A stretch of DNA of 63,944 bases from Rhynchobatus australiae. Lineage: Eukaryota. Both the position numbers and the translations under genes were made by a program. The notes below the pieces were generated by a model. It was not told the origin of the DNA and did no database searches. It saw only the letters and a program-made list of their open reading frames with translations. Position 1 is the stretch's first letter; each line of letters begins with the position of its first letter. Positions 1 through 63,944 of the stretch are shown here, piece by piece. The stretch lies in assembly GCA_034780895.1 (NCBI GenBank), contig JAUZTB010000098.1, forward strand, positions 81,293,463-81,357,406, in the 5' to 3' direction.

Positions 1-249
1 CAATATCTCCAACTCAGAAAGTCAACTGTGTTGAAATTTGCAAATTTCCTTTGTTCTTCTTGGGTTTGATTGCTACTCTTCTGATACCTGAACATAGTGA
101 ATTTGGAAACTGAACCATCTTCAACAAGATGTGGCTATCATTGAGCCATTGAGGTGTTTAACCTTGCTGTCTGCAAATCCTGATAAGTGGCAAGTAGTCA
201 AGCACAATAAAAGCAAAGGCTAACTCTATGTCCGTAGTTCCATACAAAA

Positions 250-565
250 TAGATTCCAGCCATTCATCTCATTGAATCTCTCCAGCTCATAATGCAATCC
301 CATTCCCCATTAATTTCCCCTGTAACCTATTCTCCTCACATTCCTATCAACGGAGTCCAGATTCTACCACTCACCTACACTGTAGAGATAATTTACCATG
401 GCCAACTAACCTACCACCTGTCTTTGGGATGTGGAATGAAACTGAAACATCAAGAGGAAACCAATATGGTCATGGAGAGAACATGCAAACCTCATACAGG
501 CAGCACTGGTGGTCAGGATTGGACCCAAGTCACTGGAGCTGTGAGGAAGCTACTCTACCAGCTGA
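250..565 (-). mobile_element. V-SINE (HE1-like tRNA-derived SINE with CR1-type tail), decayed
   Basis: Reverse complement of the V-domain (tctttgggatgtgg..gaaactgaaac..gaggaaacc..ggagagaacatgcaaac) and a tRNA-like head (ggtcaggattggaccc..ctggagctgtgagg). Similar to copies at 16755, 41865 and 59605. Confidence 0.75.
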
Positions 566-1642
566 TGATTGGTTTGCTTTCACACATATCTGAATAATCC
601 CATAATACCTCGTAATATCAGTTAGATAAACCAAAATGAGCATTAGGAAAATGAGAGGCAGAAGCTTGGTCCCAAGGCATGCTGCAGCCTTGCGTTATTC
701 TCAGGAGCATAACAGGCGCCAATGACTAAAGTCAGATGAGTTCAAGCATTTGTACTATCAGGACTGTTCTGCCTCACCATAACCCTTACTTACCATCCAT
801 TGTAATGAAGGAAGGAAGCACAAAGAATTTGCAAGTTTGTAATATAAATAGAGAGCAATGAATACCAGGAAACAATAAGGATGATGACATTGTCTGACCC
901 CTTGAATTGAGATTGAAAGCACTGAACTTACTCTAATGGTTATATTATTTCCAAAATGTTTTCTTCTGTTCTTTTTTTAAGTCCTGCAGCTCTTCTGAAC
1001 GGGATGCCCCACAGTGAGCCTTTGCTTCAAAATATTTGCAGCTCTCCCCTGTACTTTCTTCCCAAGTGGTCATACTTGACATGTGGACAACACCAATAAC
1101 TTCAGGAGAGCTCATCAACATTGGGAAGCAAGAAAAATGACCCGGGCTGTGGGAGCAGAGGTGAGGGTGAAATTAGTCAAGGGCAATATACAAAATGGAT
1201 ACTAGTGAATTGACATCCTGTTTTAGACCCTACATATAGTTTTCTGTTTCCACTGATGACAATATCAGGCAGAACATTAAATGGACCCACATTCTTGACC
1301 ATAGGCTGNNNNNNNNNNNNNNNNNNNNNNNNNNNNNNNNNNNNNNNNNNNNNNNNNNNNNNNNNNNNNNNNNNNNNNNNNNNNNNNNNNNNNNNNNNNN
1401 NNNNNNNNAGGCTGAAACAAATTCCCCCCCATTTTTATTTCTAGCTGAGATCTTGCGCTGTTCTATAAAACAATGTCTGTAAATGGCTTCTTGATGAGAT
1501 ACTTTACACACTAATATTTTGAAAACTTCTGTGGATGCACACTTTACAAGCCATGTACTCTGACTAAAGTAGTGACTGTCATCTGGATTTCACACTGGTC
1601 CGGCTGTCTTGACTTTCTCCAAATCCAATGCAAAAAGTAGGC

Positions 1643-1815
1643 AAGAGCTTGTACCTACATAGCACCTTTCACAATCTCAGCATGTTCCAAATCAATTTAC
1701 AACTAATGAGATACTTATGTCACTGTTGTAATGCAAGAAATGAGACTGCCAACTTACATCAGTAAAGTTTCACAAACAGCAATGAGATAATCTAATTCAG
1801 TGTATTCCCTGTTCT
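1643..1815 (-). mobile_element. Deu-domain SINE (SacSINE1/AmnSINE-like) 3' fragment
   Basis: atagcacctttcacaatctcag..cactgttgtaatgcaagaaa..cacaaacagcaatgagataa matches the same segment in the copies at 21365 and 31150. Confidence 0.65.
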
Positions 1816-1861
1816 GATGAAAATTTCTTATGAAAAGCAACAATTCAGGTTGAAGATAAAG

Positions 1862-1982
1862 GGACAGGAGCAGGAGTAGATTCATCGACTCCTGCAGCCT
1901 GCTGCCATTCAGTAATACGGCTGATCCAGTCTTTGCCTCGATACCACTTTCCCAAGCTCTCCCTATTACCCTTTGACCCCTT
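1862..1982 (-). mobile_element. CR1 LINE 3' end fragment
   Basis: ggagcaggagtag..cctgctgccattcagtaat..ggctgatc is the reverse CR1 3' UTR; the same motif occurs at 29700. Confidence 0.6.
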
Positions 1983-2029
1983 GACATGAAGCATGATGAG
2001 CAGAACTGAGCATTGCAATTTAGAAAGGA

Positions 2030-2378
2030 CCTATTGGCCAAGAATTGAGTACAGCATAGATATACCTGGATAATACCAGGACAGCAAGGATTAACTTGCA
2101 AGGAGAGATGTTAGAAAGGGTTGAATTCCCTGATATTCAGAAGCCTAAAGAGTGGATCTATAGAAGTTTTCAAAATATTAAGAAGGCAAACAGGTCAGAT
2201 TGATAGAGAGAAACCATTTCTGTTGGATAGTGAGTGTCAGACTGTGGACGTAGTTTAAAAATGAGCTAGACCTTCCTGGAATAGGGTTAAGAAACACTTC
2301 TATATGCAGAAGGTGAGAGAAATTTGGACTCTTCTCTGCAAATGGCAACTGATGATAGGTCAATTATTAATTTTAAAA
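2030..2378 (+). mobile_element. CR1 LINE ORF2 3' fragment, decayed
   Basis: ggatctatagaagttttcaaaatattaagaagg (RGDLIEVFKI-like), and agaaacacttctatatgcagaagg..ttggactctt (RxxFFxQRV..WNSL-like). Confidence 0.6.
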
Positions 2379-3924
2379 GCCCAACTTATGAACACCGATA
2401 CATACAAATGAGCTCTTATAATATCATTAAATTCAACAGTTCTTTGTATATACAGATGTTCATTCCTATGAATGGCAGAACTAGTTTCCTCTGTCTCTCC
2501 ACTTTTAGCAATTGTTTTTTCTCCTCAGTCTTATGTGCATTTGATGCCATTCATTACAACACTGTGGAGGTATTGTTACCACAACAAGTGATTTCTGTGT
2601 GTTTTCTGACTAAAGAACAATATTGACTTAAGGACCCATGTAAAAATGGAACCCATTCATTACCCAGGGATGGCCTGTACAAGGCTGGAAGACATTGAGA
2701 ACCAAATATTTAAAGGGGAAAAAGGCAAGTATGAGGATTTAGGCAATAGAACAGCCATGATCTCATTGATCAGAAGAAAATGCTCAAGTGGCTAAATAAG
2801 CCACTCTTTAGGTTTCTAACTTTATCAGAATCACATGGGTCATCAATACAGACACCAGCCTTATTTTGATATTGTGCCAGAGGTGGAAAGCTGATTAGAG
2901 GGATCCAAACAAGGTGTTACAGATCAGATGAACACAAATCCATTACTACCACCCCCACCTTACAGCCACAACGGCAGCATCTCCTTCATTCATCAGTTAT
3001 TGTTTTACTTGCTGATTTTTGATTTCAGTTCATCTGGAGCAGATCCTTTCACAGGTCCCCTTTCCAACAGACACTTCAGATTTTTTAGTTATTGTTCCTT
3101 TTCTTCTCTGAAACCTCAATGGGGTTTAAAAGAGTTATGACCCACTACTCTTCAAATGCTCCCCCGTTGAAACATGCTCCACTTGCCTCACTTCACTGCC
3201 TGGAACTATACGTAGTGCTGCTTTTTTCTCCCACATTGAGCTGGAAACACATTGATCAAGGGAGTTGTCCATATAGTTTTCCAGCAACTCTTGTACTTTC
3301 AAACTTTTCCCTGCCTAACATCTGCCCTTCAATTCATAGCATCATAGAAGCTTATCTGTGTTGGATTGCCATTATGGAACAGAATTCGCTGCAACATTTC
3401 TGCAGCTATTGATCTGCTTGGTTGAACCCTTGCTTACACTTTTGATTCCCCACCTCCACATTAAGACAAATGACTCCCTCTTGCTTGCTTGCTCTGACTG
3501 CTACAGAGACACAAAATTGAACAGATGTCTCAAGCAAACGAATATATTAATGGAGCCGAAAAGCAAGGGGGCTATGCTACAGCTGGAACTTTCATTCAAT
3601 GCTGGAGATTACACTGTAGGATGGAAAGGGTGCAGAAGAGGTTTCTTGGATTGGTGCCAGGGATGAAGAAGGGCTAGAAAACTGAGGGTTATTCTGAGGA
3701 CAAAGAAAATTAAAAGGACATTTGATAGGTGTTCAAAACCATGAATGGACTTTACGCAGTAAAAAAGAAAGAAGCAGTTTCAGAAATTCCTTCTTATTAC
3801 TGTCTAAAATGATCAACCTCTTATTGCAAAGCCATTCCCATTGGTTCCAGTTATCCCCACAAGGGGAAAGCACCATCTCATCTCCCTCAGAAATGGACGT
3901 GTTTTGAAAAGATTACTTTTCATT

Positions 3925-5127
3925 CTTCAATGACCTTCTTGAAGAGGTAACTAATATTGATGAGGGCACTGCAGCTAAGGTGGTTTACATCGACTTCAGA
4001 ATGGCCTTTGAAAAGGTTCCACGTGGATGGCCCAAAAGTTAGAGCCCACGGGATCCAAAGAAAGTTGGCAAATTGGATCCAAACTTTGCTTGGTAATAGG
4101 AAAGCGAAGGTGATGGTAAAGGGTTGCTTTTGTGATGGAAACCTGGAATCAGCAGTGTAACCACAGTGATTGGTGCTGGGACCCTTGCTTTTTGTTACAC
4201 ACAAGTTGTTAATATACATAAATGTACAAGGTACAAGGTAGTAGGTTTGCAGAGAAACAAATTGGTGATGTAGTTTATAGCGAGGAGAGTAATCTTAGGC
4301 TACAGAATGATATTGATCAGCTGGTAAGTTGGGTAGAGCAATGACAGATACAACTTAATGGTGATAAGTGGGAGGTGATGCATTTTGGGAGATTTAATAA
4401 GGGTGTGCAATGAATAGTAAGTCACCAAAGAGTATTGAAGAACAAAAGAACCTTGGTATTCAAGTCCAAAGATCCCTGAAGGTGGCACCACAGTAGATAA
4501 GGTGGTCAAGACAACATATGGGATGTTGGCCTTCATTAGTCAGGGCATGAAATACAAGGGCTTGGAGATCTTAGTACAGTTCTATAAAACATTAATTAGG
4601 GAACAGCCAGGATAGTGTGCACAGTTCCAGTAACCCTAATATAGGGAGGATGTGATTATTCAGGAGAGGGTACAGAGAGATTCACTAGGATGCAGCCTGG
4701 GAAGGAACATTTTAGTTCAAAGGAGAGACTATAGGCTGGGTTTGTTTTCCTTGGAGGCTGAGGGTGATACAAAACTAGGGGGGAATGGATAGTGTAGAGA
4801 GTAAGAAACTTTTCTCCATGGCTGAGGTATCCAAGACCAAAGGGTATAGGTTTAAGGTAAGGGGTTATAGGTTTAGAGGGAATCTGAGGAAGGATTTTGT
4901 TTTCCACCCAGAGAATGGTTAAAATCCAGAATGCTCTGCCTGAAAAGGTGGAAGAGGTAGGTATCCTCACAACACCTAAGCAGCATCTGGATGAGAACTT
5001 GAATTGCCAAGGCATAGTAGGCTATGGATTAAAAGCTGGTCAGTAGGATAAGTACAGCCAGGTACTTGATGGCCAGCATGAACAAGATGGGTCAAAAGGA
5101 CTTGTTTGTGTTCTATTGCTCTATGAC
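3925..5127 (+). mobile_element. CR1 LINE, about 1.2 kb 5'-truncated copy (RT domain to 3' UTR), multiple frameshifts
   Basis: Contains FEEVT..IDEG, KVRAHGIQ..LANWIQ and GxVLGPLLF-like segments, then LEYCxQF, FFTQR and WNALPE segments and a typical CR1 3' tail (atgggtcaaaagga..ctctatgac). Confidence 0.85.
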
Positions 5128-5529
5128 AAAATATCAAACTTCTGTCATATTCTGTAATCTGCAGTTCTACATGCAGTGCAGAGTCTAAATATTTACCCTT
5201 TAAACTTTGCTGCATCTGAAAGAATTTCCCTTTTGCAAGTCAGTCTGGACAAGCAAAGCCCCTGGGTCGGTATAAGAATTTCCTGTGTTGTATGCATTTT
5301 TAAATTCACCTTGGCTGTATGGAAGGGAATGTGATTACTATATGCAGTGTATATGCGAGGATTTATTTCTTCTGAGATTTAAAGGAGAGCTGTCATCACA
5401 GAATCCATGATACTTTCATGGCAACAGATTGGAACATCAGAATGTTGATGGTGGTACTGTTGGCACTTCCCAATGTCAAGGCCATATGCAAATCTGCCAT
5501 TTCTAATTCTGCTTTCTTCTTCCAACATT

Positions 5530-5652
5530 AGAAAACATGCAGCTAATGAAATATATCTGTCACTCTTTTAATGCAGGAGGAGTGGCAGCTGACTTGCATG
5601 CAGCAAAGTCCCATAAACAACAATGAGATAATGACCAGTTATCTGTTTTAGT
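5530..5652 (-). mobile_element. Deu-domain SINE fragment
   Basis: gcagcaaagtcccataaacaacaatgagataatgaccagttatctgttttagt, the reverse complement of the Deu-SINE central/3' part. Confidence 0.6.
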
Positions 5653-5677
5653 CTGATGAAACATTTTTGACTTGAAA

Positions 5678-5737
<60 letters not shown>

Positions 5738-5773
5738 CTGTTGCTGCCTGATCAGCTGACTATTTTCCACATT
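5653..5773 (+). mobile_element. Penelope-like terminal repeat fragment with decayed hammerhead core
   Basis: CTGATGA..GAAA followed by tttctctc..ccac..tgctgcctgatcagctga..ttcc, homologous to the repeats at 7310, 30210 and 45470. Confidence 0.55.
5682..5735. repeat. (TC)n microsatellite, about 27 units
   Basis: Perfect dinucleotide run visible directly. Confidence 0.98.
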
Positions 5774-5904
5774 AGAGTGGGTTCATTGATTCAGTTGAGA
5801 ACTTTTCACTGTACAGGTTGCACCCAACTTTGCATTGTACAGAAATCTTCTGACCTACCTGGTATTAACTTTTCCTTTGGGTGTGCCTCCTGTGCAACAA
5901 GATG

Positions 5905-6296
5905 TCAAGCTTGGCTCAGTTAGTGGTCTGTTTACTTCTAAGTCAGAACGTTTGTGGGTTCACATTCCACTTCGAGGATTGAACACATAATCTAGGCTCC
6001 AACCTAATACACTGCCGAGGGAATACTGCCCTGTTGCAGGGACCATTTTGTTTGATGAGATGTTAAATTCATGTCTGATAGGTCCACTTGGTTTATGTAA
6101 AAATCCCATGGCACTACAGGAAGAGCAGAAAGGTTTACGCTATTGTCTTGAGAGTTTATTTCTGGAAGAACATTTACCCTTCAACTAGTATCTCTCTGGT
6201 CATTAGCTCATTGACCTTTGTGGGAATTTGCTATGCCCAAACTGGCAGCCCCATTTCTTACATTATAAATTGACTCACTATGAAAATACTTCATTC
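5905..6296 (+). mobile_element. Deu-domain SINE, near full length
   Basis: tRNA-like head (ttggctcagttagtgg..gtgggttcacattccac with A/B-box remnants) and Deu core (gatgagatgttaaa..aatcccatggcacta..gaagagcag..ctggtcattagctcattg..ttgtgggaatttgct). Confidence 0.75.
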
Positions 6297-6754
6297 CACC
6301 TATTGACAGCAGAAAATGTTGGTATTTAGACATGCAAAGGATACAAGTGCTTCACTTTAAGCAGCAACTGTTGGTCTGATTTATAGTTAAGATTGTCTGG
6401 AAGGCATTTCAGAAACCTGCTTACTCTGGTTTGGAGCCATTCAGCAAGAACAGAATGTATGTTGCTGCATAATAATATTCACTTGGCTGAAATCATATCT
6501 GAAGTCTTGCCATCTGCCTGCGTGTTGTTGAAGTCCCCCAGAAGTAAAATCTCCCAGAGGAGCCTGCTGCTATGTACCATTTGAGCAAGTTGTTGAACTT
6601 ATCATTATTAAAATACTGCAGCACATGCTGCTAAAAAAGAGTTGGCTTCATTTCTTATGTATTGCTTAACTTGAAGGCATGTCAATTGCATTTTATTTAC
6701 AGGACCACCAACACAAGCCAAATCGCAGTCCACTGCAATGTTAAAAAGGACCGA

Positions 6755-6965
6755 TAAATGTTAAAGTGCAGAAGACCATTTGGTCCACTGGTTGTTTCCT
6801 CCGACCTTGTTGGATCCAATACTAATCCCACTTTGCTACCACAGTTTGCCCTAAACCTTCATTCACTTTTCCTTAGATGGATTCACAGGTTCTGCCTCAA
6901 CCATTCCTTCTCACAAAGTATTCCATGCTCCAACAACAGTCTGCATAAGGCAGTTCTCTCCAACT
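6755..6965 (-). mobile_element. CR1 LINE 3' fragment, old
   Basis: gcagaagaccatttggtccac..ctgcctcaacc..tattccatgctccaacaacagtctg, the reverse CR1 tail. Confidence 0.5.
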
Positions 6966-7074
6966 GGCACAATGTTCGGGGCGGCAGGCGGGTAGGTTGA
7001 AAGTAAGTAAGTTCTGGAGCTGGTTCCTAATATCACTGGTAATTATGTGATAGAAATTCTCCAAGACAGATGAC

Positions 7075-7710
7075 GATGGGTTCAGCTCCAGAAATGAGCA
7101 GAAAATCTATGCTGACACATTTGAATGGGATTCTGAGAGAACATTCCACCATCAGCCTAACATGGCCAGAATTTGCTGTTACTCAGATAAGATGCTAAAC
7201 TGACCCCTTATCTTCCCAACCCTAAAGGGATTAAGAGATAACATTTTGAAGGGCAGGGAGTGGTCCCAAATGTTCTGATAAAACTGATCCCTCAATAAAT
7301 ATTACTAAAACACAAAGAGAGACACAAGAAACTGAAAATGCTAGAATCTGGAGCAATAAGCAAACTGCTGGAGGAATTCAGCAGGTCAAGCAGCTTCTGT
7401 GGAGAGTAATGGACAGTCGATGTTTTAGGTCAAGACCATTCACCTCGACTGGAGATGAAGTGTCTAGATCCAAAATGTTGACTGTCCATTTCTCTCCACA
7501 GATGCTGCTTGACCCACTGAGTTCCTCCAGAAGTCTATTACTAAAGGACAAAATGATCTTCATTGGATTGATTATTGTGCCACGTTATTGCTTGTATATT
7601 GGCTGGCACATTGCAATCGTGACTAAACTTTAGCAGTCCATCATTGACTGAAGGTACTTTGACATGTCCAGAAGTCAAAAATTGATGATACATGACCCCA
7701 AGTCTTTCAT
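7075..7710 (+). mobile_element. Deu-domain SINE split by a Penelope-repeat insertion (7310-7535)
   Basis: The 5' part (gggttcagctccaga..gctgacac..cagataagatg..gcagggagt..ccctcaa) resumes after the insert (cattggctg-like, tttgacatgtcc, caagtctttc). Confidence 0.55.
7310..7535. mobile_element. Palindromic insertion of two inverted Penelope terminal-repeat halves, with 10-bp TSD
   Basis: Arms 7368-7445 and 7453-7530 are reverse complements (about 80% by eye). TATTACTAAA occurs at 7300-7309 and 7536-7545. Confidence 0.75.
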
Positions 7711-9704
7711 TCTAATTTCCACAGGTCACTGTTGCACTAAATGAATACATTTGAAACTGGGTCTGAATTATTACTCAAAGCAAAATGGACAAGGTTAAAT
7801 GAAACAGAAGGTGCTAGAAATAGTCTGATAGGGCAGCATCAATGGATAGAGAGAGTTAACATTTCTGGTCTGTTTTATTTCAGATTTCCAACAATATATC
7901 ACTTTTAGACAAGGTTAAATACCATTCCTCCATAATGGGAGAAAAATAATCAAATAACTACAAAATTAGTTGCTGTGTTACCCAACTCTCCAATCTGTAA
8001 ATTTTAGGATCTCCCACACATCCTTTAATATATTAGACTCATTTTCCCATGTCCATATAAAAAATATTTCAATTACAAGGCAATTTTAATTGTGTGGCTG
8101 TTTCATTTATTTGATGGTTTTTTTTCTATGGTGCTGTTTATTCTTGGTTCCCCTCACTCCCCATCCCGTCTCGTTAAACTGAGACTATTCTATTCTCTAT
8201 GGTAAACAGGATGGGAGGATCCATCCAACCAATGTTGTCCAGGAGTATTGTGAATGTGTGACGATCTTGGCACACATCAGCTGGAAGGGACTTTCCCTCC
8301 CTCACTGATTCCCAGCATTTCCAATTCTAATTGAAAACATTCCCAGATATGTCAGGACAACATCTCCTGCCTCCAAATTTCCTGAGCCCACCATTGATTG
8401 CCCAGCATCCTCACTACACAATTTCCAGGCACACAAATTAGAAAGCAAATAAATAAGCACCTTAATACCAAATAAGATAATTTTGGACTTTCAGTAAAAT
8501 AGCATTAATGCATTCTCTACTCTTTTAAGAAACAAACTGAAGTCCTAAATTAAAATGCCCTTGCTGCTCACATCAAGGTACTGGAAATTGATCTTGAGAC
8601 CACAGACCAAGTTTAAAGTGTTTACCACATGACTGATATGTGGTAACATTTCCTGAAGGTTCAAGCATTAAAAGGAGAAATGGAAAAACTAAGAAGAGCT
8701 CTGACAGTCAGAGGACCCTGGCATTCATGGTTAGAGCATCCAAAAGAATATATTAATTATGAACTATAACTCAAACAGTCCCTCTTGATCTTCTACCCTT
8801 TGTCAAAAGAAAGCACTTATTGTAAGGGTAAGTTTTAGACCCCTTGAAAGCTGTAAGAAAAGTGACTGGTTTAAAAATCAAAGGAGGCTATAAAATGGGG
8901 TGAAGGCACCAGCTTCTCTTACCACGTTCTTGCTTGGATTGGCAGTGAACCTACTTTGCCAAGGAACATTTTGACCTTCCAGCAGAACATCCTGGTAGCA
9001 TTACTGAACCTGCAGCAGGTCTAGCAGGACAGTTTCCCTGAATGATTGGTGCTTTGTTACTGTATTCCATGAGAAGTCTGAGAGTAGTCAGAGTAACAGA
9101 GGCAAAAAGATGTTAAGAACTTTGAGATTTATGCGTTTGGGCACACTTGAGCAAGAGTCAAAATACCACCAGTTACACACAGAACTGCCAACATTTCTCA
9201 GCAAAGGCCTAACCAATGATTTTGAAACTATGGATTTTAACAATTGACACATGAGCCTAAAGAAATTGTTTTCCTCAAATTGTTTTATCAATCTTGACTT
9301 TTGAAAACTTTTATTGGGTCACCATTATCTTTTCTTTTCCAAGTAGAAAAGCCCTAATCTTTTTCAACTATTGCTCATAAATAAATCCCTCATACTTAAT
9401 AACTTGGTAGATCTATTCCTTCTTCGATAGTGTTTATATCTTTATTGAGTTGTGATGTCCAGACTGAGGCTTAATCAGTGATTAATAAATTTCTACCAAC
9501 CCTTTTGCTATTATACTTTGCTGCTTTCTTTATAAAATCAAATAACCGAGATGTCTTTATAAACCATCTTTTCTGCTGTGTTGTAACATCTTCAAGATTT
9601 TGTATGTCTGGGCACCAATGTCTTCCAGACTTTTACACTTTCTAAACTTATACATTTATAATATACCACCTTTCTATATTAGGCTTCCTGAAATGCAACC
9701 TTTC

Positions 9705-10205
9705 TTCCCTTGGGTCGCAAATATAGTTCTGCTGTATAAGAAAGGTGGGAGGCAGCATAAAGGAAATTACAGACCTATTAGTCTGACATCGGTGGTGGGA
9801 NNNNNNNNNNNNNNNNNNNNNNNNNNNNNNNNNNNNNNNNNNNNNNNNNNNNNNNNNNNNNNNNNNNNNNNNNNNNNNNNNNNNNNNNNNNNNNNNNNNN
9901 GGTGAGTCCAGGACTAGAGGGCACAATCTTAGAATTAGAGGGTACCTGTTTAAAACAGAGATGAGGAGAAATTTCTTTAGCCAGAGGGTAGTGAAATTAT
10001 GGAATTCTTTTCCACGTACAGCTATGGAGGCCCAATCATTGGAGGTATTTAAGGGGGAAATAGATAGGTTTCTAATTAGTCAAGGTATCAAGGGATACAG
10101 GGATAGGGCTGGAAATTGGGGCTGGATAGGAATAGTTTTAGTTTAGCTCATGGAGCAGACTTGATGGGCCAAATGGCCTACTGCTGCTCTTTTGTCTAGT
10201 GATCC
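9705..10205 (+). mobile_element. Young CR1 LINE spanning an assembly gap
   Basis: WVANIVLLYKKGGRQHKGNYRPISLTSVVG (pre-RT motif) lies before the gap. MRRNFFSQRVVKLWNSFP..FKGEIDRFL and the 3' UTR follow it. The RT core must be inside the gap, so the real gap is much larger than 100 bp. Confidence 0.88.
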
Positions 10206-10224
10206 TCCCCATGTTGAATGCTAT

Positions 10225-10617
10225 CAGGCGTTTGGTTAGGCTTGTATGGAGTAGAGTTTAGAAGAATGACAGGAGATGTCATTGAAACATGCAAAGTTCT
10301 GACAGGACTTGCTAAACTGAATGATGGGAGGATGTTTCCCTGTGTATGGGGCTTGGAACCAAGAGCCAGGATATGAAGACAGACATGTAGGTCTGAGATG
10401 AGGAGAAATTTCTTTACTTCTGTAGAATTCGCTATCAGAAGCCAAGTCACTGAATATAATTAAGGAGATAGATTTGATTTCAAGATACAAAAGGCATTCA
10501 AGGGAATGGGAAAAGTTTGGAAATATGGTATTGGGACAGAGGAACAAGCATGATCATATTGTATGGCAGGACAATCTTGAAGAGTTGAATGCCCTGCTCT
10601 TATTTTCTATGTTTCTA
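10225..10617 (+). mobile_element. CR1 LINE 3' fragment
   Basis: tagagtttagaagaatgacaggagat..attgaaacatgcaaagttctgacagg, gagatgaggagaaatttc and the 3' tail ttctatgtttc. Confidence 0.8.
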
Positions 10618-11279
10618 TTTCATCTTCCTGTCAAGTAGTCTTGAACCATACAACTATTCTCAACACTCTCTAATACTTTGCCTGGTAGAGTATCATTTAG
10701 AAACTTAATGCTGGTCCATATCATTCATAAAACATTTCAAATCATTTATCAAAGTTGAAATGAAAAATGAACTCAATAATGCCCCTTGGAATATTGTTGC
10801 AAATCCTCTCTCGAGTCTGAAAATGTGGTCCACCAAACATTCTTTCTTTGTTGCCACTAAGCACACAGGTCAAGAGTCTGACCTGTGTTCTGTCTGTCAC
10901 ACAGCAATAAATACCATAGTTCAAAATATTTAATTGTTTGTAAAGAGTTTCAGGTATTGTTGCAATGTTGCAAGTTTCTATAAATGGAAGTTTTGTTTCA
11001 CATTTTCTTGCTTTTATCACATAAAAACCAACAAATAAGATGATGCATTCATTTTACCAAATTGAAGCATACGGGAAAGGTTGGTTAACTCTGAACTGCG
11101 GTCCAAATTATAATTGTTCCTTAGTTAGGAACTTACAAGTAAAAGAAAACAGTCACAGGTACAACTTATCCTCCCCGGTTTACATGACTTCACTCAGGTA
11201 GTAGTGCTCCCTAAATATTTCAAGCAGAAAGTGACTTCATCTTGAAAAAAATCCGTACTTGTGCAAAAGCAATGTGTTT

Positions 11280-11530
11280 AGAGATATTAAGGTAAAATTC
11301 CTATGCTCCTCAACCAATGTCTATTCGCCTAGCCAGTAGGTCACTGCTGATTTATATCTCAACTTCATTTATCAGTCTTGGTCCTAATTAACCTTTAAAC
11401 CATCGTCTTGCAAAATATCTTTCCATTGCAGTTTTCATGTGATCTCGCCTCAGTGTTTTGAAAGTGTTTCAAATTTCACTACCATTGTGTGAAGAAGAGT
11501 TTCTTGGCATCACTCACGTGTGCTCTAGTT
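11280..11530 (-). mobile_element. CR1 LINE 3' fragment, old
   Basis: tcactgctgatttatatctcaacttcattt..aatttcactaccattgtgtgaagaag, the reverse CR1 tail. Confidence 0.55.
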
Positions 11531-11844
11531 GTCTTGTTTTCTCCAGCTCATTGATGTCACTAATATTTCCCAAACAATATTATTACTATTAGATATTGCT
11601 ACCTAGACAGATGCAACAAAATCAGTGTGGCAGGTAACCTACCAAATATTGCTGTGAGCTGTGAGACCAATCAGCACTCAGGATTTATCAAAATCTTATT
11701 AATGCTTAATATTTATGTTTTGTTGAATGAAATTTAAAGTGACAATGAAAGCTACACTGCAAGGTATTAGAGCCATGCCATATTTACTATTCTGTATATT
11801 CTAATCATGCACACATGAATGGAGCATAGGTTGCTTAAGAGGTA

Positions 11845-12195
11845 AGAAAGAAATACTTGCATTTAAACATCTACACACATGACCTCTGGTCAACTAAAGT
11901 TATACTGAAAAGTACCCACCTTTGTAATATAGAAACACTACTTAGTAGAAACACTATTTGCGTATCTAAGTTCCTGCAAATATCAATGTGATTAGCTGAT
12001 TTTAGGTTTGCTTGTTGGATGGATTTTGAATGGGATATTGGCAAAAATTCTTTTGCTCCTCTTCAATATAGTGCCTTAGGATCCTTTATGTTGATTGGAA
12101 ATGACAGTCTAGGACTCCTCGACCTCCTTCAGCAGTGCTTGGAGGGCTCAGCCTTACTTTAGTGTTCAAGTTTACAGAGCGAGGATGCTACTGTA
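11845..12195 (-). mobile_element. Deu-domain SINE, decayed
   Basis: agaaagaaatacttgcattt tail and tgctcctcttcaatatagtgccttaggatcctttatg Deu core. Confidence 0.6.
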
Positions 12196-12249
12196 GTGGC
12201 TAGCTACACTACTATAGAATAAAGACACAGAGTCTGTTGCTTGGAGTCA

Positions 12250-12470
12250 GAAGTCGATTGCTCAACAGGGGCGCAGTGCACCTTCAATACCAAAACCCTT
12301 CCCGTGCTTCAGTTCCCGCGCTGATGTCACGTGCGGGTCACCTGACCTTCCCATGCATGGGCTTTCTCTAGCCCAACGATGGAGAAGGAAGAGGGCCCTG
12401 CACCATCTTAGGTCAGGGCCTCCGACGACGCTCACGATCTCGGGAGCCGGTTCGATACCGGTGAGTCGCC
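12250..12470 (+). promoter_or_regulatory. CpG micro-island; candidate promoter and first exon ending at a GTGAGT donor
   Basis: About 17 CpG in about 220 bp against a CpG-poor background. TTCCCGCG at 12313-12320, GTCACGTG at 12326-12333, GTCACCTGAC at 12337-12346, donor CCG|GTGAGT at 12461. Confidence 0.45.
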
Positions 12471-14084
12471 ACACTACCACTACTGTGTAGCTTGATAATA
12501 ATTTAGATAACTTTCTGCTCCCTTCTCTTTTTAAGCCATTTAATCGCTGTGTGTCAGAAGAGGCTACAGCAATTGGCATTGTCAGGTCCTGCTAGTAGGG
12601 CACAATGCCACTCTTATTGTCCACACACTGCCCTAGGGATTAACAATAATAACCAAAACCAGAAACTATACAAATATCTATTTTGACTACAGCAGATCGG
12701 TCAAGGCCTCCTCTGCCTTATAAGTGATTGTTTTATTTATTTTGGCAATTATTTTACTCTCTCTTTTGTTTGTTCATCTGCAAATGATTTGACCTGCTGA
12801 ACACTGAATATACCAAGACATCCAGATCTCTCCGAGTTCCTACATAGACCTGATCCATTTGCTCTCCACAGAAACAGATAATACATCTCACTTCAAACCC
12901 TGATCTTTCATCAATTAATCTTGAATGTTGACATGGTTTCTGCCTCAAACACTGCAGTTAATCTTGTGTTAACCATGTAATCTTGCAGTTATCTTACAGC
13001 TCTTCATTCTTGATCTCCCAGCTACCGTGTCATGATTCCAGATAGCTTGTCTCAGTCTCTCATAACTTAATGACATCCTTTATATCACCCAGTATTACAC
13101 ATTGTTCAAAGTTAATAAAAAGCCAAATGTAAGCATTTTATCACCATTCAAATTTGGTTTTGCCTGTGGCCATTTTGGCCTGGACTACATTAGTGACCAT
13201 TTTTTAATCCTATGTATTTATATGAACCTGAATTAAATTTCATCCATCATGGTTCCATCCACCCCCTGACCATTGCATCTAATTTACTTTGTAATTTGAG
13301 TATGTTCCCCTTAAGGCAGAGGAACAACAATACAGGTAGAACCTGATACAATGACATGAAATATATAAAAAAGACAAGTCCTAAAGATAACAAGTGGTGC
13401 TTCTTTATATAAAGAGTGCTTAATACCCACAATGGTCTTTTTCGTGTATTAGTGGAAGCAAACTTGCTAATTCCAATAAATACAGTCGAGTACGGTGAAT
13501 GGTTCAATCAGAAGCTATTAAATAGTCTGAATGTCTTCTCTCATCAGTAATTAATAGTGGCATTACCTTATTATTTTGTAATGTCCAGAAGCATGCTATT
13601 CAGCCAGCTAATCTTTGGAGTTGTTTCTGCTCCACAATAACCTACTCCAACCTTACTTCGTCGAACTCTATTCATATCATTCTCTGCTTTTTCATATACT
13701 TATCCAGCTTCTTAAAAGTATCCATACTATTCCCCTCAACTACTCTCTAGTAGCAAAGTCCATATGATCTCTGTAAAGAAAGTACAATGAACTGATTTAT
13801 TCTTGGTTTCTGTTCACTTCTTATACAGAAGATCAACATTTGTTACTGTACCAGCAGATATTTCATAAGAATCCAGAGATGCATCTGATGCATGCAAGGT
13901 ATTTTATCTCTTTGCTCTCTAGAATCAAGTGATAATTTCTCCTTTGTCTATCAATCACACAGCATATTTCTATCACCTCTAATCCTCTCATCTGTGCAGG
14001 CATGTAGAACTTCACTGGAAACACTACTGACCTCCAAGGCAGAGACAAGAAATTATCCTGTATGAGTATCCAGTATTGCAGTGG

Positions 14085-14280
14085 TTAACTAAGTCATCTT
14101 CCCATCCAAGTCACATATTTACCCAATTTGGAAGTGTACTGTTGATTTTTCATCTAACAGGGCAGTGGGAGCACCTGCATTGCTTTCATGAAGTGATTCA
14201 CCAGCTTCTCAAAGACAGTGATGGGCTATAAATGCTGGCTTTCCCCAGGGGTGCTCACATCGCACAAGAGAAAAATAAAA
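14085..14280 (+). mobile_element. 3' end of a CR1/L2-group LINE (same family as 56609-57310), decayed
   Basis: ccatccaagtcaca..caccagcttctcaaagacagtgatgggctataaatgctggc..cacatc..aataaaa aligns with 57080-57310. Confidence 0.6.
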
Positions 14281-15079
14281 GAAGATTAATGTAGACATGA
14301 GTGGAAAGACGGCACACTCTGTCCTTTCCGGCAGCCCTCTCTCTGGAAGGCAGAATCCCCACCCAAGTTTTACAAAAACCATTATGTGAAGAATGCTGAA
14401 TTCATCAATGGTCTACTCCAGAAGAGCTCAAATTTATCTAAATCTCTGGTTTATATTTTCCAAGAGGACATTAAGAGGCGCAAGAAAGTGGTTTAGTGAT
14501 GCTTTGCACAGTAAAATTCCTTTTTAAAACTCAAGTATCTCCCTTATACTGAAATGAATTTATGGCAGAATATGTTGTTACCAATGAACAAACACAGAAA
14601 GAACACCCAACATCACAAGACTAATTCACAGGGCAAATTCCTGTGAACACTCAGTCCCAGAATTGCATTCTGCTCGGCACATTTATCCCCTGCTTCCTGT
14701 TTTTGAGTAGGGGCATCTGCTGGGTGACTCTGACTCCACCGAGCCCTCCAGACAGACAGTGATATTAATCAGACAATTATATCAAAGGAGGGACAGACAA
14801 GATTTCACGGCCAGCAAGGTGAATAGCAGGTGAAAGAGAGAAACGGTAGAATGATGAGAGTGTTGGGGCAAAGTGGAGATAGAGAGTGACAAGTGTGAGA
14901 GCGAGAGGGACGAGAGCAAGAAGAGGCCACACCCAGAACAAAGATATATTATCGGAGATACAGAGTTATAAAGATTGGGACAGAGCATTTGAGACTGAAT
15001 TTGGGACCGAGACATACACAAGCACAAAAAGGGAGAGAAAAAGAAAATGACAGAAGAAAATTAATCTCAAATAGAAGCA

Positions 15080-15370
15080 GATTGTCTGAAATTTGACAGT
15101 TCTGCCCTCTTCTCTCTCCCTTTGCGATTTGTAATGTAGTAAAGCAATCTGTTTAAAATAATTCTGGCTCAGCAGCAGATTTATGGTGAAGTTTCAGCAG
15201 AAATTGTAGCTGCTTTAAGAATACTGGTAAGCTAGCTACGGGATGTAAATCTCTGTGGACAGCACAGACGATATCAGCGTTGTTGAAGTATTTACGGTAT
15301 ATGTCAATTCCAGTGCATTTTGTCGGACAGCAGTGTAATCTCTCCCTCGGCTCCTATCCTCGCAGGACAT
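15080..15370. promoter_or_regulatory. Candidate conserved non-coding element (Meis plus Pbx/Hox motifs)
   Basis: Non-repeat segment with retained CpGs; TGACAG at 15094-15099 and AGATTTATGG at 15177-15186. Confidence 0.3.
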
Positions 15371-15899
15371 CTGCTCCAAGTAAATGTCAAAAACATAGTG
15401 CAGATATGATTCACATTGGTCCTACACTGTCACATTTGGCTTGCGTCTGTGAAATGGCTGTAAGTAGTGAAACATCCTGCTTCTAGCGTTCATTTTAACC
15501 CTTTTGCCCATACAGTACCAGAAGTAAATTTCATCTGATTCCTATTTGTTATTCCTTTTCCCGTCTGCTGCCTCAGTGGGGAAAAGAAACCACCCACGTG
15601 CTTCAGCACTGGATCACTCTTATTGCTTCATATACACAAGTTACTGGATGACACAGTCCCAGCCCAAAAGGTGCCCTGCTTGTCATTTTGGAAATTTAGG
15701 AGGCCATGAAGTGCTTGAAAGTTGATTGGTACCTGGCCCAACATGTTCTCTATGCTGGATTATTTCTCTAAAGGTGACAGGAAACAGAACTAGGCCTTCA
15801 GTAGAACACCAATTGCCCTCGCAGAAACTGGTACATGCAAGGTTCTTCCAACTAAAGAAAAAGTTATTTCTCACTAGATGTGTTCACGAACCACAAGCC

Positions 15900-16735
15900 A
15901 TTTATCCTTGATATATCAAGATTCCCGCATCCCTATCCTTTCTTTTTCAATCTTTTCATTAGTTTTCAAATCGATACAGATTAATATATGGCATCAATGT
16001 TTGTACATGTATTACAAAGAGATCAGGATAAGAATCATGGCATAGATAATCATAAAGAACAAAAAAAATTTTAAAAATCTGTAGATCCAATGATCTCAGT
16101 AATGAATCTAATATAAAAGGAAAGAAAAAGATTTATTATATACATTTTAAAAAAGAAAAAGAAAAAATCAATAAGAAAAAAATATAAACAATATAAGCTA
16201 AACTAAACAAAAAAAACTAAAAAAACAAACAAAAAAAAGAAAAAGAAAGACTGGACTAAAATTTCTCAGTAGAAACAGAACAACATCATGTTGTCAACTC
16301 TGTTCCTCTAAGTTGGAAAGTTATTGAAAGGGGATCTATTTGTGAAAATATTGAATAAATGGACTCCAAATGTCATCAAATTTAAGCGAAGCATCAACAG
16401 TACCACTCCTAATTTTTCCAAGTTTAAACATGGTACAGTTTGAGATCACATCCCTATCCTAATGGATGCAAAGTTAGTTTACCCATTACTCCTGAATTCA
16501 CTGGCTTACATTGGTTGTTTTATGGTGATGGCATGATTTTACTATTCTCTTCCTTGCACGAATAAACACTCCATGGTCTTGCTGCTCCCCACCCCTATAA
16601 TTTCCTCCTGACTTATAACCTGAGACTACTGTGTGATCTAGCCTTGTGCAACCTTGAGGTTCTCCCATTGTTGCATGTACCCCAGTTCCCTAGACTTCAT
16701 AATTTATGCCACAAATCTTTTAGCTTCTCTCTCAT
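15900..16735 (+). mobile_element. L2 LINE 3' relic interrupted by an L1 insertion
   Basis: acccattactcctgaattcactggcttacattgg (PITP..LHW motif) and ctccatggtcttgct (LHGLAP motif) are typical of the L2 ORF2 C-terminus. Confidence 0.55.
15940..16448 (-). mobile_element. L1/Tx1-group LINE, 5'-truncated 3' end with 12-bp TSD
   Basis: Reverse strand encodes CLNLEK(fs)IRSGTVDASLKFDDIWSPFIQYF, then a T-rich 3' UTR and A-tail. CATCCCTATCCT is duplicated at 15928-15939 and 16449-16460. Homologous to 55938-56604. Confidence 0.85.
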
Positions 16736-16754
16736 ATCCATATTTCTTCTGACA

Positions 16755-17035
16755 TGACCAGAAGACATTTGGCCCAATGAATCTATGCCGGCATTCAAAG
16801 CAATTGTATCAATCCAATTGCCCCCATTATTTCCCAGGAACCTGTTCCCCCTCATACACCCATCAACATCTCTGACTCTCAAGGCACCCACCTACCCCAG
16901 AAGGAAGGTGGCCAGTTGTATGTCTTTGTACCAGCTACCATCTTGCATGTCTTTGGAAGGTGGGAGGAAACCAGAGCACCTGGGGGAAACCCATGAGGTC
17001 ACAGGAAGAACATGCAAACTCCACACCGATTGTAC
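16755..17035 (-). mobile_element. V-SINE, decayed
   Basis: gtctttggaaggtgggaggaaaccagagcacctgggggaaacccatgaggtcacaggaagaacatgcaaactccacac, the V-domain reverse complement. Confidence 0.8.
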
Positions 17036-17619
17036 CTCCTTTACAATGCTCCTTAGTAGCTACCTCTCTGCCTACACTTTTGGTCTGTTCTGTTAATATC
17101 CTCATGTGTGGCTGGGTGTTAGATTTTCCCTGTAAAGTCTCCTATGAAACAGAATGGGAGCTCAACATCTGCTGAAGGTGTATGGCTGAATTACAGGGCA
17201 CTTCAGTTCTTGATAACTTGGTGCTCCCCACTAGCCTTGCACATTTGCAACATTTATCCTTACAGATGGAATTTATTGCAAGAAATAATTATACTCAGGA
17301 GAAGAGCAATAGGAAACCAGCAGTCAAATCTAAAAACAGCACTGACTTTGACCACTTCACATAAAACTGTAAAGGTTCTTCTTTCTAGAGCATATTTTGT
17401 ACACGGTCCCACAAATAGTGAGAGTGCCCATTCAAAGGCTAGTGCACTGAATTTTCCAGTTTTTTTTTTGCACAGAGCTCTCTAGTACCTAGCAAGGGCT
17501 GACTCATGACTGTATGGGCCAGTGACCCACAGGTTACATCTCAGAGGCATCTCAAATCAGACTGGGTCAGAGAACAACCTCTGCAGTTGGTTGGCTCCTC
17601 AGAGAGACTTCAATTCTTC

Positions 17620-18350
17620 CTCAATAGCTTTCAGCTCCTTGACCCCGTTGTAGGTCAGCATTTACAGAGGCTGACCTCGAGCAGTGGCACATCTGTGGCA
17701 CATCACTAGACTTGCCATCTCACAGCTTTAGTGACCTAGTCTCAATCCTGGCCTCCAGCACGGTCTGCGTGGAGTTTGCACATTCTCCCTGCGACCAAAT
17801 GGTTTCCTCTGGGTGCTCCAGTTCCCTCCAAGATCAATAAGATGGACTGCTACGTTAATTGGCCACTGTAAATTGCTCCCGATGTGTGGGTGAGTGGTAC
17901 AATTGGGGAGAGAGTCGATGAGAATGTGGGGAGAATAAAGTGGGATGAGTTCAAATGGGTGCCTGATGATGGCACAGACTCCATGGGCCAAAGAACCTAT
18001 TTCTGTTTCGTATGACCTACAGCTCTATTGGCAGCCTCTGAGAGGAAGACCTACTCCTTTCCAGATTTAGTGGCCACCCATTAGCAGTGGCAGTGAAAGG
18101 GACCATGAGTCTCAGCTCGGGTCCAGAGTATTCCAGGGCATAAGTGGCATACTTCCTGGATCACCCACTTGACTAAGCCCGAATTTAAATGACACCTCCT
18201 ACTGCCATGTCCCCTTTTGCCATCATTCCTTGATGGGCCAGCTCCACTTCACTCTGCTGGAGAGCACAGGGTGAACAAGCATGACTTGCTGCAGGGCAAA
18301 AATGTCTGACATCCTAAGGTGCCGCAAGGCAGCGGTCAAAAGTGCATGGA
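17620..18350 (+). mobile_element. PIF/Harbinger (HARBI1-like) transposase N-terminal relic, interrupted by a V-SINE
   Basis: Read across frameshifts: QHLQRL [SINE] EEDLLLSRFSGHPLAVAVKGTMSLS / SRVFQGISGILPG / HPKVPQGS..CMD. This resembles the HARBI1-family pattern QCxRRL..GHxLPVAVKVT.AL.F.ASGSFQ...GD..G..FPxVxGxIDCTH. Confidence 0.55.
17682..18020 (+). mobile_element. V-SINE, near full length
   Basis: Head tcacagctttagtgacct..tcaatcctg, V-domain ggagtttgcacattctccctgcgacc..ggtttcctctgggtgctccagttcc and a CR1-like tail catgggccaaagaacct. Confidence 0.8.
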
Positions 18351-19427
18351 TTTACTCGACTGTTATGACCAAAGTTCCACAGATTTAGATAATTTATTGA
18401 AAGAAGAAGAAATCATCTCAATTACCGGTAACATCAATTGACTCATGTTGAAGATGGATTCCTCCTGTGTCGTTAATCATGTTCAGGGCGAGAGGAAGGC
18501 CTGGAAGTATGTCATAGAGTTTCTGTTGCCCCTCAATTAAAATTCCTTTCACTGAGGGGCTCTGAAATACTTCACTTGTGTCCAGCTGACTACAGCTCAG
18601 AGAGGACCATGGCTTCCAATATTGCCTCCCCACTGTTGTTCCAGCCACTGACTGCTCTTGCTTCATTGTGAACTGTGAGTCATAAAGTAGAAGTTCAGCT
18701 GGACATTTAACTGGACCCACAGAGGTGCAAGGATCTGTAGTGGTGCACAGTAGCCAGCTGACTTCAGTGATTTAGGAACTGTTAATGTAAACATGAAAAC
18801 CCAGGAAGTGCTGGCTAGGTTAGATGGGCATATTGCGGACCCAGATGGTACAATCGTACAGGAATGTTTAAAGCCCAAAGAAGTTCCCCCAAGGAGATAG
18901 TTAAAAAAACAGAGTGAAATATTTATTGTGGATTCAGAACAATCAAGGGCTGCACCTTTAATGATCTAACCAGGTCCAGAAAGTTAAAATGAAGTTTATA
19001 TGACTGAGTATTGTTTTGCATGCAGGTCAGTGATAATCTAATTTAGTGACCAGCTGGCTCTAACTCTGGTAAATGGCAATACTGATACATCACTGATCAC
19101 CATCCCTGCAACCTGTGTGTGCAATGACTTAAAGTGGGACTAGGAGTCAGGAAAGGCGTACACTACAGAAGTTGGAGAATACGCAACTGCATTCAGTCCT
19201 AGATGAAACATTAAATTAGGTCTTTCTCTGAAGCTAGGAGCAAAGTGCCTTTTTTCTATTGCTTATATCTTGAGCAATCTCCAATCATGTCTTCTTGGTG
19301 CCACTAGATTCCTCCTTCTAACTGCTGGCAAAGAATAACTTCCTCCAGTCATACTATGCACAGCAGTGCATTGATTAATGTGATGTATTGATAATATTCA
19401 TAATAACCCTCCCAAACTTCTTATTAA

Positions 19428-20010
19428 AGTCAGAGTTCTACAGCAATGGAAACAGGCTCTTTGGCCCAACTGATCCATGGCAACCAAGATGCCCCATCTA
19501 AGCTAGTCCCATTTGCCAGTGTTTGGCTCATAATCTTCTAAATCTTTCCAATCCATGTACCTGTCCAACTTTCTTTTAAAAGTTGTTATTGTACCTGCCT
19601 CAGCCACTTCCACTGGCAGCTCATTCCACATAGATACCACCCTTTGTGCAAAAAAAGTTGCCCCTCAAGTTCCTATTAAATCTTCCCCTCTCACCATAAA
19701 CCAATGCCCTCTTGATTCCCCAAGCCTGGGAAAAAGACCAAGTCATTCATCCTATCTATGCCCCTCATGATTTTATATACCTCGATAAGATCACCTCTCA
19801 ATCCCCTATGCTCCAAGGAATAAAGTTCTAGCCTGTCCAACTTCTCCCTATAACTTAATCCCTCAAGTCTTGGCAATATCCTTGTAAATCGCTCCTGAAT
19901 TTCCAGTTTAATAACACCTTTCCTATAGCAGGGCGACCAAAACTGAACACGATACTCCAAGTGTAGCCTCACCCTCATCCTGTAGAACTGCACCATGATC
20001 TCCTAACTTT
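19428..20010 (-). mobile_element. CR1 LINE 3' fragment
   Basis: ORF 19691-19996 reads VRLHLEYRVQFWSPCYRK..QERFTRILP..LSYREKLDRLELYSLEHRGLRGDLIEVYKIM; the 3' UTR follows. Confidence 0.92.
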
Positions 20011-20187
20011 TGTTAAACTGTATTAAATCTCCTCTTCTGCAGTGGAAATATTATTTGTATCTCAAATGTCTTTTCATAATAATAGATGTTCATTTCCAGT
20101 ATTTTGCTGGAATTTAGAAATGATTCTGTCCCGTTGAATGTCCTTTCAGCCTGATTCATACCTAGTGGCTCACAAACTCAAGATCTT

Positions 20188-20441
20188 CCCTGGCTGTCTG
20201 TCATGCCATCTGCTCTGCAGTGGTAAGGCCACTCTCATTTATCTTTGGCTTGTTTGGTGCAGTTNNNNNNNNNNNNNNNNNNNNNNNNNNNNNNNNNNNN
20301 NNNNNNNNNNNNNNNNNNNNNNNNNNNNNNNNNNNNNNNNNNNNNNNNNNNNNNNNNNNNNNNNCCCTGGCTGTCTGTCATGCCATCTGCTCTGCAGTGG
20401 TAAGGCCACTCTCATTTATCTTTGGCTTGTTTGGTGCAGTT
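20188..20441. other. 77-bp exact duplication across a 100-N gap (assembly artefact)
   Basis: 20188-20264 is identical to 20365-20441. Confidence 0.85.
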
Positions 20442-21364
20442 ATCACACTGCAGCCAATTCCAACATCTCAACACAGGAGTCTCATCTCCTTGAAAAACCA
20501 TCTATGGTTAAGCTGCTGCAAAATACTCCAGATGACATTATACAATGTGTGACCACATCATGCCCATTGCCACACATAATACTAAACCCAGAGATAACAT
20601 AATAGTACCTGTCAAAATATCACACACAGATGTGTTAACATTTCTTCTGTGTTTCAAAGTTGATATCGCAACTCCGCCTCCCTCCAAACACATGTGGCAA
20701 TTATTATCAGGGGCCTAGATTCTCTTTGCTATGTGTTTCTTATAAAGAGCATGTGCTTTGTTTGCAACATATACTGACAGCATTCATGCCTTACCTGGCA
20801 TGGCCACATCATTAGCAAATGGGGAAGATTACTTTGGACTTGCATTTTTATTGATATCATAAGATGGTGAAACTGGAAGTAAATGCTGGATTGAAGGAAT
20901 CTTTCTGCAATTTGCTACAATGTAAGTACCAAATTCTTTACCCATCCACCCACTTCAATAATCAGACGGGTGGATCGAAATAGGAAACAATCCATTCCAA
21001 GTACAGGCAGAGTTCAGAAATAAATGCCTAATAACCCAATGGATTATAGATTCAGTTGTGCACTGTACTTGATGTACTTTTTTGTGGCCTTTCTAAATAC
21101 TCTCACAGTATTAAATGGATGAGTAAACTCACTGACTGACGCAATAATTGCTCTAAACAGAACGCTGTGGCTTATTTGTAATTACTCATTTCCCTTGTGC
21201 TAAATACCAATGTTATGTTGAAGTCAATCATTCATAACAAGATCCAAGGGCTCACATTTTTCAGCCAATTCATGTCTACCTCACAGCTTGATCTGGGATC
21301 TCATGTGGACCACAGGAAACCCTCTCTTTGTACACATGAGAATTTTAAATTATGGTGGAGAGGA

Positions 21365-21775
21365 AGGAAAAAGGCTGGCATTTACATAGAGCCTTTTGCA
21401 ACATCACAATCCCCCAAATAATTTTACAGCTAATGAATTGTTACTGAAATGCTAATTATTGTTTTAATGCAAGAAACAGGGCAGCAAATCTGTACACTGT
21501 GAGGTCACATGAACTGTAATATTGCAAATATATCATTTACTTCAGTGATGCTGAGGGATAAATAGTTGCCAGGGATCTTCTGCACTGCTTTGAACTGTGC
21601 CACATCCAAAAGGGAAGAGGGGTCTTTGGATTGAATCATATCTGAAAAATGACATCTTCCATTACAGTCCTACAGTGCAGTGTCAGCATGGATTATATGC
21701 TAAAATTTCTGAATTGGGATTCAACCCACAACTTTCACACTGTAAAGGGCAGAGTGCTACTAACTAAACCACAAT
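21365..21775 (-). mobile_element. Deu-domain SINE, near full length
   Basis: Tail ggcatttacatagagcctttt, Deu core tgctgagggataaat..gccaggga and head tgggatttcaacccacaactttc..gagtgctactaactaaaccac. Confidence 0.75.
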
Positions 21776-21794
21776 GATGCCAAGGAGAAGAAGA

Positions 21795-22378
21795 TTACTT
21801 AATTCTTTAGAAGGTTGAGGAGGTTTGGCATGTCACCGAACACTCTAACAAACTCCGACAGATGTACAGTTGAAAGTACCCTGACTGATTCCATCATGGT
21901 CTGGTATGGCAATTCAAATGCATAGGAATGCAAGAAGTTGCAGAGAGTATGGACCCAATCTAATGCACCATTGGCACATCCATCTCCGCCATTGGTAGTG
22001 TATACATGAGGCTCTGCTTCAAGAAAGCAACATCTGTCAAAGATCCCCACCATCCAGGCCATTTCATCCTCTCACAGCTACCATCGGGCAGGAGGTATAG
22101 AAGCCTGAAGTCCCAGACCACCAGGTTCAAGAACAGATATTTCCCTTCAACCATTTGGTTAACCTGCACAACCCTAATCACTACCTCAGTATATAGACTT
22201 TTTTTTGTTCTAATTGTGCTTGTTCTTGTAAAAATTATGAACAATTTATGATTCATTTATGTTTCTCTTGTGAATGTTGTGTATCTGATGCCATGTGCCT
22301 GTGATGCTGCTGCAAGCAAGTTTTTCATTGCACCTGTGCATACATGTACTTGTGACAATAAACTTGACTTTGATTTTG
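21795..22378 (+). mobile_element. Rex1/Babar-type LINE 3' end
   Basis: FFRRLRRFGMSPNTLTN..CTVES.LT..I.VWYGN, KDPHHPGH..LSQLPSGRRYRSLK..TTRFKN..FP and a tail acaataaacttgactttga. Confidence 0.88.
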
Positions 22379-23024
22379 AAGATGTAACATTTTATGTGGC
22401 AGTCACTTAACTTCTTTAATGTCAATGAATACAAGAAAGAACAAAAGGGGGTTAAATCGGAGAGTTGCTGAAAATATGTCCTGGAATTGTGTTGCTTAAT
22501 TAATTTGCACTCCTTACATCTAATACAAGAAGCACATAAAATTCATTTTCCATCACATGATTCTAGCGTCCATACAATATTTAGAAAACTAAATATTAAT
22601 TGTTGTGGTAAATATTAGTGGGGATCAACTTTATGAGGCTAGCTGGGGATGATTGAAACACTAGCTAGCCCTTAAAGGGGAAGTGTTCATAACCAGAAAC
22701 TTAAACTGAAAGTTATTGCTCAGGTTAGAGAAGGTTGCTTACTGGAAAACAAGGCAGAGCACAAAGAGAGCTGGCATCCTAATTTTATGATCAGATTCTG
22801 GATGAAATGAAGAATTAGACCAAGGCTCAGAAAGCCCACTAAGTCTATACTAAAGCAGGCTGCACTTGAGGAAGGTGCAGATGCAAAGCCCCAAGCACGC
22901 AGATATGGTCTCAAAAGGTTAGTAACCTTATACAAACAACCAAGGGTCATATGCACTACACCATGCAATGCACCGACATCACTCACTTAAAATAATTTCT
23001 ATCATCCAGAATATGCTCAGTTGT

Positions 23025-23200
23025 TTAGTACATTCAAGGCAGAGATTGATAGATTTTGGGATACTTAAGGGATCAGAAGGTATATTGATAAAGCAGGAAA
23101 GTGTGGGCAAGATGGAGGATCATCCATGACATTATTGAATGACAGAGTAAGCTTGAAGGGCTGTGCTCTCTATGTCTGCTTCCGTTTTCTATGTTCTTCT
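23025..23200 (+). mobile_element. CR1 LINE 3' end
   Basis: tacattcaaggcagagattgatagatttt..catgacattattgaatgacagagtaagcttgaagggctg..ttctatgttctt. Confidence 0.7.
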
Positions 23201-23340
23201 GTCCCACCACATCCTCATATACTTTCCAATATAACAAGCCCTGCACTCAAGCCTCCTGCACACTATCTAGCCACAACACACTCATTATACTCTCCCTTTA
23301 AATGCAGAGGGTGCCACCTTACTGGTGCCCTCAGTAGCAA

Positions 23341-23463
23341 ACCATTGAGGAACAAACCTACTTCCATTAGCTCAATAGACTGGAGGAGAATCCTAGCCAT
23401 TATTGGTGCACCAACCATAGCTTCTGTGACAATGATAGTGTAGGGATTATGGAAGATAACAGT
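23341..23463 (+). mobile_element. Probable relic of a Harbinger-associated Myb/SANT ORF (segment after the DNA-binding domain)
   Basis: TIEEQTYFH*LNRLEE / ILAIIG / VGIMEDN resembles the TGGG....LxxxEExVLxIIG segment that follows Myb/SANT domains of Harbinger ORF1-like proteins. Recognised by eye. Confidence 0.35.
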
Positions 23464-23519
23464 ACACTCCAATCGAGTCTGCCTTCCCAGGGCAGCTACA
23501 CACAAATTGCAACTGCAAC

Positions 23520-23745
23520 TTTGGTTGATGTATAAATATTAGTTCAGATACTGGAAAGGACTCTCCATCTTTGCTTTGAAATAGTGTTTCCGTCTACCTG
23601 AGATGACAAGGTACTATTGGTTCGATGACTCTCCTGACAGTGGCATCTCACATTGTGGCACTCTCTCAGCTGGGATTTCATGCCTCTGGAATGGGACTTG
23701 AAGGCACAACCTTCTCACTCAGGGGTATGTTGCTAACTGATCAAT
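23520..23745 (-). mobile_element. Deu-domain SINE fragment
   Basis: tttgaaatagtg..cacattgtggcactctctcagc..ctggaatgggacttgaa..acaaccttctcactcag..ttgctaactga. Confidence 0.6.
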
Positions 23746-24484
23746 ATGGTAACCAATGCTCTGGTTAGCTGGTGGACAGTAGAAGTCCCAAAGATTTTTC
23801 TTTAGGCTTTTGGATTGAAATGCTCATGCTAACAGATACACATGAAACTTTTTCCTCATCTGATTAACAAAGATTTTAACACGTTCATGTTAAAATGTTT
23901 TTCATTCATTAAACACCCAGTTTATGACTTAAATTGTACATCTTGACTCTAACTTATTCCTTTCAAATATGTGGGGCAATTTCCAAATGGCTTATGCACC
24001 ATTTCTTTCAGATGCGCATCTGTTTTCAATCCTCTTAACCATTTTTTTAAATCGTACTCAAGACCAGCTATTAATATCTTTTCATGTTTAATATGACAAA
24101 CTTGTGATTTAGTGGTTATGATGCTGAGCTTTACACTCCATCTGTGGTTACTTAAATTTTGGCTACACCTCGTGCAGAATCAGTCACTACTATAGTAACA
24201 ATCAGACACACACTAGAATCAGAGAATGACACAGTACAGGAGGCAACTATTCGGCCCATTGTACCTGTACCAGCTCTTTGAAAAAAAATCTCCAATTAGA
24301 ATCACTCCCCTTTCCTTTTATCACATTTGAACATGACTAGTGAATCAGTTTTTGCTGTCTTTCTGTACTGCATCAGAGATCATAACCACTTGGTGTGTAA
24401 AAAGGTCCTCCTCATCTAGACCTTTAATATCACCATCCCAAAAGTTGACATGCTACTAAACTACACCAAGCACATGGGAACCAA

Positions 24485-24800
24485 GACTTATGAAGTACCT
24501 TTCACATTTTGTCTTCTCTGTATATCACAAACTATTTCACAGCCAATGAATTTCTATTGAAGTTCAGTCCCTATTTGTACATAGGCAATGCAGCCAATAT
24601 ATGCACAGCAAGGTCCCATATACAGCAAACAAATGTATGAATGGCTAGTCTGTTTTCAGTGCTGCTGGCTGCAGGAAGAAATGTTGGCTTGCAGCTTGGG
24701 AAAACTTACTACTCTGAAAATATATCCATGGGATGTTTTGCATCCTGAAAAGACAGATGGAACCTTCATTCGCAAGAATCTCTGAGAGTGCAATAATGCA
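24485..24800 (-). mobile_element. Deu-domain SINE fragment
   Basis: ttcacagccaatgaa..gcagccaatatatgcacagcaaggtcccata..ccatgggatgtttt..cctgaaaagacagatgg. Confidence 0.65.
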
Positions 24801-25131
24801 GAGAAGTTTCAACTAACATTGCATCCCGCTCACGTCCTACGTCCACTCTTGGGTGATAATTTGCCTTTTCAGTTATTGGTGAAAAATGGGAAGTCACAAT
24901 TTAATGGAGATCACTGGAGAAATGTGTAATGGGAGGATGGCTGGGTACATGATCACATCATTACTTTGTTTTGTGCCAATGGTTGCAGAAAGGTGGGGGT
25001 GGAGAGGAGAGCAGCTGCAAGTTGTTTTTTTTTGAAAAACAACAATCCAGTGGTGGTAACAAAATGAACCACACAGCTATAAAAAGGCATTCCAGAGAAA
25101 AAAGTCAGTGCCTGGTGGTGCATCAGGGTTG

Positions 25132-25283
25132 TCATTCCCTCTCCTCCTCTTCGGATCTGACTACAAACAACGTGCACAATACTTTGTTCCTCCTGCAGCT
25201 CCAATGTTGTGCCGAACACAGCACACTCCATTCAGTCTGCGTGTCTCTTGACCTATCAAGCACCTGAAATGGATTCTCAGCAT
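25132..25283 (-). mobile_element. PIF/Harbinger (HARBI1-like) transposase C-terminal relic
   Basis: Reverse strand across frameshifts reads MLRIHFRCL / DRSRD / VCCVRHNIG plus an acidic tail (SEEEERE). This matches the DDE_Tnp_4 C-terminal pattern LKxRFRCLD..xCCxLHN. Confidence 0.55.
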
Positions 25284-26109
25284 CTGAGGAGATAGCTTGT
25301 GGTGTCCAAATCTTGAGTCTCAGTACCTCCAAAGTGCACAAATTGACCTCACACCACACAGATTCTTAATGACTCCTTTCCCTGTGGGAGGCAAGAAGGT
25401 AGTTTTCTTGTCCTGGGTTCTATGGTTTTTTTCCCAAACAAAGCCAGGGAATCCCATCCATGAGCCATTAGTTTTGCATGATGGTGAAAATCTTAATGTA
25501 AACCATGATTTATACATTCAATAGATCAATCTTTCTCTCCAGAGAGGATTACATACAAGCAGCAAAAACAAGCCTGAGTTACACCCAGCATTATGGGCTC
25601 AACCTTCAGGCAGGCTGACAAGTTCAATGAATTTTGCCCTTGCCTGCATCTAAATCTACGTACCCATGTGCTCTGAGGAATTCATATGCAACCCCTCAAT
25701 AACTTTATTTAAAGACTCTAAATAACAGGGGAATTCATTTCCATGGCATAACAAGAACTTCAGTTTATCATTTGTTTCTCATTGTATTAACGGGCCCATT
25801 GACAATGTATGTCAGTATGGGGTGGGAGGGGAATGGGGATCATCGTTGGTTTGGAAACTTCAGTCTATTCTCAGTGTTACAGTCCATCACTTCCAGCAAT
25901 TATTCAACTCATTTCCTTTGGCTGGCTTTCATTTGCTGTCAATCACACTCTTGCACTGATGACATTTTGCTGCCCTGGTGTCTCTCTGCTTTGAACACCA
26001 GTCACATATTTTCAGGATTTATTCCTGTTGGTCGTTTCCTTGCGAAGTAGTAACTTATTCTTCCGTCGGTCTTAATGTTCAACTTCCTCCATAGTGCAGT
26101 TTATAAGTA

Positions 26110-26505
26110 ATTACAGCTGGCCTTTATTGGAACGGGCTGGAAAATAAAAATAGGGATGTCTTGCTACAACTGCATTGGGAGGTGAGACTGCACTTGGACC
26201 ATTGTGTACAGATTTGGTCTCCTTATTTAAGGCAGGATAGACTTACATTGGAGGATGTTCAGGAAAAGTTCACTAGGTTGAATTCTGGGAAGAAGGAGTA
26301 GTCTTATGAGGAAGTGTTGAACAGGTTGGGCTTGCACTCCCTGGAGTTTAGACGAATGAGTGACAAATGAAAACGTACAAAATTCTGAGGGGGCTTAACA
26401 AGGTATATAGCAAGAGCAAGCTTCCCCATGTGTGGAATCCAGAACTGAGGCATAGTTTCAAAATAAGGGAGCCCTCATTTGTAATGGGGACGAGGAGGAA
26501 GTTCT
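26110..26505 (+). mobile_element. CR1 LINE ORF2 3' fragment
   Basis: gtgagactgcacttggaccattgtgtacagatttggtctccttatttaagg (RPHLEYCVQFWSPY-like) and ctggagtttagacgaatgag. Confidence 0.8.
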
Positions 26506-26924
26506 GTCCATGAATCAGACCCATTTGGGCATTAATTTTATTGTGCAAATTCCAGTCATGAAAATTCCTTGGTGTGCTTGACTTTTGCCCTGTGTTAATC
26601 GGGCAGCTAATGATATCAGGATCATTCACTGCACACTTCCTCCACTGCTGGCAGAAATTGGAGTTTTTGTTGGGAACATACAACCTCCATTTTTAACTCA
26701 CAAGAAAAAAAATCAAAGCACTCTGTTCAGGACGTGACACAGTAATTAAAGGGTCCGCACTTTCACACTGATGTCCAGCAAAGAGAACGCAGAGTTTGGA
26801 AGATGCTGTGGCTAGGATAATGGGGAAGGAATCACTGAAGCTCCCTAACCTCCTTGCCAGTCAAGAATGTAAGGGTTATGGGGAGAAGGTGGGAGAATGG
26901 GGTTACAAAAAATAAAAAAAAATC

Positions 26925-27430
26925 AGCTACCGTCAGGCAGGAAATACAGGAGGCTGAAGGCTCACACCACCAGGTTCAACAATAGCTACTTCCCCCCAAC
27001 CATTTGGTTCTTGAACCAACTGGTAAAACTCTAATCACTATGGTTTAGCAACACTATAACCACTTTGCACTAAAATGTATTTTGTTTCTTTTTGATCTAA
27101 TTGTGTTTTCTCGTATAATTTACATTTAATTTGTTTTTCTTATGAATGCTGCTTATCTGATGCTATGTGCCTGTGATGCTGCTGCAAGTAAGTTTTTCAT
27201 TGCACCTGTGTNNNNNNNNNNNNNNNNNNNNNNNNNNNNNNNNNNNNNNNNNNNNNNNNNNNNNNNNNNNNNNNNNNNNNNNNNNNNNNNNNNNNNNNNN
27301 NNNNNNNNNNNTTTTCTTATGAATGCTGCTTATCTGATGCTATGTGCCTGTGATGCTGCTGCAAGTAAGTTTTTCATTGCACCTGTGTGTACATGTACTT
27401 GTGTATATGACAATGAACTCGACTTTGACA
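26925..27430 (+). mobile_element. Rex1/Babar LINE 3' end with gap-flanking 77-bp duplication
   Basis: ctaccgtcaggcaggaaatacaggaggctgaag..accaccaggttcaac; same family as 21795-22378. 27135-27211 is repeated at 27312-27388. Confidence 0.85.
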
Positions 27431-28957
27431 CAGACAAATCTCTTATGCCCTCTCCCCTTTAAATCCATTTGTTTCTTTATCTTCCATGCATCTCCTTTCT
27501 GCTACAAATTACTGTTTTCAATCTTGCCCCCTTGTAGACCTTAAAAACAAATTATGACAAAACAGTCAGTAATCATCTCCAACACCTTCACCGTTGCAAA
27601 ATTTGTCGTAGGGACTGTCTGCTTTGTGCACTATAAATCATTTATCACCTGACCGTCCAGGATGCTTCTTCTGATTAAATGTTAATCTCCATGCTAGGAT
27701 ATGTTTTATTTATTTAATGTTTAATTCTGCCCACTGGGGTGCCACTTCCCTGAGGGGGGAGTGTGTTAATCATCAGGTTGGTAAATTTGCCATCAACTTG
27801 CCTCTTATCTTAGCTGCTTTCAGTTGGGTTTTGGGAATAGCATATCCTTTGCAAAAGATGAATCATGAATTAATTCCTTCTTCTAAACTGTAGATCTCAA
27901 CCAATGTTTGACATACGTCTCCAGATATTTTTGGATTTTCATGCTGTCTGCACTGTTTCTATTGCACAGCTGTTAATTCTTTGATGTCTCTCCATCACAT
28001 TTTTCTCTGCACCCAGGTAGCACCAAACTGACGAGAGTTCAGATAAACCAGGTTTGCATGTAGATGGAGCATTGCAGGCAACACCTCCCAAAGTAAAGGT
28101 ATCTTTTTAAAAAGATATTCACTTGAATCTGTAGCCACAAGCAGCAGAAGTCCTCATTCTGGCTTTGCATTGAAACCAGAGGACACAGCCAGCCAGAATT
28201 CCTGATCATCACCAGCTCTCCAGACCCAATGTATTGGCCTTAAATTACCATGCTGTTTGCCAGCAGGCTTTCTGCAGACACGCATAGATAGCTGCTGCAC
28301 AAGGGTCAATCACATTCCAGGTCATAGACCAACTACTAAATCTACTCTAAATATCTTGGGTTAAAACTGCATTGAAATTGTAATGAGGTATGTTTTTACG
28401 CAAGTATGTACTGCTGTGTTTGATTATCTTGGATCTTTCAGCACAAGTAATCTGGCAAAATATACTCTTATTCTCGGGATGATAAGAAGTGGAAAAATGC
28501 AGAAACCATACTGAAATATGTAGCAAAATCAACAGACCGCAGTTGCAGAAAGCAACACATGCACTTGCCTGTATCGTGGAAAGTGAATTGCCAAATCTGA
28601 CCCAAAAACTATTCAGATATTGTATCTAATCATGAAAGTCAGCCGACTCTTAAACCCACAACCAAACCCCAGGGAGACTAACTACAAATCCATCTTGACT
28701 TTTGAAAAAACCTACCTCATTACAATTTCAATTCAATATTAGCCTAAGATATTTAAAGTAGAATTGATAGAGTCTATGAAATCAAACTGAATGAGATTTG
28801 GCAAGTATTACTGGATGACTGGATAGAGGAAATATTTTCTGCCTGGGCAAGACAACACATCTCTGTGGACAGGTAAAGCATCTTCACCAATTTGAGGTAA
28901 GCCATCCCTGTCATACCTCATTGACCTGGCAAATTCTCTTATCCTTAAATAAATATG

Positions 28958-29516
28958 CAAGATTGGTTAGGCCGCACTTAGAGTACTGAGTGCAATTCTG
29001 GTCGCCATACCATAGGAATGATGTGATTAAGCTAGAGAGGGTGCAGAAAAGATTCACAAGGATGTTATCTGGATTGCAAGGCTTGAGTTATAATGAGAAA
29101 GACTGGAATAGGATGGGTCTGTTTCCCCTTGAACAAGGAGGCTGAGATGTGACATGATAGAGGTATATGAAATTATGAGAGCCACAGATAGGGTAGATAG
29201 CCAGTGTCTGTTTTCCATGGTAGAGGTGTCTAAAACCAGGGGGCATAGGTTAGAGGTGAGACGGAGGAGTTTTAAAAGAGGATTTGAGGGCTATATTTTT
29301 CCCACACAAAGATGGAACTCTGGAAAAAGCTGCCAGTGGAGGTGGTGGGGGAAGGAACAGTAACAACATTCAAGAGGCATCTGTACAAGTACTTGAATGA
29401 GCAAAGCATAGAGCAAAGGGAAATAATGCAGGTAAATGGGATTAGTATACATGGGCACAATGGTCAGCATAGACCCAGTGGGCCGAAGGGCCTGTTTCCA
29501 TGCTGTACAACTCTAT
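28958..29516 (+). mobile_element. CR1 LINE 3' fragment
   Basis: LVRPHLEY.VQFWSPYHR..LERVQKRFTRML..DMIEVYEIMR and the 3' tail gggccgaagggcctgtttccatgctgta. Confidence 0.9.
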
Positions 29517-29689
29517 AAATTTCCAATCATGTGACCAAATAACCATATCATATCAGCTCCAGGGAGGCAGGGCTGAAAATGGGAGCAACCTTTGAATATG
29601 TGAACTCCAAAATAATAATAAAAGCCAAAGAATTTCATGTTTGCATTTTTCCTTTCGATCCAATTAAAATGAGTCAAATGAACACAAAT

Positions 29690-30505
29690 ACGTAACAAGA
29701 GGTAGAAGCAGGAGTAGGGCATTTGATCTCTCATGTCTGCTCTGCCATTCAATAAGATCATGTCTGACCTTTTACCTCAGCGTTATTACCTTGCACTAAT
29801 CCCAAATACTTTTATTCTGGAGTCAAATAGTTATAGAGTCATAGAGCACAGAGACTAGCCTTTTGGCCCACCATGTCTGAGCTGATCATCAAGTACCTAT
29901 CTATAGTAATCCCATTTGCCCACATTAGGTGCATTGCCTTCTATGCCTTGGTTATTCAAGTGACTGCCGAGATGCCTCTGATCCAAACTAAAAATATATC
30001 GATCTCTGTATTGACTCAGTGACTAAGCCTCTTAATCTCTCTTGGATAGAGAATTCCAAAGATTCACAGTCTTGCTGAAGAAATTTCTCATCTCAATCCT
30101 GAATGGCTGACCCGTTATTTTCAGACAGTGATGCCTGATTGTTAATACCCTAGCCAGGGGAATTATTGTCCCTGCACCTACCCTGTCAAACTCTAAGAAT
30201 TTTGAAAGTCAAAAATACAGCAGACATCTCACCCTATCACAGATATTCCCTCTGAAGTATCGCTTATTCCCCACCTTCTCTGGAACCTAAACCTAAATTG
30301 TTTCACTCTATCCCATTTCTGACAAAGGTTCTTCAACTTGAAACTTAACTCTATTTCTCTTTCATAGATGCTGCCTGTCCTGTTGAGTGTTTCCAGCATT
30401 TTCTGTTTTTATTCCTGTAAGGACCTTGTACACTTCAATAAGACCACCTTACATTCTTCTGAGCTCAGAGTGTAGACCCAGTCTGCTCAATCTCTCCTCA
30501 TGTGA
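29690..30505 (-). mobile_element. CR1 LINE 3' fragment with a nested second CR1 tail (about 29830-29980) and a Penelope repeat (30210-30415)
   Basis: The reverse CR1 tail (agcaggagtagggcatttg..ctgctctgccattcaataagatcatg) is collinear with 29985-30205 and 30420-30505. Confidence 0.75.
30210..30415 (+). mobile_element. Penelope-like terminal repeat, decayed hammerhead core
   Basis: ttctgacaaaggttcttcaacttgaaac..catagatgctgcctgtcctgttgagtgtttccagcattttctgttttt. Confidence 0.65.
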
Positions 30506-30717
30506 TCAGCAATAACTAATCAGGAGAGAAATTTAGAATTAACATAGTAATGTGGTGGGTGGGTTAACAAGCCACAGCCAGATACATTTATTAATGGGTG
30601 TTCCTCAGACTACCAGAACTCTACTCCCAGTTAAAATCATCATTATATCTGTTGGAGCAAAACCTCACTTGAGTGGGACGCAACCTATTCTCTGTACTTT
30701 CAGCTCAAAACGTTGCA

Positions 30718-31064
30718 CAGTAAAACTCTGATAAACTGGCATCCAATTGTTTGAAGTTCCTGATAATCTGATACCTTGGCTCCCTCATTAGTCTGAATGC
30801 AAGCCAGAGGTCTAGAGTGCAATCCAGATATTCAGCCAGAGTCACAGGTCTGTGGCTGGAGCCAGGGTTAGGGTCCAGAAACACAAGGGGCAAGGAACAA
30901 GGTTAGGTTTGCAGCCACTCCCTTTGTAACAGAGCAACATGTAGAAAACAATGAATAGAAATGTGTTGGGATATTAAGGGGAATAACATCCAAAGTCTGG
31001 AAAATCTGCTAGTCTGGCACCACCACAAAGTCCCGATGATGCTGAAATTATGAGAGTTTTAATA
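30718..31064 (+). mobile_element. Tc1/pogo (Tigger-like) non-autonomous DNA transposon (MITE)
   Basis: Left TIR CAGTAAAACTCTGATAAACTGGCATC and a degenerate right TIR GATGCTGAAATTATGAGAGTTTTAATA followed by TA. A second copy lies at 47851-48190. Confidence 0.6.
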
Positions 31065-31149
31065 TACCTTGGTGGGAGTACAAGCTGGTCATTGCCTGGT
31101 GTGACACCAAAGGTCTCATTGATTAATGGAACCAACAGACTATCCCCCA

Positions 31150-31562
31150 GAAAGAAAGGCTTGTAATTTATATAGCACATTTCACAACCTCAGGATGACC
31201 TATAGAGTTTGACACAGTCAATGAATTACATTTACAAATGCAGCAACCATCTTAGTGTCAGAAGTGCAGTAGCCAATTTGCCTTACAGTCAACTACATAA
31301 ATGGCAATTTTATGATGACTGCACAGACAAATAGATTTTGGCAAGGACATCAAAATATTGCCACATGATCTTTCCCAGCTGCCTGAATAAGCAGATGAGT
31401 TCTCATTTTAACATCTCACCTGAGAAAGAGCCACTGTGACAGTGCAGCACTCCCTTAATGCTGCACTGGAATGTCAGCTTAGATTTTTACACCCAAGCCT
31501 CCGAAGTAGGACTTGAATTAACAGCCATTTGACTCGAAGGCTTGTCTAACAAATGTGAGCTG
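31150..31562 (-). mobile_element. Deu-domain SINE, near full length
   Basis: gcttgtaatttatatagcacatttcacaacctcagga tail; tttaacatctcacctgaga..gacagtgcagcactcccttaatgctgcactggaatgtcagc; head ggacttgaa..tgactc. Confidence 0.78.
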
Positions 31563-31649
31563 TGTCTAATAACTAATCAATAAGACTGAAGAATGAGAAG
31601 AATAAGATAAAGGAATGATGGAGGAGAATGGGTTACTGTGAATAAATTA

Positions 31650-31775
31650 TTCCTCTTTTGCACTCTTTATTTTTGTAACTTATAGTAATTCTTATGTCTT
31701 TATGTCTTGCACTGTATTGCTGCCGCAAAACAACAAATTTCACAATATATGTTAGTTATAATAAACCCGATTCTG
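31650..31775 (+). mobile_element. Rex1/Babar-type LINE 3' UTR tail
   Basis: gtcttgcactgtattgctgccgcaaaacaacaaatttcac..ataataaacccgattctg. Confidence 0.6.
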
Positions 31776-33187
31776 GAATTAAAAAAAGAGACAAAGAGAA
31801 GAAAAATGTCTTTGAATTTAAAATTTGTGTAATTTTAAATCTCTAACAATTGACTACATATTGGAATAGGACTGAATAGTTTTTATAGTTCTCTATCTGG
31901 GCCAAAGAGGTTCATTGATACCACACTAGCGATTATCATAACTAGAAGTTTTGGTAACTTTTTTAAACTACCAGACAAGTTTCTGTGCAAGTTGATAGAA
32001 AATTAATGTGCCTATTCAGTAAATTCTTAAAATTACTGGGATCAGAGCAAGATGCCCTTTCTATGAGCTGATCAGAGGACCATTCTAAATTAAATGACAA
32101 ATTTCCATGATTTACAATTCAAGGCACATCTCTCAATCAGATGAATAATCAGGCTGAGTACATGAGAATAATAGTGTGCATCTTAACACGCTATTACTTT
32201 TCAGTAAGATCTGGTCCAGTGTCCTTTCCATTATTACTGTGCATTTAGTTATTTCAATAACAGTACGGCATTTAAAAAAATACTTGTTATTAGGAAAAAA
32301 AGGAAATGGCTTCTCACAGATTATATGTCAGTAAGCTGAAGTCTGCTGTAGGACTAACCCTTCCAGTCAAAACAGTTCTTATGACCGTCATGGTATTGAT
32401 TCAAGTACTCAAAATTGTATATACTTTGGCTATGCTAGTCTTACATAAATAAGGTTTGATTATATGGTGCAAGACTGTATTTGTGTGCCTATGCGGTATG
32501 TCTCATGTGAAGAAATGGAAAATGTTATTTTTCTATGATATTTGGATAAAAATTTGTGGTGCTCATGAGTTCTGTTCAAAAGTAAAATTCCACAGGTAGA
32601 CTAATTTCCAGAGTCAGTAAGCTAGAGATTTGTTTCTCCACACAACAGGGTATATTTGAAGTATTTTGGAATACATACACTAACCAGTCAGGGGGATAAT
32701 GACTTGATTTATTACATGGGATCAACAATTGGTAGCACTACCAGTTTCAGAAAAAAGTTCAACCTATTTAGAATGTAAGCTAATCAGATAAATTCAAGAA
32801 ATGGGTTAAAAAAGTGTTTGACTGGTGGATATTATACCATAGCCTGAGCAGACAGTATTTGGCTAGCTAATCAACACCAACTTTAGCTCTATATAATTGT
32901 ATAGAAAATAATAAACTGTTGTTATGTAGTTCATTAACTTGCTATGAATAATTAACACTTTCCACAACATACAGACCTGCCGAGTATTTTCGGCATGTTT
33001 TGTTTTTAAATTCAGGTTTCCAGCATCTGCAGGTTATTGATTTTCCAATTACTGTCACACAGTTAGCATCAGATGCAACCAACAAACCAGCCCAAGTGCT
33101 CAGCTATTATTCTTGTGTGCTGCTTGCAAATGGACTGGAGCATCTGATGGAAAGTCAACATCTATTGAAAACCCTGCAGCTCTGAAG

Positions 33188-33450
33188 CAGGTGATGGTGA
33201 GCTACCTTCTTGAATTGTGGCAGTGCATAGAGGTACCTCCTTGATGGTTAGGTAGGTATTCTATAGTTTTAAAGAAATGACAGTGAAGGATTGGCTGCAA
33301 GTATCAAAGATGGGATGAGGTGTGGCTTGGCAGGGAATTGGGAGGTGTTATAATTCCTGTGGAGCTGCTACTCTTGTCCTTTCAGGTGATGCAGGTCCTA
33401 TTTGGGAGATGCTGTTGAAGCCTTGGCAAGTTACTGCAGTGTATCCACCA
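33188..33450 (-). mobile_element. CR1/L2-group LINE fragment (family of 56609-57310)
   Basis: ggtgatggtgagctaccttcttgaa..cagtgaagga..gctactcttgtccttt..gagatgctgttgaagccttggcaagttactgcagtgtatc is the reverse complement of about 56960-57240. Confidence 0.65.
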
Positions 33451-34411
33451 GAAAGTAAATCTTAGAATCACTCTATAGACCCTGTTTCTTCAGGACTGAG
33501 AATCAAAAAAGTTGATGATGATTTCAGCAACATTGGACATAAGTCATGCAAAGGCACTCTGAGAGGCAATCTGCTCATTCATAACAAGGGGAAAAACCTC
33601 AACCAAGACCATTTTAAAGCACATGTATATTCAAATTAACACTTAGTCCAGAGAAATCGAAATCAAGTATCAGTTTTTGGAAGATTTGAGAAAATAGAAG
33701 ATGAGCATTACCTCTTGTATTGATAGGTGTTCCAAAAAAATATACAAAGTATTACATCACGTAGTTCTGAATAACGACCAAGGGCAGCGTTCCAAGATGA
33801 GAGAATGATTCTCCTTTTTACTGGCTCTGAGACAGGCTCTAATTGTTCCTTTTTCAGCAGGATATTCCTGGCAGTGGATCTATTTTGATGGTAGCCATGG
33901 CGATGGACTTTGATAAACAGTGATACAGAACATGTAAAGCATTGGCATGGAACTTTTAGTTAAAAGTGATTGGTAGCCTAGATAGAGAGTCCCTTCTGGG
34001 AGAAACTTCTTCAAAGCAAAGCCAGCAAACAGACAATAAATTTCACTTTTCACTCTCTTTCACCAGCCAGAGATTGAAGCTCAAAAACATGTGCAATGAT
34101 AATTGGAACCTTGTTCATTATATCAATAGGATGTTTCAGTTAGGAGTTACAAGTTTCATAAAGGATTGGCATCACTGGTTTGCCATATTTCTGAGGGCAT
34201 CTCCACATGACCCTCAATATCCCACCACCCAGCCTTTACACTCTTGTATTTGAAGGAATGCAAGACAAGAAAAAAAGTATAAACATGGTGACCTGGAAAC
34301 TAGAAAATCCCCTGACATAACAAATATCAAAAGAGCAGCAACTGAGCACCCCTTTTTTTAAAAAATAGAGCTTCAGGGACTCTCCGACACCGATTTGCCA
34401 ATTCCACAAGG

Positions 34412-34592
34412 CTCCCCAGCAACAGACATTCTGCTGGAGGAACTCACCGGGTCCAGCAACAGCTGTTGGGGGAGGGGAAGGAATTGTTGGCATTTCAGGT
34501 CAAAACCCTGCATCAGACACTGCTCAACCCACTGAGTTCCTCCAGAAGATGGTTTGTTGCTCCAGATTACACCACCTGCAGTCTCTTGTGCC
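34412..34592. mobile_element. Inverted-pair Penelope terminal-repeat insertion with 9-bp TSD
   Basis: ctgctggaggaactcaccgggtccagca ... tgctcaacccactgagttcctccag are inverted arms. TCCACAAGG occurs at 34403-34411 and 34593-34601. Confidence 0.7.
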
Positions 34593-36350
34593 TCCACAAG
34601 GATCTCCTCTGGTCTGAGTAAAGGCAGAGTCTCAGGACAAATCCAATTAAAATCCAGAAAAGGAACTGGAATTAAAAAAAACATGCAGCATGGGGAGGTG
34701 GTGGGTGGAAGAAGAGAGGATATCTAAAGACTTGTAAAACTAAAGAGAGGTACCAAATCGGGTAGAGATATTTTGAAACAGCAGAGCTGGTCAAGGGGAA
34801 GACTGAAATTGTGTGCAAGGCAAAGGAAAACAATGAGGCTAATGAAAAAAGGGGGAGTGGATGAGAGGAAAGGCAGCTGACTGAAACACTACAGTGGGCC
34901 AAAAAGGATCCAAGGCCTTAGACATGGGAACCTACCACCGAAGGTCACTGAGTGTCATAGAAAAGACCATTGATTCTGCAAATTCTAGAGTGGCCATTAC
35001 TGAAGGGCACTGCTGTCAATTTCATGCTGTTACCCAGCTTTCAGAAAAGAGATGCTTTAAAGAAGTACCTTTGAAGCTGCACAGATTACTAAAGATAACA
35101 GCTTGAAATAAGGCTCATTAAATATTAGCGCATTAATGTATTCTAATGAAATTCTCTAGTTTGCCATCTTAATGAAACTATTTTCAATAAATCACTGTTA
35201 ACTGTTGGACAAAAGAATGTTATATGCTCGACAAACCCAATCTCACCATCAAAAGGTAAGTAATCTTTTTATCTGTTTTTCCTCCTGCACTGCTATCTTG
35301 GGCTTGGAATATAAGAGGTCTTGGAGATGTTATTTCACAATGCAAAAAGCTATGCTTGAGTCACTGATAAACACAACACAGATTTGTTTTCCTTCCACAG
35401 GCTCCTGGCAAGATGGTGCTGGCCCTATTGAATAGGATTATATACAAAAGTAGTCATAACAGGTCAACATGATGCGTATCTAACTATTGGCCCATATGTT
35501 TCAGAGTTAAGTGTTTAGTTCCTCACTAATCCACTATGTCAGCATAGTCTTAAGTGCACATATTCGGGTATGTGTACATATTTTCAGACAGGCTTAATCC
35601 CCTAAAATACTTAATGTATCTGTACTGAATACTTCAAAATGTTTCTGTTAATTGCAAGCTTATTAATGCCGGTGTTAAATGAGTGCAAAAGAATTTATTG
35701 AGAGTACATTATGTGTATATCATATCCAATCATTCACATTTACAGCACGTTGTTGATTGCATCTTCATCCTAGGCCAAAAATCCAGTCAGACCCCAGATG
35801 GGCATCAAAAGCAAACCTCTTAACCAATTAGTGATCTGCTCTGACAGGCAATGAAAGTTGAGAGACTTTCAGAGATGAAGTACAAAAATACTCCATTAAA
35901 CAGAATGAAAAGCAGAACAATCTGCAAGGTAACTCCAATTACATCCAAGTCTGTTTCTGGAGAGTGTAACCAAGTCAACACTCACCCACATTCCTGTAAC
36001 TTGCACCATTTCCCCTACAACTTAAATTAAGCTGCACCTTCCATTTTAAAGCACAAGGGAAGAAAATTTATGAGCTGATTGTGGCCATTTTCTGTGATTT
36101 CAGTTTACTTTTAACTGTCCTCTGAAGTAGCCACCCTGAATTATCACAAAAGCTAATCACAGCCTGCCCAAGGGACCTCAGGAGACTACCTGAATGATGG
36201 TTTTGCCAATAACACCCTGCACATAGCAAATGAATGCAAGGAGATTTGAGCACATTTAGCTGAAACTTCATTTGATCACTTCATCTTACTTCAGAAAAAG
36301 ATGCAATTGTGTTGGAAGCTGAACCTTTTTCAATTAATTTTTTTCCTCAG

Positions 36351-36666
36351 GGTTCTTCCTCAACACTTTGTCGCACATTTCAAGGGGCAGAACTTTCACT
36401 TGCTTTCCTCCACCCTGCTTTCTGCCCACCAGCATCTTCACACCGGGGAGAGGCCGTTCACCTGCTCGGATTGCGGGAAGGGCTTCGTTCGATCATTCGA
36501 TCTGGTGATGCATCAGCAGATCCACACCAGGGAGAGGCTGTTCACCTGCCCCGTGTACAGGAACGAGTTCACTCAGTCCTCTGACCTGTGGAGACACCAG
36601 CGGGTTCACACCAGGGAGCAGCTGTACACCTGCCCCGAGTGCGGGGAGGGATTTATTTATCCGTCC
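36351..36666 (+). pseudogene. C2H2 zinc-finger fragment (one intact finger, one degenerate, two partial) behind a splice acceptor
   Basis: HQHLHTGERPFTCSDCGKGFVRSFDLVMHQQIHTRERLFTCPVYRNEFTQSSDLWRHQRVHTREQLYTCPECGEGF. The second finger has lost a Cys and later linkers are decayed. Acceptor ttttttcctcag ends at 36350. Confidence 0.8.
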
Positions 36667-39600
36667 ATAACCCCCGCCCCCCCCGCCAAACTGTACCGAA
36701 CCTATCTTATGTATTTGCTGGCATCAGAGCGAAGCTACTGAAAAAATGGCTTCTGTTTCTTTCTACAATTAGAAATGGTCTTGGTCAACCAGCTTCAGAC
36801 TCTTTAGCCACTAAGGACAGTGCAGATGTGAAGGAAATTTACAACCCACTGATCTACTAGTACACAAAAAGATGACAGAAAATTGTACTTTTAAGCTATG
36901 CAACTTGTTTGTTATTTTCTGACAGTTAATTGAGCTCGTGATCACCTATGTGCAGAATAACCCAAGGCTTTCCAGTGTTGGATTCAACTGTTTTAATTAG
37001 TTTTTTAACATGTATAGTGTTTAATACACCTCCAGNNNNNNNNNNNNNNNNNNNNNNNNNNNNNNNNNNNNNNNNNNNNNNNNNNNNNNNNNNNNNNNNN
37101 NNNNNNNNNNNNNNNNNNNNNNNNNNNNNNNNNNNATAAAACTTTGTGAAGCACCAAGTTGTTTTCAACTCATTCCTGGACTCCTGAAAGAACCTGTGGA
37201 TTCAAAAATAACCGGTTCCGACATTAGCCACAGTCCACTGGAGTTTAATGCATGCAGATTTGAGTTTTAATTATTAGATGAGAAATTAGAGTTGCTGAGC
37301 TGAATGCAAGAGCATTGCTGGAACAGTCTTTCCCATTCTGGATCCTTCAGACTTTTCACTTCCAGCAAATACTAACTTGAGACCATGTGACTATTTATTA
37401 TTGGAAATCTCATGTTTCATATAGCAATTTGTTGAGTCTTGTGTGAAATCTTGGTTGAAGTCTGATAATGTGGTCATTTTTCATTAATTTCTTGAGGATT
37501 TGATAGGTGTAATGCAGGCACAAACCTCTTCTAGCTGATGATCAAAAGATAGCAGTGTTAGATGAAACACAATGATAATATTCTAAAAAAAAATTACCCT
37601 CATTTTCAACAGTTGATAATTATTGACTCATTTTAGATACCTTGACAAACATGTTAATACCAGGAGACTTGAAGAGTTGTTTTATTAAAAAAAACTTGTC
37701 ATTTTGCAAATTGGATGAAGTTGTGACAAAGGTGTAATATATCACTTAATATTTGCATTGATAAAGTACATGCAAAACATGTCATAGTGTTTCAGTTAAT
37801 AAAAATGTGACAATTTAAATGCATAAATATGGTTTCCATCAAACTTGTGGAGCAGGAACAAATCTGAGAATTTTGTATTTGTTGACAAAGATAAAGTCAA
37901 AAGAATTATGGAATTGCAATAAATACTTAATGCATGACTCAATGCAAGAAAACAATACCTAACAAAGTGATGTTCTGGATGGGATAAGCATTCTTATCAC
38001 GCTTTTACACGAATAATCTTTACACAAATAAAACCTGTTCAGTTCACATGTTCCAGAGCTGAAACATGATTTATAATTTAAGAAAACACACTCTTAATGA
38101 GGTTCAAAACCTTCTCCTGTTAATATTTAATAAAATCTTTCACATTCTGAGTCAGATTACCTTGTTATCATAATTACTCATTGCACTTGCTGAAAGTAAA
38201 CTCATTATCTTTCTGAGTACTAAAAGCTGTGGAAGATCATTTGTGCTCCTGCAAATAATTCCTCCTTTTCCATGCCTTGGGAATTCCTTGATGAAAGGAG
38301 ACAGAAAGGATCCCAGATTTGCTGAGATCATCTTGCTGCCCACACTTGTAACCGAGGTACAATTTAGGTGTGCATTCATTTGAAGACGAAATTTACCGAA
38401 TGGCATGTCTGGGTCCCAACTACAGCGCAGCTGCTGGTCCTTGCTTCCATCATTGGGTGAGCTGGGACAAATCCCACTTATGAAACTGCTGTGAAAATCT
38501 TTGACTAAAGCCCTTTTCCCCAACTTTGCCATCTATCAAAGCTGTCATTATTTCTCTTCCCTGCCCCCCACCATACTTCTAAATATCATTAATGTTTTGA
38601 AGCATTCAAAGACTTTGGAGCCAAAACAATTTTTAAAAATTGCTAAAAATAAATCATTTCTAAACTTCAAGTAAACAAACAACTGAAATGTTTTAAAATT
38701 CTTTTCCTAAATCCCCTCTCAGATGAATGGGCTTCATTGGGTCTAACCCAGTGCAGGATCCATGATCCATTCTGCAGCACAAGTTCTGGGGAATCTCAGT
38801 CAGCTCCTGCTCCATCACTGGATTTCAGCACAAACACCAATGATTTCTCTGCAGGGCAGGAATCCATCATCAAATTCAGGATCTCTGTGTATGGATGTAC
38901 ATGTGCCGAGTACTGAACCTGCAGGCATTTGTGGGTACAAGGATGTTCCAGGACAATGACTTATATAACAAAAGCATGGCTCAGACTGAGAACGTACCAA
39001 GTGGCTCCTCAGTGGTTAAGTACAATATCGGACATGATGCTGACTAATAGTATAAAGGCCCCACCCTNNNNNNNNNNNNNNNNNNGTACACAGAGTTAGG
39101 AATAGTAATGGCCAAGACTGGGGAAAACTCTGCAGGGCTTAGATTCCCCAGTGACCACTGATTTAAGCACCAAATACAACAGGCCACAATGGGCAGTTCA
39201 GTTCCACCTCATCCAACTAAACAATGAGGACTGGCAGATAAAAACCAGTCTATTCAGCTTCTCCCACACAACGGTCATAATACCCATCTCCAAGTCCATC
39301 CCCTTTCCATCCATTGGAAGCAGAGTGGCCTCCAGAAGAGACACACAACAGATTAAATATAAGCCAATTTGGAGATGAACATCTGGGAAACTTCTCGAAC
39401 ATCTGTGCAAACAGTCTAGACTCATGGTCACTTGACTGGGCTTCTTTGTAGGGAAGTACCTGTACCACTTCAGGAGTCAACATCTGCAGGAGGAGAAAGA
39501 AAAAAATAGAATCATTTAACAAACTCCTTAAAAGGAATTCCATTCCCCACATCCACCCGCCCCACCCTCACCTTAACTTGGGTGAACTTGTATAGAGTAA

Positions 39601-40727
39601 AGCATCTTACAGGAATCACTTTAGGTGTACTTGTATAAAAAAGGCAAGCAAAATACCTTACAGGAATTCTTCCATTTTCTTACTCCCGTTACTATCCCAG
39701 CAGGTGAGCAAAAACATTTTAGGCCTTTATGATCCACTGAAGATCAGAAATGAAGACAAGGTTGAAGTCATCTCTGAGGTAAAGTGATTTAACCCATTAA
39801 GAGAATAATAAACCGATGTAACAGTCCAATAGATAAACTCACACATAATATGGCTTCATTGGTAGTTCCAGTCCTGTGGTGTTAAATACATACATATACA
39901 AACTGCTTGTAAAGTGAGAATCTAGAATCAGNNNNNNNNNNNNNNNNNNNNNNNNNNNNNNNNNNNNNNNNNNNNNNNNNNNNNNNNNNNNNNNNNNNNN
40001 NNNNNNNNNNNNNNNNNNNNNNNNNNNNNNNNNNNNNNNNNNNNNNNNNNNNNNNNNNNNNNNNNNNNNNNNNNNNNNNNNNNNNNNNNNNNNNNNNNNN
40101 NNNNNNNNNNNNNNNNNNNNNNNNNNNNNNNNNNNNNNNNNNNNNNNNNNNNNNNNNNNNNNNNNNNNNNNNNNNNNNNNNNNNNNNNNNNNNNNNNNNN
40201 NNNNNNNNNNNNNNNNNNNNNNNNNNNNNNNNNNNNNNNNNNNNNNNNNNNNNNNNNNNNNNNNNNNNNNNNAGACTTGTTCCTTCCTGGCCCACTATGG
40301 AAAATAATAAACCACAAGATTTAAATTCAGGCCATGTGTGGCAGCTTTAAAAATTTGCCAGTTATGTATAATGATTAAAAAGTTTCCTCAGCCTTTTGCT
40401 TTTTATTGCTCAACCATGTTCTAATTGTGTGAACACTTCCTAATTAACCTCAATACTGTGCAATTTTGATCTCATAAACCTTATCATCTGGCAGCTGCTT
40501 GGCTCAGAGTGGATTTCCCTTTGCTGCCTAAGGACTAGCAGCTGCTGTAACAAGCACACCCAGACGACCTTCCCAGAGAGGAAAAAAAAACACATTAAAA
40601 ATATCACAGTAGTAAGGAGCCTTTCTGTTTTGTCCTAGTATGTAGAGAAGGGCTTTGCTCATTCTGGTCCTCCATCAACTGCTGGTGCAAGGAATGGTGG
40701 AAGTTGGAACACAGGAGACATTTAGCT

Positions 40728-41073
40728 TGCCAATTCATTCGTTGGATGTAGCATGGCCAATGTTTATTGTCAATAGTTAATTGCCCCATCAACTGATTGG
40801 CTTTCAGAGGGCAGTTAAGGTTCCCACACTAGTGAAACTGGAGTCACAATGGCCAAAACAGGCAAGGATAGCATGTTCTTGAATAACATTACTGAACCAG
40901 GTGGGTTTTCAAAAAAAAACAAAACAGTTTTGTGGTCACCAATATTAATAGAACTTTTTCCAGACTTGCTTAACTACTTGAGTTTGCTCTCCAGCTTCCA
41001 CAGTGGGATTTGAAATCATCTCTGGATCAACAGTCAAGGACTCCAGTTGTTAGTCCAGCAAATATACCACTGA
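40728..41073 (-). mobile_element. tRNA-derived SINE whose tail matches the 56609-57310 LINE
   Basis: Reverse strand has a head gtggtatatttgctggactaac..tttcaaatcccactgtgg, a body ggtgaccac..aaaacccacctggttca..ccttaactgccctctgaaa and a tail ggcaattaac..caataaacattggcc. Confidence 0.65.
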
Positions 41074-41864
41074 GCAAGGGCACCTTATCCACTACATTAT
41101 TTAATTTGATCTGAGCCAATTGCCATCTTAACTCTATATCCCCCATCTTGGCTCCAGTTGGAATCATGTCATGGATGCCAAATTTGCATATCTGAAGGAG
41201 GCACCCCTGCTCAGCAGGATAGGGTAAAATTCAGACAGCACACTAATAATTAATTTTAACCAGGGAGCAGATATGTTGACCTGTACACTTTTCAACAGAC
41301 AATACTTCAAATTTCATCATTTTTGTCTTTGAATCTTCACTAATGTTTCTGTTCAGAAATTGGGGTATCAATATCCAAGGTCTTGAATAAGTTGAAGGCT
41401 TTCTGCAATTCATAGCTATTAATCATGAGCTACGATAAGAACTAATTCCATCATCAGGCAGCTGTCAATGCCTCCAATTCCAATACTGCATGCACTGTAG
41501 AAAATCTCTGGATAGTTTAGCACCCATCTTAAAAAACCTCTGAAGTGACTGATATCAGGGTTAATTTCAACCCACCTCATTTGATGAGACATTGACACAT
41601 CAGATCAGCGGCTTGCTCTACAAATTGCCTGAATTTATTTTCTACTCACCAGGTTAGCTGAAAATTAATTCCAAAGGGAGTGAGAACACAGAACAGTTGC
41701 CTGGAAATTGGAACACATTGCATCCTTTTTCTTTATTTTTTTGAAAAAAGTAATTAAAAAGGTGCTATTCATGCCAAATCAAACTTCATTCAGATTGCAT
41801 TAGTCTGGAGATTTCGGGACAAAGTCTTGCCAGTCACAAAATTAGGCCAGGGATTTCATGTGCC

Positions 41865-42155
41865 ATGGAGTCAGAACCATGAAGCACAGAAAAAAGCCCT
41901 TTGCATCCATTTACACCAATTCCTTTCAATGTGCTGCACTTTGCTATCAATTCCCCTGGGTTCTACCACCCATCTATATACTAGGGGTGATTTACAGTGG
42001 CCAATTAGCCTACCAACACACACATCTTTGGGACGTTGGAGGAAACCAGAGAAAACCCATATGGTCACTGAGAGAACATATGAACTCCACACTGACAGCA
42101 CCCAAGGTCAGGATTGAACCTGGTCCCTGGAGTGGTGAGACAGCAGCTCTACTTG
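41865..42155 (-). mobile_element. V-SINE
   Basis: tttacagtggccaattagcctaccaac..catctttgggacgttggaggaaaccagag..caaggtcaggattgaacctggtccctggag. Confidence 0.8.
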
Positions 42156-42591
42156 CAGCGAAAGTGTTCTGCGTGGCCCACATCAGCACATCTGACCTTT
42201 TACCAATGCGAGGCACACACCTTATATCATTATTTGCACAATAAATGTTAGCTTGCTAACTTAAAATTGAACTCAGTGCTCCATACAATGATTGCTGTGG
42301 AAGGGTCTCACACCATACCAGTTTGTTGCCATTCCTCGCTATTTGAAGGGCACTCTGTTGACAATCTAGACTTCTGACAGTGCAGCTGGTCAAACACCAC
42401 CAAAGTCTAGAGTTTGCTAAAACCAACAGTATTGCCGAGATACTCATTCCAAGGGTGCCTTAGCAGTGACAAGTGACACCACTAGCAGCTCTGCATTACT
42501 TGGGTCCATAGCTAGTCATGTGGGGGGGGGGGGTGTAGTGGTGGTTGTTGGCAGGGTGTGGTGGAACCTCAGAGTAGGAGAAGTGAACAGT

Positions 42592-42735
42592 CTACCCCAG
42601 AGAGTATTTAGAGAACATCTACCAGGCCTTCTCCAGTGAAGAATGGGATTCACAGGGTCTGGATTTCAAAGGTTGTCAGCATAGGACCTTCTGCAGGAAA
42701 GCCTTCAACTGTGCTCTCAAACCTGGACTGTCACA
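42592..42735 (+). mobile_element. PIF/Harbinger (HARBI1-like) transposase N-terminal relic
   Basis: PQRVFREH / SEEW..LDF / DLLQESLQLCSQTWT resembles the HARBI1-family N-terminus PRVFRxx...LSEEQ..RLRF..LLQxxLQP. Confidence 0.4.
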
Positions 42736-42909
42736 AGGCTCCCCCTGCCTCCATCCATCCCCACTCCAACTGCCTACAGCTGATCTTTGTCACCTCCTAA
42801 TTTTCTGCTCAGCACTGCACTAGGAGAGACAAGGTCATCAACTTTTATTTCAAATGGCATCCAAGCTCCTAGGATTTGCCAGCATGGCTAGCTCCCAAGT
42901 GCAGGCAAC

Positions 42910-43672
42910 CATTGAACCACAGAACCATAGAACAATGCAGCATAATACAGGCCCTTCGGCCCACCATATTGTGCTGCCCATCAAATCACACCTCACACTA
43001 TCTAACCCTTTCCTCCCACGTATCCCTCTATCCCACATTCCTCCATATGCCTATCCAACAATCTCTTGAACCTGTCCAACATATCTGCCTCCACCACNNN
43101 NNNNNNNNNNNNNNNNNNNNNNNNNNNNNNNNNNNNNNNNNNNNNNNNNNNNNNNNNNNNNNNNNNNNNNNNNNNNNNNNNNNNNNNNNNNNNNNNNGAT
43201 TTATCTGTCTTGATATTATTTAACAACTTCAACACATCCTCTCTCTTGATATCTACAACCTCGAGAACATTACCTTTACCAGCACTCCCTTCCACGTCAT
43301 CAAGACCCCTCTCCTTGGTGAGTACCGAAGAGAAGTATTCATTGAGAACTTCTCCCACTTCTGCTGCCTCCAGGCACATCCTTCCACCTTTGTCTTTAAT
43401 CAGACCTACCTTTACCCTAGCCATCCTTCTACTCTTCATGTATGTGAAAAATGCCTTGGGATTTTCCTTAACCCTACTAGACAACACCTTTTCATGTCCC
43501 CTTCTAGCTCTCCTCAGCCGTCTCTTAAGTTCCTTCCTCACCACTCTATATTCCTCATGGGCCCTGTCTGAGCCTTGCTGCTTACACCTTATGTATGCTG
43601 CCTTCTTCTTCTTAACCAGTCATTCCACCCCTCTCATCACCCACGGTTCCTTCACCCTGCCAGTCCTTCTCT
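42910..43672 (-). mobile_element. Young CR1 LINE spanning an assembly gap
   Basis: ORF 43002-43544 reads RKELKRRLRRARRGHEKVL..KENPKAFF.Y..LNEYFSSV..LLNNIKTDK [gap] FKRLLDRHM. The 3' tail with (GGTTC)-type repeats lies at about 42910-42930. Confidence 0.92.
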
Positions 43673-45469
43673 GACAATTGATACATCACCACAATCATGT
43701 ATCAATAATAGCTCTCAAAATTTTTCTCCCCACAGGTATGAACATTTACACTCCCTCAGCAAATAATTTGCTATTGATCACATTTGATTCATTCATTTTT
43801 AAGTCTTGAATTCAGATTGAAATCACTTTCAATTGCTGTATAAAATTCAACCATATTATGTTCACTCTTCCTGAAAGATCCCCAAGTTATCAGATCAACA
43901 AATAGCCCTCTCTCATTGCATAGCACTAGCTCAAAAATAACCTATTGCCTTGTTGATTCTTCAACATATTGATCTAGAAACCCAGCTCTTATACAGTCTA
44001 TGAATTTGTCCTCCTTACTATTACTAATCATTCAGCACAGAGAGAGGCCATTCACCCCATTACAAATAGACCAGCTCTTTGAAAAAGGTATCCAATTAGT
44101 CCCACTCACTGGTTCTTTCCCCTCAGGCCCACAAACACTGACGTACCTTCTAAGTTAGTGCTTGGAATAAAAAGCACAAAATAATAAATATATTAAACTT
44201 GCCTACCCTGTAGTAGATATCCTTGAAAGCTAACAGATTGGAGATCTGTGACTTGCTTAGGATTCATATTCACAGAGCTCCCTAGAGCTGCTACAGTCAA
44301 CTGAAAACACTCAATAAGATATCCAGTTACAAATCCTAGGTTTATGAAAGGACCTACAATCCTCTTTTTTGCAAGGGTGGCTGTTTGCAGGTCATGACTA
44401 CTGAATACCTATTTAACTGACTCAGGTGATCTGAAGAGCACTGAAGGAAAGGACACTGCACTAATTAGATCTTTTGTTCTTAAAAGATCAGACTAGATTG
44501 AACAGTACTGGTTGTAATCAAGGATAATATTCTTTTCATTGTAATTAGTAATGTTCCTGCAATGATCTTCTGCCTTAAATTTTAACAATACTTTTAAAAT
44601 TTTCCCCTAATCTTAACAGATTTTTAAAATTAGTGTTACTCCCCATGTTTACTCTTTGGGGAATCCAAAACTAAGGTCCATAAATTAAAGGGGCTGAGTG
44701 TCTGTGTTGGGCACCAATAGGAAATTGCACACCGAATAGTTTTCATGAGTACAGTGAAAGTGTTGGCAGGTGAGACAAATTGGCTAGTTCTACCAGAGTC
44801 AGCGGAGGCATGATGGGCTGTTTACCTTTGTGGTGCATCATTCTTCAATTCCATGAGGTCTTCTGTTCAAGTTCACAACTCAAGGAATTTGCATTATCAC
44901 AAACCAAAATCTACATTAACCTATGTAAATACACTAGGTAATAGAACAGTTTTTCTGTATTTGTCTATTCATTTAAAAGGGTTCCTTAATGGACTTATGA
45001 GTGCAATTTTAGTAGTATTGCTGAAAATGAGTTTATTGCCAAAAAATAAGCCCTTTTGATAAAACATTTGATTCTTCTCCTGAGTAACCTAACATAAAAT
45101 TACTTTAAAGTTGTGTCAGAAACCTAATAGTTTCTGAATAAATTAAATCTTTTTGATATAAAAATCCTTTACAGCATGCTGCTTATGTCCTTAAGATAAT
45201 GAACAAAATTTGAAGTACTTTCCTACAGCAACAAGTAGGCAGAATCTTTCAGTTACAAATTGGGGTGTGGTCAGTGTGATGTTGGGCCTCATGCGGGCAA
45301 ACTGAATCTTAAACTACTGCAAGGTTTCAGAAAACACAAATGTGTGGTTTTGGGCGTAACATGTTTTATCATCTTGGATCTTTTGCACTGGTTTATTTCA
45401 CACCCTTTTGCTGATGTTACTGCTGGAAACTCAACCTAGTGTAAGTTCCTAATCAATCCTGTAAAGAAT

Positions 45470-45616
45470 TATGAAAAGCACGATGATGCTGGAGGAACTC
45501 AGCAGGCCAGGCAGCATCCGTGGAGAAAAGCAGGCGGTCAACGTTTCGGGTCAGGACCCTTCTTCAGGACTGAAGATAGGAAAAAGGGAAACCCAATATA
45601 TAGGAGGGAAAAGCAG
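45470..45616 (-). mobile_element. Young Penelope-like terminal repeat (pseudo-LTR)
   Basis: gatgctggaggaactcagcaggccaggcagcatccgtggag.. with intact CpGs; homologous to the decayed copies at 7310, 34412, 54228 and 60062. Confidence 0.8.
45535..45572 (-). ncRNA. Minimal type I hammerhead ribozyme motif
   Basis: Reverse strand: CAGTC CTGAAGA A GGGT-CCTG-ACCC GAA ACGT T GACCG. Stem I 4/5 bp, CUGANGA core, stem II, GAAA, palindromic ACGU stem III, GUU cleavage triplet. Confidence 0.75.
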
Positions 45617-46269
45617 TCCGAGCAAGCTTACAGAGAGAAAGGCACCGAAAACTCGTGGGCATGCGGCCTACTGAAGACCTTGAAGCTGCAACCACAGAGT
45701 TGCAAGACTTTTGGGTCAAAAATTCACTGCACTCTCAGGCGCCTGTCACCACTTTGCTGAGGAAGTAGGGGGAGAGATGAGAGTGCATTGTTCCGTGCAA
45801 GTTTATTTTGTTCCCTCTCCCCAAAACACTTGGTAGACAAGAAGAGGGCAGCAGAGCTGATCCTGTCGGGTGTCACAAAATCCTGGTGGAGAAAGTGAGC
45901 CAACGTCAGGCACCAGCCAGATTCTCTCCACTGATCCCCACTCAATTTAAGCAGCTCCACACACATCCCACTGTCTGTCTATTTTAATTTATTTATGATG
46001 ATCAGCTTAACTATGAGAAAGGACACACTGGGATCAGGAGTAAAAGTACTCACTCTAGGAAAGGGAAAGGTTGCAAGGCTGAGATGTGGTCTGGTAAAAC
46101 TGGGACTGCACATGTCTGCTTTTATCATCAGACGAATAGGCTACATGAGAAAAGAAGAATATGATGGGTGGGAGCAGATATGAACCCACAAGGGAAAACT
46201 GTAGGAATACCATGGAGCACACAGAGATGGAGAAGGCAAAAGAAAGAAAACTTTTGACAGCCCAGTGAT

Positions 46270-46990
46270 GCAGAAAGTTGAGACAACTATAGAAAGAACA
46301 AGGAGGAAAATGAAAAGGCAAATTAAGAAGCCAAAGCAGGAAATACATTTGCAAGGGATATGCATAAGTGGCAAGAAGAAAACTAAGGGAAGAGTAGGGT
46401 CTTCAGAGACAAGATGATAAGTCACGTCAAGAGACAGGCAACATACGTTTTAATAAATACTCTGTATCTGTCTTCACAAAGGTCCTAGATGATGCAGTTA
46501 TTGTTCAAGAGGAAGGAGTGTGAAATATTGGGTAGGATTAACAAGGAGAAAGGGAATACTAAAGGCTTTAGCACCATTGAAAGTTGAAAACCCTCCAGGT
46601 CTGGATAAAATGTATCTCAGGATTTTAAAAGAAGAGGAAGTAGTGGAAGTTCTGAGCATCATTTTTCCAGCCTTCTCTGGTGATGGGTGTGGAAGTGGGG
46701 GTCGTGTGATGGTGCCATCGTTTAAGAAGAGAGAAGAATTGAAAACATTTCTGGGTGGGAAATGGTGTCTCACAAATTTGATTAAGGTTTTGATCAAGAG
46801 GATCAAGAGGATTGATGAGGGTAGTGCAGTAGATGTTGTCCACATGGACTTTATCAAGGTCTTTGACAAGATCCCGCAAGGTAGGCTGGCTCAGCAGGAT
46901 AGATCACAGAGGGTCTAGGATGAGGTGGCTAATTGGATGGAAAATTTGCATGGTGGCAGGAGTCAGAGGGTTGTGAAGGATTGTTTTAAG
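46270..46990 (+). mobile_element. CR1 LINE internal fragment (pre-RT and RT start), decayed
   Basis: PGLDKMYLRILKE..LSIIF..CLTNLI..IDEGSAVDVVHMDFIKVFDKIPQGRL. Confidence 0.85.
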
Positions 46991-47132
46991 GTATCTTTTT
47001 AAGATATCTTTATTAGTCACATGTACATTTAANNNNNNNNNNNNNNNNNNNNNNNNNNNNNNNNNNNNNNNNNNNNNNNNNNNNNNNNNNNNNNNNNNNN
47101 NNNNNNNNNNNNNNNNNNNNNNNNNNNNNNNN

Positions 47133-47670
47133 GTTTGTAGAAGATGTTGTCGGATAAGGAATCTCCAGAGATGGAGATGGAAAGATCGAGGAAGGAGAGA
47201 GAGGTGTCAGAGATGGTCCAAGTGAACTGGAGAGCAGGGTGAAAATTAGTGGTGAAATTTATGAGACTGTCAAGTTCCGCACAGGTACAAGAGGTGGCAC
47301 TAATGGAGTTGTTGATGTGGTGGAGAAAGATTTGAGGAATGGGGCCAGACCAGGCTTGGAACAAAGACTGTTTAACATAGGCAGTGAAGAGGCAGGGATA
47401 GCTGTCGCCCATGCAGGTGTCCATAGCTACACCCTTGGTCCATAGAAAGTGAGAGAACTTGAGAGTGAAGTTGTTTAGGGTGAAGACAAGTTCAGCCAGG
47501 TGGAGGAGAGTTTTAGTGAAGGGGACTGGTTCTGTCTCTAGTCAAGAAAAAAGCAGAGGGTAGTGAGGCCTCTATGGCCTCATGGGGAATGGAGGTACAT
47601 AGGGACTGGACGTCCATGGTAAAAATGAGGTTGTGCGTGCCGGAGAACTTAAAGCTATGGAAGAGTTGGA
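47133..47670 (-). mobile_element. Penelope-like element reverse transcriptase relic
   Basis: LIFTMDVQSLY(fs)...MDTCMGDSYPCLFTAYVKQSLF..IFLHHINN (decayed RYIDD)..NFHPALQFTW..SLSFLDLSI..IFYK is a typical PLE RT. Confidence 0.88.
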
Positions 47671-47850
47671 GACTGTGTGATGTGTCCTGGGTATATACCT
47701 ATAAAGAATGATTTGGTTTATTAGGAACTGCAATGTGATAAAAGACCAAGTTCCATTGCTTACTTTTCTAGTACCCTGTACAACTGTGTAATACAGCAAT
47801 AGGGCCTTTGATTAATTACGGCAATTAGTCTCTTACTGGTACTAAGAATT

Positions 47851-48190
47851 CAATAAACTCCTATCTGACAAGTCAAAATTCCTGATGGTTCAACATCTGG
47901 CTAACCAGGTCTGTTTGCTGTGCTCCCTTTCCCCATGGCCCTTTTCAGCTCACTGGGTCCTTAGTTCCTGAACTGAATTTAAACTGGCCAGAACCCCATT
48001 TCCAGTGTTCCCTTTAAACTTACTGAGTTCACTGAAAAAAAATTATTATAATACTGTGTGATAGCTGGAAATAAAAGTGAATTAAGAGTATGATGGGTAG
48101 TAAAAGGAATAACATCCAATAGTCTATGAAAAATCTGCCAGTCCAGCACCACCAAAGTCCCAAGAGTGTCAGATTATCGAAGTTTCACTG
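47851..48190 (+). mobile_element. Tigger-like MITE, second copy
   Basis: The 3' part ggaataacatccaa..aaaatctgccagtccagcaccaccaaagtccc..gtcagattatcgaagtttcactg aligns with 30980-31064; TIR remnants at both ends. Confidence 0.6.
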
Positions 48191-48584
48191 AAGTTTACAG
48201 CAGAAGCAAGAAAACCCACTCTAGTGGAGAGCTTCAGGAAACATGGAAACAAAGGCATAGCAGAAGACATTAGATACAGCTGGAAAATCTGTGCTGGAAT
48301 TGCAATGCATGATTAACCTGTGCTTGTTTTACTCAGAACAGGACACACACAGAATTTCTGCTCCCACCTTATTATCACAGTGTCAGCATTTACCCAGCAT
48401 CATCAATGCTATGGAATCGATTTAGTGGATGTCTAATTCATGGGTATTTAGCACCTGCTGAAGCTTCCTGGAACTGAGTGAAGCCAAGGCTCTCTGAAAA
48501 GGGAGATGCTGGGTTGCTTTCGATCATTGGTGGAAATCATTCCAATAGTTTGGAAGCTTGCCTCAGACCTTAACGAATCACGAC

Positions 48585-48768
48585 AAAGAGTGGGCACTCC
48601 AATTTTCTGGCGTGGCTCCCAATCAACAGAAATGTCTTCTCACTGCAAGGGCCCAGAAAGTCATCCAGACAGGTTGTCAAGTGCCTGTGGCAGGAGGTTG
48701 GACTGGATATTAATACCTGGCAATGAAGTACCAAGGACAGAGGCACAGTGCTGCATGAAGTTTCATGC
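48585..48768 (+). mobile_element. Myb/SANT-like DNA-binding domain relic (Harbinger ORF1 type)
   Basis: Across frameshifts: KEWALQFSG / RNVFSLQGPRKSSRQVVKCLWQEVGLDIN / VPRTEAQCCMKFH fits the RxPxFS..W.EV...IN....RT..QC.KKF pattern. Confidence 0.5.
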
Positions 48769-50774
48769 GAGGAGATCATCAAAACCCAGTTCTCAACAGC
48801 TTTACATCTAGCCCCACCAACTGCTTCATGCAATATTACCCCATCCCTGAGCCAACTTATCCATCACCCTCAGCTCCTGGATTAGTGACTGAGAGTGGAA
48901 ATAAGTCAATACATGAGGAAGAGAGAAACTGATGCTATAAGAACAAATATTGCAGCTCCCCTTTCCCTCCATGAATGTTGCCATATCAAATCTTTCAAAT
49001 TACATCTTAAGATCTCTGGTTTCTGTTTTAAATTCTCCAATTTGAAGTGTACCAAAGGGACCTAATCGCTGGTACTAATCCTAATTCTTAAACCAAATGT
49101 CAATTCAATCTTTCAATATATATAATTGCCTCCCATTGTAGCTATGATTCTGGAAAATAAAGGGAACAAGCTTGTAAAAAAATGCTCATTAATCACTATT
49201 CTCATTCATATGACCTTTAAGCCTGTTGCTAAACCTCTATCAGAGTTAGTCACCAGATTATTAACACCTGTATAAGCAAGATCTATTTGCATAAAACCCT
49301 CTGGGGTAAAAATGATTGTATTCTTTTAAATTTGTCGTGTTAATTTAAAACTGATTTTCCACAAGCAGTGACTATTTTAGTTAAATAATCTGCTTCCATA
49401 GAATGCCTCCACCTCTCAGCATTTACAAAATGTGATTATGTCTGTTTTATTGTCTCCAGATGAAAACAATTTTCTGTTCTATGAATCTTTGTGATAAAGA
49501 GAAATAAGCATCAAGTCCATTTTTTACCTCATCCCAGTTGAAAGCCATTGACATCCTTTTGGGGATAAAGCTCCAGAGTATTTCCAGCCAATCCTACAGG
49601 AACATTGATATCATTGTTTACTTCCACTGGATGAAATTCCAAACCAGATTACAATGAGTCAAATCTTAGATAATATTTTAAAACTTTTGTGTTTTAAACT
49701 ATTGTGATAATTTTTCTTTCCTATAATGGTAAAACCTTGAGATATAGTCAGATATATGTTCATACATCTTGATACAAAGACCCAATCAATGACTAATAAT
49801 TTGTTTTCCTATTTTCCTCATGATCAATCATTACACAATAGGCTTTAACCAGTAAAAGCTGAAAATACACCAATGAAGTCTGACTTGGGAAAAAAACAAA
49901 ACTCCATGTCAACAATAAATGTCAACAATGCAGAATTTTTTTTCATTTCTTTTATTTTAAGAGTGACACTATTTGTTTGAAGGATGTATGGGTGAGTAGT
50001 GTGACAGTGGGGATCAGGTAGATGGAGTTAAATTTCAATAATGTAACATGACTTTGAATGTTTGTGCTTTGCCATTAATACCTATTTCAATTTAGATGTG
50101 TTTTATAGAGCCCAAAAGTTGACATATTCCTTGTTTGAAGTTTCTTCTAATGGCTGAAAATAACCAATTTTGATGAACATTAGCAAAACTTAAATAAAAA
50201 TATACTTGAATTGGATAAAGCATTTAAAAAATGAAATAATCAAATCTTATTTACATTTATCCAATCGATAATATGTTTCTTTGAACAGAGATATGGGAAT
50301 TACTTGAAAAAAATGGTGGTTGGATTGCACAAAAAATGAGTTGCTGACAAAACATGACAACCAATGTCTTTTCAGTTAGACTCACATAGAAACAAATGTG
50401 AATGAAGCATGAGGAAGTCCGGTGATGGAGACCCATGAGAATTGTGGTTCTAGAAACACCTGTTCTCTCGAGCATGTGATGTTTACCCATTGCCATAAAT
50501 CAACATACTTATATATTATACTTCACTGAAAAAAAAATCTATGTTGTTCACCTTTGAATGAACCTCCTCCATCTGCTTCCACCTGTCCATACATCTGTCT
50601 AGATATCTTTCCATGTGATCAATCCTCTCTATGCTCGTCACTTAGATACCAGGGTTGATATTTTCAATACATTTTGTATTGTTATTGGGGAGTCTTCTCC
50701 CTCATGTCATTTTTGAGTAAGTTTAAGAATAGAGAACCAATAGGGTCTAAAAATTTTTAAAACATAACATTGAA

Positions 50775-51299
50775 AATACTTTATAGTCATTCATCCATGC
50801 TACAAAAACATATGGCGGAACGAAATGTTGTTTCCCCCAGACTCACACAGCAGAGGACATACATACAACAGAAGACATACAATAAACACAAACAGAAAAA
50901 AAATTGTGTAAGTACAAATAGTGCAAAAAACCGGTATATACAAAATACAAATTTAGTGCAGAGTTAGTGCAAAACCAAGTTGAACAAAGAAAAATACAAA
51001 GTTCAGTGTGTTGTACTAATTGTATAAACATGTTCAGCAGCAGCCAAGGTTCTATACGCTGTTGTGCAAACCAGAGCTTTTGATGCAGCATTTATCTACC
51101 AGGGTATTTAGGAGGCTGACAGCCTGGGGGAGAAAACTGTTGTGCAATCTGGTAGTTCTGGCCCAGATGCTCCACTACCGCCTGCCAGACGGCAGTGGGA
51201 CAAATAGATCATGCAAGGGATAAGCCAGGTTGTCTATGATTCTGAAAACCTTATGTGTGCATCATGTGTTGTAAATATCCAAGATGGAGGGAAGAGATT
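50775..51299 (-). mobile_element. Rex1/Babar LINE 3' end (runs into a gap)
   Basis: Collinear with 52480-52990; encodes PLPSGRR..IWARTTRLHNSFLPQAVSLLN. Confidence 0.88.
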
Positions 51300-52464
51300 N
51301 NNNNNNNNNNNNNNNNNNNNNNNNNNNNNNNNNNNNNNNNNNNNNNNNNNNNNNNNNNNNNNNNNNNNNNNNNNNNNNNNNNNNNNNNNNNNNNNNNNNG
51401 AGTTCCTCCAGCATTTTGCTCGTTGCTCCAGCTTCCAGCCCCTGCAGTCATTTGAGTTTCCACCCTGAATTTGTTGCTTGATTTGCGCATTGGTAATTGT
51501 GTGCGTCATTTAAACAACATTATTTTGTTCAGCAAAATCCAATTCAATGATTCAAATGATATTCAGTTTAGATTAGCTCTGTAGGTAACCTAGTGACAGG
51601 TGAGAATTGGGTAGATGAGAGGCATGTGCAAGATGATAAATCTCTCAATTTAACTTCTCTAACTAGAGACCCATCCAAAATAAACAGCCACCTGAGAGAG
51701 CATTCTGCGTGTTTGGATGGGTGATGTATTACTCGGAAGGAAAGTATGTCTTTTATTGTAGTCCTCCTGTTTGGAACTTGATACAAAAATGTGAGCTGCA
51801 CCTAACCAGAAGAGGCAAACCCACTTCTGTCCTGGTGGGTGATCTGTGCATAAACAAGTTAGGTCCGTCCAGATATGTTTCGATACAAACTCATTGACAC
51901 ATTGTGAGTTGTGTGGGGTGTCAGCATGGGTGATAGCAGTACAGCTGGCCAGCATGCTGACAGCCAACAGCAAGGACATTGGAAGACTGCGAGGTGTAAT
52001 GGGTAGATGTGAGAAGGTCTGCTGGGTCAGTGGTTGTGCTTGGTCTCTTCCAAAGAGAGAACAACAAGTTTCGGCTCCACGGAGTCACCGGCTTTCTTCC
52101 AGGACAGCCCCACACAAACCCCAGTAGTCTCCTGGGTGACAGATTTCCAGACCATTGTAAGGCTCTGCAATCCACTAACCTACAGCTACAATGGCAGCAG
52201 ATAGAGCTTGCACGGAATCACCCTGGCAGTGGGTGGCTTTTGCTTCTGCTGCATTTGAAGCCTGGGACATCAGCCGACACACACGACGTGACAATTTGAT
52301 CTGCAATGTCTGAATGGGGTTGGACGCCATTTGCATGATATACGGGCTCCAAGCTTGGGCAAAGCCTTCAACCAAGTTGGTGACGGCAATGTCCCAAGCT
52401 GTTCATGCCTTTCTCTGTAGACTCCCCACTTAAGATTTCCACTGAGGCCTGTGCAGGGGAGTCA

Positions 52465-53993
52465 GTCAAGTTCGAGTTACTTTATTGTCATTCATTCATG
52501 CTATAAAAACACACGGCGGAACGAAATGTCGTTTCCCCCAGACTCACACAACAGAGGACGTACAATAAACACTAAAAAACCAAAATAAAATTGTGCAAGT
52601 ACAAATAGTGCAAAAAAAAGCGGTATATACAGAATACAAATTTAGTGCAGAGTTAGTGCAAAACCGAGTTGGACGAAGAAAAATACAAAGCTCGGTGTGT
52701 TGTACTCATTGTATAAACATGTTCAGCTGCAGCCAAACTTCTTGTACGCCGTTGTGCAAACCAGGGCTTTTGATGTGGCATTTGTCTACCAGGGTGTTCA
52801 GGAGCCTGACAGCCTGGGGGAATAAACTGTTGTGCAATCTGGTAGTTCCGGCCCGGATGCTCCGGTACCACTTGCCAGGCGGTAGTGGGGCAAATAGGTC
52901 GTGGGAGGGATGAGAAGGGTCCTCTATGATTCTGAAAACTTTACATGCACATCGTGTACTGTAAATATGCGAGATAGAGGGGAGAGGTACTCCAATGATC
53001 TTTCTTGCTGAACTCGCAATTCTCTGCAAAGTCTTACGGTCAGAGATATTACTGTTGCCGTACCAGGCAGAGATGCAGCTGGTCAGGACACTCTCAATGG
53101 TACCCCTGTAGAATGTGGTGAGGCTGGGGGAGGGCAGTTTTGCTCTTTCCAGCCGCTGTAAAACGTGGAGACGCTGCTGTGCCTTCTTGGCGAGGGAGGA
53201 GATGTTGGTTGACCAGGACAGGTCGTCTGCTATATGTATTCCCAAGAACTTATAACAGCTGACTCTCTGTACAATGATGCCTTTGATGCACAGAGGTAAG
53301 TGGTCAGACTGAGCCTTTCTAAAATCCACAATCACCTCTCTTGTCCATGTTCAAGGAGAGATTGTTGACTGAGCACCAGTCCACCAGCCTCGTCACCTCC
53401 TCTCTGTAAGCTGTTTCATCATTCCTGCTGATGAGGCCCATCACTGTTGTATCATCAGCAAACTTGATGATACGGTTGGAGCTTGAGTCGGCAGAACAGT
53501 CATGGGTCAGCAGCGTGAACAGCAGTGGACTGAGCACGCAGCCCTGGGGGGGTTCCAGTGCTCAGCCTGGTGATGATTGAGATGGTATTTCCAATATGAA
53601 CTGACTGTGGCCTTTCAGATTGGAAGTCCAAAATCCAATTGCAGGTGGAGGTGCTGAGGCCCAGTAGGTGTAGCTTTCTTATGAGGTTCTGTGGGATGAG
53701 AGTGTTAAAGGCAGAGCTGAAGTCTATGAAGAGCATCCTAACATAAGTGTCCTTTTGATCTAGGTGAGACAAAGCCAGGTGGAGGGCAAAGGACACTGCG
53801 TCTTCAGTTGACCAATTGGGGCGGTATGCAGGCTGAAAGGCTTCCAGTGATGGAAGGAGAATGGATTTGATGTGTTGCAAGACTAACCTCTCGAAGCAGT
53901 TTATGATGACTGAAGTCAGTGCCATGGGGTGGTAGTCATTTAAATAGGTTACAGGCGTCTTTTTAGGCACTAGTATAATGGTGGTAGATTTAA
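52465..53993 (-). mobile_element. Rex1/Babar LINE, about 1.5 kb 5'-truncated copy with full RT domain (frameshifted)
   Basis: [86 protein letters not shown]. Confidence 0.95.
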
Positions 53994-54227
53994 ATTCTCC
54001 AGATTGGTTTAGAAGATTCTAGGTACCGTGAGATCCACAGCTGGTTGTAGCAGAACATCAATAGTTACCGGCCCTGACAGAATTTATCTAATTTATTACT
54101 GTGTTCTCCCTTCTGTTGCCAAGCCTATTTTCTTTCCAGTTGGCTAACTTACCATTAAAAAGTAAAGCCATGCACAAAAATTAAAAGTGTCATAACTTTA
54201 CTATTGATTATTTGGGTCTGAGTTACA

Positions 54228-54447
54228 GTGAATAATGGAAATACCCAGCAGATCAGCTAGTGTCTGTGAAGAGAGCAACACAATTAATGTTTCAGGTTGG
54301 TGACCTTACGTTTGAACATGAAAAATCATCAACATGAAATGGTCCCTTTTATTTCTCTGTCCACAGACCTGCCTGACATGCTGAGTATTTTCAACATTTT
54401 CTGTTCATTATTTCAGATTTCTAGCATTGGCAGTATTCTGCTTTTAT
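54228..54447. mobile_element. Inverted-pair Penelope terminal repeat, old
   Basis: ggaaatacccagcagatcag..tctgtgaagagag versus ctctgtccacagacctgcctgacatgctgagtattttc (inverted arms). Confidence 0.6.
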
Positions 54448-54919
54448 ATAACTTGGGTTTAGTAATTTGTAGTTTGACTACACAGTAATACTTTCTCAGG
54501 ATGTGTTAACTTCACTCATTTGACCGGTTTTGGTTTGTAGAATACTCTCTGAACAAACAGGTAAACTGCTTCCATTTTAGGTAATGGTTGAATTTCCACA
54601 TGCCTGCTAGTTAAAATTGATCTGTATGCTTGTGTGATGTTTGAAACTGACTACATTGAAATCTCATTATTGGCCAGGCCCCAAATACCATAAAGAAGAC
54701 GTCATGCTTGTTTGTTTGCCATAACTCACTAAGAGTTTAGAGATTGCAAATGCAAAAAGAAAATCACCCCACACTTAAAAAAAAATTGAGAACAGTAACA
54801 GCTGATGCTGTTGTGTCGGTCAATTAATCTTGTAGAGTTCACAATAACTGGAGGTATTCACTGCCAAGTCTGCATCTATATTCTCTGCTAATTAAATGTG
54901 GTAAATCTTCCTTTGTTCT

Positions 54920-55730
54920 TTGGTCTTTATCTCAAGAGGGATGGGATACAAAGGAGTGGAAGTGATGTCAATGTCATATAAAGTTCTGGTTAGACACTGT
55001 TTAGAATACAGTATGCACTTCTGAGAACAGGAAGGATACACTGGAGGAGGTGCAATAATAGTAAGACCTCAAGACTTGTTATGAGGACCCTTAGGTTTTC
55101 TTGAGTATAAGATACTAAGATTTGATCTAATGAGGTGAATTAATTTAAGATGATTGAATGAGTTGATGAGGGCAGCACGGTAGTGTAGTGGTTAGCGTAA
55201 TGCTATTACAACGCCAGCGACCTGGGTTCAACTCCCGCTGCTGTCTGTAAAGAGTTTGTATACTCTCCCTGTGTGTCTGCATGGGTTTCCTCCCACATTC
55301 CAAAGACATACCGGTTAAGAGCTATGAGCATGCTATGTTAGCGCCGGAAGAGTGGTGACACTTGCGGGCTGCCCCCGGCACATTCTCAGTAATGCAAAAT
55401 GAAGCATTTCATTGTGTGTTTTGTTGTACATGTGACTAATAAATAAATATCTTAAGTAACGTGAAACTACTTTCTCTAATGGGGAATTGCGAATAAAAGA
55501 GCAGGGCCATTCAGGGATAATATCAAGAAGAATTCCTTCATGCTAATGGTATTGGAAACCAGGAAATCATTCACCCCAAAGCCACTAAAACTGGGTCAAT
55601 TGAATATTTCAAAACTAAGACCATTAGAATTTTGTTGGATGGGCGATGAAGAGATATAGAATCGAGTTCAGATACACATCAGCCATGATCTAACTAAATG
55701 GCTCAACTCCAGTTGTGATGATCTCATGTT
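54920..55730 (+). mobile_element. CR1 LINE 3' relic split by a V-SINE
   Basis: tataaagttctggttagacactgtttagaatac (YKxLVRxxLEY); resumes at 55455 and ends with cagccatgatcta. Confidence 0.6.
55169..55453 (+). mobile_element. V-SINE with Rex1-type tail, near full length
   Basis: Head ggcagcacggtagtgtagtggttagc (A box)..gggttcaactcc (B box), V-domain, and tail gcatttcattgtgtgttttgttgtacatgtgactaataaa. Confidence 0.85.
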
Positions 55731-55937
55731 TCATTGGCTGTACAGTTACTTTCACTCCTCTTAAGTAAAGTATCCTGGCACAAGTTGAGTATCCTGTGAA
55801 AACTGCCTGCTACAATATCAAGTGTCGACACATTTTCTGACCATACACGGGCATCATCACAACTGAGTCCCCTTCTGTTACTCAAATGCATGCAGTTCTA
55901 ACGCAGGTAAACGGAAGGAGTACAGAAAGTGCCAGGC

Positions 55938-56604
55938 TTACTGCAATTTTCGGATTACCAAGGATTGAATCTGGCCATTTATCTGCTTCCGCTAACCGTA
56001 TGATTGCCTTTGTTNNNNNNNNNNNNNNNNNNNNNNNNNNNNNNNNNNNNNNNNNNNNNNNNNNNNNNNNNNNNNNNNNNNNNNNNNNNNNNNNNNNNNN
56101 NNNNNNNNNNNNNNTTCTCAAACTATGTCATGTTTAAACTTGGAAAAAATTAGGAGTGGTACTGTTGATCCTTCGCTTAAATTTGAAGACACTTGGAGTC
56201 CATTTATCCAATATTTTCACATGATGTAGATCCCCCTTCAACAACTTTTTAATTTCGAGAAACGGAGTTGATGACATAATATTGCTCTGTTTCTATTGAG
56301 AAATTCTGGCCCAATTTTTCTTTGCTTTTTTTACATTGTTTATAATTTTTTTAACATATTGATTTGGGGTTTCTTTTTCTTTTTTTTAACTGATATAATA
56401 AATTTTTTTCTTTTCTTTCTTTTATACCCTTTTCATTAACTAAGAGATCATTGGACCTTGAATTTTTTATATTTTGTTGTATGATTATCTAAAACTTGAA
56501 TGATATCCAGATCTCTTGGTAAGATATGTACGAACTCTGATGCCAAATACCATTTTGTATTGATTTGAAAACTTATAAAAAGATTGAAAAAGAAAAAAAA
56601 GAAA
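55938..56604 (+). mobile_element. L1/Tx1-group LINE 3' end with 14-bp TSD
   Basis: TAIFGLP..MIAFV [gap] CLNLEKIRSGTVDPSLKFEDTWSPFIQYF*, T-rich UTR and A-tail. AGAAAGTGCCAGGC occurs at 55924-55937 and 56605-56618. Confidence 0.88.
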
Positions 56605-56608
56605 AGAA

Positions 56609-57310
56609 AGTGCCAGGCAATGACCATCTCCAATAAGAGAGGATCTAACCATCTAGCCCTGACATTCCATATTTTACCATTGCAGAGTCCCATTACATTA
56701 ATGTCCTGGGATCACCATTGTCCAAATACTCAACTAGACCAGCCGCATAAATACAGTGACCACAAAAGCAGGTTAGAGGCTGAGTAAGCTGTGGCAAGTG
56801 ACTCCCCTCCACCATAAGCAAGGCCCAAATCAGAATACTCCCTGGCTATCTCTCAAGATGCTTGACACCCAAGACAAAGCAGCCTGCTTAAATGCCACCC
56901 CCATCGACTATCCTAAACATTCATTCCCTCCACCACTGGCACACTGGTTGCAGTGTGTGCCATCTACAAAATGCAGCGCATTTACTCACCCAAGTATTCT
57001 CACAATACCTCCCAAACCTGTGACCTTCACCACCAAGAAGGCAAGGGAAGAAGGTACATTGGAACACTACCCTCTACAGGTTCTCCTCTAAATCACCAAC
57101 AATCCTGATTTGAAATTTATCACTGGCCTCATCATCACTAGGTTTGTCCTGAAACTCCTTGAACAAACAATGCTGAGGGAGTACCTTCACCGGAAGGATT
57201 GCAGTGGTTCAAGAAGGTGGCTTATCACAACCTCCTCAAAGGCAATTCGTATTCGGCAATAAACACTGGGCTTGTCAGCATTGTTCGGATCCTGAAAATG
57301 AATAAAAAAT
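56609..57310 (+). mobile_element. CR1/L2-group LINE 3' fragment
   Basis: KCQAMTISNKR..L..LDTQDKAACL segments and the 3' tail cagtggttcaagaaggtggc..caaggcaatt..gcaataaa..atgaataaaaaa. Confidence 0.75.
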
Positions 57311-57714
57311 AGACATGAGCCCTGTGCTCATTCTAAGCTTGACCTTCTATTCTCTGTTCCACTGTCTTTCATAGTTTAGTTACTTGCTGGCCTTGTGACG
57401 TTAAGTGGTCACCTTCTACTGTTGCACAAACACTTTAGGAACCACAATGGTATGCAGCTGGAGGAAGTCATCTTTGAATGAGCTAACAGGTGTGTATCTC
57501 TGTTTTTTTGGTTCCTATTGTTGTGTGGGTTTGATTGAAGTGGGTCCCAATGGTTTCAGAGTACTGTTCTGCTTGTCAGCAGTCGCTCAGTACTATTCTT
57601 TGTTAATATGAGTTTCATGGGGTTATAAATAAATCGTGTTTGCAGGTTCCTTTCCTGTCGATTTTGTTTAGCAGCATTCTCAGGATTCTTCTGTGTCCCT
57701 TCTCCCAGGGGAGG

Positions 57715-58085
57715 TTAGAATTAATGGCTGTTTACATTAACAAGAGGCCTTTGATGCTTCGTGAAAAATGTCATGATTGTAAACTTCATGGCAACCTTGC
57801 ATAAAGTCACATTCACAAACTCTAAAGCTAAGCACTTTATGAAGCTGAATATAAAATTAACCAAGATGAAAGAATTTCTCAGATTATCAGTCAGTGTTGG
57901 GTGTGGAAACAGTACCGCATAAAGGCTTTGCTTTGATGTGGTCGATTTCTTATAATATTCAGCAGGAAATTCACAGCAATGACTTAATCTTGGAAGGTGG
58001 TTGATGTTTTTCAAGTGGATGAGGCAAGCAGTTTGCACACAGTAATATTGCACATAAAGCAATTGCGCCCAATGTACCAATACCT
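57715..58085. promoter_or_regulatory. Candidate enhancer (TCF/LEF, Cdx/posterior Hox and Fox motif cluster)
   Basis: CTTTGAT at 57749 and 57931; CATAAA/TTTATG at 57800, 57836, 57918 and 58053; TGTTTAC at 57729; no recognisable repeat. Confidence 0.3.
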
Positions 58086-58209
58086 TACAGAAGCTTCCGC
58101 CCATTCCTCTTCATCTAAACCTATTCATTTTTTTCCACTATGATTCAGATTCCCCTCAAATTCATCAATGCTATTTTCCTCATGCACACTTTGCGGTAGC
58201 AAGATTTAT

Positions 58210-58687
58210 TTTCCCTCCTTCTCCGCTGTCTGTTGGGGTGACGATAACTTACAAATCTGTGGGCGCCAAGAATTATATTGGCACCGGCAGCATAGCAACA
58301 CTTGTGAGCTGTCTCCAGAACACTCTATTGCAAAAGATGTATTTCACTGTCTGTTTTGATGTAAGTGTGACTAATAAAGATATCCTACCTTATCTTATGT
58401 GGGATCTGCAGATTCTGCCACAGATGGGGTGGCTGGAAATTGGCAGGGTGAATAGATGGTTTGTGTGGAGTATTGTATGTTCCTTTTCTGCCTATCCTTT
58501 GTCCAAGAAACTTAGTGGTTGATGGCTTCCTGGATTCTTCATTTGCACTTTGAGTGGGCTTGGGCCAGGATTTCCATGAGGTGATGAGAATACTACAATT
58601 TCTCAACAAGGCTTTGAAAACATCCATGAGGCATTTCTCTGTCCTTTTGGAAATCACTTGTTGTGATGGATCTTGGGGTGCAGTGCT
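58210..58687 (-). mobile_element. RTE-clade LINE 3' relic interrupted by a V-SINE fragment
   Basis: Reverse strand DTILPKQALH..(fs)KCLMDVFKALLRNCSI..SWKS fits the RTE C-terminal RLPK.....GG.RKRFKD.LK..L..C.I...W pattern. Confidence 0.65.
58258..58397 (+). mobile_element. V-SINE 3' fragment (Rex1-type tail)
   Basis: ttggcaccggcagc..cagaacactctattgcaaaagatgtatttcactgt..gtgactaataaagatatc matches 60490-60605. Confidence 0.75.
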
Positions 58688-58689
58688 TG

Positions 58690-59600
58690 TTTTGGAAGTA
58701 TTGTGTCGGGAAGATAATGGAATCTTTCCTAAAGGAAGGAATGGAAGAACACCTAGAAGCAGAAAGAACAGTAATGAATTATCATCAAGGATATCAAAAG
58801 GGAAAATCTTGCTTAAAGAATATTATTGACTATTCTGAAGAGTTATTGGAAAGAGTAGACAACAATAATGTAACAGATGTAATTTATCTAGATTTTCAAT
58901 AGATACCCCATGATAGATGAATGAATAAGGTCAAAGAATGCAAGTTCAGGGGAAAAGTTACAGAATGGATTGCTGACTGGCTTCAATAAAGAAAGCAGAG
59001 TGGAAGAGGAATAAAGGGTAGCTATTCATCGTGGAAGAAGATGGTTTGTGGTTTTCCAAAGACTAGTGATGGGGCCTCTTTTCTCAATTTATGTCAATAA
59101 CTTAGACTTGTGAATCACTTTCGAATCATAGACGATATTTAAGTTTGCAAATGGTAACGAATTGGAAAGGAATCGGGTAGTCAGAATGGAGCAGGACTTC
59201 AACAAAGCACAGGAAGACTTTCATGGCGATGCAGAATGGGCGAATAATTGGCAAATTAAGTTCAGCACAGATAAAAATGAGGTAGTACATTTTGGTAGAT
59301 GGAATAGTCACATTAATTAGAAGGTGCAAGTCCAGAATGAGCAGAGGAACATAGGGCTGTCAGAGTGCAAATATATTACTCAATAAATTGCAATAAAAAT
59401 AGCAAAATCATAAGGAAGGTAAAACCAAGCACTAGTATTTAGGGCAAGAAGGACAGATTTGAAATTTACAGAATTTAAGCTAAGCCTTGGTTTGACTACA
59501 CTTAAAAATACTGCAGATGGAAAAGAATTACAGGATGAAATTAGAAATATGAGGGTGTACATACCAGGAAATAATAAACAGATTGGGTCCCTTTTTCTAT
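58690..59600 (+). mobile_element. CR1 LINE RT-region relic
   Basis: HQGYQKGKSCLKNIIDYSEE..DVIYLDFQ, followed by KFANG (decayed KFADD) and wnn/KFS segments. Confidence 0.78.
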
Positions 59601-59604
59601 TCCC

Positions 59605-59855
59605 TCAGCCTATCCTCTCTCAAATGCATATGAATTCTCCCCCGATTCTCCTGCCACCCACCTACATAAGGACAATTTTACAGTTGATTTGAATTAACCC
59701 ACTGGCACATCTTTGTGATGTGGGAGGAAACCAGAGTACCGGAGGAAATCCATGCATTTGCAGGAAGAAGATGCAAATTCCACACAGACATCTCCAGAAG
59801 TTAAGATTGAACCTGGGTTGCTGAAGCTAAGCAGCAGAAGCACTAATTGCCATGT
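59605..59855 (-). mobile_element. V-SINE
   Basis: catctttgtgatgtgggaggaaaccagagtaccggaggaaatccatgc..gcaaattccacacagaca..gattgaacctgggttgctg. Confidence 0.78.
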
Positions 59856-60061
59856 CAATGTAGTAGCATTCTCTCAGTAATGCAGTGAAGTAAGGACCTA
59901 GATTTTTTCATGTAACAGGAGTAAATTTAAATGATTCATATTTTGCGGCTGGCAACAGATGTGAAAGAATTCTCTGACTGAAAAATAGGTCAATAACTGT
60001 GGGATTCTCTTCCCACCCATTTCCTTTGGTCATTAGCCAGAGAATATTTGGTGGAACAAAA

Positions 60062-60630
60062 CATACATAAAATACTGCAGATGTTGGAAATCTGAAATAA
60101 AGAAAATGCTGGAAATACTTAGCAATTCAGCCTGTATATGTGGCAAGAGAAACAGAGCTAAACAGGACAGGCATGGTAGTGTAGCGGTTAGCATAACACT
60201 TTACAGCACCAATGACCGGGTTCAATTCCGGCCACTGTCTGTAAGGAGTTTGTACATATCTGTGTGGGTTTCCACCGGATGCTCCGGTTTCCTCCCACAT
60301 GCCAAAGACGTTCAGGTTAGGAAGTTGTGGGCGNNNNNNNNNNNNNNNNNNNNNNNNNNNNNNNNNNNNNNNNNNNNNNNNNNNNNNNNNNNNNNNNNNN
60401 NNNNNNNNNNNNNNNNNNNNNNNNNNNNNNNNNTGCTCCGGTTTCCTCCCACATGCCAAAGACGTTCAGGTTAGGAAGTTGTGGGCGTGCGAGGTTGGCG
60501 CTGGAAGTGTGGCGATATTTGCAGGCTGCTCCCAGAACACTCTATGCAAACGATGCATTTCACTGTGTGTTTTGATGTATGTGTGACTAATAAAGATATT
60601 TTATCTTTTGGTCGATGACCTTTCAGCTGA
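60062..60630 (-). mobile_element. Penelope terminal repeat interrupted by a V-SINE
   Basis: aaatactgcagatgttggaaatctgaaataaa..aaatgctggaaatacttagc..agaaacagagctaaac [SINE] ..ggtcgatgacctttca. Confidence 0.6.
60164..60606 (+). mobile_element. V-SINE with Rex1-type tail; contains a gap and an artefactual 54-bp duplication
   Basis: Same family as 55169-55453; 60280-60333 is repeated at 60434-60487. Confidence 0.85.
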
Positions 60631-60679
60631 AGATCTTACATGATATGTTTGATTTTGTCATGATAAATGATAGTCTATA

Positions 60680-61240
60680 TTTTCTCCTTTTAGAAATTTA
60701 TACATAAAGAAATGAATACAAAAGTAAGCTTCAGTTGTCCAGAGCCTTGGTCAGAGCCCATCTGGGATATTGTGTTCAGTATTGGAACCAAATGGGAGTA
60801 AAGACATATTAGCCATGGAGAAGATACAATGCAGAGTTAATAGACTTATCAGAGTTTATAATGTTATACTGTGAGGACAGATTGGAATCACTTGAGTTTA
60901 GAAAACTGGAGAACAATCAGGTTTTATAAAATTGTAGGAAGATTTGCTAAGACAGATGCAGATAAACTATTTCGTCTTGGGGGAAATCAAAAACAAGAAA
61001 CCTGATCTCAGAGCCAAGTGAAATTCAGAACCATTCCTTCAAATAAAAGCCACCTGAAATTCCCTCACTCATAAAGCTGTGGATATTGGGATGTCCACAG
61101 TTTTCAAATCAATAGGTTTTACTTAGTTAAGGATGGGACTAGGGAAGGTAAATTGAGTTGGGGCACAGTTTAGCCATGCTCTAACTGCATTTTACAACAG
61201 CCTTGATGGGCTGAATTACCTATTTCTGTTTGTATGTTAA
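60680..61240 (+). mobile_element. CR1 LINE 3' relic
   Basis: agagccttggtcagagcccatctgggatattgtgttcagt (ALVRxHLxYCVQ) through to tagccatgctc..gggctgaattacctat. Confidence 0.7.
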
Positions 61241-62424
61241 GCTAAAAACTTAGATGTTGGACCATCAAGGACCCTTGCCTCTCCTTCCATACCCACACAT
61301 ATCTGCTTTGTTTATGTTGTGTCTTTTACTTACTCTTCTATCTTCTCTTGACCCATTACTCCTCAGTAAAGCTTTGCCCAGGCTGCCATTTCAGTTTTCT
61401 CCATTGTTTGCAATTTTTAATTGTTAACACATTTACTCCATGGCTTTAGATTTATCCAATAGTTGAACTACCGCTGAGACAATGGCCAGCCAACTGGTCT
61501 AGACAAACTCCATGTGGCAGCGCTGTAAATGCATCCAGATGTGGTACCCCCAGCTTGTCCTTCGAGTAAACATCTGGCATAGAAAATAGCTGAAAATAAT
61601 GAAAAAGAGGCCTAGAAAAGGAATGTGATGCATCTGTAGAATAGTTAAATCACACTACCTTCATTTCTTCATTCTTGTAGCATTTTTAATGCAGACCTTG
61701 TGACCTGATTGGCAATGTTTCTGAAGCAAGAAATGTTGCTTCAACAGAAAGAAATAACATTGGCTAAGTAGCACAAAAAACATAATGCTGTATTTCATGG
61801 AATACAGCAGCAAACCTGGCTGTTTCGGGCCATCATCTAAAGAATAATTTAATTAGCGCCACTCCCATGTTATTTACCCATTGTTCTGAATATTGTTCCT
61901 TTTCAAGTACCTACATAATTATATAGCTATGATTGAATCTGCTTTCACCCCTTTAGCCCGTGCATTAAAAAATACTACATCTTCCCTCTGGCTCTTTTAA
62001 AACCATGCCCCTTGGTTATTGACCCTTCTGCCAGTTGAAATATTTGATCCTTATTTATTGAACTCAATAACAAAACTGAGTGCAGTTCAATGTGGAAACA
62101 CCTTGTCTGAATATGTTGATGATTTTGATGAAGAAAAGCATTCAAGGAAATTTTCTGTCTGAGGTTATTTTGTCAGTCGCTACCAGAGGAAATTATGTCT
62201 CAATCACTTTCCTATTCCCCTAAACAACACCAACCCTCGCCCCCCGCCCCCCCCTTCATGTTTATGTTGAGCAAATGAAATGGCAATGGGTTTCCAGGTA
62301 CTGACAAAATCTTGGTGAAACTTAAATAAAGTTAGACTTTTAGCAACTAACCCAGTGGCAATGCTGCTTAAAAGGTATGTTCAACCTTCAGTAGGAGCAA
62401 CCACATATTAACCTGAAAACTTAC

Positions 62425-62800
62425 CTGCACCTCTGAGTCAGACTCAAGACTTGAAATCTCACTCCAGAGATCTTCATGCGAGCAAGGAATTTCATTGCTG
62501 GTGTATATGATAACAAACTAATCTGGATCTGAATCATAATCTGAATCTGAATCGCAATATCCAGGCAGATTCTGGTACAATAGAAAGGAATTGTTCCACT
62601 GTCAGAGGTAGAAAACCGAGATCCCATCTGTCCTCTTGTCCTCTCTGACAGGTGTAGCAGATCTCTTAGCACTATGACATAGAAAAGCCAGGGACATGTT
62701 TAGCTGATCCCTTAGTATCAGGACAGAGAAAAATGAGGGGAATATTTCTGGTGTCCTGGCCAATAGTTAGCTCTCAACCAACAACAATAAAGGATCATTA
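62425..62800 (+). mobile_element. Deu-domain SINE with a short nested LINE tail (ATCTGA repeats, about 62480-62553)
   Basis: cctctgagtcaga..ctcactccagaga head and gtgtcctggccaatagttagctctcaaccaaca core; the insert ends in atctgaatctgaatc. Confidence 0.6.
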
Positions 62801-63374
62801 TGCCATTTACATCATTGTTATTAGGGGAGTATTGGATGTTAAAATACGAGTATTTCATTGACTGTATGTCATAAGAGTTGGTACAAAAATGAAAAATCTT
62901 CATTTCTTTTTTAACACTGTTGCAGATTGCACCAGATTTGGTTGCTGGTAATCATTTAAACTCCTAGAACTGTGTGTTTATCATTCAGATCAGAGAACCT
63001 TTTCCTCCATTCAAATCCCTGTTTCAGCAATAATCTATTGATTGCTGATTTAAGATGATTAGTTGAGTAAGCAAATACTGCCTTTTGAGTGAAAGATTTC
63101 CAAACACCACCATCCATCCTGGCAGGAAAAAGTACTTTACAGCATTCTGGTGAATCTCACTGCAATCATTCCAAGGTTAATATATCCTACCAATGGAATT
63201 GTGCCCAGAACTGTACACAGTGCTCCAGGGTGTGGTCTAACAGCACAGCTGTAGCAATGCTTCCTCCCCTTTATCTTCTGGCCCTTAGTTCTTTGAGCTA
63301 ACAGCCCATTTTTTTTCCCAGATAGAAATTCTACATTTGGTTATTGTGCTGAATTAAGCGGATAGCCCTAATAA

Positions 63375-63944
63375 GGAAACTGCTCGACAGCCTCCAATGC
63401 ACCTGAACCCATAGTCACAGTTGCGGACGTAAGATCAGTCTTCCGGAGAGTGAACCCACGGAAAGCATCTGGCCCAGATGGCGTCCCTGATGGTGTCCTC
63501 AGCTCCTGTTCAGATCACCTGGCGGGGACATTTGCAGACATTTTTAACCTCTCCCTGCTTCAATCTGAGGTTCCCACCTGCTTTAAGAAGACCACTATCA
63601 TCCCGGTACCTAAGGCGCCTTAATGACTACCGCCCTGACATCCACCATCATGAAGTCCTTCAAGAGGCTGGTCATGGCACGCATTAATTCCAGCCTCCCG
63701 GAAACCTCGACCAACTGCAATTTACCTACCGCTGAAACAGGTCTTTCGCCTATGCCATCTCCCTGGTCCTACACCCATCTCTGGAGCATCTGGACAGTAA
63801 AGACATCTACATTAGACTATTATTTATTGACTACAGCTCTGCCTTCAATACTGTAATTCCAAGCAAACTCATCACAACAAACTCCGAGACCTGGACTCAA
63901 CACCTCCCTCTGCAACTGGATCCTTGACTTCCTGACCAACAGAC
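63375..63944 (+). mobile_element. Rex1/Babar LINE RT region (continues past the window end)
   Basis: [80 protein letters not shown], read across frameshifts. Confidence 0.92.

What the first reader, a model, noticed from the sequence alone, without database searches (positions are those of the whole stretch)
45535..45572. Near-intact minimal hammerhead ribozyme in a young Penelope terminal repeat
Seen: the minus strand reads CAGUC-CUGAAGA-A-GGGU(CCUG)ACCC-GAA-ACGU-U-GACCG. All catalytic-core nucleotides are present, stem II is perfect, and stem I has one mismatch. There is one extra A between A9 and G10.1. Stem III is only the self-complementary ACGU with no loop. Established: Penelope-like retroelements carry minimal type I hammerheads in their terminal repeats, palindromic stem III forms are thought to cleave as dimers, and an extra residue after A9 is tolerated in some natural hammerheads. 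Inference: this CpG-intact copy could still self-cleave after GUU, most likely as a dimer. It is the only copy in the window with an intact core.
Basis: partly seen in the sequence, partly recalled or inferred. Interest (0 to 1): 0.7.

Follow-up and report, generated by a model that had tools for sequence, protein, structure and literature searches.

The report
Leftover Penelope ribozyme, shark-like genome
This is an undamaged copy of the tiny self-cutting RNA motif that Penelope-type jumping genes are already known to carry, left on a 146-base stump among thousands of similar stumps in what is likely a shark or ray genome, where it is likely silent.

Summary
The motif is real and sits where described: one descriptor hit in the window, none in 200 shuffles. 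It lies on a 146-nt, 5'-truncated end (45471-45616, minus strand) of a Penelope-like element (PLE), likely Neptune clade. Long copies carry RT, a Cys-rich linker and GIY-YIG, and show the same repeat before and after the ORF. The 38-mer equals its subfamily majority at 38 of 38 positions and has 284 exact genome matches. So the stem I mismatch, extra A and U17 are inherited, not decay. Copies decay about neutrally (non-CpG loss: core 3.8%, non-core 5.4%, P=0.07). 'Young' is not supported: the insertion is shared with another organism whose flanks differ by 5-8%. Cleavage at this locus is unlikely. No same-strand partner with intact core and palindrome lies in 264 kb, an upstream helix is predicted to outcompete the fold, and published metazoan minimal hammerheads did not cut as monomers. 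This is the class Cervera and De la Pena described in 2014. This scan noted it before (29 findings, at least 16 genomes). One extra: sister subfamilies spread with non-canonical cores.

The parts
45471..45616 (-). 146-nt 5'-truncated 3' end (pLTR fragment, no 30-40-nt tail) of a Neptune-type Penelope-like element
   Evidence: All 29 other top copies align within 45465-45617, most ending at 45471-45474 on the element's 3' side, and many run on 5' of 45616. The same sequence follows the ORF stop in L031 and L033 and precedes the 5' body in L283, L292, L294, L295. No target-site duplication found.
45535..45572 (-). Minimal type I hammerhead motif, identical to the subfamily majority
   Evidence: 284 exact genome matches, reversed control 0
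45561..45567 (-). Core C3-A9 (N7 = A, a subfamily marker)
   Evidence: Sequence; A7 in 80 of 91 copies
45560..45560 (-). Second A, next to G10.1 (the 'extra' residue; across subfamilies this A is the less variable of the two)
   Evidence: A in 88 of 91 subfamily copies; 94% A against 71% for the preceding position in the 154-hit alignment
45548..45559 (-). Stem II (4 bp) and tetraloop
   Evidence: Pair probability 0.77-0.90 in the isolated 38-mer, about 0.01 in the 146-nt context
45540..45547 (-). G12-A14, palindromic ACGU (15.1-16.1) and U17; predicted cut between 45540 and 45539
   Evidence: Sequence; U17 in 86 of 91 copies; cut site inferred from hammerhead numbering, untested
45580..45596 (-). 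Upstream pyrimidine-rich stretch predicted to pair with 45565-45546 and sequester core and stem II
   Evidence: MFE fold; hammerhead fold costs 7.9 kcal/mol; 32 of 300 shuffled upstreams cost as much, so not shown to be designed
45471..45534 (-). Conserved segment 3' of the cut site, up to the common 3' end (likely RT recognition/initiation region)
   Evidence: Most columns 0.8-0.95 conserved across subfamilies; 3' ends 65-76 nt (12 of 30) or 100-108 nt (12 of 30) past the cut
47133..47686 (-). Separate RT fragment of the same PLE family, 1.5 kb upstream; no PLE sequence found between it and the hammerhead (a 100-N gap lies between)
   Evidence: 80-84% identity to long copies

Best explanation
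The motif is an undecayed copy of the minimal hammerhead in the terminal repeat of a Penelope-like retrotransposon (likely Neptune clade), carried on a 146-nt stump that is likely a silent, neutrally ageing insertion. Shown: motif, terminal-repeat status, linkage to an RT-linker-GIY-YIG ORF, identity to the subfamily majority. Inferred: reverse transcription started 69 nt downstream of the cut site on an RNA that was uncut (or re-ligated) there, and stopped after 146 nt. In the parent element the ribozyme would act only in tandem precursor RNA, where two motifs pair through ACGU, probably helped by the element's protein, and would cut weakly after GUU. At this locus it would not cut (chance of meaningful cleavage in vivo about 0.05-0.1).
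For: Sequence and chance test. Long copies: ORF with DKG, YIDD, CX2-5CxxC linker and a GIY-YIG-like IY..YIG motif, read by eye. Protein relatives at 58-60% from whale shark and a devil ray; RVT_1 E=7e-4, below cut-off, in 1 of 7 frames. Repeat found 3' of the stop and 5' of the body in 4 of 25 loci. Two 3' end classes about 35 nt apart match the PLE tail and two RT starts in PMC11167929. Abundance: 284 exact, 1705 anchored, 4966 core-pattern matches (controls 0, 0, 11); 154 hits in 0.73 Mb, control 0. Decay in 91 copies: non-CpG core 35/910, non-core 109/2002, P=0.066; CpG sites 179/546; G12 lost in 27 of 91. None of 52 other hits in 264 kb keeps all core letters plus ACGU. Stem I probability about 0 in all five wider contexts. 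Active dimer -12.3 against two monomers -14.0 and an inactive cofold -24.1 kcal/mol. Literature: monomer inactive, dimers low (PMC4209133); Anolis HHR cuts only with protein, mutants still insert, no RNA-seq ends at the site (PMC11167929).
Against: The copy is unusually well kept: 3 differences in 146 nt, tied for lowest against a median of 7.5%, only 1 of 91 anchored copies shares the exact 38-mer, and 5 CpGs survive, although the insertion predates a 5-8% flank divergence. The core trends towards better conservation than non-core (3.8% vs 5.4%, P=0.066). Nearest-neighbour energies ignore core tertiary contacts. No cleavage assay or raw RNA reads were available. Clade assignment rests on motifs, not a tree; 6 of 7 frames and all four retroelement frames had no informative Pfam hit.
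Confidence: 0.85

Rival explanations
1. This copy still cleaves when transcribed, pairing in trans with transcripts of the many sister copies or helped by PLE protein.
For: It is identical to the form carried by the source element. About 8 of 91 sister copies keep core, stems and palindrome, out of roughly 10^4 to 5x10^4 copies (8 in 0.67 Mb). Family sequence appears in contigs of runs guessed to be RNA. GUU is listed as a cleavable NUH site (PMC3138052, passages); an extra A only moderately slows the CChMVd hammerhead (PMC3705267, PMC1636495, passages).
Against: A trans dimer rests on a 4-bp duplex of -1.7 kcal/mol; the active dimer is less stable than monomers or an inactive cofold. Rival folds dominate in context. 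Even cis dimers were weak in PMC4209133.
Confidence: 0.1
2. The copy has been kept by selection as a host element.
For: Shared with organisms D (left junction) and E (both junctions); lowest divergence class; 5 CpGs intact.
Against: It was picked as the best-looking of 11 window hits. At one search's rates my rough Poisson tail for 3 or fewer changes is about 0.01-0.09. The orthologs' letters at the motif could not be read. No host exon was recognised among 150 of 153 candidate frames in 264 kb, apart from one ribosomal L32p-like frame about 85 kb away.
Confidence: 0.03
3. The source element's hammerhead was already non-functional, a vestige of the terminal repeat.
For: This lineage fixed U17, a 3-bp effective stem I and A7, which completes a hairpin with the 5' flank. 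Sister lineages fixed C after G8 (clusters 2 and 3, 23 of 96 copies) or U4A (12 of 29 scored in cluster 1) and still spread. No clear two-sided stem II covariation (1 cell in 20 hand-picked copies). This concerns the parent and is compatible with the best explanation for this copy.
Against: Core, stem II and the ACGU (or its CpG-decay forms) are recognisable in all six clusters while the linker 3' of stem I differs. N7, loop II and N17, the free positions, are what differ between subfamilies (whose pattern fixed the core).
Confidence: 0.25

Closest known systems
Minimal hammerheads (min-HHR) of metazoan PLE pLTRs, including fish Xena, Poseidon and Neptune (Cervera and De la Pena 2014, PMC4209133)
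   Same: Type I, no helix III, residue between 9 and 10.1, G10.1-C11.1, palindromic 15.2-16.2, short stem I, in the pLTR, mostly on solitary truncated copies, thousands per genome.
   Different: Cartilaginous-fish-like host (not named in the two of four text parts read or in supplement file 2; file 1 not searchable). Stem II 4 bp against 7-8 bp in Schistosoma. U17. Copy number far above the 4,000-9,000 reported for coelacanth and Xenopus if decayed copies are counted.
Poseidon PAc hammerhead of Anolis carolinensis (Frangieh et al. 2024, PMC11167929)
   Same: Hammerhead upstream of two genomic 3' ends separated by a 30-40-nt tail; insertions span the cut site.
   Different: PAc's ORF starts inside the hammerhead and Poseidon lacks the Cys linker. 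Here the ORF start was not mapped and the linker is present.
Non-LTR retrozymes (bioRxiv 10.64898/2026.07.22.740005)
   Same: Type I hammerhead of pLTR origin; reported in one chondrichthyan genome.
   Different: Retrozymes are tandem arrays with a hammerhead in each unit; this copy is solitary. A sister locus (L063) does form a short 76-nt tandem.
CChMVd (+) hammerhead with extra A10 (PMC3705267, PMC1636495)
   Same: Extra A between A9 and G10.1.
   Different: A viroid hammerhead whose loop-loop contacts were studied (PMC2632901, search listing only); active without a partner (recalled).

Membership tests
PLE min-HHR | Core CUGANGA ... GAAA ... UH | tested here: met
PLE min-HHR | One residue between positions 9 and 10.1; G10.1-C11.1 pair | tested here: met
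PLE min-HHR | No helix III; palindromic 15.2-16.2 | tested here: met
   ACGU at 45544-45541
PLE min-HHR | Located in the pLTR of a PLE | tested here: met
PLE min-HHR | Compensatory covariation in stems across families | tested here: inconclusive
   20 hand-picked copies: stem II 93.8% paired, 1 two-sided cell; covariation score 7/500 shuffles, pairs with two-sided change 57/500; the C-G to U-A change at the base of stem I may partly be CpG decay
PLE min-HHR | Self-cleavage as dimer or with protein | not testable with these tools
   No assay; only contigs, no raw RNA reads
EN+ Penelope-like element | Single ORF with RT then C-terminal GIY-YIG and CCHH | tested here: met
   Broken frames of long copies read by eye, relatives P0001/P0002; Pfam support weak
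EN+ Penelope-like element | Direct pLTR, inverted 5'-truncated arms, optional 30-40-nt tail | tested here: met
   tail in 37 of 91 copies
Neptune clade | CX2-5CxxC linker between RT and EN (shared with Nematis, absent in Poseidon; PMC8557442) | tested here: met
   L030 frame, P0001/P0002
Neptune clade | RT phylogeny with Neptune references | not tested
   No named reference sequences were at hand
Rfam hammerhead families | Covariance model match | tested here: not met
   No hammerhead hit at E<=10
Non-LTR retrozyme | Tandem units, each with a hammerhead | tested here: not met
   Solitary copy

The most novel reading that the evidence does not exclude
The subfamilies of this element form a natural mutational scan of the PLE hammerhead. 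Lineages that fixed C right after G8, or U4A, or (this one) U17 with a 3-bp stem I, each spread to many thousands of copies, while the A next to G10.1 stayed nearly fixed. Either the real A9 is that second A and the insertion lies between G8 and A9, a core geometry I did not find in the papers read, or cleavage is dispensable for spread in vivo.
Probability: 0.25. Interest if true: 0.45.

Novelty: new member of a known kind. Interest (0 to 1): 0.2.

Why it matters
As a single copy it matters little: it is one stump among hundreds with the same motif. The family is more useful. What PLE hammerheads do is still open (PMC8557442 raises that they may parasitize PLEs; PMC11167929 finds cleavage unnecessary for insertion in vitro). 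A genome with several successful lineages differing at core positions gives ready-made natural variants to assay side by side.

Tried and rejected
Rfam: no hammerhead hit. Folding z-scores: -0.02, 0.19, -0.25, uninformative. Expression: no RNA holder listed. Runs guessed to be RNA covered only repeats and no unique flank, and contigs cannot show ends; no conclusion drawn. Host gene: 150 of 153 non-repeat frames of 85 aa or more in 264 kb gave 1 Pfam hit; short exons would be missed, so intron versus intergenic is open. Target-site duplication: only an internal 8-mer. Upstream helix as a designed lock: 32 of 300 shuffles as costly, not supported. 5' ends at the cut site: of 50 tail-anchored copies 23 were dropped for N gaps; of 27, 1 starts within 4 nt of the cut, 6 at the motif's front edge (3 of them fold-back junctions by eye), 6 inside it, 13 further upstream, 1 downstream; too few to conclude. 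The idea that the RT fragment at 47133-47686 and the hammerhead are one insertion: no PLE sequence found between. Lunse et al. 2017 (RNA Biol 14:1499) was not held; I saw only its title and a review's summary, and it may already describe such core variants. A search for Penelope + hammerhead + shark found no paper on this; one search likewise. Rates for GUU against GUC were not found; that GUU is slower is recalled.

Full report
Observation. A minimal-hammerhead descriptor finds this one site in the window, none in 200 of 200 shuffles, and 2 sites in a 0.73-Mb sample that includes the window. Rfam returns no hammerhead at E<=10 and the 38-mer's folding z-score is -0.02. The window holds 11 family hits; one other, 5652-5781(+), keeps the core letters but not stem II or the palindrome.

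The carrier. The 30 best genome matches share homology with the window only over about 45471-45616; many extend further 5'. Long copies run from an ORF with RT motifs, a CX2-5CxxC linker and a GIY-YIG-like domain through a stop to the hammerhead about 250 nt later. The endonuclease frame's two database relatives, at 58% and 60% identity, are labelled whale shark and Mobula, so the host is likely a cartilaginous fish. Pfam support is weak: RVT_1 at E=7e-4 in 1 of 7 frames. The same terminal sequence plus tail runs into the element's 5' body in 4 of 25 loci, so it is a true direct pLTR. 3' ends fall 65-76 nt (12 of 30) or 100-108 nt (12 of 30) past the cut; 37 of 91 copies carry the tail. This matches the PLE tail and twin RT starts in PMC11167929 (passages and section 3 part 2 read). 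The linker points to Neptune or Nematis (PMC8557442, passages); only Neptune and Poseidon were found in vertebrates (bioRxiv 10.64898/2026.07.22.740005, part 1 of 5 and passages). No tree was built.

Abundance. The exact 38-mer occurs 284 times, control 0. Anchors outside the motif give 1705 matches; a core pattern gives 4966, control 11. In 0.73 Mb of unselected sequence a profile finds 154 hits, reversed control 0, 20 with an intact core, 3 of those with C after G8. Eight subfamily copies in the 0.67 Mb outside the window scale to roughly 10^4 to 5x10^4; all subfamilies to several 10^5. Both are extrapolations.

Decay or design. I fetched 91 anchored copies: the first 90 listed matches of 1705, all on one contig, plus one further match inside a fetched locus. 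The window motif equals the majority at 38 of 38 positions; U17 is in 86 of 91 and the mismatch-forming C in 65 of 91, the rest mostly CpG decay. Non-CpG loss is 35/910 in the core and 109/2002 outside (P=0.066); CpG sites lose 179/546; 44 of 91 keep the core, 8 keep core, stems and palindrome, 1 is identical. Copies therefore age about neutrally. Across six clusters built on non-hammerhead columns (96 of 154 hits with enough cover), the core, stem II and ACGU stay recognisable while the linker differs, but the 3' segment is as conserved as the core. Clusters 2 and 3 (23 of 96) read C after G8 in 18 of 22 scored copies; 95 exact CpG-intact matches show that this is ancestral. Twelve of 29 scored copies in cluster 1 read A at U4. 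The A next to G10.1 is 94% conserved against 71% for the A before it. Covariation on 20 hand-picked copies is inconclusive.

Age. The copy differs from the majority at 3 of 146 positions (2.1%, median 7.5%) and keeps 5 CpGs. But a contig of organism E joins 72 nt of the element to the unique right flank (45545-46318, 55 differences). Another joins the left flank to 53 nt of it (35 differences in 424), and organism D holds the left junction. Half of that 5-8% divergence fits the subfamily's 4.9% non-CpG age. The copy is best read as a lucky survivor of an old burst; the orthologs' letters at the motif could not be read.

Could it cut? Isolated, stems I and II form (0.77-0.90, outer stem I pair 0.07). 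With only 10 nt of flank a hairpin captures the core, and in the 146-nt context an upstream helix takes core and stem II; stem I falls to about 0 in all five wider contexts. The hammerhead fold costs 7.9 kcal/mol, though 32 of 300 shuffled upstreams cost as much. An active dimer scores -12.3 against -14.0 for two monomers and -24.1 for an inactive cofold; these energies omit tertiary contacts. None of 52 other hits in 264 kb keeps all core letters and the palindrome. Cervera and De la Pena (PMC4209133, parts 1-2 of 4 read, supplement file 2 searched, file 1 unavailable) found no cleavage by a single Schistosoma min-HHR and low cleavage by dimers. The Anolis motif needed protein, its mutants still inserted, and no RNA-seq ends mapped to the site (PMC11167929). 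An extra A moderately slows the CChMVd hammerhead (PMC3705267, PMC1636495, passages). Every copy that spans the cut site must come from uncut or re-ligated RNA (inference).

Context. No host gene was recognised and RNA data were uninformative. The RT fragment at 47133-47686 belongs to the same family but appears to be a separate insertion.

Verdict. A real, already described class of motif on a dead PLE stump. Earlier notes of this scan reached the same view on other DNA (8 of 29 shown); I tested neutral decay and ends myself. Interest 0.2. The core-variant sister lineages are the part worth an experiment, subject to Lunse et al. 2017, which I could not read.

Noticed in passing
L063 around 4660-4840 (G000:C1:2828233 and 2828309): Natural head-to-tail 76-nt repeat with two whole hammerheads of this subfamily and part of a third; units begin at the front of stem I. 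A dimer-competent, retrozyme-like arrangement, though the active fold is 17.7 kcal/mol above the MFE.
   Followed up: partly
Genome-wide; window 34427-34517(-); L049, L078, L119: Subfamilies with C directly after G8 and A next to G10.1; 95 exact CpG-intact matches. Others read A at U4.
   Followed up: partly
window 7361-7536, 34427-34553, 54236-54401: Fold-back (head-to-head) pairs of decayed pLTR fragments of older subfamilies.
   Followed up: partly
window 47133-47686 (-): PLE RT fragment of the same family, ending at a 100-N gap.
   Followed up: yes
window 36250-36741 (+): C2H2 zinc-finger frame (Pfam zf-H2C2_2, E 7.6e-17); possibly a fragment or pseudogene of a zinc-finger gene.
   Followed up: partly
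L059:6709-6978 (-): Frame with a ribosomal L32p match (E 5.6e-6), about 85 kb from the finding; possibly an exon or pseudogene.
   Followed up: no
window 43002-43619, 46493-46918, 52706-54018: Frames that look like LINE reverse transcriptase fragments by eye; the one scanned had no Pfam hit.
   Followed up: no
L298-L347: 23 of 50 tail-anchored copies run into assembly gaps at their 5' side, so this assembly under-reports complex or fold-back insertions.
   Followed up: partly
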